A stretch of DNA of 64,000 bases from contig JBMOMW010000057.1 in NCBI GenBank assembly GCA_049325255.1, forward strand, positions 3,804 through 67,803. The letters are read 5' to 3'. The notes below the pieces were generated by a model, which searched no databases, was not told the DNA's origin, and saw nothing but the letters and a program-made list of their open reading frames with translations. Both the position numbers and the translations under genes were made by a program. This stretch comes from Pseudomonadota bacterium. Its GTDB lineage: Bacteria > Pseudomonadota > Alphaproteobacteria > UBA11222. Below, piece after piece: positions 1 to 64,000 of the stretch (its first letter is position 1; every line of letters begins with the position of its first letter).

Positions 1-1162
1 CGGGCACGGAGAAAAGCCCTGATTTAGACCCGGATATTGTCCTGTAGGCATTATCCACAAGAATATCAAAGTCGGAGACGATATTACCGATATGATCCGA
101 AAGGCCGCCGGCAATCTCGCCCCGCTTCAGTCCTTGCACAATTGCGCGTACGGAGTCGCCGCCAAGGTTCGAGGTTGTGGAAGGTTGCAGCCAAAGGCGA
201 AATCCGCCGATGCCGTCGCGCTGCATCAATGTCCTGCTGGGACTGAGCACCCCAAATACCCGTGTTCCGGCCAGCGCATTTTCATCAAAATACAGCGGCA
301 GGTCCTGGCCTTCGGTTGTGAACTGAAGATAAGCGCTGTTTTCGATCCAGGGATGGTCCATGAAATACCGGCCAACGAGATCGAATTCGTTACCGGCCCC
401 AGTTGCGTGAATTTTATCGGAGAGGAGAAGAAGCCGCGCCGTTTCAATGCCGCCAACAGCCAGCACCGTGGCGCGGCCCGATACCGTGAACGAATTGCCG
501 GCTAATGTCGCCGCGCGAACACTGCCAACATGCTTTCGTTCGCTGCCTGCATCCGCTTCTTCCGGCGGCAATAATTCAAGCACCGTCGCACCCAGTATAA
601 CCTTTATATTGGGGGCCTTTTGCAGCTCCGGGCCGTATACCTCGGCGAAACGGGTGGGAGGGCTAATTTGAAACATGGCCGTGCGAAGTTTTTCCGGATC
701 AACGGGGAACGCGCGCAGTGTGCTGCCGCCAGGCTGACCAAGCCAGAACAATGGATCGTCGAACGAATAAGGCCCCAATTGACAGACCGCCATGGCTTTC
801 TGATAATAGGGGTCAAGGTCTGCGCGGCTGATTGGCCAACCGCTTTCGGGCCAGTCGGGGCGCGTCTCGAAATCCCAGGGGTCCAGGGGGCGGCACCAGC
901 CAGCCCAATGGTTGGTCGTGCCGCCAAAATAGCGAAGACGGCTTCTGTCGAGAGGTTCCGTGCCGATCCCTGTGACTGCCCCCTTATACAATGCCTGAAT
1001 GGCGTCGTCCGGATCCTCTCCACCGCTTTCGAGCAGGATAACCCGATGCGCCGTACCGGCAAACTGCCGCGCAATCGAAATGCCGGCGGCGCCCGCGCCA
1101 ATGATCAGGAGGTCCGCGTCAATATGACTTCCGCTTTCGATTTTGCCGGCGGGAAGCATCAT
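1..1162 (-). CDS. GMC-family FAD-dependent oxidoreductase (choline dehydrogenase-like); 3' end runs off the window
   Basis: Manual translation from 1162 downward gives MMLPAGKIESGSHIDADLLIIGAGAAGISIARQF (GxGxxG FAD fold), EDPDDAIQALYKGAVTGIGTEPLD and FGGTTNHWAGWCRPLDPWD, all typical of GMC oxidoreductases. Not in the ORF track because it is truncated at the window edge. Confidence 0.7.
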   Translation of the reverse strand, partial: MMLPAGKIESGSHIDADLLIIGAGAAGISIARQFAGTAHRVILLESGGEDPDDAIQALYKGAVTGIGTEPLDRSRLRYFGGTTNHWAGWCRPLDPWDFETRPDWPESGWPISRADLDPYYQKAMAVCQLGPYSFDDPLFWLGQPGGSTLRAFPVDPEKLRTAMFQISPPTRFAEVYGPELQKAPNIKVILGATVLELLPPEEADAGSERKHVGSVRAATLAGNSFTVSGRATVLAVGGIETARLLLLSDKIHATGAGNEFDLVGRYFMDHPWIENSAYLQFTTEGQDLPLYFDENALAGTRVFGVLSPSRTLMQRDGIGGFRLWLQPSTTSNLGGDSVRAIVQGLKRGEIAGGLSDHIGNIVSDFDILVDNAYRTISGSKSGLFSVP

Positions 1163-1327
1163 ATTTGAAATTCCATATCGACCTTGTTCGAATGAACAAG
1201 ACCCTATTTCCTGCGTGTTCAATTATAAAGAGAAAATTATTTCGTCCGCCAAACCCTGACGGCCCGGCGTTGAAAGAGCGCGTCAACATTCCTTTCATAA
1301 CTGAATTTTTGAACGGTCCGTCCGGTA

Positions 1328-2080
1328 TTAAGTAGGCCTATCAGCATAAGAAACCAATAGGTCTGTGGTGCTGAAGAGATAAAGCGTAAGCGCGCCGAAT
1401 GCCGCTTTGCGCCGCTGGGTGGTGTATTCCCTCGTCAACAGGACGTGCGTATATGACAGCCGCGTTTGCCCATAGGTCACGGCCGCGCCCAGTTGCAGGC
1501 TGTTCACCAGCTTTTTCTTGTTTACGTGCGGGCTATCCTTGAATGTACTGCCATCCAGAAAAATATTCCGCGCAACGGCGCGTGCATCAACGGTCGTGAA
1601 AAGATAGCCCCCCAATGTTTTTGTAGGAATAAAAAAATCCGACCCAGGCTGGCTTGGGCGAATGCGTGGCGGCCCATAGTCGGCAGGCAGGTCGTAGCCC
1701 AGACGCAGTGTCGCGCCGGCAGATCCGTCCGTGTTGATATTGCCCAGATTAAAACCCACATGCGGGGTGAAATCCGTACCCAGACCAAAGGGTGAAAATT
1801 CATATATTTTCCGCCATTTTCGCTCATAGGTCAGAATGACGCCGGGTTCGTTTTCAAGAATGCTGATACGTTTGTTGCCATCATCGGCAAGCGGCAGCCT
1901 ACGCGCGATGGCGCGCGCCAGTTCAGGTATATTTTCTTCCGGGGAAAGCCAGGAAAAACGAATGCCATTGGTGTAATCGCGATCCGCGGCGGCAAAAATA
2001 TCATTTTCAATGACGACGTTGAAAATGCCCTTGTCGTCTTCAATCACCCGTTCTTCTGCACCAAGGTCCGGCCCGGACAC
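1328..2080 (-). CDS. DUF2219/LpxR-like (lipid A deacylase family) protein; no recognisable signal peptide, start uncertain or gene degraded
   Basis: 250-aa ORF. N-terminal motif NDIFAAADRDYTNGIRFSW resembles LpxR-family outer membrane proteins, but the longest ORF has no signal peptide and does not end in an aromatic residue. Confidence 0.4.
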   Translation of the reverse strand: MSGPDLGAEERVIEDDKGIFNVVIENDIFAAADRDYTNGIRFSWLSPEENIPELARAIARRLPLADDGNKRISILENEPGVILTYERKWRKIYEFSPFGLGTDFTPHVGFNLGNINTDGSAGATLRLGYDLPADYGPPRIRPSQPGSDFFIPTKTLGGYLFTTVDARAVARNIFLDGSTFKDSPHVNKKKLVNSLQLGAAVTYGQTRLSYTHVLLTREYTTQRRKAAFGALTLYLFSTTDLLVSYADRPT

Positions 2081-2147
2081 ATCGGTAACATCTGCGGGCG
2101 AAGGGAATCATCAAAGGATGGGGCAGGCAGCATCTTGCAACGCAAGG

Positions 2148-3071
2148 CTATGTGCCCATGGCGCGCATGGCGATGGCGGCGGCGGCAGTGCGGTTTTCAA
2201 CGCCAAGCTTTGGATAAATCTGTTCAAGATGCTTGTTCACGGTTCGCGGGCTCATTTTAAGAATCTCGCCGATATCGCGGTTTGATTTGCCGCGTGCGGT
2301 CCATATAAGCACTTCGGCTTCACGCAGGGTCAGCGACAATTTGTCCTGCAACACCCGTTCCTCCTTGCACGCAACATAATTGCTGACGCGCAGGAGTATT
2401 TCATGGTGACCGATTTCGCCATCATAGGAGAACTGTAACTGGGTTAATCCATGGCAGGAGATCAAAACCGGCGCGTTGTTTGCCACATCTGCATTATTGC
2501 ATTGCTGCAACCAGGATCGCACCATACCGGGCAATATAAAATTTCTAGTCCTGAAATCGGGAAACATTGCGCACATGAGTGCATTGGCCTGCGGCGTGCA
2601 CCATAGAATGCGGCCGGAATGATCCACCGCCAGATAATAGCGCCCCGAAGCATCCAGCGCTTCATAGGCCCTATGTGCAAGGCGCGCATTGGCAAGATGC
2701 GTCCGGATACGGGCGATCAATTCATCCGGTACGATGGGCTTTGCGACATAGTCGACACCGCCCGCCTCAAAGCCCATGACGATATGCGCCGTATCCGTCA
2801 ATCCGGTCATGAAAATGACCGGCACATGGGCCGCCGCTATCAGGCGCTTCAGCCGCCGGGTCGTCTCAAAACCATCCATCCCAGGCATGACCGCATCCAT
2901 GAGAATGATATCCGGGGTTACCTTTCCAATCGCGGCCAGGGCCTGATCCCCTTCGAGGGCCGCAAGAACGGTCAGACCCGCATCTTCCAGCACATCGGCA
3001 AGCATTGCGACAGTTTCGGTTGAATCGTCCACAACGAGCACAGTGTCGCGCGCGGATCTAATGGGAATCAT
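2148..3071 (-). CDS. response regulator: N-terminal receiver, atypical ~130-aa middle domain, C-terminal LuxR/FixJ-type HTH
   Basis: REC motifs VLVVDDS and DIILMDAVMPGMDG. C-terminal LTLREAEVLIWTARGKSNRDIGEILKMSPRTVNKHLEQIY is a LuxR-type HTH. ATG at 3071 (MIPIRS) overlaps the upstream kinase stop by 14 nt. Confidence 0.8.
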   Translation of the reverse strand: MIPIRSARDTVLVVDDSTETVAMLADVLEDAGLTVLAALEGDQALAAIGKVTPDIILMDAVMPGMDGFETTRRLKRLIAAAHVPVIFMTGLTDTAHIVMGFEAGGVDYVAKPIVPDELIARIRTHLANARLAHRAYEALDASGRYYLAVDHSGRILWCTPQANALMCAMFPDFRTRNFILPGMVRSWLQQCNNADVANNAPVLISCHGLTQLQFSYDGEIGHHEILLRVSNYVACKEERVLQDKLSLTLREAEVLIWTARGKSNRDIGEILKMSPRTVNKHLEQIYPKLGVENRTAAAAIAMRAMGT

Positions 3072-6000
3072 GTGATTGCACCTTCTCGATTGCTGCAATG
3101 AACCGCTTGAAATCATATGTCGCGGCGATCTGACGCATCTGCGCTACGAATGGTCCGTTGCCGGGGGAGCTGTTTTCAATATCGTCTAGTTTGGCCTGAA
3201 TGCCACGCACATGGCCGATCTGGCCCAGATGCAGCAGCTCCTCAATATGAGGTTCAGATGGTGGTATGATAAGGCAGTTTTGCCCGTTCGCCTCTCCGCC
3301 CACGCTGTCCGATTCATATGTCCATTCCAGTTTCAGAAGCGCCTGGGTTTTATCCAGCAGCGAATTGATTTTCATTGGCTTGATCAGACAGTCATCATGC
3401 GCGCGATCCGGCGCAAGGGTCTGGTGTGTCTCGTTGATATTTGCGGAGAGAATAATGATTGCGGGCTTGTCGAGACCCATAGCCCGCAGTCTGCGCGCCA
3501 CCTCCCAACCGTCCATGCCAGGCATCAACACGTCCAGCAGGATCAGGTCAGGATCGCATTCCTGCGCCAGCGTAATGCAGGCAGGGCCATCCGGCGCATG
3601 CAATACTGTAAATCCAAGCGGCGCGAGCGTCTCGTGGATAAGGTCACGATGGACAGGGTTATCATCTGCGGCAATCACCGTCCTGTGAGGCCCGTGATAC
3701 CCGGTGATGCGTTTTTCCCGCGCGATGGCGGCGCGCGGCCGGATGACTTCCGATAACATCAGCCTGACACGGAAGATGCTGCCTTTGCCCACTATGCTGG
3801 TCACGCTGATCTCGCCGCCCATGGTTTCGGTCAGCACCCGCGCAATGGTAAGGCCAAGGCCGGTTCCAGCGGGAACCTTGATTTCCTCGGGCCCGTGCAC
3901 GCGCTGGAAGGGTTCGAAAATCCGGTCAATATCCTGCGCACGGATGCCAATGCCGGTATCCTCGATTTCAAATACCGCAACCTGGTTGCGGTAAGTCACG
4001 CGCAGCGCGACATGGCCGGCGCCTGTAAACTTGATGGCGTTTGACAGCAGGTTGATCAGAATTTGACGCAGCCGGTTTTCATCCGTATGGACCACCACCG
4101 GTATCTGGTCCGCCACTTCATAGTGGAACGCAATACCTTTAGCGGTTGTCTGTAAACGGAACATATCGACAAGCTGATCCAGAAATTCAATGATACGCAC
4201 TTCTTCGTGGTTGAGTTGAAAACGTCCCGCCTCGATCTTGGAAATATCGAGCAGGCCGTCAATCAGCACCGAAAGATGCTCGGCACTGCGCCGCACGACC
4301 TTGATAGCGTCCACACGCCGCGCCGGAATGGCTTTGTCGCGTTCAAGCAGTTGGGCGTAACCCAGAATCGCATTGAGCGGCGTGCGAAGTTCGTGACTAA
4401 GGCCCACGACATACCGGCTTTTAGCTTCATTCGCCGCCTCGGCCACTTCTTTCGCCCGCTGCAATTTGGCGTCCGTGATCTTGTGCGCCTCGATCTCCTC
4501 AAACAGAAGATTATTCTGACGCAGCGACTCCTCTTCCGCCACATGACGGCTTTCCTTCGCCAGCACGTACAACCAGACGGCGACACAATTAATCAAAGAC
4601 ATGACCAGGAACACGGCCCCCAGAATTGACTGGAACAGCGCCGTGTCCGCATCCGCATCAACCGTCGCCTGCAGATAGACCAGCATCAGTCCGGCGCCCA
4701 GCACGAGCGTGACCATGAAAAACACGCGCAGATAATTGCCCACCCGCGAATTGAGCGGCTTCCTGATCCATTGCGGCAGCGCCATTTCCAAGCCGCTCAA
4801 TAGCTGGCCGCCATGGAGCGCGTCCTGTTTGCATACATCATGACAGCGGGCGTCCAGCGAACAGCACAGGGAACATATCGGCCCCGAATAAGCGGGACAC
4901 ATCGCCATATCTTCCGGCTCGAACTTATGCTCACAGATGCAGCACTTGATGGACGCTTTACCGCGCCAGGCAAGATGCGGTCCGCGCGCAATGTAAAACC
5001 GCCCCCGGGTTAACACTGCAATGACCGGTGATGACACAAAGGCCACGCCAAGTGCTACATAGGAAGCCAGCGCCTGGGACACATCTCCAAACAGATTGAG
5101 GTGGGCGGCAAAACCCGCAGCGACCGCCAATATCATCGCGCCGACGCCAACAGGATTGATGTCATAGAGATGCGCGCGTTTGAATTCGATAAAAGGCGGG
5201 CTAAGGCCCATCGGCTTATTGACAACCAGATCGGCGACAAGCGCGCCTATCCAGGCGATGGCGACAATCGAATACAGCCCGAGTATTTTCTCCAGCGCCC
5301 GGAAAATGCCAATTTCCATCAGCACCAGGGCAATCGCCACATTGAACACCAGCCACACAACCCGGCCGGGATGGGTATGGGTCAGCCGCGAAAAGAAATT
5401 CGACCAGGCCAGCGATCCCGCATAGGCATTGGTCACATTGATCTTGATCTGCGACAGGACAACAAAGATGCCGGTAAAGCCGAGCGCCAGTTCAGGCGAA
5501 GAGAACACATATTCAAATGCGATCAGGTACATTTGCGTCGGTTCCGCCGCGCGTTCCAGTGGCACAAAGTTCTGGACCGCGAGGGCGGCAAGAAACGATC
5601 CGCCCAGTAATTTGAGCACCCCGGGCACGATCCAGCCCGGACCTGCGGCGACCAAACCCGTCCACCAGCCCAGGCGCTGTTTGCGGTTACGTGGCAGAAA
5701 ACGTAAAAAGTCAACCTGTTCGCCGATCTGAGCGATCAGCGCAAAGGCGACAGATGAAGCTGCGCCAAACAGGACTATGTTGAAATTTCCGTCCGTGTTC
5801 TGAGAGCCAGAAAAATTTGTCCAGTCATCAAATTTGCCCGCGCCATGCGCCGGAATGAAAACAAAGGGCAGCAGTTGCAGCAATATCCAGAGCGGCTGTG
5901 TCCATAATTGCAGCCGGCTGATGAAGGTGATGCCATGCGTCACCAGCGGGATTATCACAATGGCGCTGATAATATATCCAAGCGCCAGCGGCACGCCAAA

Positions 6001-6567
6001 GCACAGCTCCAGAGCCAGCGACATGATCGCCGCCTCAATGGCGAAGAAAAGAAACGTGAAGGACGCATATATCAGCGATGTTATGGTGGATCCGATATAG
6101 CCAAATCCCGCGCCGCGCGTCAGCAGGTCGATATCGACACCATATTTGGCCGCGTAAAAAGCAACCGGTAATCCAGTGGCAAAGATAATCACGCTTACCA
6201 CAAGAATGGCGGCGGCGGCATTGGTGAACCCATAATTGAGCGTAATGGCGCCGCCAATAGCTTCCAGCGCAAGAAACGAGATCGCGCCCAGGGCTGCATT
6301 GGTGACACGGAAGTTTGACCATTTTCGCGCATTTTTCGCGGTAAAACGCAGCGCGTAATCTTCCAGGGTCTGGTTGGCGACCCATTTATTATAATTACGT
6401 CGTACACGGATGATTTTCAGCCGCGCCATCATGGCCAATAGCCTTTGTTCAAACCACGCTCCGCCATCCCAGCGATAATGACAGCTTAACGCTATCATTG
6501 TGCGACGCACAAGATTCAATTTGCATCGCAACATAAATCTGGGCGCGCGCACCGGATAAACCGCCAT
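3058..6567 (-). CDS. hybrid sensor histidine kinase with N-terminal NCS1 (purine-cytosine/hydantoin permease)-like 12-TM domain, Cys-rich segment, HisKA, HATPase, one receiver and a possible C-terminal Hpt-like tail
   Basis: 1169 aa. N-terminal 550 aa are polytopic membrane sequence with NCS1-like motifs (FRVTNAALGAISF..., GFGYIGS). Then CCICEHKF...CPAYSGPICSLCCSLDARCHDVC, two TM helices and a coiled coil. LSHELRTPLN is the HisKA H-box, followed by the G-boxes DTGIGI and GTGLGL, and REC with LILLDVLMPGMDG. Likely true start is MMARLK at about 6432. Confidence 0.85.
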   Translation of the reverse strand: MAVYPVRAPRFMLRCKLNLVRRTMIALSCHYRWDGGAWFEQRLLAMMARLKIIRVRRNYNKWVANQTLEDYALRFTAKNARKWSNFRVTNAALGAISFLALEAIGGAITLNYGFTNAAAAILVVSVIIFATGLPVAFYAAKYGVDIDLLTRGAGFGYIGSTITSLIYASFTFLFFAIEAAIMSLALELCFGVPLALGYIISAIVIIPLVTHGITFISRLQLWTQPLWILLQLLPFVFIPAHGAGKFDDWTNFSGSQNTDGNFNIVLFGAASSVAFALIAQIGEQVDFLRFLPRNRKQRLGWWTGLVAAGPGWIVPGVLKLLGGSFLAALAVQNFVPLERAAEPTQMYLIAFEYVFSSPELALGFTGIFVVLSQIKINVTNAYAGSLAWSNFFSRLTHTHPGRVVWLVFNVAIALVLMEIGIFRALEKILGLYSIVAIAWIGALVADLVVNKPMGLSPPFIEFKRAHLYDINPVGVGAMILAVAAGFAAHLNLFGDVSQALASYVALGVAFVSSPVIAVLTRGRFYIARGPHLAWRGKASIKCCICEHKFEPEDMAMCPAYSGPICSLCCSLDARCHDVCKQDALHGGQLLSGLEMALPQWIRKPLNSRVGNYLRVFFMVTLVLGAGLMLVYLQATVDADADTALFQSILGAVFLVMSLINCVAVWLYVLAKESRHVAEEESLRQNNLLFEEIEAHKITDAKLQRAKEVAEAANEAKSRYVVGLSHELRTPLNAILGYAQLLERDKAIPARRVDAIKVVRRSAEHLSVLIDGLLDISKIEAGRFQLNHEEVRIIEFLDQLVDMFRLQTTAKGIAFHYEVADQIPVVVHTDENRLRQILINLLSNAIKFTGAGHVALRVTYRNQVAVFEIEDTGIGIRAQDIDRIFEPFQRVHGPEEIKVPAGTGLGLTIARVLTETMGGEISVTSIVGKGSIFRVRLMLSEVIRPRAAIAREKRITGYHGPHRTVIAADDNPVHRDLIHETLAPLGFTVLHAPDGPACITLAQECDPDLILLDVLMPGMDGWEVARRLRAMGLDKPAIIILSANINETHQTLAPDRAHDDCLIKPMKINSLLDKTQALLKLEWTYESDSVGGEANGQNCLIIPPSEPHIEELLHLGQIGHVRGIQAKLDDIENSSPGNGPFVAQMRQIAATYDFKRFIAAIEKVQSHDSH

Positions 6568-6822
6568 CCCCTATATTTTGCAGACGAGCCATAAGGATGG
6601 CCAATATAAATCAGCCTCAAAAAAATGGCACTCTGTGGCCATAAAATAAGCAGCCGATGACGAAAATATAAGCAGCGGTCTCTGCCTCTCTCCATGGCGC
6701 GGCGCGATTGTTTTTTGCATATACGTCAAACGACGTATTGCTGCGTTGCAATATGTCTGGCGATTGTTGACGCCATGGATCGCGATAGTGCGACTCCGCC
6801 GTTGGATTTTAGGAGGCGTCAA
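6568..6822. promoter_or_regulatory. divergent promoter region between the sensor kinase and urtA, with inverted repeats that are candidate operators
   Basis: Contains ATACGTC-aaac-GACGTAT (perfect 7-bp arms) and ATTGC-N6-GCAAT inverted repeats, plus an AGGAGG RBS 6 nt upstream of the urtA ATG. Confidence 0.4.
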
Positions 6823-8094
6823 ATGTCATCTGATAACAAGAAACCCGGGGGCTGGGATTTTCAATCACCCACACGCCGGCAATTGCTAATCGGCACGGCG
6901 GCGCTTGGCGCCGCAGCAATGCTGCCGCGTGGCGCCTGGGCGCAGGCATTCCCGACCAGTGCGGTCAATACAACCGGACTTGCGGTCACCGATACCGAGG
7001 TGACAGTTGGCATTCTGCATTCCGTCACCGGGACCATGGCGATTTCCGAAACCGGTTCGGTGCAGGCCGAGAAACTGGCCATTGCACAAATAAATGCAGC
7101 AGGCGGCGTGCTGGGCCGCCAGATCAAATTCATCCAGGAGGACGGCGCCAGCGACTGGCCGACCTTTGCTGAAAAGGCCAAAAAGCTACTTGTTAAAGAC
7201 AAATGCGCTTCGGTAATGGGCTGCTGGACATCGGCGTCGCGCAAGGCGGTGCTGCCGGTGTTCGAACAATATAATGGCATGCTGTATTACCCGACCTTCT
7301 ATGAAGGTCTGGAGCAATCCAAGAACGTTATCTATACCGGTCAGGAAGCAACACAGCAGATCATCGCCGGGCTGGACTGGGTGGTGAAGGAAAAGGGCGC
7401 CAAGAGTTTCTATCTGCTGGGATCGGACTATATCTGGCCGCGCACATCGAACAAGATCGCGCGCAAGCACATTGAGAACTTTCTCAAGCTGAAAGTGGTG
7501 GGCGAGGAATATTTCCCGCTTGGGCATACGCAGTTCAACTCCGTTATCAATAAATTGAAACTGACCAAGCCAGACGTGATTTACGCAATCATTGTGGGCG
7601 GCTCGAACGTGGCGTTCTACAAACAGCTTAAAGCCGCAGGCATTGATTTGACCAAGCAGACACTGGTCACAATCTCGGTGACCGAAGATGAAATTCTGGG
7701 TATTGGCGGCGAAAATATCGTTGGCGCCTATGCCTGCATGAAATATTTCCAGTCGCTCGACAATCCCAACAACAAGACCTTTGTCTCCGAATTCAAAAAG
7801 ATGTGGGGCGCAGAAACGGTTATTGGCGACGTCACGCAGGCCGCCTATCTCGGTCCCTGGCTGTGGAAACTGACGGTGGAGAAAGCAGGCTCCTTTGATG
7901 TCGATAAGGTGGCGGCGGCATCACCGGGCATTGAATTCAAGGGCGCGCCCGAGGGTTATGTGCGCATCCACGAAAACCACCATTTATGGAGCAAGACCCG
8001 CGTCGGCCTCGCGCGCCTCGATGGCCAGTATGACGTTGTGTATGAAACGGCTGACCTGATGGAGCCAAATCCCTTTCCCAAGGGCTATCAATGA
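6823..8094 (+). CDS. urtA: urea/short-chain amide ABC transporter substrate-binding protein (UrtA/FmdD), Tat signal
   Basis: Twin-arginine motif RRQLLIGTAALGAAA. Strong similarity to the UrtA/amide-urea binding protein family. Operon context with urtBCDE and fmdA. AGGAGG RBS at 6811-6816. Confidence 0.85.
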   Translation: MSSDNKKPGGWDFQSPTRRQLLIGTAALGAAAMLPRGAWAQAFPTSAVNTTGLAVTDTEVTVGILHSVTGTMAISETGSVQAEKLAIAQINAAGGVLGRQIKFIQEDGASDWPTFAEKAKKLLVKDKCASVMGCWTSASRKAVLPVFEQYNGMLYYPTFYEGLEQSKNVIYTGQEATQQIIAGLDWVVKEKGAKSFYLLGSDYIWPRTSNKIARKHIENFLKLKVVGEEYFPLGHTQFNSVINKLKLTKPDVIYAIIVGGSNVAFYKQLKAAGIDLTKQTLVTISVTEDEILGIGGENIVGAYACMKYFQSLDNPNNKTFVSEFKKMWGAETVIGDVTQAAYLGPWLWKLTVEKAGSFDVDKVAAASPGIEFKGAPEGYVRIHENHHLWSKTRVGLARLDGQYDVVYETADLMEPNPFPKGYQ

Positions 8095-8192
8095 TCTTTC
8101 AGTCATGTCCGGGCGGCGCGCCGCCCGGACGGTAAGGTTCAGCAGTCAATTTGGCAGCCCGCCATATACGGCCACCTGTAGGGAGTAACACG

Positions 8193-9119
8193 ATGTTCAT
8201 GGAGTATTCGCTTGGTGATCTCGGCTCGATTTTTGCGATGCAGGCATTTGCGGGACTGATACTTTTCTCCGTGTACCTCTTAATGGCGCTGGGTCTTGCA
8301 ATCATCTTTGGCCAGATGAACGTCATCAACATGGCGCATGGCGAGTTCATGATCCTCGGCGCCTATATGACATATTTGTGCTCGCACCTGTTTCAGAGCT
8401 ATGCGCCCGGCCTGTATGACGGTTACTTCTTTGTGGCCATGACCGTGGCCTTCATTGTTTCAGGCGGGATGGGGCTGATTGTGGAGTGGCTGCTGATCCG
8501 GCGCCTCTATTCCCGCCCGCTGGATACGCTGCTGGCGACCTGGGGCCTCAGCCTGATCATGCAGCAGACTTTCCGTTCCGTCTTTGGCGCGCGCGAAGTG
8601 GGTGTTGAATTGCCGGCCTGGATGATGGGCTCGCTGCCGGTGACCGGTTCCATCGAAGTGCAGATCAATGGACTGTTCGTCATGGCGCTGACGCTTTTCA
8701 TAACCGGGCTTGTGGCGCTATTGATGCTCCGTTCCCGCTGGGGCCTGCAGGTGCGCGCGGTGCTGTCAAACCGCGTCATGGCGGGCGCTGCCGGCGTCAA
8801 CACACAGCGCGTTGACCGGCTTACCTTCGGGCTTGGCTGCGGCATAGCCGGGATCGCGGGTTCGGCTTTCACCATGATCGGCTCCACCGGCCCGACGGCT
8901 GGTCAGCTTTACATTGTTGACACGTTCCTCGTCGTTGTCTTTGGCGGCGCGCAGAGCCTGCTGGGAACCGTATTTTCGGCACTCTCCATCTCACAGTCGC
9001 AGTCCGTCATGGAGTTCTTCATGTCGGGCTCGATGGCCAAGGTGATCACGCTGCTGTTTGTCATCGGCCTTTTGATGCTGCGCCCGCAGGGCCTGTTTGT
9101 CCTCAAGATTAGAAAGTAA
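8193..9119 (+). CDS. urtB: urea ABC transporter permease UrtB
   Basis: Branched-chain-amino-acid-type permease fold (LivH-like), multiple TM segments, operon position. Confidence 0.85.
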   Translation: MFMEYSLGDLGSIFAMQAFAGLILFSVYLLMALGLAIIFGQMNVINMAHGEFMILGAYMTYLCSHLFQSYAPGLYDGYFFVAMTVAFIVSGGMGLIVEWLLIRRLYSRPLDTLLATWGLSLIMQQTFRSVFGAREVGVELPAWMMGSLPVTGSIEVQINGLFVMALTLFITGLVALLMLRSRWGLQVRAVLSNRVMAGAAGVNTQRVDRLTFGLGCGIAGIAGSAFTMIGSTGPTAGQLYIVDTFLVVVFGGAQSLLGTVFSALSISQSQSVMEFFMSGSMAKVITLLFVIGLLMLRPQGLFVLKIRK

Positions 9120-9125
9120 CGCATC

Positions 9126-10244
9126 ATGTATGACGTCCTTAGAAGAAATCGAAATCTGGAACTGCTGGGCATCATCCTTATCGGCATTCTGATCCTGGTG
9201 GTGCTGCCGCTGGCGCTGGATATTTTCCGGCTTAACCTTGTCGGAAAATATCTCACTTACGCCTTTGTTGCGGTGGGGCTTGTGCTGTGCTGGGGTCATA
9301 CGGCCATCCTGAGCCTTGGGCAGGGGGTGTTCTTCGGCCTTGGCGGCTATTGCATGGCCATGTATCTGAAACTTGAAGCCTCCACGCCCGAGGCCACCAA
9401 AATTCAGTCGACGCCGGGTATTCCCGACTTCATGGACTGGAATCAGTTAACCGAACTTCCTCATTTCTGGGTGCCGTTCCAGTCTTTGCCGCTGGCACTG
9501 ATCGCCGTGTTTGCGGTGCCTGTGCTGATCGCCTTTATCCTTGGCTATGCGCTGTTCAAGCGCCGTGTGGGCGGCGTTTACTTTGCCATCATCACCCAGG
9601 CGCTGGCGGCGGTGCTGACCATTCTGATCATTGGGCGGCAGGATTTTACCGGGGGCATCAATGGCATCACGGACTTGCGCACGCTTCTGGGCTGGGACAT
9701 CCGCACGGACAGCGCCAAATATATTCTCTATTTCGTCTGCTGCTTTGCACTGCTTGGCAGCATACTGCTGGCGCGTCTGGTGATCGCCAGCAAGCTGGGG
9801 CGCATCCTGATCGCAGTGCGCGACAAGGAGGAACGGGTGCGTTTCTCCGGCTATGACCCCGCTTTATTCAAGGTTTTCGTATTCTGTTTCGCGGCTGCTG
9901 TCGCGGCGCTTGGCGGCGCGATGTTTACCTTGCAGGTCGGGTTCATGTCGCCGTCTTTCGTTGGCATCGTGCCCTCCATCGAGATGGTGATTTTCTGCGC
10001 CGTGGGCGGGCGTCACTCGATGGTCGGCGCAGTCACCGGCACCCTGTTGGTGAATTGGGGCAAGACGGTTTTTTCAGAAAGCTTCCCCGAACTGTGGCTG
10101 TTCGCCATGGGGGGGCTGTTTATCGCCGTCGTTCTGGCGTTTCCGCGCGGGCTGGCGGGGCTTTTCACCGATCAGTTGCTGCCGCTGATCAACCGCAAGC
10201 TAAGCGGCAAGCACACCGGCGTCACGCCCGTGCTGGCCGAGTAA
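9126..10244 (+). CDS. urtC: urea ABC transporter permease UrtC
   Basis: LivM-like permease, polytopic, follows urtB after a 6-nt gap. Confidence 0.85.
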   Translation: MYDVLRRNRNLELLGIILIGILILVVLPLALDIFRLNLVGKYLTYAFVAVGLVLCWGHTAILSLGQGVFFGLGGYCMAMYLKLEASTPEATKIQSTPGIPDFMDWNQLTELPHFWVPFQSLPLALIAVFAVPVLIAFILGYALFKRRVGGVYFAIITQALAAVLTILIIGRQDFTGGINGITDLRTLLGWDIRTDSAKYILYFVCCFALLGSILLARLVIASKLGRILIAVRDKEERVRFSGYDPALFKVFVFCFAAAVAALGGAMFTLQVGFMSPSFVGIVPSIEMVIFCAVGGRHSMVGAVTGTLLVNWGKTVFSESFPELWLFAMGGLFIAVVLAFPRGLAGLFTDQLLPLINRKLSGKHTGVTPVLAE

Positions 10245-10254
10245 GGAGAGCAAG

Positions 10255-11001
10255 ATGGCCAACAGAACTGATTTCCTTTTGGCGCTGGAAAATGTCAGCG
10301 TCTCCTTCGATGGCTTCAAGGCGGTCAACGAACTTAACCTCTATATCGACAAGGGCGAGCTGCGGGTCATTATCGGCCCCAATGGCGCGGGCAAAACAAC
10401 GGTGCTTGATCTTATCTGCGGCCGTACCAGGCCAAGCAGCGGTTCCATCAAATTCAACGACAGGGAAATCACCAAACTCAATGAGCAGGATATTGTGCAG
10501 TTGGGTATTGGACGCAAGTTCCAGACGCCTTCGATCTATGAAGACCTGACTGTATTCGAAAATCTCGAAATATCCTTTCCGCGCGGCCGCAATGTTTTCG
10601 GCGCGCTGTTCTGGAAACGCACCAGCGAGATTACCGATCAGGTGCACGCGATCGCCCGCATGATTTTTCTGGAAAAACTTCTGGATAGCCCCGCCGAAAT
10701 GCTGAGCCACGGCCAGAAGCAGTGGCTTGAGATTGGCATGCTGCTGATCCAGGACCCGGAATTGCTGATGCTGGATGAACCGGTCGCGGGCATGAGCGTG
10801 GCGGAGCGCGCAAAGACTGCTGAGTTGCTGAATGAGGTCATCAAGAACCGCTCGGTGATTGTAATCGAACACGACATGAAATTTGTCGAGAGCATTGCCC
10901 ACCGCGTCACTGTGCTGCACCAGGGCAAGGTGCTGGCCGAAGGCAGAATGGAAGCGATACAGGAAAACCCGGAAGTCAAGGAAGTCTATCTCGGCCACTA
11001 A
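10255..11001 (+). CDS. urtD: urea ABC transporter ATP-binding protein UrtD
   Basis: Walker A GPNGAGKTT, ABC signature LSHGQKQWLEIG, Walker B LLMLDEP. Confidence 0.85.
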   Translation: MANRTDFLLALENVSVSFDGFKAVNELNLYIDKGELRVIIGPNGAGKTTVLDLICGRTRPSSGSIKFNDREITKLNEQDIVQLGIGRKFQTPSIYEDLTVFENLEISFPRGRNVFGALFWKRTSEITDQVHAIARMIFLEKLLDSPAEMLSHGQKQWLEIGMLLIQDPELLMLDEPVAGMSVAERAKTAELLNEVIKNRSVIVIEHDMKFVESIAHRVTVLHQGKVLAEGRMEAIQENPEVKEVYLGH

Positions 11002-11012
11002 AGGAAACGGTC

Positions 11013-11702
11013 ATGCTTGAAGTGCGAAACCTTAATGTTGCCTACGGCCAGAGCCAGGTGCTGCATGGCCTTGATTTCACGGTCCAGCCGGGGGAAATTG
11101 TTGCGGTGGTTGGCCGTAACGGCATGGGAAAAACCACCTTGATGAAATCCCTGATCGGCGTCGTCCCGGTAAAAACCGGCGAGATCATCGCCAATGGCGC
11201 CAATGTCACCGCCATGCCCAGCCACGCGCGGGTCGCTAATGGTTTGGCCTATGTGCCGCAGGGACGCCAGATTTTTGGCGCCATGACGGTGGAGGAAAAT
11301 ATCAGGACAGGTCTTTCCGCCACCGGCAGGCGCGTCATACCGGACGAAATCTACAGCCTGTTTCCCATCCTGTGGGAATTCAACAAACGGCGCGGCGGCA
11401 ATCTGTCCGGCGGTCAGCAGCAACAGCTTGCCATCGCGCGCGCGCTGGCAAGCGACCCGAAAGTTCTGCTGCTTGATGAACCCACCGAGGGCATACAGCC
11501 TTCGATCATCAAGGATCTCGCCAAGGTGCTCAAGGAAATCCGCGATATGCGCAATCTGTGCATCATCGTCAGCGAGCAGGTGCTCAGCTTTGTGCTTAGC
11601 GTCGCGGACCGCATTCTGGTTCTGGAAAATGGGCGCATCGTACATAGCGATGTGCGTGAAGGTGTCGATGAGGCGGCCATCGCCCGCTTCCTCGCTGTGT
11701 AA
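11013..11702 (+). CDS. urtE: urea ABC transporter ATP-binding protein UrtE
   Basis: Walker A GRNGMGKTT, signature LSGGQQQQLAIARAL, Walker B LLLDEP. Confidence 0.85.
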   Translation: MLEVRNLNVAYGQSQVLHGLDFTVQPGEIVAVVGRNGMGKTTLMKSLIGVVPVKTGEIIANGANVTAMPSHARVANGLAYVPQGRQIFGAMTVEENIRTGLSATGRRVIPDEIYSLFPILWEFNKRRGGNLSGGQQQQLAIARALASDPKVLLLDEPTEGIQPSIIKDLAKVLKEIRDMRNLCIIVSEQVLSFVLSVADRILVLENGRIVHSDVREGVDEAAIARFLAV

Positions 11703-11740
11703 GGCCATGTGCAACACAAACAAATGGAAGGAGCATCACA

Positions 11741-12970
11741 ATGCCTGAGACCCTGATCAAAGTTGATCTGGCAGATTCCCCCTACAACAACGACATGATC
11801 CATAACCGCTGGCATCCGGATATTCCAATGGTGACATGGGTGAAGCGGGGCGCCGATTTCATTATCGAAACCTATGACTGGACCGGCGGTTTCATCAAGA
11901 ATAATGATAGCGCCGATGATGTCCGCGATATTGATCTGTCGATCGTGCACTTCCTGTCTGGCCCGATTGGCGTTGAAGGAGCTGAACCGGGCGATCTTCT
12001 GGTCGTCGATCTGCTGGATGTCGGCGCCAAGCCGGATAGCCTGTGGGGCTTCAACGGTTTCTTCTCAAAAAAGAATGGCGGCGGCTTTCTGACCGACCAT
12101 TTTCCGTTCGCGCAAAAATCCATCTGGGATATTTCGGGCCTCTATACCCATTCGCGGCATGTGCCCGGCGTTAAATTTGCCGGGCTGATCCATCCGGGCC
12201 TGATTGGCTGTCTGCCGGATCAAAAGCTGCTGGAAATCTGGAACAAGCGCGAAGTGGATTTCATCGCCACCCAGCCCGAGCGGGTGCCGCCGCTGGCCAA
12301 CCCGCCGTTCGGTCCCACCGCCCATGCGGGCAGGGCCAAAGACGCCGCCAAGGCCAAGGTGGCGGCGGAAGGCGCGCGCACAGTGCCGCCGCGCGAGCAT
12401 GGCGGCAATTGCGACATCAAGGATCTGTCGCGCGGCTCAAAGATTTATTTCCCGGTTTATGTCAAGGGCGGCGGACTTTCGATGGGCGATCTGCATTTCA
12501 GTCAGGGGGATGGCGAAATCACTTTCTGCGGCGCCATTGAAATGGCGGGCTGGCTGCATATCAAGGTGGATGTCATCAAGGACGGCATGGCGAAGTACGG
12601 TGTTAAAAACCCGATGTTCAAGCCTTCGCCGATTACGCCGAACTATAATAACTATCTCATCTTCGAGGGTATCTCGGTTGATGAATGGGGCAAGCAGCAT
12701 TATCTCGACGTGCATGTCGCCTACCGGCAGGCCTGCCTGAATGCCATCGAATATATGACCAAGTTTGGTTACTCCAGGGCCCAGGCCTACGCCATTCTTG
12801 GCACCGCGCCGGTGCAGGGGCATATTTCCGGCGTCGTGGATATTCCCAATGCCTGCGCGACGCTGTGGCTGCCAACGGATATTTTTGAATTCGACATCAT
12901 GCCGAACGCCGATGGCCCGGTAAAATATATCAAGGGCGGGGTGGATATTCCAATGTCGCCGGATAAATAA
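11741..12970 (+). CDS. fmdA: formamidase (acetamidase/formamidase family)
   Basis: N-terminus KVDLADSPYNNDMIHNRWHPDIPMVTWVKRGADFIIETYDWTGGFIKNND closely matches characterised FmdA formamidases. 409 aa. Confidence 0.9.
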   Translation: MPETLIKVDLADSPYNNDMIHNRWHPDIPMVTWVKRGADFIIETYDWTGGFIKNNDSADDVRDIDLSIVHFLSGPIGVEGAEPGDLLVVDLLDVGAKPDSLWGFNGFFSKKNGGGFLTDHFPFAQKSIWDISGLYTHSRHVPGVKFAGLIHPGLIGCLPDQKLLEIWNKREVDFIATQPERVPPLANPPFGPTAHAGRAKDAAKAKVAAEGARTVPPREHGGNCDIKDLSRGSKIYFPVYVKGGGLSMGDLHFSQGDGEITFCGAIEMAGWLHIKVDVIKDGMAKYGVKNPMFKPSPITPNYNNYLIFEGISVDEWGKQHYLDVHVAYRQACLNAIEYMTKFGYSRAQAYAILGTAPVQGHISGVVDIPNACATLWLPTDIFEFDIMPNADGPVKYIKGGVDIPMSPDK

Positions 12971-13041
12971 TCTTTTGCGGGTACGGGGCGGCGCCATGCT
13001 GCCCCGTGCGTTCCTCCATCAACAAAACCGGGACGGCAATC

Positions 13042-13377
13042 ATGCCAGTTTACGATTATCTCTGCGACGTCTGCGGCCCGTTTACGGCAATGCGCCCCAT
13101 GGCGGAATATGAAACGCCGCAAACGTGCCCGGAATGCAGCGCGGATGCGCCCCGGTCACTCTCGGTTCCGCATTTCGCCAATATGGCGACGGAACGCCGC
13201 CATGCTTTTTCTACGAACGAGCGCAGCGCCCATGCGCCGCAATCCTCCGCCGAATACAAATCACGGCATGGCGCAAACTGTTCGTGTTGCACGGGGAAGG
13301 GCTCACGCCTTACCGCGCGCGCCAAAGATGGATCAAAGAGTTTCCCGGCCAGCCGCCCCTGGATGATCTCGCACTAG
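13042..13377 (+). CDS. fmdB: FmdB-family zinc-ribbon putative regulatory protein
   Basis: MPVYDYLCDVCGPF...CPECS has the CxxC...CxxC arrangement of FmdB proteins. Sits immediately downstream of fmdA. Confidence 0.7.
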   Translation: MPVYDYLCDVCGPFTAMRPMAEYETPQTCPECSADAPRSLSVPHFANMATERRHAFSTNERSAHAPQSSAEYKSRHGANCSCCTGKGSRLTARAKDGSKSFPASRPWMISH

Positions 13378-13665
13378 AATCCACTTCACATGAAGTCGAA
13401 GCGGAAAATCTTTACCGCGTCCTTTTCCGGGCCGTCATCTTTTATTCAACAAGCCCCCGCGCCAGCCGGCTTTGGCCGGCATGCGTAATGCCAAGCGCGA
13501 ATTTCAGCCCCACGGAGCATAGCCGTTCCGTTCTCTCGTACCCACGCTGTCTGGACCGCTGGAAGTTAGAGTTTTCAGCTTTTTATCGCCGCACCCGCGA
13601 TGACGAGTGCAAGCAGGATGCGCGGCAGTATTGTTGTCAGTGTCATTTGGTTGCCTCCTGCTGGC

Positions 13666-14098
13666 CTAGGGCCTGCCGTCAGTTAAGCCAGATTGTAACA
13701 GAAGCCAGGTAGGTTGCTGCGAGAAAATTGCGCGCGGTTTTGTCATAACGGGTGGCCCCCGGGACCAGCCAAGGCTGGCCCGAGGACAGGCTATGGCCCG
13801 GAATTGCTTGAGTTTGCAAAAGAAGTTCTCGATCAGGTGGCGTGATTTGTAGATGTCCCTGTCATACTCGCGGCTTGACCTTACGAGTGCGTTTTGGCGG
13901 GATGATGACTGTCTTTCCCGCTTGCGTGAGCGGCAAAATGACACGCTCATCCGCATCATAGCCTTTATCAGCAATCACTGTCTGCGCTTCGACAAGAGGC
14001 AAAAGAACATCAGCCCCATCCAGATCACAGGCCTGCCAGGGGGTAAGATCAAAACATGTGTCACTTATCAGTGGAAATTTATGCCCCTCCCGGTGCAA
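13666..14098 (-). mobile_element. IS5-family (IS427-group-like) transposase remnant, 5'-truncated and frameshifted
   Basis: Two overlapping minus-strand ORFs carry ADKGYDADE...IPPKRTRK and YDRDIYKSRHLIENFFCKLKQFRAIA, which are DDE_Tnp_1 C-terminal motifs. The N-terminal HTH region is absent because the fnr paralog stop codon (14126) abuts the remnant. Confidence 0.6.
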
Positions 14099-14125
14099 AT
14101 CAACAGTCAGCGCCCAGGAAGAAAT

Positions 14126-14881
14126 TTAAGTTCCGTGGCCCGGGATTTTTCCCAGCTTTTCATGCAACGCTTGGTGTGTCCCGCATTCTTCGGAGACCGA
14201 GCATTCGTTGCACGCGAAATTACCGGTCTTTCGCATATCCTTGATGGTAACACGCGCGCCGTCGACCGTAATACCCTGATCGCGCAATGTTTGCAGGGTG
14301 CGTGAGAAAGTTTCTTTTTCCATGTGCAGGCGCGAGGCTATCAAGGCTTTGGTATAAGGCAATTCAAACCCGCGCGGATCAAGATTGTACAGCACACAAA
14401 GTTTTTGCAGATAGCAGGCCACCATTTGGGCAGCGGACATGGCCGTAAGATGTTCTACGTCTACCTGCGCGCTATGCAGCCGGTCAGCGATGCCGGCCAG
14501 TAATTTTTCCGCGATATGATCGAAATCTTTGAAGTGCTTCCGCATCCAGGCAATGGGAATTTCAAGCAGCGAACAATCTTCGACCGCGCGCGCATTCATG
14601 GCATGCTCAGCCTGCCCGGCAACGACCTCATCGGCGTTAATGGAATCCCCTGCAATCAGGATATCATTGGTGACCTCACGCCCGCCCGGGGTCTCCCGGA
14701 AAATTTGCATGGCGCCCCGGCAGATCACGTAAAAATGCGTGACTTTATCTCCGTGCATAAACAGGAACTGTCCGCGGGTACAGCTAATTATCCGGCTGTT
14801 GCGGACGAGAATGGCGCCATCATCCAGCGAAAGATCTGAAAACAGAGGAAGCGCCCTGAGTGTATCCAGTGCGGCGGTCAT
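14126..14881 (-). CDS. Crp/Fnr-family transcriptional regulator (paralog 1) with C-terminal CxxC-x5-C-x2-H extension
   Basis: cNMP-binding-like domain plus an HTH with the E--SR recognition motif (ETFSRTLQTLRD) seen in FNR-type TTGAT-box binders. No N-terminal FNR Cys cluster. Instead ends in FACNECSVSEECGTH. About 80% identical to the ORF at 36558-37313. Confidence 0.85.
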   Translation of the reverse strand: MTAALDTLRALPLFSDLSLDDGAILVRNSRIISCTRGQFLFMHGDKVTHFYVICRGAMQIFRETPGGREVTNDILIAGDSINADEVVAGQAEHAMNARAVEDCSLLEIPIAWMRKHFKDFDHIAEKLLAGIADRLHSAQVDVEHLTAMSAAQMVACYLQKLCVLYNLDPRGFELPYTKALIASRLHMEKETFSRTLQTLRDQGITVDGARVTIKDMRKTGNFACNECSVSEECGTHQALHEKLGKIPGHGT

Positions 14882-14978
14882 TTTATCCCCCCAAGATCAA
14901 AATACCCGTATAGAGTATGCATGATACCTGCATAGAATATAAAAAGTCAATTTTTATCCGCCAACCGCGAGGTGCGCC

Positions 14979-15653
14979 ATGTGCTTTTCAGCTGAAGTAA
15001 GTTTTACCGCCGCAGCCATCCTCCTGCCTGCGGGCTTGGCGGCGATCCAGCGCGCCTATAGGACAGATCGGCGCTATGTTCCTATCGCCGCGCTCCCCCT
15101 GTTATTTGGCGTACAGCAGGCATTGGAAGGCGCGGTATGGACGTCAAACGGAAATTCCCAACTGGTGGAGCAATTTTCGCTCGCCTATATGTTTTTTTCC
15201 TGGTTGGCGTGGCCTGTTTGGGTACCATTTTCGGTGTATTTCCTGGAGCCTGCCCGGCGCAAGCCTCTATTTGTCATCCTCGCCATTTTGGGCGGCATAT
15301 TTGGCGGGGCGCAATATTTTCCATATTTTGCCCATGACAATTGGCTGGTCACAACATTCCTGGGACAGGCAATCAGTTACGGGGGCAATGAAATATTTGA
15401 TTACATCATCGGGCGTCCGGCTGCTTATACGCTCTATGTAAGCCTCGTAATCGGATCGTTATTGCTGTCCTCTCATTCAAACATCCGGATTTTTGGCGTG
15501 CTGGTTTTTATGGTGCTGGCCGTCACCTATATATTCTTTGCTTATGCTTACATTTCGGTGTTTTGTTTTGGCGGCGGGCTGATCTCACTTTATCTGGTCT
15601 GGATGCTATTTGGCGGCGGCAAACAATCACATAGCCCCGCAAGGCCGATATAG
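14979..15653 (+). CDS. hypothetical polytopic membrane protein
   Basis: 224-aa ORF with about 6 hydrophobic helices. No family recognised. Confidence 0.5.
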   Translation: MCFSAEVSFTAAAILLPAGLAAIQRAYRTDRRYVPIAALPLLFGVQQALEGAVWTSNGNSQLVEQFSLAYMFFSWLAWPVWVPFSVYFLEPARRKPLFVILAILGGIFGGAQYFPYFAHDNWLVTTFLGQAISYGGNEIFDYIIGRPAAYTLYVSLVIGSLLLSSHSNIRIFGVLVFMVLAVTYIFFAYAYISVFCFGGGLISLYLVWMLFGGGKQSHSPARPI

Positions 15654-15696
15654 GCTGGTTGCTGTATCAGCGTAACATTATGGGAGAAAGACGACG

Positions 15697-15915
15697 ATGA
15701 TGATGAATAACATGATGGTGGGATACGGTTTCAGTCACTGGCTGATGTTCGTAATAATGGCTGCCCTGATACTCTATCCGGTTGGCAGGATCCTTGGCCG
15801 CATTGGTCTGTCGCCATTCTGGTCAGTTGTGGCGATGATTCCGTTCCTGAATCTGATCGGACTTTGGGTTCTGGCTTTCACCCAGTGGCCGCGCGATGGT
15901 ACGGGTGATGCTTAG
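15697..15915 (+). CDS. small hypothetical membrane protein (72 aa, 2 TM)
   Basis: Compact ORF with two hydrophobic helices and good codon usage. Sits between the membrane protein and the AraC gene. Confidence 0.4.
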   Translation: MMMNNMMVGYGFSHWLMFVIMAALILYPVGRILGRIGLSPFWSVVAMIPFLNLIGLWVLAFTQWPRDGTGDA

Positions 15916-15940
15916 TTCAATATGTAGCATGGGTTAAAAT

Positions 15941-16642
15941 ATGTGGAGCGGCGATTTCGTTTTTGGCGAAATGTGGGCGGGGTATCGCGGGCCGGCGTAT
16001 GATACATCTGAACATGCGCATCTCGCGTTGCAAATTGCCCTGGGTGTCAGCGTACCCGTACAGATTGAAGATCAGGGGTCGATGCTTTCGGCATCTTCAG
16101 TCATGATCAGACCTCGTGTACGGCACAAGTTGGTCAGTGCTGGCGAAGAAGTTCTCCTAATTTTTATTGAGCCTCAATCGAACCTGGGAAGGGTATTGAT
16201 TCGCACAATGGGATCCGCTGCTATCTGTATAGCGCCGTCCCCGGTTGCAGATACACTACAGATGGCCCAGCCGCTTCAAAATACCATGGCGCAACTTGTT
16301 ATTTCTCTTGTAGACCCCATACCGTATCACGACGACCGTGTTGCAACCGCCATTCGTATCCTTGCGAACGAGCCGGGACCACAGGCAATCCACAAAGCTG
16401 CGGTTACAGTGGGGCTTTCACCATCGCGTTTGAGGGCGCTCACCCGCGCTGAAACCGGCGCGCCGTTGTCGCAATGGCTGCTCTGGAAAAAACTCGAGCA
16501 TGCCGCACGCGCTATCTCGGCTGGGGCTTCGCTTGCGGAGGCAGCCCACGCAGGAGGCTTTGCAGATCAGCCGCATTTTTCACGGGCGATGCGCCGCATG
16601 TTTGGCCTGACGCCAGGCGCCGCAGCTTTAGCACTACGGTAA
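15941..16642 (+). CDS. AraC-family transcriptional regulator
   Basis: C-terminal HTH_AraC signature GFADQPHFSRAMRRMFGLTP. Confidence 0.7.
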   Translation: MWSGDFVFGEMWAGYRGPAYDTSEHAHLALQIALGVSVPVQIEDQGSMLSASSVMIRPRVRHKLVSAGEEVLLIFIEPQSNLGRVLIRTMGSAAICIAPSPVADTLQMAQPLQNTMAQLVISLVDPIPYHDDRVATAIRILANEPGPQAIHKAAVTVGLSPSRLRALTRAETGAPLSQWLLWKKLEHAARAISAGASLAEAAHAGGFADQPHFSRAMRRMFGLTPGAAALALR

Positions 16643-16668
16643 AAACGTTCCAGGTGGACGAAATGACT

Positions 16669-17334
16669 TTATGCCGGTTTTACAGCAGTGTAGATTGAGA
16701 TAGAGCCGGTGGGCGTATGAATGACATTCGTTTCTGATACGTCCACAAAGCCAGCCTGCGCAATTAACTGCGCAAGCACGCCATCGGCGTTTGGTTGAGT
16801 GGTCTCGAACCCATCGGTCAACTGAACTTGCAGAAATAGCAATCGCATCAGAAGTGCGCGTTGCTGCCCATAATCAGCGATATGCAGCGTGCCTAGTGGC
16901 CGGAGACTCGCATGCATGGCGGCAAGTATTGCCCTTTTCATCGGAATGGAACAGTGGTGGAGCATGAGACTGGAAATTGCCTTATGTGCGACCCCCGCGC
17001 CAACCAACTGCGCCGCCCGATCTCCCATGCCTTCGACACATTCGATCTCTATGCCCGCCGCCCCGGCCTTGGCCTTGGCTAGCCCGAGAGCCTCGGGGTC
17101 CGGATCGAGCGCGATAACACGTGCGCCAGGTGCGGCACACTTGATAATGATAGCCTGCGTGCCGGTACCGGCGCCGGCGTCGAGAATAACTTCGCCATCC
17201 TTTGGATCAATTGCAGCAAGCAGTGCGGCGCGCCAGCGTTTCTCACGCGTCATCAAGGCGATAACGCGATCATATTGTCCTGTGAGCGCCGCGTTGCCGA
17301 GAGCCGGGATAAAATTACGATCAGTCATTCTCAT
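16669..17334 (-). CDS. class I SAM-dependent methyltransferase
   Basis: Motif I VILDAGAGTGTQAI plus downstream motifs. 221 aa. Confidence 0.7.
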   Translation of the reverse strand: MRMTDRNFIPALGNAALTGQYDRVIALMTREKRWRAALLAAIDPKDGEVILDAGAGTGTQAIIIKCAAPGARVIALDPDPEALGLAKAKAGAAGIEIECVEGMGDRAAQLVGAGVAHKAISSLMLHHCSIPMKRAILAAMHASLRPLGTLHIADYGQQRALLMRLLFLQVQLTDGFETTQPNADGVLAQLIAQAGFVDVSETNVIHTPTGSISIYTAVKPA

Positions 17335-17562
17335 TAACCTCTGCTGAGTATATCAGCCGAAAATATGCGGGATTCCAATCATGCGTCTTGAACGAAATGA
17401 CTGCGGCCCCTCTGGGCAGTGTTGAATTTCGTGGGAGAATGCTGATGAAGCACATGACGGTTTGATCCCTAAGCCGCTGGCTCGTCTCGTTGTCGCGGTT
17501 GCTGCCGGATTCTCGCCTTCTCGGAGCGGCAACAACGCGGATATTGTCTCAGGCAGCATCCA

Positions 17563-17590
17563 GTCAGACTGAACCAATTGGTTCAGTCTG
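17563..17590. repeat. 26-bp perfect palindrome CAGACTGAACCAATTGGTTCAGTCTG
   Basis: Read directly in the intergenic region downstream of pcoB. No flanking T-run, so not a canonical terminator. A second, imperfect hairpin lies about 40 nt upstream. Confidence 0.5.
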
Positions 17591-17632
17591 GTTGGATAAA
17601 GCCGTTCCCGACTTCAAATTCACAGAGCGGCT

Positions 17633-18340
17633 TCAAAACCAGAAGCGGATTCCCGCAACCAGCGAGGGGACATTGATATCCTCGCCCTCATCGCGCGCGA
17701 TGTCTGCGGTTTGCCCCAGTTTGCGCTCCCAATTGACGCCGATATAGGGGGCGAATTCGCGCCGTATTTCATATCGCAGGCGCAACCCCAACTCGATGTC
17801 ACTGACGCCCGAACCGATGCCGCGCCCGCTTGTGTCCTGCGCCGCCAGATTAACCTCGAACGAGGGTTGCAGGACCAGACGCTGGGTCAGCAGCAGTTCA
17901 TATTCCGCCTCGAACCGGGCCGACAGTTCGCCCTCATTGCTGAGAAACGCCGCCGCATCGATTTCGAAATATTGCGGCGCCAGGCCCTGAAGACCGATCA
18001 CCGCGAAACCGCGTTCCTGATCCGGTTCGGGGTCGTAGCGAAGCCCCGCCTGCACATCGAAAAAATCTGTCACAAGATGCGAATAGAGCAGCTGCACTTC
18101 GGCTTTTTCCGTTTTGCCTCCGGCAAGTTTTTCGCCCTCGGTTTTCAGCCACGCCTTGTTATAGTCGCCGCCAGCCCAGCCCTGCGCCTCCCATTTCAGG
18201 CTGTTCCTGCCAGCATGGTTCCGGTACTCAAACTGGTCCGCCTGGAAGAAGCTGTAGTTCGGCTCATGTTCTTCCATCGCGGAAGCCTGACTTGTCAGCA
18301 TACAGAGTAATAGTGCAAGTCCGCTGATGCGCCTATTCAT
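17633..18340 (-). CDS. pcoB: copper resistance outer-membrane protein B (CopB/PcoB family)
   Basis: Signal peptide MNRRISGLALLLCMLTSQASA. CopB-family beta-barrel sequence. Overlaps the 3' end of the multicopper oxidase gene. Confidence 0.75.
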   Translation of the reverse strand: MNRRISGLALLLCMLTSQASAMEEHEPNYSFFQADQFEYRNHAGRNSLKWEAQGWAGGDYNKAWLKTEGEKLAGGKTEKAEVQLLYSHLVTDFFDVQAGLRYDPEPDQERGFAVIGLQGLAPQYFEIDAAAFLSNEGELSARFEAEYELLLTQRLVLQPSFEVNLAAQDTSGRGIGSGVSDIELGLRLRYEIRREFAPYIGVNWERKLGQTADIARDEGEDINVPSLVAGIRFWF

Positions 18341-20030
18341 GACCCGTCTCCCTATTGGCGGCAACCGGGCCTTCGACAATCACCTTGCGCATCATGCCCG
18401 TCGCCATGTGATAGAGCAGATGGCAATGAAACGCCCATTCGCCCATCGCGTCGGCGGGTACGTCCACGCTCAGGGATTGCCCGGGCGGCACATTGACCAC
18501 ATGTTTCAGCGGATTGAACTTTTTCTTGCCGGTGTCGAGTTGCATCCACATGCCATGCAGATGCATGGGGTGGCTCATCATGGTCTGATTGACAAATGTG
18601 AAGCGCACCCGCTCGCCATATTTCAGGCGGATGGGTTCGGCATCGGAAAATTTCACGCCGTCGATGGACCAGAAATAGCGCTCCATATTTCCGGTCAGCT
18701 TCATCTCGATCTCGCGGTCCGGTGCGCGATATTCCGCATAGGGTTTCATGGCTTTCAGATCGCCATACACCAGAACCTTGCCGCCCGGCTTTGCGGCTAT
18801 GGGCGCGAGGCCGCTCTGCATGCCAGCTTTTTCCGTCCCCCCCATATCCATGCCAGGCATGGCGCTGTGATCCATTCCCGCCATCCCGGCCATGGCGCCA
18901 TGATCCATTGCGGGCGCTGTATCCGCGCCCGGCGCTGCCCCATGATCCATGCCGCCCATATCCATGCCCATATCCGCCATGGTCAGTTGCGGGCGCGGGC
19001 GCAGCGCCGGAATTTCCCCGCTCATGCCTTGCGCAGGCGCCAGCGTTGCGCGCGCATAGCCGGTGCGGTCGAGAGATTCAGCGAAGATCGTAAAAGCTTT
19101 TTCTTCTTCAGGCTGAACAATCACGTCATAGGTTTCAGCAACCGCGATGCGCAGTTCATCCACCGGAACCGGCTGCACATTATTGCCATCGGCCTGCACC
19201 ACGGTCATTTTCAGGCCTGGAATGCGCACATCGAAATAGCTCATGCTGGAGCCGTTGATCAGGCGCAAGCGCACCCGCTCGCCCGGTTTGAACAGGCCGG
19301 TCCAGTTTTGCGCGGCGCTTTTACCGTTGATCAGGAATGTATAACCGCTGACATCGGAAATATCCGTGGGGGTCATGCGCATCTGCCCCCACGCGGCGCG
19401 ATCCTTCACGGTTGCCGCCAATCCCTTTTCCGAAACATCCCTGAAAAAGGTTCCAACGGTGCGTTGCGCATAATTATAATAATCGCTGTTTTTCTTCAGA
19501 TGGCCAAGGATGGCTTCGGGCTTTTCATCCGTCCAGTCCGACAGCATCACCACATAGTCGCGATCATATTTGTACGGCTCGCGCTTTGCAGGCGTGATGA
19601 TTATCGGGCCATACATGCCTTCCTGTTCCTGCAGGCCGGAATGGCTGTGATACCAGTAGGTGCCAGCCTGTTTGATCCTGAAGTTATAGGTGAACGTCTC
19701 GCCCGGTTTGATGCCGGGAAAGCTGATACCCGGCACGCCGTCTTGCGTGAACGGCAGCAAAATCCCGTGCCAGTGAAGGGACGTATCCGTGTCCATCTTG
19801 TTGGTCACATTGATGGTCACCTCCTCGCCCTCCGTAAATCGCAGGGTTGGTCCGGGTATCTGCCCGTTGATCGCCATGGTCAGGCGCTCCCCCCTGTCAT
19901 AGCCCGCGCGCATCTCATCAATCGTCAGGTTATAGGTTCCAGCGAACGCGCCGGAACCGGTGAGCAGTGTAAAGAGTGCTGCAAGGCCCACAAAAGCTAT
20001 GTAAAAATTGCGCATGATCATCCCCTTCAT
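18333..20030 (-). CDS. pcoA: copper resistance multicopper oxidase (CopA/PcoA)
   Basis: Copper-binding motifs HWHG, HSH, HPMHLHG, HCHLLYH. Met-rich insert MADMGMDMGGMDHG... 565 aa. Confidence 0.9.
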   Translation of the reverse strand: MKGMIMRNFYIAFVGLAALFTLLTGSGAFAGTYNLTIDEMRAGYDRGERLTMAINGQIPGPTLRFTEGEEVTINVTNKMDTDTSLHWHGILLPFTQDGVPGISFPGIKPGETFTYNFRIKQAGTYWYHSHSGLQEQEGMYGPIIITPAKREPYKYDRDYVVMLSDWTDEKPEAILGHLKKNSDYYNYAQRTVGTFFRDVSEKGLAATVKDRAAWGQMRMTPTDISDVSGYTFLINGKSAAQNWTGLFKPGERVRLRLINGSSMSYFDVRIPGLKMTVVQADGNNVQPVPVDELRIAVAETYDVIVQPEEEKAFTIFAESLDRTGYARATLAPAQGMSGEIPALRPRPQLTMADMGMDMGGMDHGAAPGADTAPAMDHGAMAGMAGMDHSAMPGMDMGGTEKAGMQSGLAPIAAKPGGKVLVYGDLKAMKPYAEYRAPDREIEMKLTGNMERYFWSIDGVKFSDAEPIRLKYGERVRFTFVNQTMMSHPMHLHGMWMQLDTGKKKFNPLKHVVNVPPGQSLSVDVPADAMGEWAFHCHLLYHMATGMMRKVIVEGPVAANRETGHE

Positions 20031-20596
20031 CTGGCAAAATCGATACGGCCCAACATACCGGACTCATAGTGCCCCGGCATGTTGCAGGCGAATTCAATCT
20101 CCATGGCTTTGGTGAATTTCCATACCAGTTCTTTGCTCTCACCTGGCGCCAGCAGGACGGTGTTGGGATCATCATGGCGCATGGGCATATCCTTGCCCTT
20201 TTTGGCATGGCTCATGCCGCCCATATCCATTTTGGAATGGTCCATGTTCATCTTCTCCGGGTCGATGCCGGTTGGGGTGAGCATGCCCATCTCCATCATC
20301 TCCGCCATTTCCTTGCGGTGCTCCGTATGAGCGGCCAGGGTGTCGATGCTGAACTCGTGCAGAAATTCGCCGCTGTTCTTCAGAACGAAACGAACGGTTT
20401 CGCCCTGCTTCACCGATATAGCGTCCGGTTCATAGTAATTATCAGCCAAATTGACTTCGATGGTGCGGGTGGCGGACGCGGGCGCGCCAGGCGCGCCAAA
20501 TTCGTAACCGTGACCGGCGGCGGCGAGCGCCGGAGCGGCAAGGCCGGAGACAACGGCGCTGAGTGCTACAGCCAGGGGTAAAAAGACGGGATTCAT
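20027..20596 (-). CDS. cupredoxin-domain copper-binding protein, Met-rich
   Basis: Signal peptide. CNMPGHYESGM is a type-1 copper site-like motif. Met-rich stretch MAEMMEMGM...MNMDHSKMDMGGM. Confidence 0.75.
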   Translation of the reverse strand: MNPVFLPLAVALSAVVSGLAAPALAAAGHGYEFGAPGAPASATRTIEVNLADNYYEPDAISVKQGETVRFVLKNSGEFLHEFSIDTLAAHTEHRKEMAEMMEMGMLTPTGIDPEKMNMDHSKMDMGGMSHAKKGKDMPMRHDDPNTVLLAPGESKELVWKFTKAMEIEFACNMPGHYESGMLGRIDFAR

Positions 20597-20692
20597 GGTG
20601 TATCCTTTGCATTGATAGATGATCGGCCTGACGCACGCTTGGGCGCGGCAATTGGGCCGGAATGTCTGGGAATGTTTAGCGGCGTGCGCGGA

Positions 20693-21037
20693 TCAGGCGC
20701 GGCGCGGCGGATGAAATGGCGGCTCGCCGCGATACACGGCCGTGATGCGCGCTAACATAGGCGCAACGCGTTCCGTCGCCCGCAACCTTACTTGAGCCGG
20801 GGGGCGCTCATTCATAATGACCGGCACACAGGCCTGCATACAGCAGGTCCCGCCGGCTTTTGCGTCATCTTGCGAATGATCGGGTGTTGGATGATGGGAT
20901 GCGGCTGCATGGGTGTGAGCAGCGTCTATCTTCATATGATTTGTAGTCAAATGGGCTGCAGCCGGTGACGGCCCCAGCAGGGCGCTTACCACCAGCGAAA
21001 CGGTAAAGGCAATGATAATGCCTACAGACCACCGCAC
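20693..21037 (-). CDS. small secreted His-rich CC-motif protein (DUF2946-like), possible metal binding
   Basis: N-terminal signal/TM segment. HxxxH-rich region and a GTCCMQAC motif. Copper-cluster context. Confidence 0.45.
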   Translation of the reverse strand: MRWSVGIIIAFTVSLVVSALLGPSPAAAHLTTNHMKIDAAHTHAAASHHPTPDHSQDDAKAGGTCCMQACVPVIMNERPPAQVRLRATERVAPMLARITAVYRGEPPFHPPRRA

Positions 21038-21186
21038 GGTATAACAGCCTCCTCACGACTTTGAAAAACGCCTCGCGTGGTACCCTAATGGTTGGAGGCG
21101 CTGATGGCAAGTACATGCTTGCGCATACTTCTCGTTAATACCAAGAATGAGTTACAGTAGCGGGACAGTTGAAGAACACCGGCTGC

Positions 21187-21200
21187 TTGATTTGGATCAA
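21187..21200. promoter_or_regulatory. FNR-type box TTGATttggATCAA in the divergent promoter between the His-rich protein gene and lemA
   Basis: Perfect TTGAT-N4-ATCAA palindrome read directly from sequence. Confidence 0.5.
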
Positions 21201-21261
21201 CGACCAGTATCGGCTAAGGTGTCACCAATAAACTTGCTTTATATCAGCCAGGAGGATTTCC

Positions 21262-21864
21262 GTGATCCGCACATTTTTCCCCCGCGCCCGCCAGATTTTT
21301 TTAATCCTGTTCTTTGCCATGGGGCTGGCGGCATGCGATATCAACGCAGTGCCGCGCTATGACGAGGAAACCAAGGCGGCATGGAGCGAAGTGCTGAACC
21401 AGTATCAGCGGCGCGCCGATCTGGTGCCGAACCTGGTCGAGACGGTTGCGGGCTTTGCGCGGCAGGAAAAGGAAACCCTGACTGCGGTGGTGGAGGCGCG
21501 CAGCAAGGCGACGCAGATGCAGTTGCCGCCCGATATCCTCACCAACCCTAAGGCGTTCAGGCAGTTCCAGCAGAGCCAGGCGGCCCTGGGCGGTGCCCTG
21601 GCGCGCCTGCTGGTGGTGGTGGAAAAATATCCCGAACTGAAATCAAACCAGAATTTTTTATCGCTGCAATCCCAGCTTGAAGGCACGGAAAACCGCATAA
21701 CCGTTGCGCGGCGCGATTATATTCTTAGTGTGCAGAAATATAATACCGAGCTGCGCACCATTCCCGGCCGGTGGGTTGCAGGCGTGCTGTATCCCGAGGC
21801 GGAGGTCAAGCAGACCTTCGATATCGCCGAGCAGGCGAAAGAGGCCCCGAAGGTCAAGTTCTGA
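21262..21864 (+). CDS. lemA: LemA family protein
   Basis: N-terminal TM anchor. LemA domain similarity (RRADLVPNLVETV, YPELKSNQNF). Confidence 0.85.
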   Translation: MIRTFFPRARQIFLILFFAMGLAACDINAVPRYDEETKAAWSEVLNQYQRRADLVPNLVETVAGFARQEKETLTAVVEARSKATQMQLPPDILTNPKAFRQFQQSQAALGGALARLLVVVEKYPELKSNQNFLSLQSQLEGTENRITVARRDYILSVQKYNTELRTIPGRWVAGVLYPEAEVKQTFDIAEQAKEAPKVKF

Positions 21865-22610
21865 TGTTGCGTTACATGCGCGTGCTGGGTGCTTGCACAT
21901 GGGCCATTCGCGGCCTGGCGCTGTTCTTGTGCGCCATCCATAGTGTTGCGGGGCAGCCCGGCTTTGCCGCGGAACCCAAATTTCCCCAGCTTTCGGGCCG
22001 GGTGGTTGACGAGGCCACACTTCTTTCCGCACCTGCGCGCGAGCGCATCACAGGCTGGCTTGCGGAGTTTGAGCGCGCCTCAAAGCGGCAGCTTGTCGTG
22101 GTGACGGTTAAAGACTTGCAGGGCTACCCGATTGAGGATTTCGGCTACCGCCTTGGCCGCGCCTGGGGCATTGGCGAAAAGGGCCGTAATACCGGCGCCA
22201 TCCTGCTTGTCGCACCGAAAGAGCGCACCGTGCGCATCGAAGTTGGCTATGGCCTTGAAGGGGAACTGACTGACGCGGTTAGCCGCGCCATCATTGAGCA
22301 GAATATTCTGCCCGCTTTCAAGGACGGCAATTATGAGCAGGGGATCATCAACGGAACTGCGGCGATCCTGAAAACGCTTGGCTGGGAGGGTGATACGCCC
22401 GGCGTCACGCCCGCTGCGCCGCAAAGCCAGACAGAGCTTTCACCTCTATCACTGCTGATACTCATTATCCTGTTTGTCATTTTTCGTTTTGGATGGCATG
22501 GTGTTTTTACCGGGCGTCATGGGCCGGGCGTGTGGGGTGCGCGTTCACGCGGCGGCTTCTCCGGGTGGGGCGGCTCGTTTGGCGGCGGCGGCGCATCGGG
22601 GCGATGGTGA
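21864..22610 (+). CDS. TPM (YgcG-like) domain protein with C-terminal TM and Gly-rich tail
   Basis: ATG overlaps the lemA stop (TGATG). TPM_phosphatase/DUF477-like core. Canonical LemA-TPM-TPM gene order. Confidence 0.75.
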   Translation: MLRYMRVLGACTWAIRGLALFLCAIHSVAGQPGFAAEPKFPQLSGRVVDEATLLSAPARERITGWLAEFERASKRQLVVVTVKDLQGYPIEDFGYRLGRAWGIGEKGRNTGAILLVAPKERTVRIEVGYGLEGELTDAVSRAIIEQNILPAFKDGNYEQGIINGTAAILKTLGWEGDTPGVTPAAPQSQTELSPLSLLILIILFVIFRFGWHGVFTGRHGPGVWGARSRGGFSGWGGSFGGGGASGRW

Positions 22611-23233
22611 GCGGTATGCGCAAACTGTCTCCGGAGGAACGCGACCGGATTGAAGCGGCGGTCGCTGCGGCGGAAAAACGCACCAGTGTGGAATTCGCCG
22701 TGGTGGTCGCCCAAGCAAGCGATGAATATGCTTTTTTTCCTTTGCTGTGGGCCGGCGTCCTGGCGCTATTGAGCGGCGGCGCCATAGCAATCGCCATGCC
22801 CGTGCTGAGCACAAGCCTGAGTTTTGCGATTCAGGCTGGTGTCTTCATTGCCGCAGGCCTGCTGCTGCAACTCAAATATCTGCGGCCGCATCTGGCCCCG
22901 CCTGCTACGCAGCGCGCGTATGCCTCCCGCATGGCGCAACAGCAATTCGCCGCACTCGTCAATGAGCAAACGCGGGGTGATGTTGGCTTGCTGTTATTCG
23001 TATCCCTTGCCGAACGCCATGTTGAGGTTCTGGCAGATAACGGGATCGGCGCGCGCATTCCGCAATCGGCGTTTCAGAGCATCATCAAGGGGTTTATCCA
23101 GGACGTGCACCGGGGAAAAATTGCCGATGGCTTCATTGCAGCCATCGAAGGCTGCACCCTGCTTCTACAGCAACATTTTCCGGCCCGCCCGGATGAGCCG
23201 GATGAAATCGCCAACCGGGTGACGGAAATTTAA
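22602..23233 (+). CDS. TPM-domain protein (second, membrane-associated)
   Basis: Start overlaps the upstream stop (ATGGTGA). DUF477/TPM-like with TM helices. Confidence 0.7.
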
Positions 23234-23250
23234 CCGGAAATATTCCTGTT

Positions 23251-23264
23251 ATTGATTTGCGTCA
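23251..23264. promoter_or_regulatory. FNR-like box TTGATttgcGTCAA upstream of the CFA-synthase-like gene
   Basis: Matches 9 of 10 positions of the TTGAT-N4-ATCAA consensus. About 100 nt upstream of the ORF start. Confidence 0.4.
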
Positions 23265-23354
23265 ATGTCGCCATTGCGGCTGTATTGATACCTTAACCCC
23301 CATGGGGTAATTTTCAGGAACGCTATCCGATTGCCCTGTTGCTCATAACGGGCC

Positions 23355-24740
23355 ATGTGCAGAGGGAGGATGATTGCGATGACGATTGACGCAACATTTA
23401 TCAGCGATGCTAATTCCGCCATACAGGGTGACGTCCGCAGAAATTCCGGAAGGCCCGCGTCATTGGCTTCGTCAGTAACGGAAAAACTCCTGACGAGTTT
23501 CTTTGGCAGGCTGGTCACCACCGGGCGGCTTACTCTTATTGATCCCTGGGGGCATATTCATCACTTTGGTCTGGCTGATGGGCCGCACGTAACCGTCAGG
23601 GTAAAGACGGCGGCCGCCCTCTACAGGATATTGTTGCGGCCGGATCTCTATGCAGGCGAAGCCTATATGGATGGCGCGCTCAGCATTGAGGAAGGCGGGC
23701 TGCGCGAGTTTTTATATATTTGCACATCGAACCAGGATGCGCTGAACAACCACCCTCTCGCTTTGGCTTTTGGCAAGGCTGGCAAGGCGTTACGCAAGCT
23801 GCACCAGTTTAACCCGCAAAGCCGCTCGCGGTCTAATGTCGCGCATCATTATGATTTATCTGCGACGCTTTACGACCTGTTCCTGGATGCGGACCGGCAA
23901 TATTCCTGCGCTTACTTTCCCGATGGCGATGAAACTCTGGAACAGGCGCAGTACAAGAAAAAGCAACTGATCGCATCGAAGCTTGTGCTTGAACCGGGCC
24001 AGCGCGTGCTGGATATTGGCTGCGGCTGGGGCGGCATGGCGTTGCATCTGGCGCGCACCGCCGGCGCGGATGTCACCGGCATCACTCTGTCGCAAGAACA
24101 GCTAAGCATCGCGCAACAGCGGGCGGCGGATGCAAACCTGTCCGGTCAAGCACGATTTGTATTGCGCGATTACCGCGATGAATGTGGCGCCTATGACCGG
24201 CTGGTGTCGGTGGGCATGTTCGAGCATGTCGGCGTCAATCACTATGCTCAATTCTTTGAAAAATGCCGTGATCTTCTGAAGCCGGATGGCGTTGGGCTGT
24301 TGCACGCCATCGGGCGCATGGCGCCGCCGGACAGCACCAATCCCTGGATCAGGAAATATATTTTCCCCGGGGGCTATTGCCCGGCTTTGTCGGAAGTGCT
24401 TGGGGCCATCGAACATGCCGGGCTGTGGGTGACGGATATTGAAATATTGCGGCCGCATTATGCCGACACGCTGCGCCATTGGCAGGACCGGTTTCAGGCC
24501 AACCGGGACGCCATCAAGGCGCTGTATGACGAGCGCTTCTGCCGGATGTGGGAGTTTTATCTGGCGAGTTGCGAGATATCCTTCCGCACCGGCCCGATGA
24601 TGGTGTTCCAGATTCAGTTCGCCCGCAGCCGCGACGCCGTGCCGCGCACCCGCAGCTATCTTGGTGATGTGAACGCCGCGCCAGTTGTCCTTACGGCGGA
24701 AAAAAACGCACCGGCAAATGACTGGAGGATCGCACAATGA
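23355..24740 (+). CDS. cyclopropane-fatty-acyl-phospholipid synthase family SAM-dependent methyltransferase
   Basis: CFA-synthase-like sequence with motif VLDIGCGWGG and C-terminal conserved block FYLASCEISFRTG. Confidence 0.8.
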   Translation: MCRGRMIAMTIDATFISDANSAIQGDVRRNSGRPASLASSVTEKLLTSFFGRLVTTGRLTLIDPWGHIHHFGLADGPHVTVRVKTAAALYRILLRPDLYAGEAYMDGALSIEEGGLREFLYICTSNQDALNNHPLALAFGKAGKALRKLHQFNPQSRSRSNVAHHYDLSATLYDLFLDADRQYSCAYFPDGDETLEQAQYKKKQLIASKLVLEPGQRVLDIGCGWGGMALHLARTAGADVTGITLSQEQLSIAQQRAADANLSGQARFVLRDYRDECGAYDRLVSVGMFEHVGVNHYAQFFEKCRDLLKPDGVGLLHAIGRMAPPDSTNPWIRKYIFPGGYCPALSEVLGAIEHAGLWVTDIEILRPHYADTLRHWQDRFQANRDAIKALYDERFCRMWEFYLASCEISFRTGPMMVFQIQFARSRDAVPRTRSYLGDVNAAPVVLTAEKNAPANDWRIAQ

Positions 24741-25066
24741 ATAGCCTGTTGTATTTCGCGCTCTGGGCCGCTCTGATTTTTGTGATGATGCGCTTTGGCT
24801 GCGGCGCCCATATCATGGGGCATGGTGGACACCGGCGCCGGCATCGGCACGATGCAGGCGGACAGGCGCCGCCCGTGAAAGCCGCCGACCCGGTGTGCGG
24901 CATGACCGTCGAAACCGCCACGGCGAAATCAAGCGCTTACGAAGGACATGTCTACTATTTTTGTTCGCAAGCCTGCCGCGAAAAACTTGAAGCAACCCCC
25001 GAGGCTTATCTCAAAAACCCGCCCGCAACCCAAAAACCAATGGAGGCCCATCATGGCGCACATTGA
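24737..25066 (+). CDS. membrane-anchored YHS-domain (TRASH-like) copper-binding protein
   Basis: N-terminal TM helix, His-rich linker, then DPVCGMTV...YYFCSQAC, the YHS motif. Confidence 0.7.
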   Translation: MNSLLYFALWAALIFVMMRFGCGAHIMGHGGHRRRHRHDAGGQAPPVKAADPVCGMTVETATAKSSAYEGHVYYFCSQACREKLEATPEAYLKNPPATQKPMEAHHGAH

Positions 25067-25370
25067 AACCCGTCAGATACAGGTTGAAACGCACCCTGCA
25101 CATGCCGTTCCGGCTTCGATCTCCGTCGTCGCATTCGGCGTCAGCCTGAGTGTTTTTCTCGCGATCTCCTATGCGCTCTGCATCCTGTTCTATGTGCTTT
25201 TTCCAGGCACGGCGGAACAGCATGTCGTTCTTTCACTGTTCCTGCCCTGGCTCAAGGTATTGACACTGCCAGGCTTTTTGCTGGGACTTGCGGCGAGCAT
25301 CGTCTGCGCCTGGTACATCACGCTGATCTTCTGCCCGCTCTATAATTATTTCACGGCGCGCGGGCTGTGA
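25053..25370 (+). CDS. small integral membrane protein (3 TM), partner of the YHS protein
   Basis: Start overlaps the upstream gene end. Hydrophobic helices. No family assigned. Confidence 0.5.
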   Translation: MAHIETRQIQVETHPAHAVPASISVVAFGVSLSVFLAISYALCILFYVLFPGTAEQHVVLSLFLPWLKVLTLPGFLLGLAASIVCAWYITLIFCPLYNYFTARGL

Positions 25371-25413
25371 CCAAGCAGATCCATTAAGGCCCAGCCGCGC
25401 GAAGGCAGGTGGT

Positions 25414-26019
25414 TCACTTGCCTCCGCGCCTGCCGCCCATGTTCATGCCCACTGCGCCAGGCATTAGCGGCATTAGCTCATCCGCTTTTTTCTTCTGTTC
25501 CGGGGTCAGCGCCTCGTACAATGCCGTGGCGGCGGGCCGGATTTTTTTCATCGCCTCCAGATGCTCACTCACGGCTGCTTCGCTATCGGTCAGCCGCTCA
25601 ATCCAGTTGCGCGGTTTCGCGCCAGGACTGGGCATCATCTGCATGGCGTCCTGGTGTTGTTTGATCAGCGGCTTCAGTTGCGCCGTGTACGCCGTCCAGA
25701 CGGCGTTCTGCGCATCGGTGATTCCGAGTTCAGCTTTTAGAAAAGCAAAGAACCCCTCAGAATGCGTAATCATCATCCCCATCATGGGGTGGCGCATATC
25801 CGCACCCATCATGCCGCCGCCCATCATTTGACCCATCATCGGCATCATTCCACCCTCCATCATTAGCATCGTCATGCCTGGGGCTGCGGGCGCGCCAGTG
25901 GCGGGCGCACCCGCCGGATGATGCGGGTCCGGCGCTGGCGTCTGCGCCATTGCGGGGCTTGCCATCAGCAAGCCGAACGCGGTTAAGGGGGCGAAGATTG
26001 TACGAAATAGACTGGACAT
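25414..26019 (-). CDS. Spy/CpxP/ZraP-family periplasmic protein with Met-rich N-terminal region
   Basis: Signal peptide. MTMLMMEGGMMPMMGQMMGGGMMGADMRHPMMGMM is a Met-rich metal-binding tract. LTXXQ-like C-terminal helices (LTDSEAAVSEHLEAMKK..LTPEQKKKADELM). Confidence 0.7.
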   Translation of the reverse strand: MSSLFRTIFAPLTAFGLLMASPAMAQTPAPDPHHPAGAPATGAPAAPGMTMLMMEGGMMPMMGQMMGGGMMGADMRHPMMGMMITHSEGFFAFLKAELGITDAQNAVWTAYTAQLKPLIKQHQDAMQMMPSPGAKPRNWIERLTDSEAAVSEHLEAMKKIRPAATALYEALTPEQKKKADELMPLMPGAVGMNMGGRRGGK

Positions 26020-26057
26020 TGGACATCCTCTCCTGTTGGCGGCGCCGGATATCCCGC

Positions 26058-26333
26058 CTAGCGGCGTTGACTGTCCAGAACCTGGATTAATTCGTCGATC
26101 TTTTGCTTTCGTTCCTTAAGCGATCCGTTGTGAAAAGCGTGCGTGACGCAACTTTGCAAATGCTCGCGCAGCACCTCCTGCTCCACTCTATCAAGGGCGG
26201 CGCGCGCGGCATTGATCTGGGTCAATATTTCGATGCAATAACGGTCTTGCTCAACCATGTTGCGCACGCCGCGCACCTGCCCCTCGATCCGGGCGAGACG
26301 GTTCAGGCAGCCTTTTTTAGTTTTCATATCCAT
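26058..26333 (-). CDS. csoR: CsoR/RcnR-family metal-sensing transcriptional repressor, copper-type C-H-C ligands
   Basis: DUF156 fold. Ligand positions YC(IEIL) and H-x3-C (EHLQSC) match the Cu(I)-sensing CsoR W-X-Y-Z fingerprint. Confidence 0.75.
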   Translation of the reverse strand: MDMKTKKGCLNRLARIEGQVRGVRNMVEQDRYCIEILTQINAARAALDRVEQEVLREHLQSCVTHAFHNGSLKERKQKIDELIQVLDSQRR

Positions 26334-26341
26334 GCTTGAAA

Positions 26342-26362
26342 TATACCCTGTATAGGTATATA
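26342..26362. promoter_or_regulatory. CsoR-operator-like pseudo-palindrome ATACCCTGTATAGGTAT
   Basis: TACC-N-GGTA type inverted repeat immediately upstream of the csoR start. It lies in the divergent region towards the Cu-ATPase gene. Confidence 0.4.
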
Positions 26363-26497
26363 TGGCAAGAGGATTGTTGCTTGAATTGGCATGCTAGCCT
26401 AGGAAAATGTCTGGGGCTTTGACTTGGCTCAACATCCAGGCGTGTAAGTTGCTGTCAAATCACGCAACTGATGGCAGAATGCAAAAGGAGCACGCCA

Positions 26498-28681
26498 ATG
26501 ACTGATCATGCTCACCCACACGCGCATCATGGCGCCGCCGCCGCCGTGGCCCCTGGCGGCATGGCCAAAGACCCGATCTGCGGCATGGTGGTCAACAAGG
26601 CGGGGGCTGTTGCGGCCCATCTGACGTCAGAAAGAAGCGCGCGGATCTATTATTTTTGCAGTTCCGGCTGCAAAAGCACCTTTGAGGACCCGGAGCGCGA
26701 ACTTAAATCCATGCGGACGCGGGTCGCCGTCGCGCTGACCGGCGTGCTTGCATTGGCCATGTTGCGCGCGGGCGCATTCATCGTGCTCGCCACAGGCGCC
26801 ACCATCGTAAGTTGGGCGCCGATCCCGGCATTGCCCTGGTTCACCTGGGGGGTATGGTTGTTCATTCTGGTGACGCCGGTGCAATTCATCGGCGGCTGGG
26901 GATTCTATAAAGGCGCATGGGCGGCGCTGCGCTCTGGTTCCATCAATATGGATTTCCTGATCGCGCTCGGCACCAGTGTCGCCTATTTTTTCAGTGTCGC
27001 GGTGGTGTTCTTCCCGGATGTGCTTCCCGTGAAGGTGGATGAGCGGGAAGTTTATTTCGAGGTTTCGGCGGTCATCATCGCCTTTGTGCTGCTCGGCAAA
27101 TATATGGAGGAGATCATCAAGAAGCGATCCTCGGCGGCGGTGCGCAAGCTGATGGATCTGCGGCCCGCCGTCGCGCATGTGGTCCGCGACGGCAAGGAAG
27201 AGGAAATCCCCGCCGAGGCGATCATGGCGGGCGAGATTGTTGTGGTGCGCCCCGGCGAGCGCATTCCAACCGATGGCGACGTGCTGGAGGGTGCCTCAAG
27301 CGTGGACGAATCCATGCTTACGGGCGAATCCATGCCGGTGGAAAAAGCGCCGGGGGCCAAACTGATCGGCGGCACGCTGAACCGCAGCGGCATGCTGCGC
27401 TTCACGGCGACGCGCATCGGCAGGGAAACGGCGCTGGCGCAAATTATCAAGCTGGTGGAAGAGGCGCAGACCAGCACGGCGCAGGTGCAGCGCCTGGCTG
27501 ATCAGGTCACCGGATATTTCGTGCCCGCCGTGGTGGGGGTGGCCTTTCTGGCGTTCTTTGGCTGGTGGCTGGCCGGGGATTTTCCGCAGGCGCTGTTATC
27601 TTTCATTGCGGTGCTGATCATTTCGTGCCCCTGCGCGCTTGGGGTGGCGACGCCCGCTGCGCTGATGGTGGGGGTTGGCAAGGGGGCGGAGGCCGGCATT
27701 CTGATCCGCGGCGCCGAGGTGCTGGAGCGGGCGCGTAATTTGAACATGATCGTGTTCGACAAGACCGGAACCCTGACGCGGGGCGCGCCGGAAATTACCG
27801 ATATCGTGCCGTTTGGCGGGCAAAATGAAGCCGATGTGTTGCGGCTTGCGGCGGCGGTGGAGGTTGGCTCGGAGCATCCGCTGGGCGAGGCGATTGTGCG
27901 GGCGGCACAAATGCGCAGCCTGGCATTGCCCGCCGTCACCACATTTAACAGCATTGCGGGGCACGGCATTTCCGGGACTGTGGAGGGGCAGTCTATCCTG
28001 CTTGGCAATCGCCGCTTACTGTTACGGGAAAAAGTCAGCATCGAAAATGCCGAACCGGATATGATCCGGCTGGAGCGCGAAGGCAAAACCGCGATGCTGG
28101 TGGCGGCTGGCGGCGTGCTGATCGGCGTCATCGCGGTGGCCGACACCATCAAGCCCGAAGCAAAAGAGGCGGTGGCGGCGCTGCGCCAGGAGGGCATAGA
28201 GGTCATCATGCTGACCGGCGACAATGAACGCACGGCGCAGGCGATTGGCCGTGAACTTGGCATTGACCGGATCATCGCCGAGGTGCTGCCCGGCGACAAG
28301 GCGAAAATCATCAAAGACATGCAGGCGCAAAACAAAATGGTGGCCATGGTGGGCGATGGCGTGAATGACGCCCCCGCGCTGGCCACCGCCGATATCGGCA
28401 TCGCCATCGGTTCGGGCTCGGACGTCGCCAAGGAAACCGGCGGCATCATCCTGATCAAGAATGACGTGCGCGAGGTGGTGCTGGCGATCCGCCTGTCGCG
28501 CCTGACGCTGCGCAAGATCAAGCAGAACCTGTTCTGGGCGTTTGTCTACAACACAATCGGCATACCGGTTGCGGCGCTTGGATATCTGAACCCGATTATC
28601 GCGGCGGCGGCGATGGCGCTCAGCTCGCTTTCCGTCATCGCCAATTCGGCGCTGCTCAAGCGGGTGAGGTTGTCACTATGA
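26498..28681 (+). CDS. copA: copper-translocating P1B-type ATPase with N-terminal His-rich/YHS domain instead of a CxxC HMA domain
   Basis: CPC motif (ISCPCALG), [16 protein letters not shown]-terminus HAHPHAHHG...DPICGMVV...YYFCSSGCK is a YHS/TRASH motif. RBS AAAAGGAG lies before the ATG at 26498. Confidence 0.9.
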
Positions 28682-28721
28682 TCCGCGATCATCCCGGTGT
28701 GATCGGGCTGGAGGCTGATGC

Positions 28722-29088
28722 ATGAAATCGCCGCTGCTGGCGCTACCCGGAAATGGGGCTATCAGCGAGCGCCTTACGGCGGCGCTCGTGGAGGAATATG
28801 CCGCTCCTGAAATCCGCCAATTTCCATATGGTGAGATCCATGTACGGCTCACCACCAATCTGGAGGCGCCCCCGGGTGGGTGTCCATGGCCTGTTCGCCG
28901 GTAAGGCCTATGACGAACTGTTTGCTACGGGCGCCAGGAAAATCGCGACCTGCAATACGGTTGCACATCCCAGCAACGCTATTGATGTTAAGGCGCTGAT
29001 TGCCGGAGCGGCGGAAGAATTATTGAAAGAACAGAAAACTAACAGCAGTTGCCCCATGTTAAGAGGTAATATTTTTGACCAGGTTTAG
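28722..29088 (+). pseudogene. remnant of a ribose-phosphate pyrophosphokinase-like gene (internal deletion plus frameshift)
   Basis: Frame 1 gives MKSPLLALPGNGAISERLTAALVEEYAAPEIRQFPYGEIHVRL, matching the N-terminus of the intact prs-like gene at 45133-46113. A second frame gives VHGLFAGKAYDEL...KIATCNTV...IAGAAEELL, matching its C-terminus. The central ~230 codons are missing. Confidence 0.55.
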
Positions 29089-29121
29089 GTGCTGCACACT
29101 GGCAAAACACAAGGAGATGAG

Positions 29122-31485
29122 ATGACGGCTATACCCGGCCCAGCAGAATTGGCGGCCCTCGACGCCTATTGGCGGGCGGCGAATTATTTGTCCGCCGGGC
29201 AGATTTATCTGCTCGATAACCCGCTGCTGCGCCAGCCGTTGACGCTTGAACATATCAAGCCGCGTTTGCTGGGGCATTGGGGCACTGTGCCGGGTTTGAA
29301 TTTTATTTACGCGCATCTGAACCGGATCATCCGGCGGGACGATCTTGATATGATTTATGTGACCGGGCCGGGGCACGGTGCGCCGGGTATTCTCGCCAAT
29401 GTCTATCTGGAGGGAACCTATAGCGCGTTCTACCCGGAAATCTCGCAGGACGAAGAGGGGTTGCGGAAATTTTTCCGGCAGTTTTCGTTTCCCGGCGGCA
29501 TCCCCAGCCATACCGCGCCAGAAACGCCGGGATCGATCCATGAGGGCGGGGAACTGGGCTATGCCCTGTCGCATGCCTATGGCGCGGCGTTCGATAATCC
29601 CGGTCTGATTGTGGCCTGTGTGGTGGGTGACGGCGAGGCTGAAACCGGGCCGCTCGCCACCGCATGGCATTCGAATAAATTCCTCAATCCGGCGCGCGAC
29701 GGCGCAGTGCTGCCGATCCTGCATCTCAATGGTTACAAGATCGCCAATCCCACGGTGCTTGCCCGCATCCCGCAGGCGGAACTGGAAAGCCTGTTCATCG
29801 GCTATGGCTATGAACCCTATATCATTGAAGGCAGTGATCCGACGCTTATGCATCAGCACATGGCCGAAATCATGGATAAGGTCATTGCACAGATCAAAAC
29901 CATCCAGCATGACGCGCGCGTAAATGGCGTGCGCGAGCGCCCGCGCTGGCCGGTGATTATTCTGCGCACTCCCAAGGGATGGACCGGCCCGAAGCAGGTG
30001 GATGGATTAAAGACCGAGGGATATTGGCGCTCGCATCAGGTGCCGGTGGCGGAACTGGCAAAAAAGCCGGGACATGTCGCGCTATTGGAACAATGGCTGC
30101 AAAGCTATCGTCCGCAGGAATTGTTTGATGAAACCGGACGTTTGCTGCCAGCCCTTGCGGCGCTGGCGCCTTCGGGCGCGCGGCGGATGGGCGCCAATCC
30201 GCATGCCAATGGCGGTCTGCTGCTGAAAAGCCTGAAGCTGCCGGACTTTCGCGATTATGCTGTCAAGGTGGTGACACCGGGGGAAGCAGAAGGCGAATCA
30301 ACCCGTGTCATGGGCAATTATTTGCGCGATGTAATGAAAGATAATCTCGCCACGCAGAATTTCCGCGTCTTTGGCCCCGATGAGACCGCATCGAACCGGC
30401 TGGGCGCACTGTTCGAGGTAACCGATCGCGCCTGGATGGGCGAACGCGATGCCGAAGACGATCATCTGGGGCCGGACGGCCGCGTCATGGAAATCCTGAG
30501 CGAGCATACCTGTCAGGGCTGGCTGGAAGGTTATCTGCTGACCGGGCGGCATGGGCTGTTTTCCAGCTATGAGGCGTTCGTGCATATTGTCGATTCGATG
30601 TTCAACCAGCACGCCAAATGGCTGAAGGTCAGCAGCGCCAGCATTGCCTGGCGGCGGCCGATTGCATCGCTGAATTACCTGCTGACTTCGCATGTCTGGC
30701 GCCAGGACCATAATGGTTTCAGCCATCAGGATCCGGGTTTCATCGACCATGTGGTGAACAAATCCGCCGATGTGGTGCGGGTGTATTTCCCGCCCGACGC
30801 CAATACGCTGTTATGGGTCACGGACCACTGCCTGCGCAGCCGCAATCTGGTGAATGTCATTGTCGCGGGTAAACAGAAGCAGCCGCAATGGCTGGATATG
30901 GAGGCGGCGATTTTACATTGCCAGGCCGGCGTCAGCATCTGGGAATGGGCCAGTACCGACCGGGACGCCGAACCGGATGTGGTGCTGGCCTGTTGCGGCG
31001 ACGTGCCGACGCTGGAGGTTTTGGCCGCCGTCGAGATTTTGCGCACCCATCTGCCGGAACTGAAAATCCGCGTCGTCAACATCATCGATCTGATGCGCCT
31101 GCAACCGCCCGAAGAACATCCAAACGGCCTGCCGGACGCCGAGTTCGACACGCTGTTCACCACGGACAAGCCGGTCATCCTTGCCTATCACGGCTATCCC
31201 TGGCTGATCCACCGTCTGACATACCGGCGCACCAATCACGGCAATCTGCATGTGCGCGGCTACAAGGAGGAAGGCACAACGACAACCCCGTTCGACATGG
31301 TGGTGCGCAACGATATTGACCGCTATCACCTGGTCGAGGACGTGATTGACCGGGTACCGGGGCTGGGCTACCGGGCGGCCTATCTGCGCCAGTTAGTTGG
31401 CGAGAAACTGATCGCGCATAAGGACTATATCGCGCGGCACGGCGATGACATGCCGGAAGTGCGCGACTGGAAATGGACGTGCTGA
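29122..31485 (+). CDS. xfp: phosphoketolase (xylulose-5-P/fructose-6-P phosphoketolase)
   Basis: N-terminal [27 protein letters not shown] and [15 protein letters not shown](A)FDNP are hallmark XFP motifs. RBS AAGGAG at 29111. Confidence 0.9.
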
Positions 31486-31500
31486 GATGGCTATGGCTGC

Positions 31501-32611
31501 ATGAATATTCTGACGATTAATGCAGGCAGTTCCTCTGTCCGTTTTGAATTGTTCACAGTAGTTGATGACGTTCCGCAATCGTTGGGACAGGCAATGTCGG
31601 CGGCAGGTGATCCAACCACTCTGTTCGCGCAGTTGGCGGCAGAAGCGGGGCTGGGGATAGAACCACCGTCCGCCGTCGCCCATCGCTGGGTGCATGGCGG
31701 ACCACAGGTGCGCAAGGCGGCGTTGATCGACGCGAATATAGAAGCGGCGCTTGCACAGGCCGCGCCTCTGGCGCCGCTGCATGCGCCCGCAAGCCTGGCC
31801 TGGCTTGCCCATTGCCGCACAATCATGGGGCCAGATGTGCGCCAGATTGTCGTTCCTGACACAGCGTATTTCGCCAGCATGCCGGATGTTGCAGCTAATT
31901 ACGCCTTGCCGCGGGAACTTTCCGCGCTGCACGGCCTTCGCCGTTACGGCTTTCATGGTCTGGCGCATCAGTCCCATGGTCACCCAATGGCTTGCCAGCC
32001 GTGGCGGCGATTTTGGCGATGCAAAGGTGATTTCATTGCAATTGGGTGCAGGGTGTTCCATCACCGCGAGCCGTGGTGGCGCGCCCGTGGACACCTCGAT
32101 GGGCTTCACGCCGCTGGAAGGCCTGGTCATGGCCACCCGCGCGGGCGATGTGGATGCGGGTTTGCTGTTTTATCTGCAACGCGAAGCAGGGATCGATGCA
32201 GCGCAACTGGAAACGCTTTTACAAAAGGAATCGGGACTGCTCGGCCTTTCGGGCGTCAGTGGAGACATGCGGGTTCTGCTCGCCGCTGACAAGTCCGCGG
32301 CAAAAAGCGCCATTGCGCTTTATTGCTATCGCGCGAAAAAATATATTGGCGCCTATCTTGCGGTGCTGGGCGGCGCCGACGCTGTGCTGTTTGGCGGCGG
32401 CGTTGGTGAGAACAGCCCGGAAATCCGTGCGCGCATACTTGCAGGAATGGGATGGTGCGGCCTTAAGCTCGACACCGCCGCAAATCAGGCGCCAAAGTTG
32501 CAAGGCGGACGTATCAGCACCGCCAATAGCAAAATCGAAATCGCCGTGATCCGCGTCGATGAAGCGCACATCATGGCGCAAGCCGCCGCTGATCTGCTAC
32601 GGGGAAAGTAA
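31501..32611 (+). CDS. ackA: acetate kinase, interrupted by a +1 frameshift near 31975-31985 (pseudogene or sequencing error)
   Basis: ORF 31501-32289 matches the AckA N-terminus (MNILTINAGSSSVRF..., RYGFHGLAHQ) and then loses similarity. ORF 31751-32611 in the next frame continues VTQWLASRGG...ISLQLGAGCSI...SMGFTPLEGLVMATRAGDVD...GGGVGENS. Confidence 0.7.
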
Positions 32612-32741
32612 TAACCGCCCCCGGCGCCGCTCCCTCTCCCACGCCATGAAACCGCAAGAACAAGGGTATCAGCGGCGAATAGACCGTATACGGAAGGCGT
32701 TTGTGAAGGGAGAAGATCGCAGTTAAATCTATTTTTTGCTG

Positions 32742-32755
32742 TTGATTTGCATCAA
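32742..32755. promoter_or_regulatory. perfect FNR box TTGATTTGCATCAA upstream of the MBL/beta-CASP gene
   Basis: Read directly. Identical 14-mer to the box at 44038. Confidence 0.6.
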
Positions 32756-32859
32756 GGAGCCAATTGCCGCTAACCTGTTATTTGTATAATCGTTGGGGTT
32801 ATAGGAAAGGGACAAATGGCGGTGACATATGAAATAGCCGGTATGATTCCAGCGCCAAC

Positions 32860-34251
32860 ATGACGCATCTCAACTTTCTTGGCGGTGTTGGAACTGTCAC
32901 TGGATCAAAATATCTGCTTGAGGCGGCCGGCCGGAAAATCCTCATTGATTGCGGGTTGTTTCAGGGGCTGAAGCAATTGCGGCTGCGCAACTGGGACAAG
33001 TTCCCGGTCAATCCCGCCCGGATCGATGCGGTGGTGCTGACCCATGCGCATCTTGATCATTCGGGCTATCTTCCGCTGCTCGTTAAAAACGGTTTCAGGG
33101 GGCCCGTGTTTTGTACGTCCGGCACCCGGGATTTGTGCGGCATCCTGCTGCCAGACTCAGGATATCTGATGGAACGCGACGCAGATTTCGCCAACCGGCA
33201 TGGTTTCTCCAAACACAAACCCGCATTGCCGCTATATACGGAGAAAGAAGCGCGCGCCTGCCTTGAGCAACTCGTTACAAAGAAATTTAACCGGCATTTT
33301 GATGTGACCCCTGAAATACAGGCCCAGTTCCATCCGGCGGGACATATTCTCGGCGCGGCGATCGTCACGCTCACCATAAACAAAACGAGGCTGGTCTTTT
33401 CCGGCGATCTTGGCAGGACCGGTGATCCGATCATGCACGATCCGGCGCATATTGCGCAGGCGGATTATCTGGTTGTTGAATCTACCTATGGCGACCGGAC
33501 GCACGAACCAGCCGATCCGCAGGATGCGCTGGCCGAAGTGATCGCCGCCACGGCGCAGCGCGGCGGTGTAATTCTGATCCCGACATTTGCCGTCGGACGG
33601 GCGCAGACACTGCTCTATCATCTGGAACAGCTCAAACGCGCGCGCCGCATCCCGGATCTGCCCGTCTATCTCGATAGCCCCATGGCGGTGAATGCAAGTG
33701 ACGTATTTTGCAACTATTTCGGCGAACATAGGTTGAATGCGGAACAGTGCCGTTCGCTGTGCGGCGTGGCGCGCTATGTGCGGGACGCCGAAGAATCAAA
33801 AAGCCTTGACCGGGACAAGATGCCAAAGGTGATCCTCGCGGCGAGCGGCATGGCGACCGGTGGCCGCGTCCTGCATCATCTCAAGGTCTTTGCGCCCGAT
33901 CCGCGCAACACGATCCTGTTTACAGGTTTTCAGGCTGCCGGAACCAGAGGCGCGGCGATGATGGCGGGGGCGCAAAGCGTCAAAATCCACGGCGGCTATG
34001 TACCGGTTCTGGCGGAGGTGAAAAATCTCCGGATGCTTTCGGCGCATGCGGACCGCCCGGAAATCCTGACCTGGCTCAGGCATTTTGACAGACCGCCACG
34101 CATGACATTTATCACCCATGGCGAACCGGTGGCGTCCGATGCGCTGCGGCTTGCGATTGAAGAACAGTTCAAATGGACCACGCGCGTGCCCGAGCATATG
34201 GAACGCGCTACGCTAGAGAACATTGAGCACACGCATGTCAAATCCACATAA
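32860..34251 (+). CDS. MBL-fold metallo-hydrolase with beta-CASP/RNA-metabolising domain (RNase J/CPSF-like)
   Basis: HAHLDHSG motif, beta-CASP region, C-terminal RMMBL-like segment. 463 aa. Confidence 0.8.
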   Translation: MTHLNFLGGVGTVTGSKYLLEAAGRKILIDCGLFQGLKQLRLRNWDKFPVNPARIDAVVLTHAHLDHSGYLPLLVKNGFRGPVFCTSGTRDLCGILLPDSGYLMERDADFANRHGFSKHKPALPLYTEKEARACLEQLVTKKFNRHFDVTPEIQAQFHPAGHILGAAIVTLTINKTRLVFSGDLGRTGDPIMHDPAHIAQADYLVVESTYGDRTHEPADPQDALAEVIAATAQRGGVILIPTFAVGRAQTLLYHLEQLKRARRIPDLPVYLDSPMAVNASDVFCNYFGEHRLNAEQCRSLCGVARYVRDAEESKSLDRDKMPKVILAASGMATGGRVLHHLKVFAPDPRNTILFTGFQAAGTRGAAMMAGAQSVKIHGGYVPVLAEVKNLRMLSAHADRPEILTWLRHFDRPPRMTFITHGEPVASDALRLAIEEQFKWTTRVPEHMERATLENIEHTHVKST

Positions 34252-35770
34252 TCTTCCCGGACATGCGCGGCCGCACACGCTACGCCTGCGGCGGCTGGGT
34301 ATCGACACGCATCAGGAGCTTGTCGTTTATATGCGGCAGGATTGTCATATCTGCCGGTCTGAAGGTTTTGCGGCGCAGGCGCGCATCCAGGTGACAGCCA
34401 ACGGCCACAGCATCATTGCAACACTGGGCAAGATCACCAGTGATTTGCTGGGTCATGGCGAGGCAAGCCTGTCTGAAAGCGCGTGGCGGCTGCTGGGGGT
34501 GGCGGAGGGCAGTGAGATTTCGTTCGCGCATCCGCCGCTTGTTGAATCGCTTGGCCTGATGCGGGGCAAAATCTATGGGCAGCGTCTGGATACGCGCGCC
34601 GCGCAGCAGATCATTCAGGACATTGTTGCGGGCCGCTATGCGGATGTGCATCTGTCCGCCTTTATCACGGCCTGTTCGGGGCGCGCCCTGAACCGCAACG
34701 AGATGGCCGCACTGACCAAGGCGATGGTTACAACAGGAAGCAGGCTGGACTGGGGAAACCAGCCGATTGCCGACAAACATTGTATTGGCGGCCTGCCAGG
34801 CAACCGCACAACGCCGATCGTGGTGGCGATTGCGGCGGCCTGCGGGCTTATCATCCCAAAAACCTCTTCACGGGCGATCACCTCTCCGGCGGGAACGGCG
34901 GATACGATGGAGACGCTGACCACCGTTGATCTGGATGTGGCCGCCATGCGCCGCGTGGTGGAGCAGGAGGGCGGCTGCATGGTCTGGGGCGGGGCTGTCG
35001 ATCTTAGTCCGGCCGATGATATTTTAATCCGTGTAGAGCGGATGCTTGATCTGGACAGTGAAGGTCAACTGGTTGCCTCTGTGCTGTCCAAGAAAATTGC
35101 CGCAGGCGCCACCCATGTGGTGCTTGATCTGCCCGTCGGACCAACCGCAAAACTGCGGACCATCACCGACGGGCATCATCTGACGAGCGCCCTGCGCGGC
35201 GTGGCCGAGGCCATGGGTCTGCATGTGCGTGTGACTGTAACGGATGGAACACAGCCGGTAGGGCGCGGCATTGGCCCCTCACTGGAGGCGCGTGACGTGC
35301 TGGCGGTGTTGCGCAATGATCCATCGGCGCCACAGGATCTGAGAGATCGCGCCGTCGATCTGGCGGCAATCCTGCTGGAGCTGGTGTTGCAGCTTTCTGC
35401 CAGAGAGGCCCTGGCCAAAGCCACGGAGGCGTTGCGCGATGGCAGCGCATGGCGGAAATTTGAGGCGATCTGCATGGCGCAGGGTGGCCTGCGCGAACCG
35501 CCACAGGCCACCCATAAACATCCGGTTCTGGCCGCGCATTCGGGTACGGTCACAAATATTGATAATCGCGTCCTGGCGAAAATCGCCAAGCTCGCAGGCG
35601 CGCCAAGCGCCAAGGCGGCGGGCCTTGAATTTCATACACCACTTGGCACGCAGGTTGCGGCAGGCATGCCGCTCTATACGGTGCATGCGCAATCCAGGGG
35701 TGAACTCGCCTATGCGCTTGACTATGTCCGCGCGCATCCCGGCGTAATCCGGCTGGAGGCCGACGCCTGA
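34223..35770 (+). CDS. thymidine phosphorylase-family protein (AMP phosphorylase-like, about 500-aa type)
   Basis: Glycosyl-transferase family 3 motifs (DKHCIGGLPGNRTTPIVVAIAAACG, SSRAITSPAGTADTMETL). Overlaps the MBL gene 3' end, suggesting an operon. Confidence 0.8.
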   Translation: MSTRMSNPHNLPGHARPHTLRLRRLGIDTHQELVVYMRQDCHICRSEGFAAQARIQVTANGHSIIATLGKITSDLLGHGEASLSESAWRLLGVAEGSEISFAHPPLVESLGLMRGKIYGQRLDTRAAQQIIQDIVAGRYADVHLSAFITACSGRALNRNEMAALTKAMVTTGSRLDWGNQPIADKHCIGGLPGNRTTPIVVAIAAACGLIIPKTSSRAITSPAGTADTMETLTTVDLDVAAMRRVVEQEGGCMVWGGAVDLSPADDILIRVERMLDLDSEGQLVASVLSKKIAAGATHVVLDLPVGPTAKLRTITDGHHLTSALRGVAEAMGLHVRVTVTDGTQPVGRGIGPSLEARDVLAVLRNDPSAPQDLRDRAVDLAAILLELVLQLSAREALAKATEALRDGSAWRKFEAICMAQGGLREPPQATHKHPVLAAHSGTVTNIDNRVLAKIAKLAGAPSAKAAGLEFHTPLGTQVAAGMPLYTVHAQSRGELAYALDYVRAHPGVIRLEADA

Positions 35771-35788
35771 AACTGTTGCAGGATTTTA

Positions 35789-35802
35789 TTTGACCCAGAT
35801 CA
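35789..35802. promoter_or_regulatory. FNR/FixK-type box TTGACccagATCAA upstream of the nitroreductase gene
   Basis: Read directly, about 130 nt upstream of 35931. Confidence 0.5.
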
Positions 35803-35930
35803 AATCCGCAGACCAGATCATGTATTAGGCTGCCCTTGTCGTAGGGAGGAATTCTTTATGCCGGCTCCATCCGTATTTTTTGATATTTCCAGCAGAACGC
35901 GGCGGTCTGTTCGCATGAAAAGTTCAGGAC

Positions 35931-36542
35931 ATGAATAAATCTTCGTTTGCGCCCAATCACCCCAATAATCCGATGAGCGTGATGGACGCAATTTATCATC
36001 GCCGCTCGGTGCGCGATTACACGCCTGAGAAAGTCAGCGAGGCCAGCATCCATATGCTGATGTACGCGGCCATCCAGGCGCCCACCGCCATGCATGAGGA
36101 ACCGTGGGCTTTTGCTGTTATTCAGGACCGGCACTTGCTGGACCGTCTGTCTGAAACCGCCAAGCGGACAATATGGCTGCAGGCGCAAGGCGAGGAAAAT
36201 TCAGGGCTGGCGCGACGCTCCGTAAATATTATCAGCGATCCGTCATACAATGTTTTCTATAATGCGGGCGCGCTGATTGTTATTTATGGCAAGCCGCTGG
36301 GGCCGTTCGTGGCTGCCGATTGCTGGCTTGCGGCGGAAAATCTGATGCTTGCCGCATGCGCCGCCGGACTTGGAACGTGCGTGATCGGTCTTGCCGTGCC
36401 GGCGCTCAATACACCCGAATGGAAGAATCTGCTGGATATTCCATTGGAAATGACGGCCCATGCGCCAATTCTGCTGGGCTATCCGGCCGGTACGCCACCA
36501 CCACCCGCCCGTAAATCTCCGGAAATGATATGCTGGAAATAA
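35931..36542 (+). CDS. nitroreductase-family protein
   Basis: Nitroreductase fold similarity (IYHRRSVRDY..., conserved C-terminal GxxGxG-like region). 203 aa. Confidence 0.8.
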   Translation: MNKSSFAPNHPNNPMSVMDAIYHRRSVRDYTPEKVSEASIHMLMYAAIQAPTAMHEEPWAFAVIQDRHLLDRLSETAKRTIWLQAQGEENSGLARRSVNIISDPSYNVFYNAGALIVIYGKPLGPFVAADCWLAAENLMLAACAAGLGTCVIGLAVPALNTPEWKNLLDIPLEMTAHAPILLGYPAGTPPPPARKSPEMICWK

Positions 36543-36557
36543 ATATTCCGGAATTGG

Positions 36558-37313
36558 TCAGCCGCTGTGCCTTATGTGTTTATCCAGCTTTTCATGCAGC
36601 ACACGGTGTGTTCCGCATTCATCAGCCATTGAGCATTCGCCGCACGCAAAGTTATCGGCCTTGCGCATATCCTGGATGGAGACGTGCGTGCCAGCAACCG
36701 TAATCCCGTGATCCCGCAGGGTTTGCAGCGTGCGCGAGAAAGTTTCCTTTTTGATCCGCAGACGCGAGGCGATCAGGGTTTTCGTGTAAGGCAATTCAAA
36801 CCCGTGCGGGTCGAAATTATACAGCACACAGAGCTTCTGAAGATAGCATGCGACCATCTGCGATGCGGACATGGTGGTAAGCTGTTCCGCCTCGAGCTGT
36901 GTGCCATGCAACCGGTCGGCGATGCTTGCCAGCAGTTTCTCCGCCATATGGTCGAAATCCTTGATATGCTCGCGCATCCAGGAAATCGGGATTTCGAGTA
37001 GTGAGCAATCTTCCACTGCGCGGGCATTCATCTGATGCGCGTCCTGACGGGCAAGCACTTCATCGGCATTGATGCTGTCCCCGGCTATCAGAATATTGCT
37101 GGTGACTTCGTGTCCGCCCGGCGTCTCACGGAAGATTTGCATGGCGCCCCGGCAGATCACATAAAAATGGGTGATCTTGTCCCCGTGCATAAACAGGCAC
37201 TGTCCGCGTTTGCAGATGATGATCCGGCTGTTGCAAACCAGCAGGTCGCCGTCCGCCCTGCTGATATCCGAAAACAGGGGAAGCGCCTGAAGTGTATCCA
37301 ATGCGGTAGTCAT
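36558..37313 (-). CDS. Crp/Fnr-family transcriptional regulator (paralog 2) with C-terminal CxxC-x5-C-x2-H extension
   Basis: About 80% aa identity to 14126-14881. Same E--SR HTH (ETFSRTLQTLRD). C-terminal FACGECSMADECGTH. Confidence 0.85.
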   Translation of the reverse strand: MTTALDTLQALPLFSDISRADGDLLVCNSRIIICKRGQCLFMHGDKITHFYVICRGAMQIFRETPGGHEVTSNILIAGDSINADEVLARQDAHQMNARAVEDCSLLEIPISWMREHIKDFDHMAEKLLASIADRLHGTQLEAEQLTTMSASQMVACYLQKLCVLYNFDPHGFELPYTKTLIASRLRIKKETFSRTLQTLRDHGITVAGTHVSIQDMRKADNFACGECSMADECGTHRVLHEKLDKHIRHSG

Positions 37314-37401
37314 GTCGCCCCCAATGGCCAGTTTCTACGCATGGCTCACAGGTTGCACCCGGCGGGGGAAATCCGTCAACTATAAAATGATCTTCAGGAA
37401 A

Positions 37402-37415
37402 TTGACTGTAATCAA
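37402..37415. promoter_or_regulatory. FNR box TTGACtgtaATCAA upstream of fnr paralog 2 and divergent from the small Met-rich protein gene
   Basis: Read directly, about 90 nt upstream of the fnr-2 start codon. Confidence 0.55.
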
Positions 37416-37727
37416 TTCATTAGCTGGCAATTGTAATTAGTTTGAGAATGTCTTTTCGTAACGTCACGGAAGGATGTTAACCCAACCCCACCCTTTCCCT
37501 GGATGTAATCGTTGCATTCCGGGGATTTTTTTGTGCTGCGCGCTTGTTAGTGCGCCTGCTCAAAGCCAGCATCGCGGCGGCGGTGTGCGCCTTCCAATTT
37601 TATCAATTCCAGCGTGACCGGCGCCGGGAAAATGAGTTGATTAAAATCAAAGCCATCCAGGCCTCGTAATGATCAAATTCACATTGGTGGAGTTTTAATG
37701 GTTCACATAACAGGAAGGAGCATCAGG

Positions 37728-38030
37728 ATGAATAACATTCTAAAAATACTGGCGGCCGGCGCTATTCTGGCGCTTCCGCTGACAGCTAGCGCTGCAGACA
37801 CAGCCGCGCAACCAGGCACGCCGCCGCAAAACACGCCTGTCTATCCCTGCTGGGATATGATGAAGGATGGCAAGATGACGCCAATGCGCGGCATGTGGCA
37901 TGGAACCGGTCCCGGCAATGCGCAAGGCGGCATGATGATGATGAACGCCCAGGAAGTGCAGCGCATGCAAAAGGAAATCGAGACATTGCGCAAGCAGGTA
38001 ACAGAAATGCAGAACAAACAGCCAAAGTAA
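37728..38030 (+). CDS. small secreted Met-rich protein with C-terminal coiled coil
   Basis: Strong RBS AGGAAGGAG. Signal peptide MNNILKILAAGAILALPLTASA. MMKDGKMTPMRGMWHG...GGMMMM motifs. C-terminal heptad-like QRMQKEIETLRKQVTEMQ. Confidence 0.5.
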   Translation: MNNILKILAAGAILALPLTASAADTAAQPGTPPQNTPVYPCWDMMKDGKMTPMRGMWHGTGPGNAQGGMMMMNAQEVQRMQKEIETLRKQVTEMQNKQPK

Positions 38031-38054
38031 CAACCTCTGCTGGAGGCTCAAAAA

Positions 38055-38621
38055 ATGCAAGTCCCCTATGAAATTACATTTGACGGCATGGACCCCTCGG
38101 ACGCCGTGCGTGCGCGGGTTCAAAAAGAAATCGACAGGCTGGAGCGGTTCCATGACCGCATCACCTCGTGCCGCATCGCCATCACGGCGCCGGGTAAACA
38201 CAAGCGTCAGGGGGGCCTGTACGATGTAAGAATTTTCATGGCCATCCCCGGTGGTGGCGAAGTCAGTGCGCAACGCAATCCTGTCAACAATCATGCGCAT
38301 GAAGATGTCTATGTTGCGATCCGTGACGCCTTCGCGGCTGCGCGCCGTCAATTGCAGGACAAGGACCGCAAGATCGAAAATAACGTCAAGGCGCATGAGA
38401 CGCCGCCGCATGGCCGTATCGCCCGCATATTCTATTATGAAGGCTATGGCTTCATCGAAACCCCGGACGGCGGCGAGGTGTATTTTCATCGCAACAGCGT
38501 AACCGGTACGAAGTTTGAGAAGCTGGAAGCCGGGCATGAGGTGCGTTTTACCGAGGAACTTGGCGAAAAGGGACCGCAGGCAAGTGTTGTGCATCTGATT
38601 GGTAATCACCATCCGGTTTGA
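38055..38621 (+). CDS. ribosome hibernation factor (HPF/RaiA, sigma-54 modulation protein domain) fused to a C-terminal cold-shock domain
   Basis: N-terminal ~100 aa are HPF-like (YEITFDGMDPSDAVRARVQKEIDRLERFHDRITSCRIAI). C-terminal GRIARIFYYEGYGFIETPDGGEVYFHRNSV is a CSD (RNP1-like GYGFI). Confidence 0.75.
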   Translation: MQVPYEITFDGMDPSDAVRARVQKEIDRLERFHDRITSCRIAITAPGKHKRQGGLYDVRIFMAIPGGGEVSAQRNPVNNHAHEDVYVAIRDAFAAARRQLQDKDRKIENNVKAHETPPHGRIARIFYYEGYGFIETPDGGEVYFHRNSVTGTKFEKLEAGHEVRFTEELGEKGPQASVVHLIGNHHPV

Positions 38622-38681
38622 TCATCTGGTAAATGCACGAATCTCAAATGCTCTTCGAGAGTGGGCGCGCGTGTGGGCCGT

Positions 38682-38930
38682 TCATCCGTTCACTTTCTGA
38701 AGCAGGTAAGCCACGGCGCCATCAAGCGTTGCAAGCTTTGGATAATCGCTTTCCGGAATTTCGACATTGAGCGACTTGTGCAGGGCGATGACGAAATTGA
38801 GAAAGTCCATGGAATCGATATCAAGCTCATCGTGCAGATCCGCGCCGGGATCGGCGTTCTCGGGCGCACATCCTGGTGCGACACTCTCAAGCTCGGCAAA
38901 TACCCGCGCCAATATTTCATCCCGGGTCAT
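38682..38930 (-). CDS. acyl carrier protein-like (phosphopantetheine-attachment DIDSMD motif)
   Basis: 82-aa acidic four-helix-type sequence with LDIDSMDFLNFV. Last gene of an operon; its start sits 4 nt from the E2 stop. Confidence 0.55.
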   Translation of the reverse strand: MTRDEILARVFAELESVAPGCAPENADPGADLHDELDIDSMDFLNFVIALHKSLNVEIPESDYPKLATLDGAVAYLLQKVNG

Positions 38931-40138
38931 AGCTTTTCAGGCTCCTGCAAAAGTGCTGCGATCTCCGACAGAAAGCGCGCGCCGAGATGGCCGTCTGTCA
39001 CCCTGTGATCGGCGGCAAGGCTTGCGAGCATGACAGGCTCTACCGCAAGTCCGCCATCGGCATGTGCGACGGGCGCAAGGTGCGGTGCGCCAAATCCGAC
39101 AATCGCCACCTGCGGCGGAAAGATAACGCCAAACACGCCATCAACGCCACGTTCTCCAAGCGCCGTAACCGTGATCGCCGGGTCTGACATTTCGGAGCTT
39201 CGAAGGGATCCCGCGCGCACCCGCGCAACCAGATCGCGCAAGGCGATCATGATTTCATCCAGCGATTTTTGATCACAGTCGTGGATGGCGGGCGCAATCA
39301 GGCCGCCGCCGCGTATGGCGATGGCCGGACCAATATGAACGCCTTGCGCCTGCATGAAGCCGTCTTTCAAATAAAAGCCGTTAAACCTGGGATAGGCTTT
39401 CACGGCCTGCGCCACCGCTTTCAGCAGAAGCACATTCATCAGCAGGCGCTTTTCCGGCTTGCGGCTGCGATTGGTATCGGCAAGCCATTCGGTGGCGCAT
39501 CGTAAATTGATTTGCGTACTGAGATAATAATGCGGGATTTCCCGTTTTGACCGCGCCATGGCGGCGGCGATCGCATGGCGCATTTTGTCGAAATCCAGAC
39601 CGGGCTTTGTTTTGCGCGCAGGCGCAGGCGCGGGCCCGGCTGCGGCGCCACGCACCGCATCGGCACGCAATATGGCGCCGCCAGGTTTTCCCGGCGTAAT
39701 CGCGGCAAGATCAACCCCATGTTCGCGGGCATAGGCGCGGGCGGCGGGCGACGCCTTGACCCGCGCCTGCGCAGACCTGGCGATAGGCGTCAGCGGGGCC
39801 TGCGCAACTGGCGGTGGCCCCGTCTGGACGGCAGCCATGGCGGCCATGGCAGGCTCTGGCGCCAGGGCAGGTGCGGTTATGGATGTCGCGGCTTCTTCTT
39901 TATCCGTAGCTATCAGCGCAAGCGGCATCCCAACCGGAACGGTGGCCCCTTCCTGCACCAGCCATTGATTGAGGACGCCTGCGGCAAAAATTTCAATCTC
40001 GATCGCGCCTTTCTCGGTTTCGACAACCGCGACAATATCACCGCGCGCGATGGCGTCGCCCGGCTTCTTCAGCCATTCGGCCAGCGTACCCGCCTCCATA
40101 TCCGCCCCCAAAGAAGGCATGCGGAATTCATACATCAC
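38927..40138 (-). CDS. 2-oxoacid dehydrogenase E2 component (dihydrolipoamide acyltransferase)
   Basis: N-terminal lipoyl domain ([12 protein letters not shown]), E3-binding region, C-terminal catalytic motif DHRVTDG. Confidence 0.85.
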
Positions 40139-42132
40139 TGGCTCATAAGCTTTTGCGCCGCAGCAATAATGGCCGGTATCTGCGGCAGCGCGGCTTCTTC
40201 AAGGTGGCGCGGATAGGGGATGGGAACCTCTGCGCTGCACACCCGCGCGACCGGCGCGTCCAGTTCCCAGAAGGCCTGCTCAACGATGACGGCGAAAATC
40301 TCCGCCGAAATACTACCTGTGCGCCAGCCCTCGTCAACGATCAGGGCGCGGCGCGTTTTGGCGACGGAAGCGATGATCGTTGCGGTGTCGAGCGGACGCA
40401 AAACGCGCAGATCGATCACCTCGGCATTGATGCCCTGGGCGGCAAGCGCGCCGGCCGCAGCAAGTGTTTTGGGAAGCGATCCACCATAGGTAATCAGCGT
40501 CACATCGCTGCCGGGGCGGCGGATGGCGGCTTTGGAAATATTCACCGCGCCCGCATTCTCCGGCAATGCGCCTTGCGTATTATACAGCATGACATGCTCG
40601 AAAATCAGAACCGGATCCGGGTCTTCCAGCGCCGTCAGCACCATGCCGAACACATCTTCATGCGTGGCGGGCGCAAGCACCTTGATGCCGGGAATATGCG
40701 CGAACCACCCCTCAAGACTGTGTGAATGTTGTGCGGCAAGCTGGCGTCCCGCGCCTGTCGCCATGCGCAGCACCAGCGGAACGCCGAATTGCCCGCCCGA
40801 CATATGCCGGATGGTGGCGGCGCTGTTGACGATCTGATCAAGCGCGAGAAGCGAAAAATTAACCGTCATCACCTCGACGATGGGCCGCATGCCGGACATT
40901 GCAGCGCCTATGCCCGCACCCACAAAACCGGACTCGGAAAGCGGCGTGTCGCGTATCCGCTCAGGCCCGAATTCGGCGAGCATGCCTTTCGACACCGCAT
41001 AACAGCCGCCATAGCGGCCAATATCCTCGCCCATCATAAAAACCTGCGGATCGCGCATAAACGCCGCACGCAATCCTTCGCGCGCCGCATCCCGATAGGT
41101 CAGTTTACCCGCTGGCGCAGTGATTACTGACGGAACAGCGGAGGCGGCTGTGCTGTAAACATGCTCTGCCAGCGTTTCAACAGGTTCCCACGGCGCCGCA
41201 TCAGCGAAACTTACGGCGTCCTTGATCTCTGCGTCTACCGCCTGCTCAACCGTCTGTAGTGCTTCGTCATGGGCGAGATGCGCATCGTGCAGCCAGGCGC
41301 GAAACCGCAGCAGCGGGTCTTTTGCTTTCCAGGCTTCGACCTCCGCCTTGTCACGATACAGTTGCGGATCAAACATGGAATGTGCGCGGAAGCGATAGGT
41401 CCGGCATTCAAGGAAATAGGGGCCATCTCCATTGCGAATGGCCGCGACGGCGCGGTGGGCAGTGGCGGCGAGCGCTACGACATCCATGCCATCGATCACC
41501 TCCGACGGCATATTGTAGCTCTGCGCCTTGAGGTGAATGTCCGGTTGCGATTCAGAAAGATCGAGCCTTGTTCCCATCGCATACAGGTTATTCTCGCAGA
41601 CGAACAGCACCGGCAGTTTCCAGAGCGCTGCAAGATTGAGGCTTTCATGAAACTCACCCTCGGCTGCCGCGCCCTCGCCGAAGAAGCAGGCAGCTATGCT
41701 GTCCTGTCCCTGCATCTTGTCGGCAAGGGCTGCGCCAACCGCAAGCGGCAGGCCGCCGCCGACAATGGCGTTGCCGCCATAAAACCGCGTAGTCTTGTCG
41801 AAAAGATGCATGGAGCCGCCGCGCCCGCCGCTGCACCCCGCCGCCTTGCCAAACATCTCGGCCATAATGGCGCGCATCGGAATGCCGCGCGCCAGGGCAT
41901 GACCATGCTCGCGATAGGTTGAAACAATGGTGTCATCGGTGCGCAATACCCGCATGATGGCTGCGGCGATGGCTTCCTCGCCAATCGCCAGATGCAGAAA
42001 GCCGCGAATTTTTTCCGCCTGATAAAGCTCGGCGCATTTTTCCTCAAAACGCCGGATGCGCAGCATCTGCCGGTAGAACTCCAGCAGTTCATCATGGGTC
42101 AGACGGAATTTCGGCCCTGTCGCCGCTGTCAT
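40135..42132 (-). CDS. fused E1 alpha/beta component of a pyruvate/acetoin-type 2-oxoacid dehydrogenase (TPP-dependent)
   Basis: 665 aa. N-terminal half has the E1-alpha TPP motif ([31 protein letters not shown]). C-terminal half is E1-beta/transketolase-like. Confidence 0.85.
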
Positions 42133-43886
42133 GGCGCGCCCTCTAATGTCGATATATCGCCTTCCGGCAAGCCAAGTTCGCGCGCCTTAAGCAACCGGCG
42201 CATGATCTTGCCACTGCGCGTCTTTGGAAGATTCCCGGTAAACTCCAGAAACTTTGGCGCGACAGCGGGCCCAAGGCGCTTGCGCGTATATCCCAAAATA
42301 TCTTTTCTGATTTCCTCGCTTGGCGCAATGCCAGGTTTGAGTGCGACGAAAGCCTTCACAACTTCGCCTGCCACCTCATCCGGCAACCCGATGACAGCGG
42401 CTTCCGCGATGGCTGGATGTTCGGTCAATGCGCTTTCAACCTCGAACGGGCCGATAAGATGCCCGGCCGATTTGATAAGATCGTCTGCCCTTCCGACGAA
42501 CCAGAAATATCCATCTGCATCCTGCATCGCCAGATCACCGGTCAGATACCAGCCGTTACGAAAATGTTTCTGATAACGTTCTTCCTCATGCAGATACCCG
42601 CGAAACATCGAAGGCCAGCCTGTCTTAAGCGCCAGCTCGCCCACCGTCATCGGTTTGCTGGTGATCTCAATGCGGCCTTCTTCAGTCGCATTAACGATTG
42701 CCGCCTCCATCCCTGGCAACGGACGTCCCATGGAACCAGGTTTCACGTCCATCGACGCGTAATTGGCAATCATGATGCCGCCGGTTTCCGTCTGCCACCA
42801 ATTGTCGTGGAACGGCAGGCCAAATTTTTCGTTGCTCCAGACCACGGCGTCGGGATTAAGCGGCTCGCCGACGCTCGCCATAAAGCGCAGACTATGGCGG
42901 GTTGGCGGGGGCACGGAATCTTCGCTTTTCATCAGCATACGGATGGCGGTCGGCGCGGTATACCAGATTGTCACCTTTTCTTCCTGGAGAATGCGGTACC
43001 AGCGCGCGGCGTCAAATTCGGCCTCATCGACGATCATGGTGAGCCCATTGGTCAGCGGGGCGATAATACCGTAAGAGGTGCCCGTCACCCAGCCGGGGTC
43101 GGCCGTGCACCAGAAAATATCGTCCGGGTGCATATCCAGCGCAAATTGCCCGGTCACGTGATGGGCGATCACTGCGGCATGTACGTGGATGGCGCCTTTG
43201 GGCCGCCCGGTCGTGCCGCTGGTGAAATGCAGCAGCGCGCGGTCCTCCGGCATGGTCTGCACCAGCGCCGGTCCGCCGCCGGCTTTTTGCAGGGCCTGGC
43301 TCCAGCCAATCACGCCGTCTTCCTTGGAATCACCGGCATCAATAAGGATAATGTGTTTCAGCGATGGCAGCTCCCGCCACCAGTTCGCCACCTTGCGCTC
43401 AAAGAGCCGCTGGGTGGTGACAAGCACGGCGGCGTCTCCGCGCTCCATCCGTGTGCGAATGGGTTCCGGCCCGAAGGCCGAAAACATCGGGCAGAACACG
43501 CTGCCGTTTTTCAGAGTTCCGAGCGCCGCGATATAAAGTTCAGGAACCCGGCCAGCCAGGACGAAAACAGCATCGTCTTTGCCAACGCCAAGCGCCTTCA
43601 GCGCATTGGCGAAACGATCTGTCCCGGTAGAAAGTTCTGCATAGCAAATGTCACGCCGTACATTGTCTTTTGAGATCCAGCGAATGGCGGTCTTGCCGCC
43701 AAGACCGTGAAGGACGTGCCGGTCGACTGCCTCATAGGCAATATTCAACCTGCCATCCGGCAAACCGTCAAGATCACCGCGCGCTTCCGCCCACGAAAAA
43801 TTCCGGCGTGCTTCCTCGTAGTTCTCGAGGTTGGGCGGTATGGCGAAAGAACCGCCCTTGCGGATGATAGGTGTTTCATTTGGCAC
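42129..43886 (-). CDS. AMP-forming acyl-CoA synthetase (acetyl/propionyl-CoA synthetase-like)
   Basis: AMP-binding motifs [10 protein letters not shown], YGxTE-like and a C-terminal lysine region. First gene of a 4-gene operon with 4-nt ATGA overlaps. Confidence 0.85.
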
Positions 43887-44037
43887 GGCGCGGCGGCGCC
43901 TTTTTTATTAGGGTAAAACGGCCCTGTTGAAGCAGCATGCGACCGCGCGCCTTCGCCGAATCGCCACAACAGCCCTCCAAGCACCAATTCCCAATATATT
44001 CCTGAAAAATGATCCTAGACAGGGCACCTCTATATTT

Positions 44038-44051
44038 CCTTGATTTGCATC
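44038..44051. promoter_or_regulatory. perfect FNR box TTGATTTGCATCAA in the divergent promoter between the acyl-CoA synthetase operon and the APH-like kinase gene
   Basis: Read directly. Identical to the 32742 box. Confidence 0.6.
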
Positions 44052-44123
44052 AACTTCTGGTACAATGAATCGATGTTGCCAAGCAAAGCCGCCAGTGGCC
44101 GATTAAAAAGACGACGGTAACAA

Positions 44124-45161
44124 TTGATCAGGCCCCAGGAAATCTCTATCGAAGAAAAGGTGCGATTCCTGCAGCATCCGGCTGCCTATGGGCAACCGGG
44201 CACAGCGGAAGTGCTGGTCAAGGAAACGCATATGTCATGGGTGTTTCTGACCGGCGCGCGCGTTTACAAACTCAAGAAACCAGTCCGTTATGATTTCCTT
44301 GATTTCAGCACCCTTGATGCGCGCGAAAGAAATTGCCGCGAAGAAGTCCGGCTCAACCGCCGGCTGGCGGAAAATGTCTATCTCGGCGTTCTGCCGCTAA
44401 CGCTGAGCAGTAAAGGCGAACTTGCCATCGGCGGTGAGGGGCCATCGGTCGACTGGCTCGTCTTGATGCGCCGCCTCCCCTTGGATCGCATGCTGGATCA
44501 AGCCATCGAGAGGAGCACAGTCAGCCGCGCTGAAATCATCTCCGTCGCAGACCGGCTTTCGGATTTTTACGGACTTGCGCCGCCTGCGGAACTGACGCCG
44601 GAGGCTTATGTAGAGCAGTTCATCCGCGAGCAGGCGCAGACGCGGGCGGTGCTCACAGACCGGACTTTTGACTTGGACGGCGCGCGGATCGGGAAAATTC
44701 TTGGCGGCATAGAGGATATATTGTTTGCGCAATCTGAACTTCTGAAGGCGCGTGTTGAAGGTGGCAGGATCATTGAGGGACATGGGGATCTGCGGCCTGA
44801 ACATGTATGTCTCAATACGCCCCCGGTCATCATCGATTGCCTGGAGTTCAACCGGGGATTCCGGCTGGTTGATCCGGCCGACGAACTGACTTTTCTTGGC
44901 CTTGAATGCGAGCATCTCGGGGCGGGCTGGATTGGACCAGCGCTGTTAAACCGCTACACTGAGCGGCTTGGCGATACGCCATCGGCCAGGCTTATCGCGT
45001 TCTACCGCAGCCACCGCGCCTGCCTGCGGGCGCGCCTGTCACTGGTTCATATTCTGGAGCACGACCCGCGCAAACCGGAACACTGGCTGCCCCTGGCGCG
45101 CCACTATCTGGAACTGGCCGATACGACCGAACTCAATCCCGGCTTTCCAGAATCTCATTGA
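44124..45161 (+). CDS. aminoglycoside-phosphotransferase-like kinase (Rv2004c-like N-terminal family)
   Basis: HGDLRPEHV catalytic-loop motif. N-terminal SWVFLTGARVYKLKKPV...FLDFST...R motif is typical of the dormancy-associated APH-like family. Start could be the ATG near 44230. Confidence 0.65.
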   Translation: MIRPQEISIEEKVRFLQHPAAYGQPGTAEVLVKETHMSWVFLTGARVYKLKKPVRYDFLDFSTLDARERNCREEVRLNRRLAENVYLGVLPLTLSSKGELAIGGEGPSVDWLVLMRRLPLDRMLDQAIERSTVSRAEIISVADRLSDFYGLAPPAELTPEAYVEQFIREQAQTRAVLTDRTFDLDGARIGKILGGIEDILFAQSELLKARVEGGRIIEGHGDLRPEHVCLNTPPVIIDCLEFNRGFRLVDPADELTFLGLECEHLGAGWIGPALLNRYTERLGDTPSARLIAFYRSHRACLRARLSLVHILEHDPRKPEHWLPLARHYLELADTTELNPGFPESH

Positions 45162-46113
45162 CCGATCCTCCCTCGCGCAACACGCGGATCGTTTCGGCAA
45201 ACAGCGGCGCGGCGCTGACGATTTTGACATGGCCTGCAAGCACATCTTTGCCGAGCCGGAACGGCGGAAGGGAGTCGGTGATGAATAACCTGGCGAGATC
45301 GGGATGGCGCAGGGTGCCTGCTGCATCACCCGTAAACAGCCCATGGGCCGCAAACCCATAAACCGCCGTTGCGCCCGCTTGGCGGCAAGCCTGAGCCGCG
45401 CGAAGCATCGTTCCGCCGCCGCCGATCAGATCATCGAGGATCAGAACCGCCGCGCCGCTTACGTCGCCGGCCAGAAGCGTGCCGCTGACTTTTCCGGCGC
45501 TGCGGCGCTTGTCCATGAAGGCGCCGCCAACGGGCCGGCCAAGCGCCGTTTCCAGCGCCTCGCGAAACAGTTGCGCGCGCTTTACGCCGCCGGGGTCGGG
45601 CGATGCGACCACCAGTGGTTCGCTGCCAGCAAGTTCGCCTGCGCATTTGGTAAATAAACGCCTCGTGTCGAGATGAACCGTCCGGCAGCGAAAGGCGTTC
45701 TGGAAGGCGACGATATTGTGGACTTCCAGCGTGACGACGCAGTCAGTCCCAACGGCTTCCAGAAGCTGTGCGATATAGCGTGTTGTCACCGGATCATGGC
45801 TTTTGGTCTGCCGGTCCTTCCGGGCATAGGCCAGATAGGGAATGACCGCCGTTACGCGCGCCGCGCCGTTTTCCTTCATCGTCGCGATAAAAAAAAGCAG
45901 CCGGCAAAGCTTGTCGTTTGGCGACTGCTCCGGACCGCCATACAGGCTTTGGATAATATAGACATCCTCGCCGCGCACGCTCACCAGCGGCCGCGCCTTG
46001 TGCTCGCCATCCTCAAACTCGCGCTCTTCGTGCGCATCAAGCGTGACGCCAAGCGCCCTTGCTACCTTTTCGCCGAAGGTCCGGCTGGCATTGAGAGCAA
46101 ACAGTTTCATCAC
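45133..46113 (-). CDS. ribose-phosphate pyrophosphokinase-like protein (Prs family, divergent)
   Basis: Prs-like N-domain (FEDGEHKARP) and PRPP-binding loop VLILDDLIGGGGTM. 326 aa. Confidence 0.75.
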   Translation of the reverse strand: MMKLFALNASRTFGEKVARALGVTLDAHEEREFEDGEHKARPLVSVRGEDVYIIQSLYGGPEQSPNDKLCRLLFFIATMKENGAARVTAVIPYLAYARKDRQTKSHDPVTTRYIAQLLEAVGTDCVVTLEVHNIVAFQNAFRCRTVHLDTRRLFTKCAGELAGSEPLVVASPDPGGVKRAQLFREALETALGRPVGGAFMDKRRSAGKVSGTLLAGDVSGAAVLILDDLIGGGGTMLRAAQACRQAGATAVYGFAAHGLFTGDAAGTLRHPDLARLFITDSLPPFRLGKDVLAGHVKIVSAAPLFAETIRVLREGGSVNEILESRD

Positions 46114-46781
46114 CGTGTACGTCTGGCGCCGGGTGGGGGATGCGGAGCGGGCGCCTGCGCCATTAGCGCGCGCATCTCTTCGTCGTCTATCTGATGGAAA
46201 TCCTGATAATAAAGGCCGATTGCCCCGAAATAGTCATGCGTTTCAAGGCAGACGATCTCGTCGACCGTGTGCTTCAGGGCTGCGATCGTGTCCGCCGGCG
46301 CGACCGGCGCCGCTAGCACGAGCTTTTTTGGGGCAAGCGCCCGGACGGCGAGAATGGCCGCTTTGATTGTTGCGCCCGTCGCTATGCCGTCATCGACGAT
46401 AATTGCCGTTTGCCCCGGGATGCTGACGCGCGGCCTGCCAGCAAGATAGGTCTGCTGGCGGCGTTTGATTTCCGCAAGCTGCCGCTGCTTCTCTGCCTCG
46501 ATATAGGCAGGGGAAATATCAAGTTGGGCTATAATATCCTCGTTGAGGACAAGCTGTGGTTTTTCGCCGTCGACTACGGCGCCGATGGCAAGCTCCGGCT
46601 GCGATGGCGCGCCAAGCTTGCGCACGATAATGAGGTCGAGCGGCGCGTTGAGCAGCTTCGCGATTTCAAGCCCGACGGGCACACCGCCGCGCGGCAGCGC
46701 CAGCACGCAAGCATTCTTATTCTTGTAACCCATCAGCCTGGCCGCCAGGCGTTGGCCTGCTTCTTCACGGTTGGCGAACAT
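46110..46781 (-). CDS. phosphoribosyltransferase-domain protein
   Basis: PRTase type I PRPP-binding motif TAIIVDDGIATGATIKAA. 4-nt overlap with the downstream prs-like gene. Confidence 0.75.
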   Translation of the reverse strand: MFANREEAGQRLAARLMGYKNKNACVLALPRGGVPVGLEIAKLLNAPLDLIIVRKLGAPSQPELAIGAVVDGEKPQLVLNEDIIAQLDISPAYIEAEKQRQLAEIKRRQQTYLAGRPRVSIPGQTAIIVDDGIATGATIKAAILAVRALAPKKLVLAAPVAPADTIAALKHTVDEIVCLETHDYFGAIGLYYQDFHQIDDEEMRALMAQAPAPHPPPGARRTR

Positions 46782-47455
46782 CAGGAAATCCCCTTGCCTG
46801 GGCGCAAATGCGCGAGGAACCAGTCGCGAGCCAGTTCTATGACCTGCTCGAGCGCGCCCTGTTCCTCGAACAGATGGGTGGCGCCCGGCACAATCTCAAG
46901 CGCTTTGGCGCAACGCAGCTCTGCGAGAGCCGCCTGATTGAGAGAAAGCACCTCGAAATCTTGCCCGCCGGCAATGAGTAAAGTGGGCGCCGTGACGCGC
47001 CGCAACGCTGTGCCGGCAAGATCGGGCCGGCCGCCACGCGAGACCACCGCGCGAAACATGTCCGGTGCGCGCGCCGCCGTGACAAGCGCCGCCGCCGCGC
47101 CGGTGCTCGCGCCGAAAAGACCCAGGGGCAGGGCTGCCGCCGAAGGCTGTGTCACGACCCATTCGGCCGCCATTGACAACCGCCCGGCCAGCAGTTCGAT
47201 ATCGAACACATGCGAACGGCTGGCCGCTTCCTCCTCGCTCAGAAGATCAAAAAGCAACGTGCCGAAACCTGCCTCCCGCAGGGCGTTGGCGACGTGCATA
47301 TTGCGCGGGCTGAGCCTGCTGCTGCCGCTGCCATGGGCAAACAGGACAAGGCCATGCGCGGCCCTGGGGATATCAAGCGTACCCGGCAGCCCAAGCGGCG
47401 GTAACCGAACTTCCTCAAGCGTTGCGGATTGCATGGATTTACCCGACATAGGCAC
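46781..47455 (-). CDS. alpha/beta hydrolase (dienelactone hydrolase family)
   Basis: GLVLFAHGSGSS and the nucleophile elbow GLFGASTGAAAAL. Start/stop overlap with the PRTase gene. Confidence 0.7.
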   Translation of the reverse strand: MPMSGKSMQSATLEEVRLPPLGLPGTLDIPRAAHGLVLFAHGSGSSRLSPRNMHVANALREAGFGTLLFDLLSEEEAASRSHVFDIELLAGRLSMAAEWVVTQPSAAALPLGLFGASTGAAAALVTAARAPDMFRAVVSRGGRPDLAGTALRRVTAPTLLIAGGQDFEVLSLNQAALAELRCAKALEIVPGATHLFEEQGALEQVIELARDWFLAHLRPGKGIS

Positions 47456-47499
47456 TTTTTATCCTTAGATATGTAGCGCATCAGGCGCAATGCACTGGC

Positions 47500-49122
47500 C
47501 TACATCTGCATTTCTGCGCCCGGCATGTGCGCCCTCTCAGGCTCTGGAATTTCGGTCATGGTCGCCTCGGTCAGCAGCAAAATACCTGCCACGGATACGG
47601 CGTTTTCAAGGCCGATACGCACGACCTTGGTTGGATCAATAATGCCGGCTTCCACCAGATCGACATATTCTTTCCGCCCGGCGTCAAAACCGTAATTGCC
47701 CTTGCCTTCGAGCATACGGGCGACCACCACGCCGCCGTCCACCGCCGAGTTTTCGGCAATCTGGCGTGTTGGCGCCTCAAGCGCGCGTTTGACGATGAGG
47801 ACGCCGGTCCGTTCATCGCCTTCGCATTTCGCCTCCTCCTGCGCCACGGCCGCGATGCAGCGCAGCAGCGCCAAACCGCCGCCGGGTACAATGCCCTCCG
47901 CGACCGCAGCCTTGGTGGCGTTGATGGCGTCGTCGAGCGCCTCTTTTTTGGATTTCATTTCCGCTTCCGAAGGCGCGCCGACACGGATCACGGCGACGCC
48001 CCCGGAGAGCTTCGCCAGGCGCTCCTGCAGTTTTTCTTTGTCGTAATCGCTGGTGGTCTTTTCGATTTCGCGGCGGATTTGTTCAACGCGGCCGTCGATT
48101 TGTGCACGATCACCGCCGCCGCCGATAACCGTGGTATTATCCTTGTCGATGACAACGCGCTTGGCGCGCCCGAGCTGCTCAAGCGTCATATGCTCAAGCT
48201 TCAGGCCCAGCTCCTCGGAAATCACCTGTCCGCCTGTTAGAACTGCAATGTCCTGCAGCATCGCCTTGCGGCGGTCGCCAAATCCCGGGGCCTTGACGGC
48301 GCAGCATTTCAGCACACCGCGGATCTGGTTGACGATGAGCGTGGCGAGCGCCTCGCCCTCAACTTCCTCCGCAATCACCAGCAGGGTTTTCCCGGCCTTT
48401 ACGACTTGTTCGAGCAAAGGGATCATGTCGTTGAGGACGCTGATCTTGCGATCAGACAGCAGGATCAGGCAATTTTCCAGCACCGCCTCCATCTTTTCCG
48501 GATTGGTGATGAAATAGGGTGACTGAAAGCCCCGGTCGAACCGCATGCCTTCAACAACATCAAGCGCTGTTTCCGTCGTCTTGGATTCCTCGACCGTAAT
48601 CACCCCGTCGTTTCCGACCTTGTCCATCGCCTCCGCGATAAGCTCGCCGATGGCGGGATCATTGTGCGCGGAGATCGCGGCGACCTGCGCCTTCTCCTTG
48701 CGTGTCGCCACCGGCCGCGATAAGGCCCGCAACGCTTCTATCGCGGCCCTGGCGCCCCGATCCAGACCGCGCCTGATATCGATTGCGCTGGCGCCCGCGA
48801 CAACATTGCGGATGCCATCGGCCAGTATTGCGTGCGCCAGGATGGTTGCGGTGCTGGTGCCGTCGCCAACCATCTCGCCGGTCTTTTCCGCCGCCTGGCG
48901 CAGCATCCGGGCGCCCAGATTCTCTTCCGGATCTTTGAGATCGAATTCCTTGGCGATGGTGACGCCGTCGTTACAGACGATGGGCGCGCCCCACTTTTTT
49001 TCGATCAATACCGATTTCGATCGCGGCCCCAGCGTTACGCGGACTGCGTCAGCAAGCTGCGCAGCGCCACGCAGTATTTTTTCGCGGGCTGCGGATCGGA
49101 AAAAAACCTGTTTATGCGCCAT
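47500..49122 (-). CDS. groL: chaperonin GroEL paralog (no adjacent groES; C-terminus lacks the GGM repeat)
   Basis: Full-length Cpn60 similarity ([35 protein letters not shown]). Ends ...[18 protein letters not shown]. No co-chaperonin ORF upstream. Confidence 0.9.
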
Positions 49123-49209
49123 CCGTTATCTCCCTGAATTGTGGCGTGGCGGGCGATTTCGTCACAATGGAAATAAAGTATCGAAAAAAATCTGATATTG
49201 AATTGATTT

Positions 49210-49223
49210 CGGTCAAGGCAGAC
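49210..49223. promoter_or_regulatory. FixK/FNR-type box TTGATttcgGTCAA in the groEL/hsp20 divergent promoter
   Basis: TTGA-N6-TCAA core read directly between 49122 and 49277. Confidence 0.45.
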
Positions 49224-49276
49224 GCGGCTCGCAGTACTTAGTTTGTAATCCTAACCCCCTAACAGGAGAAACAGAC

Positions 49277-49807
49277 ATGACCGAACCGACATCCAAACTA
49301 CCTGTACTTACGGAGAAAAAATCATCCGGGCTGCAGACCTGGCATCCGATCGAGAGCCTGCGCCGTGAGGTCGACCGGATATTCGAAGATTTCGACCGGG
49401 ATTTCTGGCGCGCGCCTTTCCGCCGCTCGTTTCAGGACATCGAACCGGTGCTGCGGCGCGGGTTAAGCTGGGGCGCCAGTCCGGCTATTGACATTGTGGA
49501 CAAGAGCGAAGCCTATCAGGTCGTGGCGGAATTGCCCGGCATGGATGAAAAGAATGTTGAGGTAAAGCTGGTCAACGGCAGTCTGACCATCAAGGGCGAG
49601 AAGCGCGACGAGAAAGAGGAGAAGAAAAAGGATTACTATCTTCATGAGCGCAGCTTCGGCTCTTTTGAACGCAGCTTCGCCCTGCCCGATGAAGTCGATG
49701 CCGACAAGATTGAAGCGAGCTTCAGCAAAGGCGTGCTTACAGTGACCCTTCCCAAAAAGCCAGAAGCCGTGAAGCCCGAGAAAAAGATCGAGGTCAAGGC
49801 TGCCTGA
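49277..49807 (+). CDS. Hsp20/alpha-crystallin family small heat-shock protein
   Basis: Alpha-crystallin domain (AIDIVDKSEAYQVVAELPGMDEKNVEVKL...GVLTVTLPK). Confidence 0.9.
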   Translation: MTEPTSKLPVLTEKKSSGLQTWHPIESLRREVDRIFEDFDRDFWRAPFRRSFQDIEPVLRRGLSWGASPAIDIVDKSEAYQVVAELPGMDEKNVEVKLVNGSLTIKGEKRDEKEEKKKDYYLHERSFGSFERSFALPDEVDADKIEASFSKGVLTVTLPKKPEAVKPEKKIEVKAA

Positions 49808-50005
49808 ATCGCCGCATGGAAAACAATGGTCAGCGCGGCTTTGATTCGGCCTTTCGCCGATTGATGCTGCGCTGGCGCAATTAATAGTTTATCCCTCAGC
49901 GGCATCATGGTGGTTTTCAGCCAGCCTTAAATATGCGTGGCGCATTTACCGCCAGCGGCGGGCCGGCGGCAAAGCGCCGGACATTCTGTCGTATAGGGCT
50001 GCATA

Positions 50006-51622
50006 ATGCGATCTGTTCGCGTGTTGATTTTGGCGCTTTTTGCCGTTCTTGTCGCGCCGATGCCGGCCCATGCGGACGAGGATCCGGTGGCGCGTGACAC
50101 GCGCGCGCTTATCAGTGGCGTCATCGCAATCCCGCATGATATCTCGCCCGTGCATACAGATATGGCCCGGAGGTTATACGCCGAACGGCAGGGGGCGTCC
50201 CTGTGGCGGACGGATCGTGGCTGGCAGGACAAAGCCGTTATGGCGCAAAATGTCCTGGCAAATGCAGGCAAGGAGGGGCTGCGCCCCGGCGATTATGCCG
50301 CCGGGCTGCGCGCATTGCCACCCGCCAATGCCCCGGCGCGCCAGGTTGCTGAAGCTGATGTGCTGCTGTCGGTTGCTTTGCTGCGGTATATTGCAGATAT
50401 CCGTAATGGCCGGCGCAGGCCCTATGAGATCGATCCGGAACTGCAGATCACGCCAGCTTTTACCGATCCGCTTGAGACCCTGCGTGAGGGACTAAAGGCC
50501 CCTGACTTTGCCGCCTGGCTAAGGGGGCTGGCGCCATCCACGCACGGCTATACACAGTTGCGCGATGCACTGGCGCGGATGCGGTCGTTGGCAGGAACCG
50601 GCGCATGGCCAAAATTACCGGATGGACCCAAACTGGAAAAGGGGCAACAGGCGCCCGTCATCGTGACACTGCGGCGGCAGTTGACGCTGCTTGGCGATCT
50701 GCACGGGGGCCTGCCCAACAATGATCAATTCGACGCTGCACTTGATCTTGCGGTCAAAGCGTTTCAGGCGCGGCACGGTCTGAATGTGGACGGCGTGGCG
50801 GGCCGGGACACACGGCGCGCGCTTAATCTTGGCCCGGCGGAGCGCGTCAAACAGATCATACTCAATATGGAGCGGTTGCGCTGGCTTGATGATAATTTCG
50901 GACCGCGATATGTGCTGGTCAATATTGCCAGCTTCGAGTTAATTGCGGTAAACCAAAATAAAATTATCCTGCGCAGTCCGGTCGTCGTTGGACGAGAATA
51001 TCGCCGGACCCCGATATTCAGTGATCAGATTATCAACCTTGTGCTGTCGCCTAGCTGGACGCCGCCGCCAAGACTTGCGAAACTGGATGTATTGCCAAAG
51101 GTTAAAGCCAACCCCGCCTATCTCAGGGAGCAGGGGTTTCGCGTCTTTGATGGCTGGCGAGCGGACGCCAGGGAATTGAATGCCGGCACGATCAACTGGC
51201 GCGCCGTCACGGCAGGCAATTTACGCTTCCGTTTCCGGCAGGATCCTGGGCCGCTCAGCGCGTTGGGCGGGGTCCGTTTTTCACTGACCAATTCATTTGG
51301 CATTTACCTTCACGACACACCGCATAAGGAACTATTCGGCAAGCATAGCCGCACTTTCAGTTCCGGCTGCATCCGTGTTGCGAAGGCGGCGGAACTGGCG
51401 CTGTTTGCCTTGGACAATGATGTCAACTGGCCGGCCGCGCGTCTGGCGGATGCCATGATCAGCGCAAAAACCGAGGTGGTTAAACTCTCCAGGCCCCTGC
51501 CAGTTCACATTATTTACCGTACCGCATGGGTCGACGGTGCGGGCGCGTTGCAGTTCCGGGATGACATATATGGCCGCGACGCCTTGCTGCGTAACGCATT
51601 AAAACTTGACGCGCCAGAGTAA
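50006..51622 (+). CDS. L,D-transpeptidase family protein with peptidoglycan-binding domain (YcbB/LdtD-like)
   Basis: Signal peptide, PG_binding_1-like segment (LDLAVKAFQARHGLNVDGVAG), and YkuD catalytic motif HDTPHKELFGKHSRTFSSGCIRV. Confidence 0.75.
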   Translation: MRSVRVLILALFAVLVAPMPAHADEDPVARDTRALISGVIAIPHDISPVHTDMARRLYAERQGASLWRTDRGWQDKAVMAQNVLANAGKEGLRPGDYAAGLRALPPANAPARQVAEADVLLSVALLRYIADIRNGRRRPYEIDPELQITPAFTDPLETLREGLKAPDFAAWLRGLAPSTHGYTQLRDALARMRSLAGTGAWPKLPDGPKLEKGQQAPVIVTLRRQLTLLGDLHGGLPNNDQFDAALDLAVKAFQARHGLNVDGVAGRDTRRALNLGPAERVKQIILNMERLRWLDDNFGPRYVLVNIASFELIAVNQNKIILRSPVVVGREYRRTPIFSDQIINLVLSPSWTPPPRLAKLDVLPKVKANPAYLREQGFRVFDGWRADARELNAGTINWRAVTAGNLRFRFRQDPGPLSALGGVRFSLTNSFGIYLHDTPHKELFGKHSRTFSSGCIRVAKAAELALFALDNDVNWPAARLADAMISAKTEVVKLSRPLPVHIIYRTAWVDGAGALQFRDDIYGRDALLRNALKLDAPE

Positions 51623-51691
51623 CTTCTTGTTAAAAGGCGTCCTGGATAATGATCTGCGCCGGATAATCTGTTAACCAGTTTCAGGGAATGC

Positions 51692-52273
51692 ATGCAGGGA
51701 ACAAGAAAGAATCAATCGCCGGGCCAGGCTTTGCCCCTTAATCGCCGCAGCCTGTTAAGGCTTGGCGGCGCCTGTGCGTTCAGCCTTCTGTCCGTGCGCG
51801 CCTTTGCCTATGGTGACGCCCCGGCGCAAGCCAAAACGCTTTCTTTCTATAATTTGCACACCGGTGAAAAACTGCGTACGGAATTTTTCGCTGAAGGAAA
51901 ATTCATCCCCGAGGCGCTGGGGCAGATCAACCATGTGCTGCGCGACCATCGCACCAATGAAATCAGCCGGATCGATCCTGAATTGCTGGACCTGCTATAT
52001 GCGCTACAGCGCAGGATCGAGACCAGCGAAACCTTCCATGTGATCTCCGGCTACCGCTCGCCTGCAAGCAATGCAAGCCTGCGCGCCCATGGCAGCGGCG
52101 TCGCCAATCGCAGCCTGCATATGAGCGGCAAGGCCATCGACATCGCGCTACCCGGCTGCAAGCTGGCCGATCTGCGCCACGCCGCGCTCAGCCTGCGTGC
52201 GGGGGGCGTCGGCTATTACCCGGCTTCGGGCTTTGTCCATGTTGACACCGGACGGGTCAGGCAGTGGTCGTAG
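51692..52273 (+). CDS. DUF882 (YcbK-like, M15-peptidase-like) Tat-secreted protein
   Basis: Tat motif RRSLLRLGGA. Conserved HxxGxAxD-type segment (LHMSGKAIDIALPG). Classic ycbB-ycbK adjacency. Confidence 0.7.
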   Translation: MQGTRKNQSPGQALPLNRRSLLRLGGACAFSLLSVRAFAYGDAPAQAKTLSFYNLHTGEKLRTEFFAEGKFIPEALGQINHVLRDHRTNEISRIDPELLDLLYALQRRIETSETFHVISGYRSPASNASLRAHGSGVANRSLHMSGKAIDIALPGCKLADLRHAALSLRAGGVGYYPASGFVHVDTGRVRQWS

Positions 52274-52358
52274 GGGCATGGATAACCGCGTGCGCTGCGC
52301 TTGAAGCAGCTTCGTGAGCCGCGCATGCAGGCAGGGCCGACGCGGCAGCCTCCGCTTA

Positions 52359-52396
52359 GCTGCTCGCTTGTCTCGGCGCTGCTCGCTTGTCTCGGC
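52359..52396. repeat. tandem duplication of a 19-nt unit (GCTGCTCGCTTGTCTCGGC x2) about 40 nt from the tRNA-Ala 3' end
   Basis: Read directly from the sequence. Confidence 0.4.
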
Positions 52397-52432
52397 AATG
52401 GCTTGCCGAGCCGTAGCTCGCAGAGCGTAGGC

Positions 52433-52508
<76 letters not shown>

Positions 52509-52663
52509 GTGCCAATTTGCCCCGCCGGGCGCGTCTTGCGCCAAACAGGGGTCAGGGAAGGTTTTGTAGGGTCGGCGGCGTCTTATGTCAAGCTGTTCGG
52601 CCCTTGCATGATGGGCCGGGCGCGGGTACATGTTGACAGAACAACCGGCAGAACAAGGCGCAC

Positions 52664-52955
52664 CATGCAAGCAGTTTTCTGGCTAATCAACGAACTTTTG
52701 AACCTGTACTGGTGGGTAATCATCATCGGGGCGGTTTTAAGCTGGCTGGTGGCCTTTGAAGTCATCAATACCCGCAACCGTTTTGTCGCTATGGCGCTGG
52801 ACTTTACCTACCGCCTGACGGAACCGGCCCTGCGCCCGATTCGCCGTATCCTGCCCGATCTTGGGGGCATCGACATATCGCCGGTGCTGCTGCTGCTGGG
52901 GATCATGTTTTTGCAGAAACTGCTGTATGATCTGGCTCGAATGATGCTCACCTGA
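52664..52955 (+). CDS. yggT: YggT family membrane protein
   Basis: WLINELLNLYWWVIIIGAVLSW and the second helix are typical of YggT/Ycf19. Confidence 0.7.
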
Positions 52956-52967
52956 TCTGAGTGTCCG

Positions 52968-53318
52968 TTGCCGCCCGCTTCGCCTTTTTTGCCCGTCAGC
53001 AATGGCGTGCAGGTTTCCATCCGGCTCATCCCCAATGCAAGGCGAAATCTTGTCGAAGGGGTGGTTGAGCGGGCGGACGGGGCCGGGGCGCTCAGGGTGC
53101 GGGTCACAGCGGCGCCGGAAAAGGGCAATGCCAATGCCGCACTGCTTGATCTGCTGGCCACAGTCTGGGATGTGCCAAAATCGCATCTGAGCATCAAAAC
53201 GGGCGCGGCAAGCCGCAACAAGATCGTGCTGATCAAGGGTGATCCAGACAGACTGCTGGCGCATCTGGGCGCAGCATGGAAGGAGATGAGGGGTAATGAG
53301 CAAGGCGCGCATCATTGA
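52968..53318 (+). CDS. DUF167 (YggU) family protein
   Basis: [10 protein letters not shown]...[21 protein letters not shown] matches the DUF167 core. Usual partner of yggT. Confidence 0.6.
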
Positions 53319-54195
53319 CGGCAAAGCCTATGCGCAAGGTTTGCGCACCAATCTGGCGCGTGAGGTCGCGGCGCTGAAAAATTCGCACAATCTGACGCCC
53401 GGGCTTGGCGTCGTACTGGTAGGCGATGATCCCGCCAGCCAGATTTATGTGCGCAACAAGGGGGTGCAGGCAACCGAGGCAGGCATGCGCAGTTTTGAAA
53501 CCAGACTGCCTGCGGACGCTTCTCTTCAGGATGTGCTCGGCGCCGTGCGCGCATTTAACGACAATCCATCCGTACACGGATTTCTGGTGCAGTTGCCGCT
53601 GCCCAAACATCTGTCAGAATCCGAAGTGCTGGCCGCCATTGATCCCGCCAAGGACGCGGATGGCATACATCTGATCAATGCAGGGCTGCTGGCAAGCGGC
53701 CTTGATGGCCCGGCGCCCTGCACCCCGGTAGGTTGCGTTCTGCTGATCAAGGATGTGCGCGGGCCTGATTTGTCGGGGCTGGAAGCCGTGGTGATCGGGC
53801 GTTCCAATATTGTTGGCAAGCCTGTCGCGCAATTATTGCTGCGGGAAAACTGCACGGTTACCATTGCGCATTCGCGCACCCGTGACCTGGCCGGCGTGTG
53901 CCGCCGCGCGGATATTCTGATTGCGGCTGCGGGCCAGCCGGAACTGGTGCGCGGCGGCTGGATAAAACCCGGCGCCACGGTCATTGATGTGGGCGTGAAC
54001 CGGTTGCCAGCACCAGAAAAGGGTGCGGGCAAAACCCGGCTTGTGGGCGATGTAAACTTCGCCGAAGCGCTAGGGGTTGCAGACGCGATTACCCCCGTGC
54101 CGGGCGGTGTTGGCCCGATGACGATCGCCTGTCTGTTGCGTGCAACACTGATCGCGGCATGCCGGCAGAACGCGATACCGGTTCCGGAAATTTAG
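53296..54195 (+). CDS. folD: bifunctional methylenetetrahydrofolate dehydrogenase/cyclohydrolase
   Basis: FolD motifs ([36 protein letters not shown]). Confidence 0.9.
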
Positions 54196-54220
54196 CGCTG
54201 CGAACAAAGGAACGCTGACG

Positions 54221-55435
54221 ATGCATGCAGGCCGGATCATATTACTGATCGTCAGCGTCCTGCTTGCAGGCTGCGATGCGCCTTCGCCATTGCGCGGTGA
54301 ATGCAATGGTGAAGATTTGAATACCGGCCTGCTTTATGCAGATTGTTCGCATGGCGGGCCTGGCGTTGCGCTACGCACGGACCGGCCCAGAGTTGGACTG
54401 CTGGACCGTGTCACAGTCTATCCGGTGCGCGGTGATTTTGATGGTCCCGTGCAGGGCGTTCGCCCGGACTATCTGTTTTACCCGGTTTCCGCCGAAGCAT
54501 TGGTCAATCGGGCCGTGGCGCGGGTGCGTGCGGGCTATTATCAGGGCGCAATCGAGGATCTGGATTCGGCGCTGAATTTCAATCCTGTGGCGGCGGATGC
54601 GTTTTACGCGCGCGGACGGCTTTACGTTCTGATCGGGCGTCCGCGTCAGGCGATCAGCGATCTGAACGAAGCCTGGCGATTAACCGGGGGGCGCAGTGAT
54701 ATTGCCTATCATCGCGCCAATGCCAACCGGCAGATCGGGCGGCTGCAAGCGGCGCTGAATGATTATGATTTTGTTCTGAAGCAGGAGCCGCTGCATGTGG
54801 GCGCCTATATCAACCGGGGCGCCGTGCGTCAGCTATTGGGATATTTGCCCGAAGCGCTTGCTGATTATGATACCGCATTAAAGTACCAGCCCGATAGCCG
54901 CGAAGCGCGGTTCGACCACAGCCTTGTCAATATCGCGAGGGGTAACTTTCCCGCTGCGCTGGCTGATCTTGATATGCTGGTGCGGCGCTTCCCGCTGGAT
55001 CTGGACCTCTACCGCAGCCGCGCTCTGGCGCATGCCCTGTCCGGGGATGTGGCGGCGGCGCATCGTGATTATGAACAGGTGCTGGCCGTATTCCCGGATG
55101 ATGCGGACGCCCTGATTGGCCGTGGCCGCCTGCATGCGGGGAGCAGCGACTACAAGGCGGCCGAAATTGATTTTAACCATGCCCTCAGGGCGCATCCGGG
55201 CCATGCGGAGGGCCTGTTGGCGCGCGGCCAGGCCTATGGGGCGCAGGGCCGCCTGGAGGAGGCGCTGCTCAATCTTGACGCCGCCATCCAGAATGCCCCG
55301 GGCAAGGCGGCGGCCTATGCCGCCCGCGCCGGATTATATCGCCAGATGGGGCAGATGGCGCGCGCCAGCGCAGACGAGGAAATGGCCGCAAAACTGCTTT
55401 CGCGTCCGGGATCGGCCGGGTTAAGCTGGCGATAA
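54221..55435 (+). CDS. TPR-repeat lipoprotein
   Basis: Lipobox LLAGC. Multiple 34-aa TPR-like repeats (AxxxYxxG...). Confidence 0.7.
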   Translation: MHAGRIILLIVSVLLAGCDAPSPLRGECNGEDLNTGLLYADCSHGGPGVALRTDRPRVGLLDRVTVYPVRGDFDGPVQGVRPDYLFYPVSAEALVNRAVARVRAGYYQGAIEDLDSALNFNPVAADAFYARGRLYVLIGRPRQAISDLNEAWRLTGGRSDIAYHRANANRQIGRLQAALNDYDFVLKQEPLHVGAYINRGAVRQLLGYLPEALADYDTALKYQPDSREARFDHSLVNIARGNFPAALADLDMLVRRFPLDLDLYRSRALAHALSGDVAAAHRDYEQVLAVFPDDADALIGRGRLHAGSSDYKAAEIDFNHALRAHPGHAEGLLARGQAYGAQGRLEEALLNLDAAIQNAPGKAAAYAARAGLYRQMGQMARASADEEMAAKLLSRPGSAGLSWR

Positions 55436-55513
55436 GCCTTTACTTGAATTTATCGCGCCTTGGGGATAAGTTGCGCGGCGCCTGAAACATCCGGTTTCAA
55501 TTTGCAGGTAAAT

Positions 55514-55590
55514 GCCGCCGTAGCTCAGTTGGTTAGAGCGCTTGATTGTGGATCAAGAGGCCCCTGGTTCGAATCCAGGCGGTGGTACCA
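55514..55590 (+). tRNA. tRNA-His (anticodon GTG), no encoded G-1 partner, A73, encoded CCA
   Basis: Manual fold gives acceptor GCCGCCG, D-arm GCUC-AGUUGGUUA-GAGC, anticodon stem CUUGA/UCAAG with loop UUGUGGA, T-arm CCUGG-UUCGAAU-CCAGG, then A-CCA. Confidence 0.85.
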
Positions 55591-55751
55591 TCGGTCGCGC
55601 CAACGCGGGCGCAGCAGGCCGGATCTCCCCGGAACAGGATCCCAAGCGGATATGCGCGATCAGGCCATTTGGCCGACGATGGGGCTTTTTATGCTTGACG
55701 CGGATCAAATTATATACGGAAGAGACCGGCTAAAATTTTATTATATATAGC

Positions 55752-57299
55752 ATGCAAGCCAGTACCGGCAGAATGGACCACATTACAATGACAATGACCG
55801 AAACACGACCAACGCCTACGTCAAAGCCGAAGCAGGAAAGCACCCATTTTGATGTCATAATCGCCGGGGCGGGCATCTCCGGAGTGGGAGCTGCGTACCA
55901 TCTTACCCAACAGTGCCCGGATAAAAGCTTTGTCGTCCTTGAAGGACAGGAGAGCTTTGGCGGCACATGGCACACCCACCGTTATCCCGGCATCCGCTCC
56001 GATAGCGATCTCTATACTTTTGGCTACCGTTTCAAGCCGTGGATCGGCGCGCCAATTGCAACAGCAGAAGAAATTCTTTCCTATATGGGTGAAGTCATCG
56101 AGGAGAACGGCCTCGCCCGGCATATCCGTTACCGGCATAAAATCACGTCGGCGAGCTGGTCGAGCAAGAACAATCTCTGGACCCTGGAGGTCACCCGCAC
56201 GGATACGGGCGAACAGCTTCATTTCACCACCAATTTCCTCTGGATGTGCCAGGGCTATTACCGCCACGAGAAGGGATATACGCCAGAATGGGAGGGGATG
56301 AAGGATTTCAAGGGCGTGATCGTTCACCCGCAACAATGGCCCGAAGATCTGGATTATAAGGGCAAGCGGGTCATCGTGATCGGTTCCGGCGCGACGGCGG
56401 CGACCGTTGTTCCGGCAATGGCGGCCGACTGCGCGCATATCACGGTGCTGCAACGCTCGCCTACCTATTTTATTCCAGCACGCAATGAGAACAAACTGGC
56501 CGACCAGTTGCGCGCGCTGGAGATCGACGAAATCTGGATCCATGAAATTGCGCGTCGGCAGATCCTGCAGGAGCAGGCCGAATTCACCCGGCGCTCGTTC
56601 GAGGAGCCGGAAGCGGTCAAACGGGATCTGCTCGGCGCCGTTCGCGCCTATCTGGGGCCGGACTATGATATAGAAAAGCATTTCACGCCGAAATACCGGC
56701 CATGGCGCCAGCGCGTCGCCTTTATTCCGGACGGCGACCTGTTCAGGGGCATCGCCTCGGGAAAAGCGTCGATGGTCACAGACGAGATCGAAAGATTTAC
56801 GGAAAAGGGCATCCTGCTAAAGTCCGGCGAAGTGCTGGAGGCCGATATTATCGTCACCGCAACGGGCTTCGATCTCAGCGTACTCGGCGATATCGGCTTT
56901 ACCGTGGACGGCGCCCCTGTCGACTTCTCGAAGACGGTAACCTATCGCGGGATGATGTTTACCGGCGTGCCCAATATGGTGTGGATTTTTGGGTATTTCC
57001 GCGCCAGTTGGACCTTGCGCGTGGACCTGGTTGCCGATTTCGTATGTCGACTGTTCAATCACATGAAAAAGAAGCATGTACGCAAGGTCACGGTGGCGCT
57101 CCGGCCCGAAGACAGGGATATGCCGCTCAAATCCTGGATTGACCCGGAAAACTTCAATCCCGGCTATCTGATGCGCGGCATGCATCTGATGCCCAAACGG
57201 GGCGATAAGCCGGAATGGCAGCACACACAGGATTACTGGACCGAGAAGAAGGAGCTGCCGAAGGTTGACCTTGACGCAAGCGAGTTTCATTACGAATGA
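55752..57299 (+). CDS. flavin-containing / Baeyer-Villiger-type monooxygenase
   Basis: FAD motif VIIAGAGISGVGAA, FMO/BVMO fingerprint FKGVIVHPQQWP, second Rossmann GKRVIVIGSGATA. Probable start is MTMTETRP at about 55788. Confidence 0.8.
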   Translation: MQASTGRMDHITMTMTETRPTPTSKPKQESTHFDVIIAGAGISGVGAAYHLTQQCPDKSFVVLEGQESFGGTWHTHRYPGIRSDSDLYTFGYRFKPWIGAPIATAEEILSYMGEVIEENGLARHIRYRHKITSASWSSKNNLWTLEVTRTDTGEQLHFTTNFLWMCQGYYRHEKGYTPEWEGMKDFKGVIVHPQQWPEDLDYKGKRVIVIGSGATAATVVPAMAADCAHITVLQRSPTYFIPARNENKLADQLRALEIDEIWIHEIARRQILQEQAEFTRRSFEEPEAVKRDLLGAVRAYLGPDYDIEKHFTPKYRPWRQRVAFIPDGDLFRGIASGKASMVTDEIERFTEKGILLKSGEVLEADIIVTATGFDLSVLGDIGFTVDGAPVDFSKTVTYRGMMFTGVPNMVWIFGYFRASWTLRVDLVADFVCRLFNHMKKKHVRKVTVALRPEDRDMPLKSWIDPENFNPGYLMRGMHLMPKRGDKPEWQHTQDYWTEKKELPKVDLDASEFHYE

Positions 57300-57356
57300 G
57301 GCTGATCGGGGCCGGATTCCCGGAATGCGCCAGCCGAAGCCTTTAAGGGCAAAGCC

Positions 57357-57431
<75 letters not shown>

Positions 57432-57523
57432 AATGCGCCGGTCCTGATGGTCAGGCGACGGGGTATGAAGAGGCGCGCAAACTGCCACAGGCGCGGCCTG
57501 TCCGCAAGGATTGATATGCGCGA

Positions 57524-57853
57524 TCAGGAAGCGGACTTATTAGCAGGTTTGTTTTGCGCCAGCATAAAGGCGCGCAGCACCGCGTTGATGCGCGTCTGAT
57601 AGCCTTTGCCGTCCTTGCGGAACCAGTCCAGCACATCCTGATCCAGCCGCAGCGCCACCATTTTCTTGTTCTGGGGCATGACCCATTTTGCAGTCGCAAA
57701 AAATTCATCATCCAGCATCATGGTGTCCGGGTCATCGGCCACCGCGCGCGCAATATCCTCATCGGTCATGGTGCGCAGGCGCTCCCAATCGGTTTCATCT
57801 TTCATTTTAAGCGCCTGTTTGAGGGTAACTCGTGTAATATTTTTTTCGCGCAT
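57524..57853 (-). CDS. brnA: BrnA-family antitoxin (DUF4415/COG3514-like)
   Basis: 109-aa protein downstream of and overlapping the brnT-like gene. C-terminal RLDQDVLDWFRKDGKGYQTRINAVLRAFM is typical of BrnA. Confidence 0.7.
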   Translation of the reverse strand: MREKNITRVTLKQALKMKDETDWERLRTMTDEDIARAVADDPDTMMLDDEFFATAKWVMPQNKKMVALRLDQDVLDWFRKDGKGYQTRINAVLRAFMLAQNKPANKSAS

Positions 57854-58100
57854 TGTTTCCAGCCTTTCTGGCGCTAATTAGTCTGCGATTACCGCCGCGC
57901 CACGTGTAGACAACCACAAACACTTCGTTCTCGACTACTCCAGTGGCGATAATACGATCTTCTCCGTAAACACGCCGGTGGTCTGAAGTTTCCAGTGTGG
58001 TTCCGTCAAAAATCCGCAGGGCCCTCACAAAGTCCACACCGTACTTGACGAGATTTACTTGCCGTTTGGTTTCATCCCATTCAAGACTCAATTCATCCAT
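57807..58100 (-). CDS. brnT: BrnT-family toxin (DUF497)
   Basis: LEWDETKRQVNLVKYGVDFVRALRIFDG is the DUF497/BrnT signature. Start is at the internal ATG (MDELSLEWDE). Confidence 0.7.
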   Translation of the reverse strand: MDELSLEWDETKRQVNLVKYGVDFVRALRIFDGTTLETSDHRRVYGEDRIIATGVVENEVFVVVYTWRGGNRRLISARKAGNNARKKYYTSYPQTGA

Positions 58101-58177
58101 TCTGAATGGACCCCAGAGTGTATATATATTTTGTATATACAAATGTCAAGGGAATATTGCAGTTTAGGCGCCATCGC

Positions 58178-59398
58178 TCATTCCGGTATATTGCGTTTGC
58201 GCGCGGCCAGGGTGCGCAGGCGGAGGGCGTTCAGGCGGATAAAGCCCGCCGCGTCCTTCTGGTCATAGGCGCCGCGGTCGTCCTCGAATGTCACCAGGGC
58301 ATCGGAATACAGGGATTTCGGGCTTTTGCGGCCCACCACCATGACATTGCCCTTGTACAGTTTCAGCCGCACCGTGCCCTCGACATGTTCCTGGCTCTTG
58401 TCGATCAGCGCCTGCAACATTTCGCGTTCGGGCGCAAACCAGAAGCCGTAATAGACCAGTTCGGCATAGCGCGGCATCAGGCTTTCCTTCAGATGCATGG
58501 CCTCGCGATCCAGGGTTAGCGATTCCATCGCCCGGTGCGCCACATGCAGGATGGTCCCGCCCGGCGTTTCGTAAATGCCGCGCGATTTCATGCCGACAAA
58601 CCGGTTTTCCACCAGATCGATGCGGCCAATGCCGTTTTCATGGCCCAGCCCGTTCAGCGCCGCCAGCATGGCGGCGGGCGAAAGCTGCTTGCCGTTCAGG
58701 CCAACCGGATTGCCGTGTTTGAATTCTATCGTGATTTCCGTGGTTTTGTCGGGCGCGTCCTGAGGGGAAACCGTGCGCATATAGACGGCCTCGGGCGCTT
58801 CCTCCCACGGGTCCTCCAGCACTTTGCCCTCGGATGAGGAATGCAGCAGATTGGCGTCCACCGAAAAGGGCGCATCGCCATGTTTGTCTTTCGGCACCGG
58901 GATCTGATGTTTTTGCGCAAACTGAATGAGATCGGTGCGCGATTTGAAATCCCATTCCCGCCAGGGTGCTATCACTTTGATATCCGGGTTCAGCGCGCAG
59001 GCCGCCAACTCGAACCGCACCTGATCATTGCCCTTGCCGGTGGCGCCATGCGCTATTGCGTCGGCACCCGTTTCAGCCGCGATTTCAATCAGCCGCTTGG
59101 CGATCAGCGGCCGGGCGATACTGGTGCCGAGCAGATAGACGCCTTCATACAGCGCATTGGCGCGAAACATCGGAAACACAAAATCGCGCACAAATTCCTC
59201 GCGCATATCCTCGATATAGATATGTTTGATGCCCAGCATTTCGGCCTTTTTGCGCGCCGGGGCCAGTTCCTCGCCCTGGCCCAGATCGGCGGTAAACGTC
59301 ACCACCTCGCAGCCATAGGTCTCCTGCAACCATTTCAGGATGATGGACGTATCCAGCCCGCCGGAATAGGAGAGCACGACTTTTTTGATGTCAGACAT
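58178..59398 (-). CDS. argG: argininosuccinate synthase
   Basis: [11 protein letters not shown]-loop and full-length ArgG similarity. 406 aa. Confidence 0.95.
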
Positions 59399-59560
59399 GG
59401 GCTTGGGGGTCCGTTTTTATAATGTTGCAGATTTGCGCGCACTATAGGCAAAACGGGCTGCGCTGGCCATGCTCATATGTAGTTGCCAGCATCGTTGAAT
59501 TGGTCCTATCCTTCCCGAAAGCGGGTGAAATAATAATCCGGTCAAGGATGGGAGGGGCAC

Positions 59561-60295
59561 ATGGGACGAGTGCTTGCGGTTGTGTACGGCGTGCTTGGTT
59601 ATCTGATCTTTTTGATCTCATTTCTCTACGCCATTGGCTTTGTCACCAATTTCGGCGTTCCAAAGGGTATTGACTCAGGCGTGCCGGGGCCGGTGCTGGG
59701 TTCGGTTATCGTCAATATGCTGCTGATGGGGCTGTTCGCCGTGCAGCACAGCGTCATGGCCCGCCCGGAGTTCAAGCGCTGGTGGACCAGAATAATCCCG
59801 GAACCAATCGAGCGCAGCACCTATGTGCTGCTGTCCAGTCTGGCGCTGCTGTTGCTGTATTGGCAGTGGCAGCCGATTCCCGGTCTGGTTTGGAGCGTTG
59901 AGGGTATGGGCGCAACCATCCTGTGGGCGATATGCGCTCTCGGTTGGGCAGTGGTGTTGCTCTCAACCTTGATGATCGGGCATTTCGAACTGTTTGGCCT
60001 GCAGCAGGTCTATCAGAATCTGCGGAATCTGAAGCCCTCCGAACCCAACCTGATCACACCGGGTTTTTATGCGCTGGTGCGGCATCCGATCATGACCGGT
60101 TTCATCATCGCCTTCTGGGCCACGCCGCAAATGAGCTGGGGGCATCTGCTGTTCGCCACCGTGACGACGATTTATATTGTGCTGGCGCTGCAATTTGAAG
60201 AACGCGATCTGATCGGCATATTTGGCGAGCGTTATCACGAATATAAAAGCAAAGTGCCAATGCTGATTCCGTTTCTGAAACGCGGGCCTAAATGA
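59561..60295 (+). CDS. isoprenylcysteine carboxyl methyltransferase (ICMT)-family membrane methyltransferase, MddA-like
   Basis: Polytopic membrane protein. C-terminal [16 protein letters not shown]...[24 protein letters not shown] matches the ICMT/PEMT catalytic region. Confidence 0.65.
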
Positions 60296-61439
60296 CTGAC
60301 TGGGTTTGAGTTCCCTTGCGCGCCCGTTCGCTGTTACTTTTCAACTGGCCGCAGGCGGCCATGATGTCGCGGCCGCGTGGGGTGCGCACCGGGCTGGCGT
60401 AGCCCGCGCGGTTGACGATTTCGGCGAAGGCTTCGATCTGATCCCAGCCGCTGCATTCATAGGGCGCGCCCGGCCACGGATTGAACGGGATCAGATTTAT
60501 CTTGGCCGGAATGCCCGCGATGATGCGCACCAGTTCGCGCGCATCGGCCAGGCTGTCATTGACGCCTTTCAGCATCACATATTCAAAGGTGATGCGCCGC
60601 GCATTGGAGGCGCCCGGATAGGCGCGGCAGGCGGCCAGCAGTTCGGCAATCGGATATTTGCGGTTCAGCGGCACGATTTCATCGCGGATTTCATCGCGCA
60701 CCGCATGCAGGGACACCGCCAGATTGGTGCCGATTTCTTCACCACAGCGCTTCATCATCGGCACGACGCCAGCGGTTGACAGCGTGATGCGGCGGCGCGA
60801 CAGGCTCAGCCCTTCATTGTCCATGACGATCTGCAACGCGGCTTTGACATTGTCGAAATTATACAGCGGCTCGCCCATGCCCATCATGACCACATTGGTC
60901 AGGTGGCGGTCGCAGCTCTGCCATTCATCCAGCGCATCGCGGGCCACCATCATCTGCGCGATAATTTCCGCGGGCGTCAGATTGCGCACCAGCATCTGGG
61001 TGCCGGTGTGGCAGAATTTACAATTCAGCGTGCAACCGACCTGCGACGACACACACAATGTGCCGCGTTCATCTTCGGGAATAAAAACCGTTTCGGCTTC
61101 CTTGCCGTCGGCGAACCGCATCAGCCATTTGCGGGTGCCGTCCTTTGAAATCTGTTCGCTGGTGATTTCGGGCCGCGCCAGCGTGAAACGCTCACTGAAC
61201 AGGCTGCGTAAATCCTTCGAGATATTCGACATGGCGTCAAAATCCTGCACACCGCGAAAATACATCCAGTGCCAGATCTGTTGCGCGCGCATCTTTACAT
61301 GATGTTCGGGAATGCCTGCGGCGCGCAGATGCGGCGCCAGCTCCGCACGCGAAAGCCCGATAAGATTGGTCTGCCCCGTTACCGGCGCGTTGATAGTGGC
61401 GATTTGCATAACAGCTTTTATTGGTACATGCGTCTTCAT
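60288..61439 (-). CDS. rlmN: 23S rRNA (adenine2503-C2)-methyltransferase, radical SAM
   Basis: Radical SAM motif [18 protein letters not shown] and RlmN-type flanking sequence. Confidence 0.9.
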
Positions 61440-61440
61440 G

Positions 61441-61980
61441 CTATTTTACGCCGCAGGCCTTGTTGATGGTCTTTAGCGCGGCGCTAAAGCCAGCCAGTGA
61501 ATAAGTGTCCGTGGTTTTGGTGCCGCGCGCCGATGCGCCGCTGACGGTCAAGCTGTCGCCCTGCTTCATGGCGGTAATCACGCGGGCCTCGTCTGCGGGT
61601 TTTTCAACCCAGGCGCCATCGCCTTCCGTGAACAGGGTAAAATTCTGTTTGCCAATGGTCAGGGTGGCGCCACTGCCGGGTTTGAACGGATAGCCCGCAA
61701 TCACACTCACCTCATTGACCACCTTGCTGGCGGGGCGATGGGTGATAAACAGATAGACTTCGCCGCGCTTGGCGCCCGCCGGTTCGCTTTTCCCGGGGGC
61801 GGCGCGCATATAGCAGGATTTGGTTTTTCCTTCGGTGACCACAAACGCATCCCAGTCACGGCTGCTGCCCAGCAGGGTCGGCGCCGCCATGGCCTGCGGC
61901 ATGCCCAGAACAAATATCAGCAGGGCGCCATGGTAGAGCCGGGTCAATTTTTTCATACAAAGCTTCATATGGGTATGCAT
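61441..61980 (-). CDS. ialB: invasion-associated locus B (IalB) family protein
   Basis: Signal peptide and IalB-family sequence ([19 protein letters not shown]..., C-terminal INKACGVK). Family is typical of Alphaproteobacteria. Confidence 0.75.
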
Positions 61981-62124
61981 ACGGCCACCTTCATCGTCTT
62001 CAGCTTCAGCCCTATACTATTTATTGACCTGCAAGGGCAAGTACGGGAGGTTCGCAAGCCGTACATCTTGTGATAAGTCTAATTCACAGACATTTAATTA
62101 AACCTACGAAAACGGGAAACACTG

Positions 62125-63114
62125 ATGAAAGCAGTTTTATGCAAGGCCCTGGGAATGCCAGAAACGCTGGTTCTGGAGGAAGTGGCCGATTTCAAGGCCG
62201 GTCCGGGCCAGGTGGTGATAGACGTCCATGCCTGCGGGGTGAATTTCCCGGATTACCTGATCATTCAGGGTAAATATCAGTCCAAACCGAAACTGCCCTT
62301 TTCGCCGGGGGGCGAGGTGGCGGGCGTCGTTCATGCGGTGGGCGAAGGGGTCAAGGGGCTGGCCAAAGGGGACCGGGTGCTGTCCTTTATTGGCGCCGGC
62401 CATGGCGGTTTTGCCGAACAGGCGCTGGTAAAGGCCGAAATGGTGACCAAAATTCCGCCCCAGATGGATTTCACCACGGCGTCAGCGTTTCTGCTGACCT
62501 ATGGCACTTCCTATTATGCGCTGAAAGACCGGGGCGATCTGAAGCCGGGCGAAACCCTGCTGGTGCTGGGGGCCTCTGGCGGTGTGGGGCTGGCGGCGGT
62601 GGAACTGGGCAAGGCCATGGGCGCGCGGGTGATTGCGGCGGCGTCCACCGATGACAAGCTGGCGGTGTGCAAGGCGCATGGCGCGGATGCGCTGATCAAT
62701 TATGACACGGAAGATCTGAAAGAACGCATCAAGGCGCTGACGGGCGGCAAGGGCGCGGATGTGATTTATGACCCGGTCGGCGGTGATTATTCCGAGGCCG
62801 CGCTGCGCGCCATCAACTGGGGTGGCCGCTTTCTGGTGGTGGGATTCGCCAATGGCGAAATCCCGAAAATTCCGCTCAATCTGACTTTGCTGAAAGGCTG
62901 CCAGATTGTCGGCGTATTCTGGGGCGCAAGCATCGAACGCGACATTGCGCATTTCCAGAAGCGCAATGACGAATTGCTGGCCTATTATGTGGCGGGCAAA
63001 CTGAAGCCGCTGGTGACGGGAACCTATCCGCTGAAAGACGTGGCGACGGCGCTGAATCTGCTGGCGGCGCGCAAGGTAACAGGTAAGCTGGTGCTGCTGA
63101 CGGGGCGTTCTTAG
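62125..63114 (+). CDS. NADPH:quinone oxidoreductase (zinc-type ADH superfamily, MDR)
   Basis: GASGGVGLAAVELGKAMGARV Rossmann motif. Qor-like sequence. Confidence 0.85.
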   Translation: MKAVLCKALGMPETLVLEEVADFKAGPGQVVIDVHACGVNFPDYLIIQGKYQSKPKLPFSPGGEVAGVVHAVGEGVKGLAKGDRVLSFIGAGHGGFAEQALVKAEMVTKIPPQMDFTTASAFLLTYGTSYYALKDRGDLKPGETLLVLGASGGVGLAAVELGKAMGARVIAAASTDDKLAVCKAHGADALINYDTEDLKERIKALTGGKGADVIYDPVGGDYSEAALRAINWGGRFLVVGFANGEIPKIPLNLTLLKGCQIVGVFWGASIERDIAHFQKRNDELLAYYVAGKLKPLVTGTYPLKDVATALNLLAARKVTGKLVLLTGRS

Positions 63115-63133
63115 TCCGTACAAGGAGAAAGCC

Positions 63134-63676
63134 GTGGCTGAATTTTTCGATCATATACCGGAAAATCTGCAAGCATTTATTGCGGAACAGAAACTGTTTT
63201 TCATCGCCACGGCGGCCTCCACCGGGCGCATCAGCCTGTCGCCCAAGGGCATGGATACGTTTCGTTGCCTTGACGCACACAGGGCCGCCTATCTGGACCT
63301 GACCGGCAGCGGCAATGAAACGGCGGCCTATCTCAAGGCCGACGGGCGCGCCACCATCATGTTTTGCAGCTTTGATCACCGGGCGCTGATCCTGCGTCTG
63401 TACGGCAAGGGGCGCGCCGTGCGGCCCGGTGCATCCGAATGGAACGCCCTGATCGGAAAATTCCCGGAAATTCCCGGCGCGCGCCAGATCATGCTGTTTG
63501 ATATCAACAGCGTGCAAACCTCGTGCGGCTATGCCGTACCGGAATATGAACTGAAACAGGAACGCCAGATTCTGAAACAGTGGGCCGGGAAAAAATCGCC
63601 CGAAGAACTGACAGACTATCAGCGGCAAAAAAATGCTGTTAGCATTGACGGCTTCGACACAGGCCTGATTAACTAG
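63134..63676 (+). CDS. pyridoxamine 5'-phosphate oxidase-family (FMN-binding split barrel) protein
   Basis: N-terminal IPENLQAFIAEQKLFFIATAASTGRISLSPKG is typical of the PNPOx-like/general stress protein 26 fold. Confidence 0.65.
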   Translation: MAEFFDHIPENLQAFIAEQKLFFIATAASTGRISLSPKGMDTFRCLDAHRAAYLDLTGSGNETAAYLKADGRATIMFCSFDHRALILRLYGKGRAVRPGASEWNALIGKFPEIPGARQIMLFDINSVQTSCGYAVPEYELKQERQILKQWAGKKSPEELTDYQRQKNAVSIDGFDTGLIN

Positions 63677-63705
63677 CGAAACAGAATAATGAAAGGGAAT
63701 GGCGA

Positions 63706-64000
63706 TGGAAAAGCTGGAACAGACAGTGCCGGGTGGGCGGGTGGCGGGCCAGTTTGATCCGCGTTTCAAGGCGGTGGCGGATCGCTTCGCCGCAAACTTT
63801 TCCGAGTTCGACGAACTAGGGGCATCTGTTTGCGTAACATTGAACGGCGAAACCGTGCTGGATTTATGGGGCGGCCGTGTGGTGCCTGATGCGCCCGCAG
63901 CGTGGAATGCCGATACCGTGTCGATCGTGTTTTCTTCCACCAAGGGGGCGACGGCGTTGTGCGCGCATATTCTGGTGGACCGGGGCTTGCTTGATCTTGA
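63706..64000 (+). CDS. beta-lactamase-family serine hydrolase (class C/esterase-like), 5' partial, continues beyond the window
   Basis: Manual translation gives MEKLEQTVPGGRVAGQFDPRFKAVADRFAANF...VSIVFSSTKGATALCAHILVDRGLLDL. SSTK is the S-x-x-K active-site motif. Not in the ORF track because it runs off the edge. Confidence 0.65.

Follow-up and report, generated by a model that had tools for sequence, protein, structure and literature searches.

Extra copies of groEL are common in bacteria, while copies with a defined inducing signal or role are rare. The closest described system comes from Bradyrhizobium diazoefficiens USDA110, which has seven groEL copies. One of these, groEL5 (blr4635, protein BAC49900.1), has an associated FixK2 box and falls 29.4-fold at 0.5% O2 when fixK2 is deleted, according to Table 2 of PMC9104804; FixK2 regulon values are given here as reproduced in that source. 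The same source gives a 111-fold value for hspC2 (blr4637), the hsp20 gene beside blr4635, and states its validation by in vitro transcription; we found no report in the literature of such validation for blr4635 itself. The table also includes a phosphoketolase-acetate kinase pair, a thymidine phosphorylase-MBL hydrolase pair, and a nitroreductase. Expression of blr4635 is up 1.5-fold on desiccation (PMC4519974), a mild response from which it follows that signals other than oxygen may also act.

Other rhizobial systems share some of these features. Bradyrhizobium GroESL3 (bll2059/bll2060) is an extra copy in a low-oxygen or symbiotic regulon rather than a heat-shock one, but it keeps its own groES3, is controlled by NifA and sigma-54 with no FixK/FNR box, and lies in the symbiosis island. 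In Rhizobium leguminosarum UPM791, the hsp20 gene RLV_1399 shows roughly 50-fold, FnrN-dependent induction at 1% O2 (PMC11784457), and the centre of its TTGA-N6-TCAA anaerobox is 87.5 nt away from the start codon; this case concerns an hsp20 gene only, with no divergent groEL described. The solo cpn60 gene of R. johnstonii 3841 (pRL90041, WP_011649577, 539 aa) is mentioned by the genome paper only, and a literature search found no study of its function or expression. A Burkholderia lxa locus, considered as another home for a GroEL of this kind, was dropped because the paper lists the housekeeping groESL only.

The locus described here lies in a 64-kb stretch of DNA, referred to as the window, from a Pseudomonadota MAG of about 57% GC. 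A groEL gene occupies positions 47500..49122 on the minus strand and encodes 540 amino acids. Curated profile cut-offs place the product among the group I chaperonins (GroEL/Cpn60). The best of six GroEL models, NF009489 (PRK12851), scores 876.8 bits against a cut-off of 464 and provides the subfamily assignment; TIGR02348 scores 767 bits (cut-off 582), and Pfam family Cpn60_TCP1 (PF00118) scores 245 bits (cut-off 34) with an E-value of 2.5e-72. A sequence-only reading of the window had described a full-length Cpn60 with a C-terminus other than (GGM)n, and both points agree with these scores and with the translation of the open reading frame. Alignment to blr4635 shows 78% identity over 534 residues of proteins 540 and 541 residues long, and the two share the same tail start. 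By sequence comparison, then, the window gene is orthologous to a single rhizobial copy in particular, GroEL5, a closer relationship than the analogy to extra rhizobial GroELs first suggested. It is a new example of an already known kind, and the regulatory claim made for it is not itself new.

Identity to the window protein is sharply bimodal, at 73-79% for the relatives found on 21 plasmids and no more than 58% for some 1,300 others. Across the whole GroEL5-type clade it runs from 73 to 100%, while canonical GroELs again reach at most 58%; with about 73% as the minimum within the clade, blr4635 falls inside it. Relatives 540 residues long and 86-89% identical number in the thousands, and a relative is present in at least 549 species genomes. 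Culturable carriers include Bosea psychrotolerans and Pseudolabrys sp. Root1462; hits in MAGs of Gemmatimonas, Gemmataceae, Cybelea and Acidobacteriota may be genuine or may reflect errors of binning. The set examined for genomic context consists of 74 species loci, in 61 of which the protein is 540 residues long; BAC49900.1 shares a 90% cluster with two of the loci searched, L084 and L089. The clade signature comprises a length of about 540 residues, a [IL]PE motif followed by 13 acidic and proline-rich residues, and the pair C50-N51, and the window protein has all of these. In 207 of 219 sequences the tail extends 16 residues past TMTE, with consensus IPEPKKERxPEPEMAM and a composition of 23% Glu and 18% Pro. 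Comparisons of the window groEL gave dN/dS values of 0.06-0.10. These observations support the view that the window gene represents a specialised, accessory GroEL paralog within a distinct, strongly conserved clade. The protein encoded by pRL90041 is 76% identical; its gene is likewise solo, has a perfect box whose centre precedes the start codon by 86.5 nt, and sits in an island with USP, BON and host-attachment genes. It differs in being borne on a plasmid, pRL9, which also carries fixK, hfixL and fixNOQP, and in having no adjacent hsp20.

The catalytic machinery is intact. The window protein shares 55% identity and its domain layout with E. coli GroEL, and keeps D52, D87, D398 and the apical hydrophobic residues. 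All of the ATP residues (T30-P33, D52, D87-T91, D398, G415/G416, and D495) are present, and they are unchanged in 224 of 224 clade sequences except for T91, kept in 223, and T90, which is Ser in 99%. In the apical substrate- and GroES-binding set (199, 201, 203, 204, 234, 237, 259, 263, and 264), the changes Y199F, L234I, and V263I are conservative and the rest are identical. Residues S201, Y203, F204, L237, and L259 are unchanged in every clade sequence and V264 in all but one; other apical and inter-ring contact positions show conservative changes only. The inter-ring contacts (R452, E461D, K105R, and E434) and the R197-E386 bridge are retained, with R197 kept in 219 of the 224 sequences and both E386 and R452 in all. 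This residue pattern is the one expected for a working double-ring chaperonin that uses GroES. The differences from E. coli lie elsewhere: a groES-groEL operon, a (GGM)4M tail and heat-shock control on the E. coli side, and T50-K51 where the clade has C50-N51. The T50C and K51N replacements occur in 224 of 224 clade sequences and, together with T90S, adjoin the nucleotide pocket; conserved cysteines are found at positions 50, 274, 422 and 433.

No GroES was detected in the whole 64-kb window by tblastn with three GroES queries (best E=0.83), in agreement with the earlier claim that no co-chaperonin open reading frame lies upstream. As a positive control, the same queries were run on the loci of four canonical plasmid groEL genes, where they detected GroES directly upstream with E-values of 1e-23 to 1e-50. 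Extending the three-query search to 92 further loci found GroES within about 8 kb of a clade groEL in only one of the 74 species loci, and this sole match among the loci searched (L060) lies 5.4 kb from groEL on the opposite strand. The GroEL5-type protein might act without GroES or outside folding altogether, as a holdase working with Hsp20 or as a single-ring, lower-oligomer or redox-sensitive form. The lack of a linked groES in 73 of 74 loci suits such a role, as do the invariant or nearly invariant changes at positions 50, 51 and 90, the conserved cysteines, and the replacement of GGM repeats by an acidic, proline-rich tail, since E. coli GroEL deleted for its GGM tail was unable to replace the wild type (PMC11978752). 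Yet the apical residues that bind GroES and substrate are invariant or conservatively replaced throughout the 224 sequences, and the inter-ring contacts and the R197-E386 bridge persist; we regard a GroES-independent or non-folding role as unlikely.

The comparison with mycobacteria proposed at the outset proved less apt than the rhizobial one. In mycobacteria, groEL1 is the copy linked to groES. Its product, GroEL1 (Cpn60.1), is similar in being a non-essential paralog with a non-GGM tail, and survival at low aeration is reported to suffer when groEL1 is knocked out (review PMC5904260). The GroEL1 tail is His-rich, however, whereas that of the window protein is Glu- and Pro-rich with a single His; for this reason we see no resemblance between the two, and there is no sequence-clade relationship between them. 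Mycobacterial chaperonins are described in PMC10952152 as purifying as lower oligomers.

With no GroES, no GGM tail, and no CIRCE element even with up to three mismatches allowed, the window groEL lacks the marks of a canonical housekeeping groESL operon. It could still be the organism's only, housekeeping GroEL, with groES just beyond the window; its catalytic residues are all intact, and the view is confined to 64 kb. Several observations speak against this. Identity of the clade to canonical GroELs does not exceed 58%. Orthologues are accessory genes of genomes that possess groESL as well, as among the multiple copies of B. diazoefficiens, and R. johnstonii 3841 has chromosomal paralogs of pRL90041 (PMC1557990). 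Bacteria having more than one chaperonin invariably keep one copy with a Gly-Met tail (PMC11978752). The island in which the gene resides is accessory, tRNA-flanked and variable in cargo, and the missing CIRCE element argues in the same direction. A housekeeping role for this gene is accordingly very improbable, and we assume, from an analysis of the 64-kb window, that a housekeeping groESL is encoded elsewhere in the genome.

The gene is arranged head-to-head, as the sequence-only reading had noted, with an hsp20 gene at 49277..49807 on the plus strand, which encodes a 176-aa alpha-crystallin small heat-shock protein (Pfam HSP20, 9.5e-28). The 154-nt spacer between them, 49123..49276, forms a divergent promoter region common to both. 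Reading its sequence confirmed the reported FNR/FixK-type palindrome, or anaerobox: TTGATTTCGGTCAA, at 49203..49216, is a perfect TTGA-N6-TCAA, a consensus match only, and its centre is separated from the ATG codons of groEL and hsp20 by 87.5 and 67.5 nt, respectively. Across the window there are 11 perfect sites where 0.87 would be expected, a number reached in none of 100 shuffles, so that the occurrence of the motif in the groEL promoter region goes beyond chance. The hexamer GATACT, 21-26 nt past the box on the groEL side, has a position compatible with a class II box near -41.5 from a putative transcription start; a sigma-70 consensus scan of the locus gave no significant promoter match.

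The box is conserved across species. Of the 74 species loci, 48 have a perfect copy within 250 nt upstream of the clade groEL, where the background is 0.058 per 250 nt, and in about ten more it precedes an upstream co-directional open reading frame, often hsp20. Depending on how these are counted, 16 to 26 of the 74 loci have no perfect box in promoter position, and the link between box and groEL, though strong, therefore has exceptions. Distances from the box to the groEL start codon cluster at 58-88 nt. All six plasmid loci have boxes, at 57-120 nt upstream of groEL. In seven other loci hsp20 and groEL likewise diverge from a spacer, of 132-248 nt, that contains one or two perfect boxes, and a sister genome (GCA_040959485.1) keeps the box although a Fic gene replaces hsp20.

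These data bear on a further alternative, in which the gene encodes mainly a heat or general-stress chaperonin of the sigma-32 or another regulon and the palindrome serves hsp20 only or is incidental to groEL. The hsp20 genes are indeed the better documented FNR/FixK targets (RLV_1399, PMC11784457; hspC2), a comparative FixK regulon lists Hsp20 and not GroEL (PMC2908626), and the desiccation response of blr4635 would fit as well. However, boxes are kept upstream of clade groEL genes that have no adjacent hsp20 (pRL9, Bosea, S. fredii, Ensifer, and the loci L008, L010, and L093), and box positions cluster at 58-88 nt from the groEL start. The 29-fold FixK2 dependence tabulated for blr4635 also stands against it, as does the absence of CIRCE and ROSE elements; an Rfam scan of 44-53 kb with E up to 1 found no ROSE thermometer or other element except a tRNA-Ala. 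We think control mainly by heat or general stress quite unlikely.

Induction by low oxygen through a regulator of the CRP/FNR family is, in contrast, very probable for the window groEL. That interpretation is well supported because GroEL5, at 78% identity, has been published as FixK2-activated under microoxia. The anaerobiosis-induced, specialised chaperonin of the earlier reading stands as very probable on three grounds: boxes in most of the 74 loci and in all six plasmid loci, an FNR-type regulator in the island, and the FixK2 dependence of blr4635. This regulator, at 36558..37313 on the minus strand (Pfam cNMP_binding and HTH_Crp_2), carries E-TF-SR in its recognition helix and ends in a C-terminal region with the motif C-X2-C-X5-C, and boxes lie upstream of it at 37402 and 37637. 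A paralog at 14126..14881 also carries ETFSR, giving the genome two candidate regulators with the E--SR helix. The island protein is likely the cognate regulator of the window boxes. All NCBIfam matches of the CRP/FNR regulators (FtrB, Fnr, and FixK) fall below cut-off.

Three genes on the minus strand follow groEL: an alpha/beta-hydrolase of dienelactone-hydrolase-like type (46781..47455; Pfam Hydrolase_4 and DLH), a phosphoribosyltransferase-domain protein (PRTase; 46110..46781; Pfam Pribosyltran, 2.3e-16), and a paralog of ribose-phosphate diphosphokinase (Prs; 45133..46113; TIGR01251, 228 bits, cut-off 113). Their order had been given correctly, and the gap after groEL is 44 nt rather than the 45 nt reported. 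A consensus scan found no terminator-like site in this gap, and AAGGA lies 6 nt ahead of the GTG start of the hydrolase; the hydrolase stop overlaps the PRTase start by 1 nt, and PRTase and prs overlap by 4 nt. The hydrolase is probably co-transcribed with groEL. The same four-gene order occurs in the sister genome (L093-L095). Among the 74 loci, by comparison, hydrolase, PRTase and prs are linked to the clade groEL in 10, 17 and 16, and an hsp20 homologue is adjacent in about 15, in divergent, tandem or downstream arrangement. Because synteny of groEL with hydrolase-PRTase-prs is limited to the closest relative and is loose elsewhere, we reject, as unsupported, a dedication of the chaperonin to clients encoded in the island.

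The resemblance to B. diazoefficiens extends past groEL itself. There too groEL5 has no adjacent groES, an hsp20 gene nearby, and an upstream FixK/FNR box, and the same regulon genes recur: those for USP, a host-attachment protein, nitroreductase, ppsA, phosphoketolase-ackA, and thymidine phosphorylase-MBL. The phosphoketolase-acetate kinase and thymidine phosphorylase-MBL hydrolase pairs and the nitroreductase gene all lie in the window's island. The two arrangements differ in that the Bradyrhizobium hsp20 gene has a box to itself and follows groEL5 on the same strand, about 0.5 kb downstream, whereas in the window the genes diverge from one common box; in that the blr4635 box is imperfect (TTGCGCTAGGTCAA) and located at -150; and in that no hydrolase-PRTase-prs genes stand behind groEL5. 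The surrounding 30 kb of the window constitutes a compact, tRNA-flanked low-oxygen island, collecting genes that are scattered as FixK2 targets in Bradyrhizobium.

We consider it likely that the locus encodes a GroEL5-type accessory chaperonin driven by FNR/FixK with hsp20 and the downstream genes, and using a distant GroES. The protein would be a functional, ATP-driven group I GroEL that has lost its linkage to groES and in which a conserved tail, acidic and rich in proline, has taken the place of the Gly-Met tail. At low oxygen, a FixK- or FNR-like activator of the CRP/FNR family, such as the one whose gene lies in this island at a distance of 10 kb, would bind the single TTGA-N6-TCAA palindrome of the common spacer and drive both groEL and the divergent hsp20; the hydrolase-PRTase-prs genes would very probably belong to the groEL operon under the same activator. 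The partner GroES would come from a housekeeping groESL operon at another genomic site. GroEL and Hsp20 together may add folding and holding capacity in microoxic or anoxic, low-energy states.

A broader reading is possible, if rather doubtful. GroEL5-type proteins may be mechanistically adapted, horizontally mobile hypoxia chaperonins, whose clade-invariant changes tune them to reduced, low-ATP cells or provide a redox switch, and which with Hsp20 would preserve the proteome in oxygen-limited dormancy. The features behind this suggestion are Cys50-Asn51 in the nucleotide pocket, reminiscent of the group II NDG; Cys274, Cys422 and Cys433, the last of which adjoins an inter-ring contact; and the acidic Pro/Glu tail. 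The clade, apparently never studied biochemically, is sharply defined: solo, with its own conserved non-GGM tail, and linked in many Alpha- and Betaproteobacteria to FNR/FixK boxes. A transcriptome observation in a single organism, Bradyrhizobium, is thereby extended to a family-wide rule, and the family offers a clean candidate for how chaperonin tails and nucleotide-pocket changes may adapt protein folding to hypoxia.

The groEL gene at 47500..49122 (minus strand) encodes a full-length chaperonin of 540 residues that scores 767 bits against TIGR02348 (curated cut-off 582), matches Pfam Cpn60_TCP1 at 2.5e-72, and finds its top model in the NCBIfam subfamily NF009489/PRK12851 (877 bits, cut-off 464). 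It is the only GroEL in the 64-kb window. A tblastn search of the window with three GroES queries returned nothing better than E=0.83; the same queries recovered groES directly 5' of four canonical plasmid groEL genes (E 1e-23 to 1e-50), which gives weight to the negative result. The solo status proposed in a sequence-only reading of this DNA is thereby borne out across 64 kb, as is its description, checked in the ORF translation, of a C-terminus other than (GGM)n. Head-to-head with groEL, across a shared intergenic spacer of 154 nt, lies hsp20 (49277..49807, plus strand; Pfam HSP20, 9.5e-28). The TTGA-N6-TCAA box that had been reported in this spacer is present at 49203..49216 (TTGATTTCGGTCAA), centred 87.5 nt from the ATG of groEL and 67.5 nt from that of hsp20. 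Also as reported, groEL is followed by genes for an alpha/beta-hydrolase, a PRTase-domain protein, and a Prs paralog. The groEL-hydrolase gap is 44 nt, carries a good ribosome-binding site, and yielded no terminator-like site; the remaining junctions are overlaps of 1 and 4 nt.

Sequence identity places the window GroEL in a sharply separated clade. A tblastn survey of 72,556 plasmids found 21 records at 73-79% identity (Bosea, Rhizobium, Sinorhizobium, Ensifer, Agrobacterium) and two more in the 60-80% band, with all remaining records at 58% or below. Protein database relatives at 86-89% identity number in the thousands, nearly all exactly 540 residues long. Searching one genome per species with a C-terminal alignment specific to the clade found a relative in at least 549 species; named carriers include Bradyrhizobium, Mesorhizobium, Bosea, Pseudolabrys, Thalassobaculum, Borborobacter, Stellaceae, Acetobacteraceae, and Burkholderiaceae. 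A few carrier MAGs bear the labels Gemmatimonas, Gemmataceae, Candidatus Cybelea, or Acidobacteriota. Clade members assigned to MAGs of the first three labels (loci L050, L076, L078, and L012, and protein P0148) are 77-88% identical, and one 'Gemmatimonas' protein falls into a 90% cluster together with a Bradyrhizobium protein; members under all four labels may reflect contig mis-binning or very recent horizontal transfer. Some single MAGs carry two clade groEL copies on different contigs (L031 with L038; L037 with L062).

The window protein is 55% identical to E. coli GroEL and has D52, D87, D398, T30-P33, G415/G416, and D495. Its apical substrate- and GroES-binding residues are identical or conservatively replaced (Y199F, L234I, V263I), and the R197-E386 bridge and inter-ring contacts are retained. 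The ATPase and apical residues are likewise unchanged or conservatively replaced throughout 224 unique clade sequences, and dN/dS against six relatives is 0.06-0.10. At 25 positions the clade is fixed differently from five canonical GroELs; T50C and K51N occur in 100% of the 224 sequences each, and T90S, F44W, N153H, and R395A are further changes. Cysteine is found at position 50 in 100% of clade sequences, at 274 in 95%, and at 422 and 433 in 88% each. In the nucleotide pocket the clade has C50-N51 where canonical GroELs have T50-K51, and residue 433 adjoins the E434 inter-ring contact; NDG is a motif of group II chaperonins. Among solved structures no clade member was found, the top PDB match being an ancestral reconstruction. 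In 207 of 219 sequences the tail runs 16 residues past TMTE; its consensus is I-P-E-P-K-K-E-R-x-P-E-P-E-M-A-M (23% Glu, 18% Pro). Divergence to a GroES-independent or redox-sensitive role would draw on the clade-specific C50/N51 and this acidic tail, but we regard it as unlikely; the intact ATPase and GroES-binding surface argue instead that the protein would use GroES from elsewhere. The conservation of the tail differs from the label 'pattern-free' given to the tails of proteobacterial paralogs (PMC11978752).

Solo status and linkage to the box extend through the clade. Among 74 species loci that are complete at the 5' end, only L060 has GroES within about 7-8 kb of groEL (5.4 kb off, on the opposite strand). 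A perfect box lies within 250 nt 5' of groEL in 48 of the 74; the background of these loci, box-rich as they are, is 0.058 boxes per 250 nt. The boxes 5' of groEL cluster 58-88 nt from the start codon. About 10 of the 26 loci lacking such a box have a co-directional ORF just 5', often hsp20, itself preceded by a box at 55-113 nt, which suggests that the upstream ORF and groEL may form an operon there. The two transposon-flanked copies, L001 and L009, no longer have a perfect box. In each of the six plasmid loci, one or two perfect boxes stand 57-120 nt 5' of groEL. The divergent hsp20/groEL arrangement, with one or two boxes in a spacer of 132-248 nt, recurs at seven other loci from different taxa (for example 75.5/66.5 nt in L013 and 83.5/65.5 nt in L038). 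It is quite improbable, in our judgement, that groEL is mainly under heat or general-stress control and that the box serves hsp20 only; in the sister genome, the closest relative (loci L093-L095, GroEL 95% identical), hsp20 is replaced and the box is kept 5' of groEL, its centre 121.5 nt from the ATG.

Perfect boxes number 11 in the window, against 0.87 expected; none of 100 dinucleotide-preserving shuffles reaches this count. All 11 are intergenic on the ORF map, nearly all are 5' of a gene start, and 10 fall within 21000-50000. They precede LemA (21187), a cyclopropane-fatty-acid-synthase-like gene (23252), a nitroreductase (35790), a CRP/FNR regulator (37402 and 37637), and, at 32742, a beta-CASP MBL hydrolase with a thymidine-phosphorylase-family gene after it, or lie in divergent pairs: LTXXQ/P-type ATPase (26212 and 26419), acyl-CoA-synthetase-like gene/345-aa unknown (44040), and groEL/hsp20 (49203). 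This placement ahead of genes marks 21-50 kb as a compact FNR/FixK-type regulon island. It also holds phosphoketolase, acetate kinase, and an acetoin-type E1/E2 pair, and its gene content as a whole may recall the mycobacterial DosR regulon (HspX, CtpF, the Acg nitroreductase, and the hydrolase-PRTase fusion Rv0571c). Acetate kinase is apparently split between two ORFs that overlap but differ in frame (31501..32289 and 31751..32611, region 31501-32611), its Pfam match spanning profile positions 85-183 only, which reflects either a frameshift (assembly error or pseudogene) or a mis-called start. The 345-aa protein (44124-45161, plus strand) matches no Pfam or NCBIfam family; in 17 of the 74 loci, homologues of 45-52% identity lie near clade groEL, PRTase, and prs, and in some genomes the neighbour at the corresponding place is annotated as 'bifunctional aminoglycoside phosphotransferase/ATP-binding protein'. 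The eleventh box (55695-55708) lies outside the island, about 50 nt 5' of an oxygen-using, FMO-like monooxygenase of the core genome (55752-57299); the sister genome, too, has a box 5' of this gene (L093 4741). An oxygen-dependent enzyme is an unexpected gene to find behind an anaerobox, and repression is one role that the box could have. A copper-resistance cluster (17633-20596; CopB outer-membrane protein, multicopper oxidase, cupredoxin) 5' of the island is unrelated to groEL.

The island regulator (36558..37313, minus strand) and a closely similar second copy (14126..14881, minus strand) are each 251 aa long with an E-TF-SR recognition helix, which reads TTGAT half-sites. Both carry a C-terminal C-X2-C-X5-C motif (NFACGECSMADEC), a cysteine placement like that of Bacillus subtilis Fnr and unlike the N-terminal cluster of E. 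coli FNR. Because their NCBIfam matches to FtrB, Fnr, and FixK all fall below cut-off, we call them FNR/FixK-family and name no subtype. The two upstream boxes suggest that the island copy may be autoregulated.

Low-oxygen control of such a GroEL is already known. Clade members at Bradyrhizobium loci L084 and L089 share a 90% cluster with BAC49900.1, 'Chaperonin GroEL 5' of B. diazoefficiens USDA110 (blr4635), to which the window GroEL is 78% identical over 534 residues. Table 2 of PMC9104804 places that gene among the FixK2-box-associated units and gives, from Mesa et al. 2008, a 29.4-fold decrease at 0.5% O2 when fixK2 is deleted; the adjacent blr4637 (hspC2, 111-fold) is one of the targets that the paper names as validated by in vitro transcription. 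The hspC2 box, TTGAGCAAAATCAA, occurs verbatim 3' of groEL in L089. The same table includes USP, host-attachment protein, nitroreductase, ppsA, phosphoketolase-acetate kinase, and thymidine-phosphorylase-MBL hydrolase. The last four of these gene types all occur in the window's island, and several island genes are scattered FixK2 targets in B. diazoefficiens (PMC9104804). In R. leguminosarum, the anaerobox of an FnrN-dependent Hsp20 is centred 87.5 nt from the start codon (PMC11784457). The comparative FixK regulon of Dufour et al. includes Hsp20 and phosphoketolase, and GroEL is absent from it (PMC2908626). The clade member pRL90041 of R. johnstonii 3841 lies on pRL9, which also carries fixK, hfixL, and fixNOQP. 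In the genome paper it is recorded as a cpn60 that has paralogs on the chromosome; our literature search found no later study of it. That the window GroEL is a sole housekeeping copy seems very improbable.

We infer the following course for induction in this organism. As oxygen falls, an FNR/FixK-family dimer, plausibly the island's own CRP/FNR copy, would bind the single palindrome and activate both divergent promoters from putative start sites, expressing hsp20 on one side and groEL, probably with hydrolase, PRTase, and prs as one transcript, on the other. The simplest reading is that GroEL would use GroES of a housekeeping operon elsewhere and raise chaperonin capacity in a low-energy state, with Hsp20 holding unfolded proteins. 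We consider this low-oxygen, FNR/FixK-driven accessory GroEL and Hsp20 system, taken as a whole, likely. The suggestion of a specialised, low-oxygen-induced GroEL is well supported by the enriched, conserved box and the FixK2-dependent orthologue; that of a chaperonin dedicated to the island's clients found no support.

Recurring but variable neighbours at the 74 loci include Hsp20 (20, about 15 adjacent), PRTase (17), the 345-aa unknown (17), Prs (16), and hydrolase (10). Others that recur beside clade groEL genes are USP, host-attachment protein, PpsA, glucokinase, LonC-like protease, nitroreductase, BON/CBS proteins, and ATPase inhibitor zeta subunit. The zeta gene lies directly 3' of groEL on Sinorhizobium/Ensifer plasmids (L004 9671-10000; L006 9649-9966), a position that fits an energy-saving, dormancy-type regulon. 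The sister genome conserves the groEL-hydrolase-PRTase-prs block and an identical core flank (argG, tRNA-Thr, FMO, tRNA-His, TPR, folD, YggT, tRNA-Ala), and between tRNA and groEL has a Fic gene in place of M15 peptidase, L,D-transpeptidase, and hsp20. The island therefore abuts tRNA-Ala(CGC) (52433..52508; sister counterpart L093 8088-8163), with exchangeable cargo at its edge. Since the Bradyrhizobium orthologue is already listed as FixK2-activated, the regulatory reading is not new. A modest addition is the family-wide rule of a solo, box-linked GroEL with a conserved acidic tail and clade-specific pocket changes in at least 549 species, and to this the analysis adds the picture of a tRNA-flanked hypoxia island around groEL.
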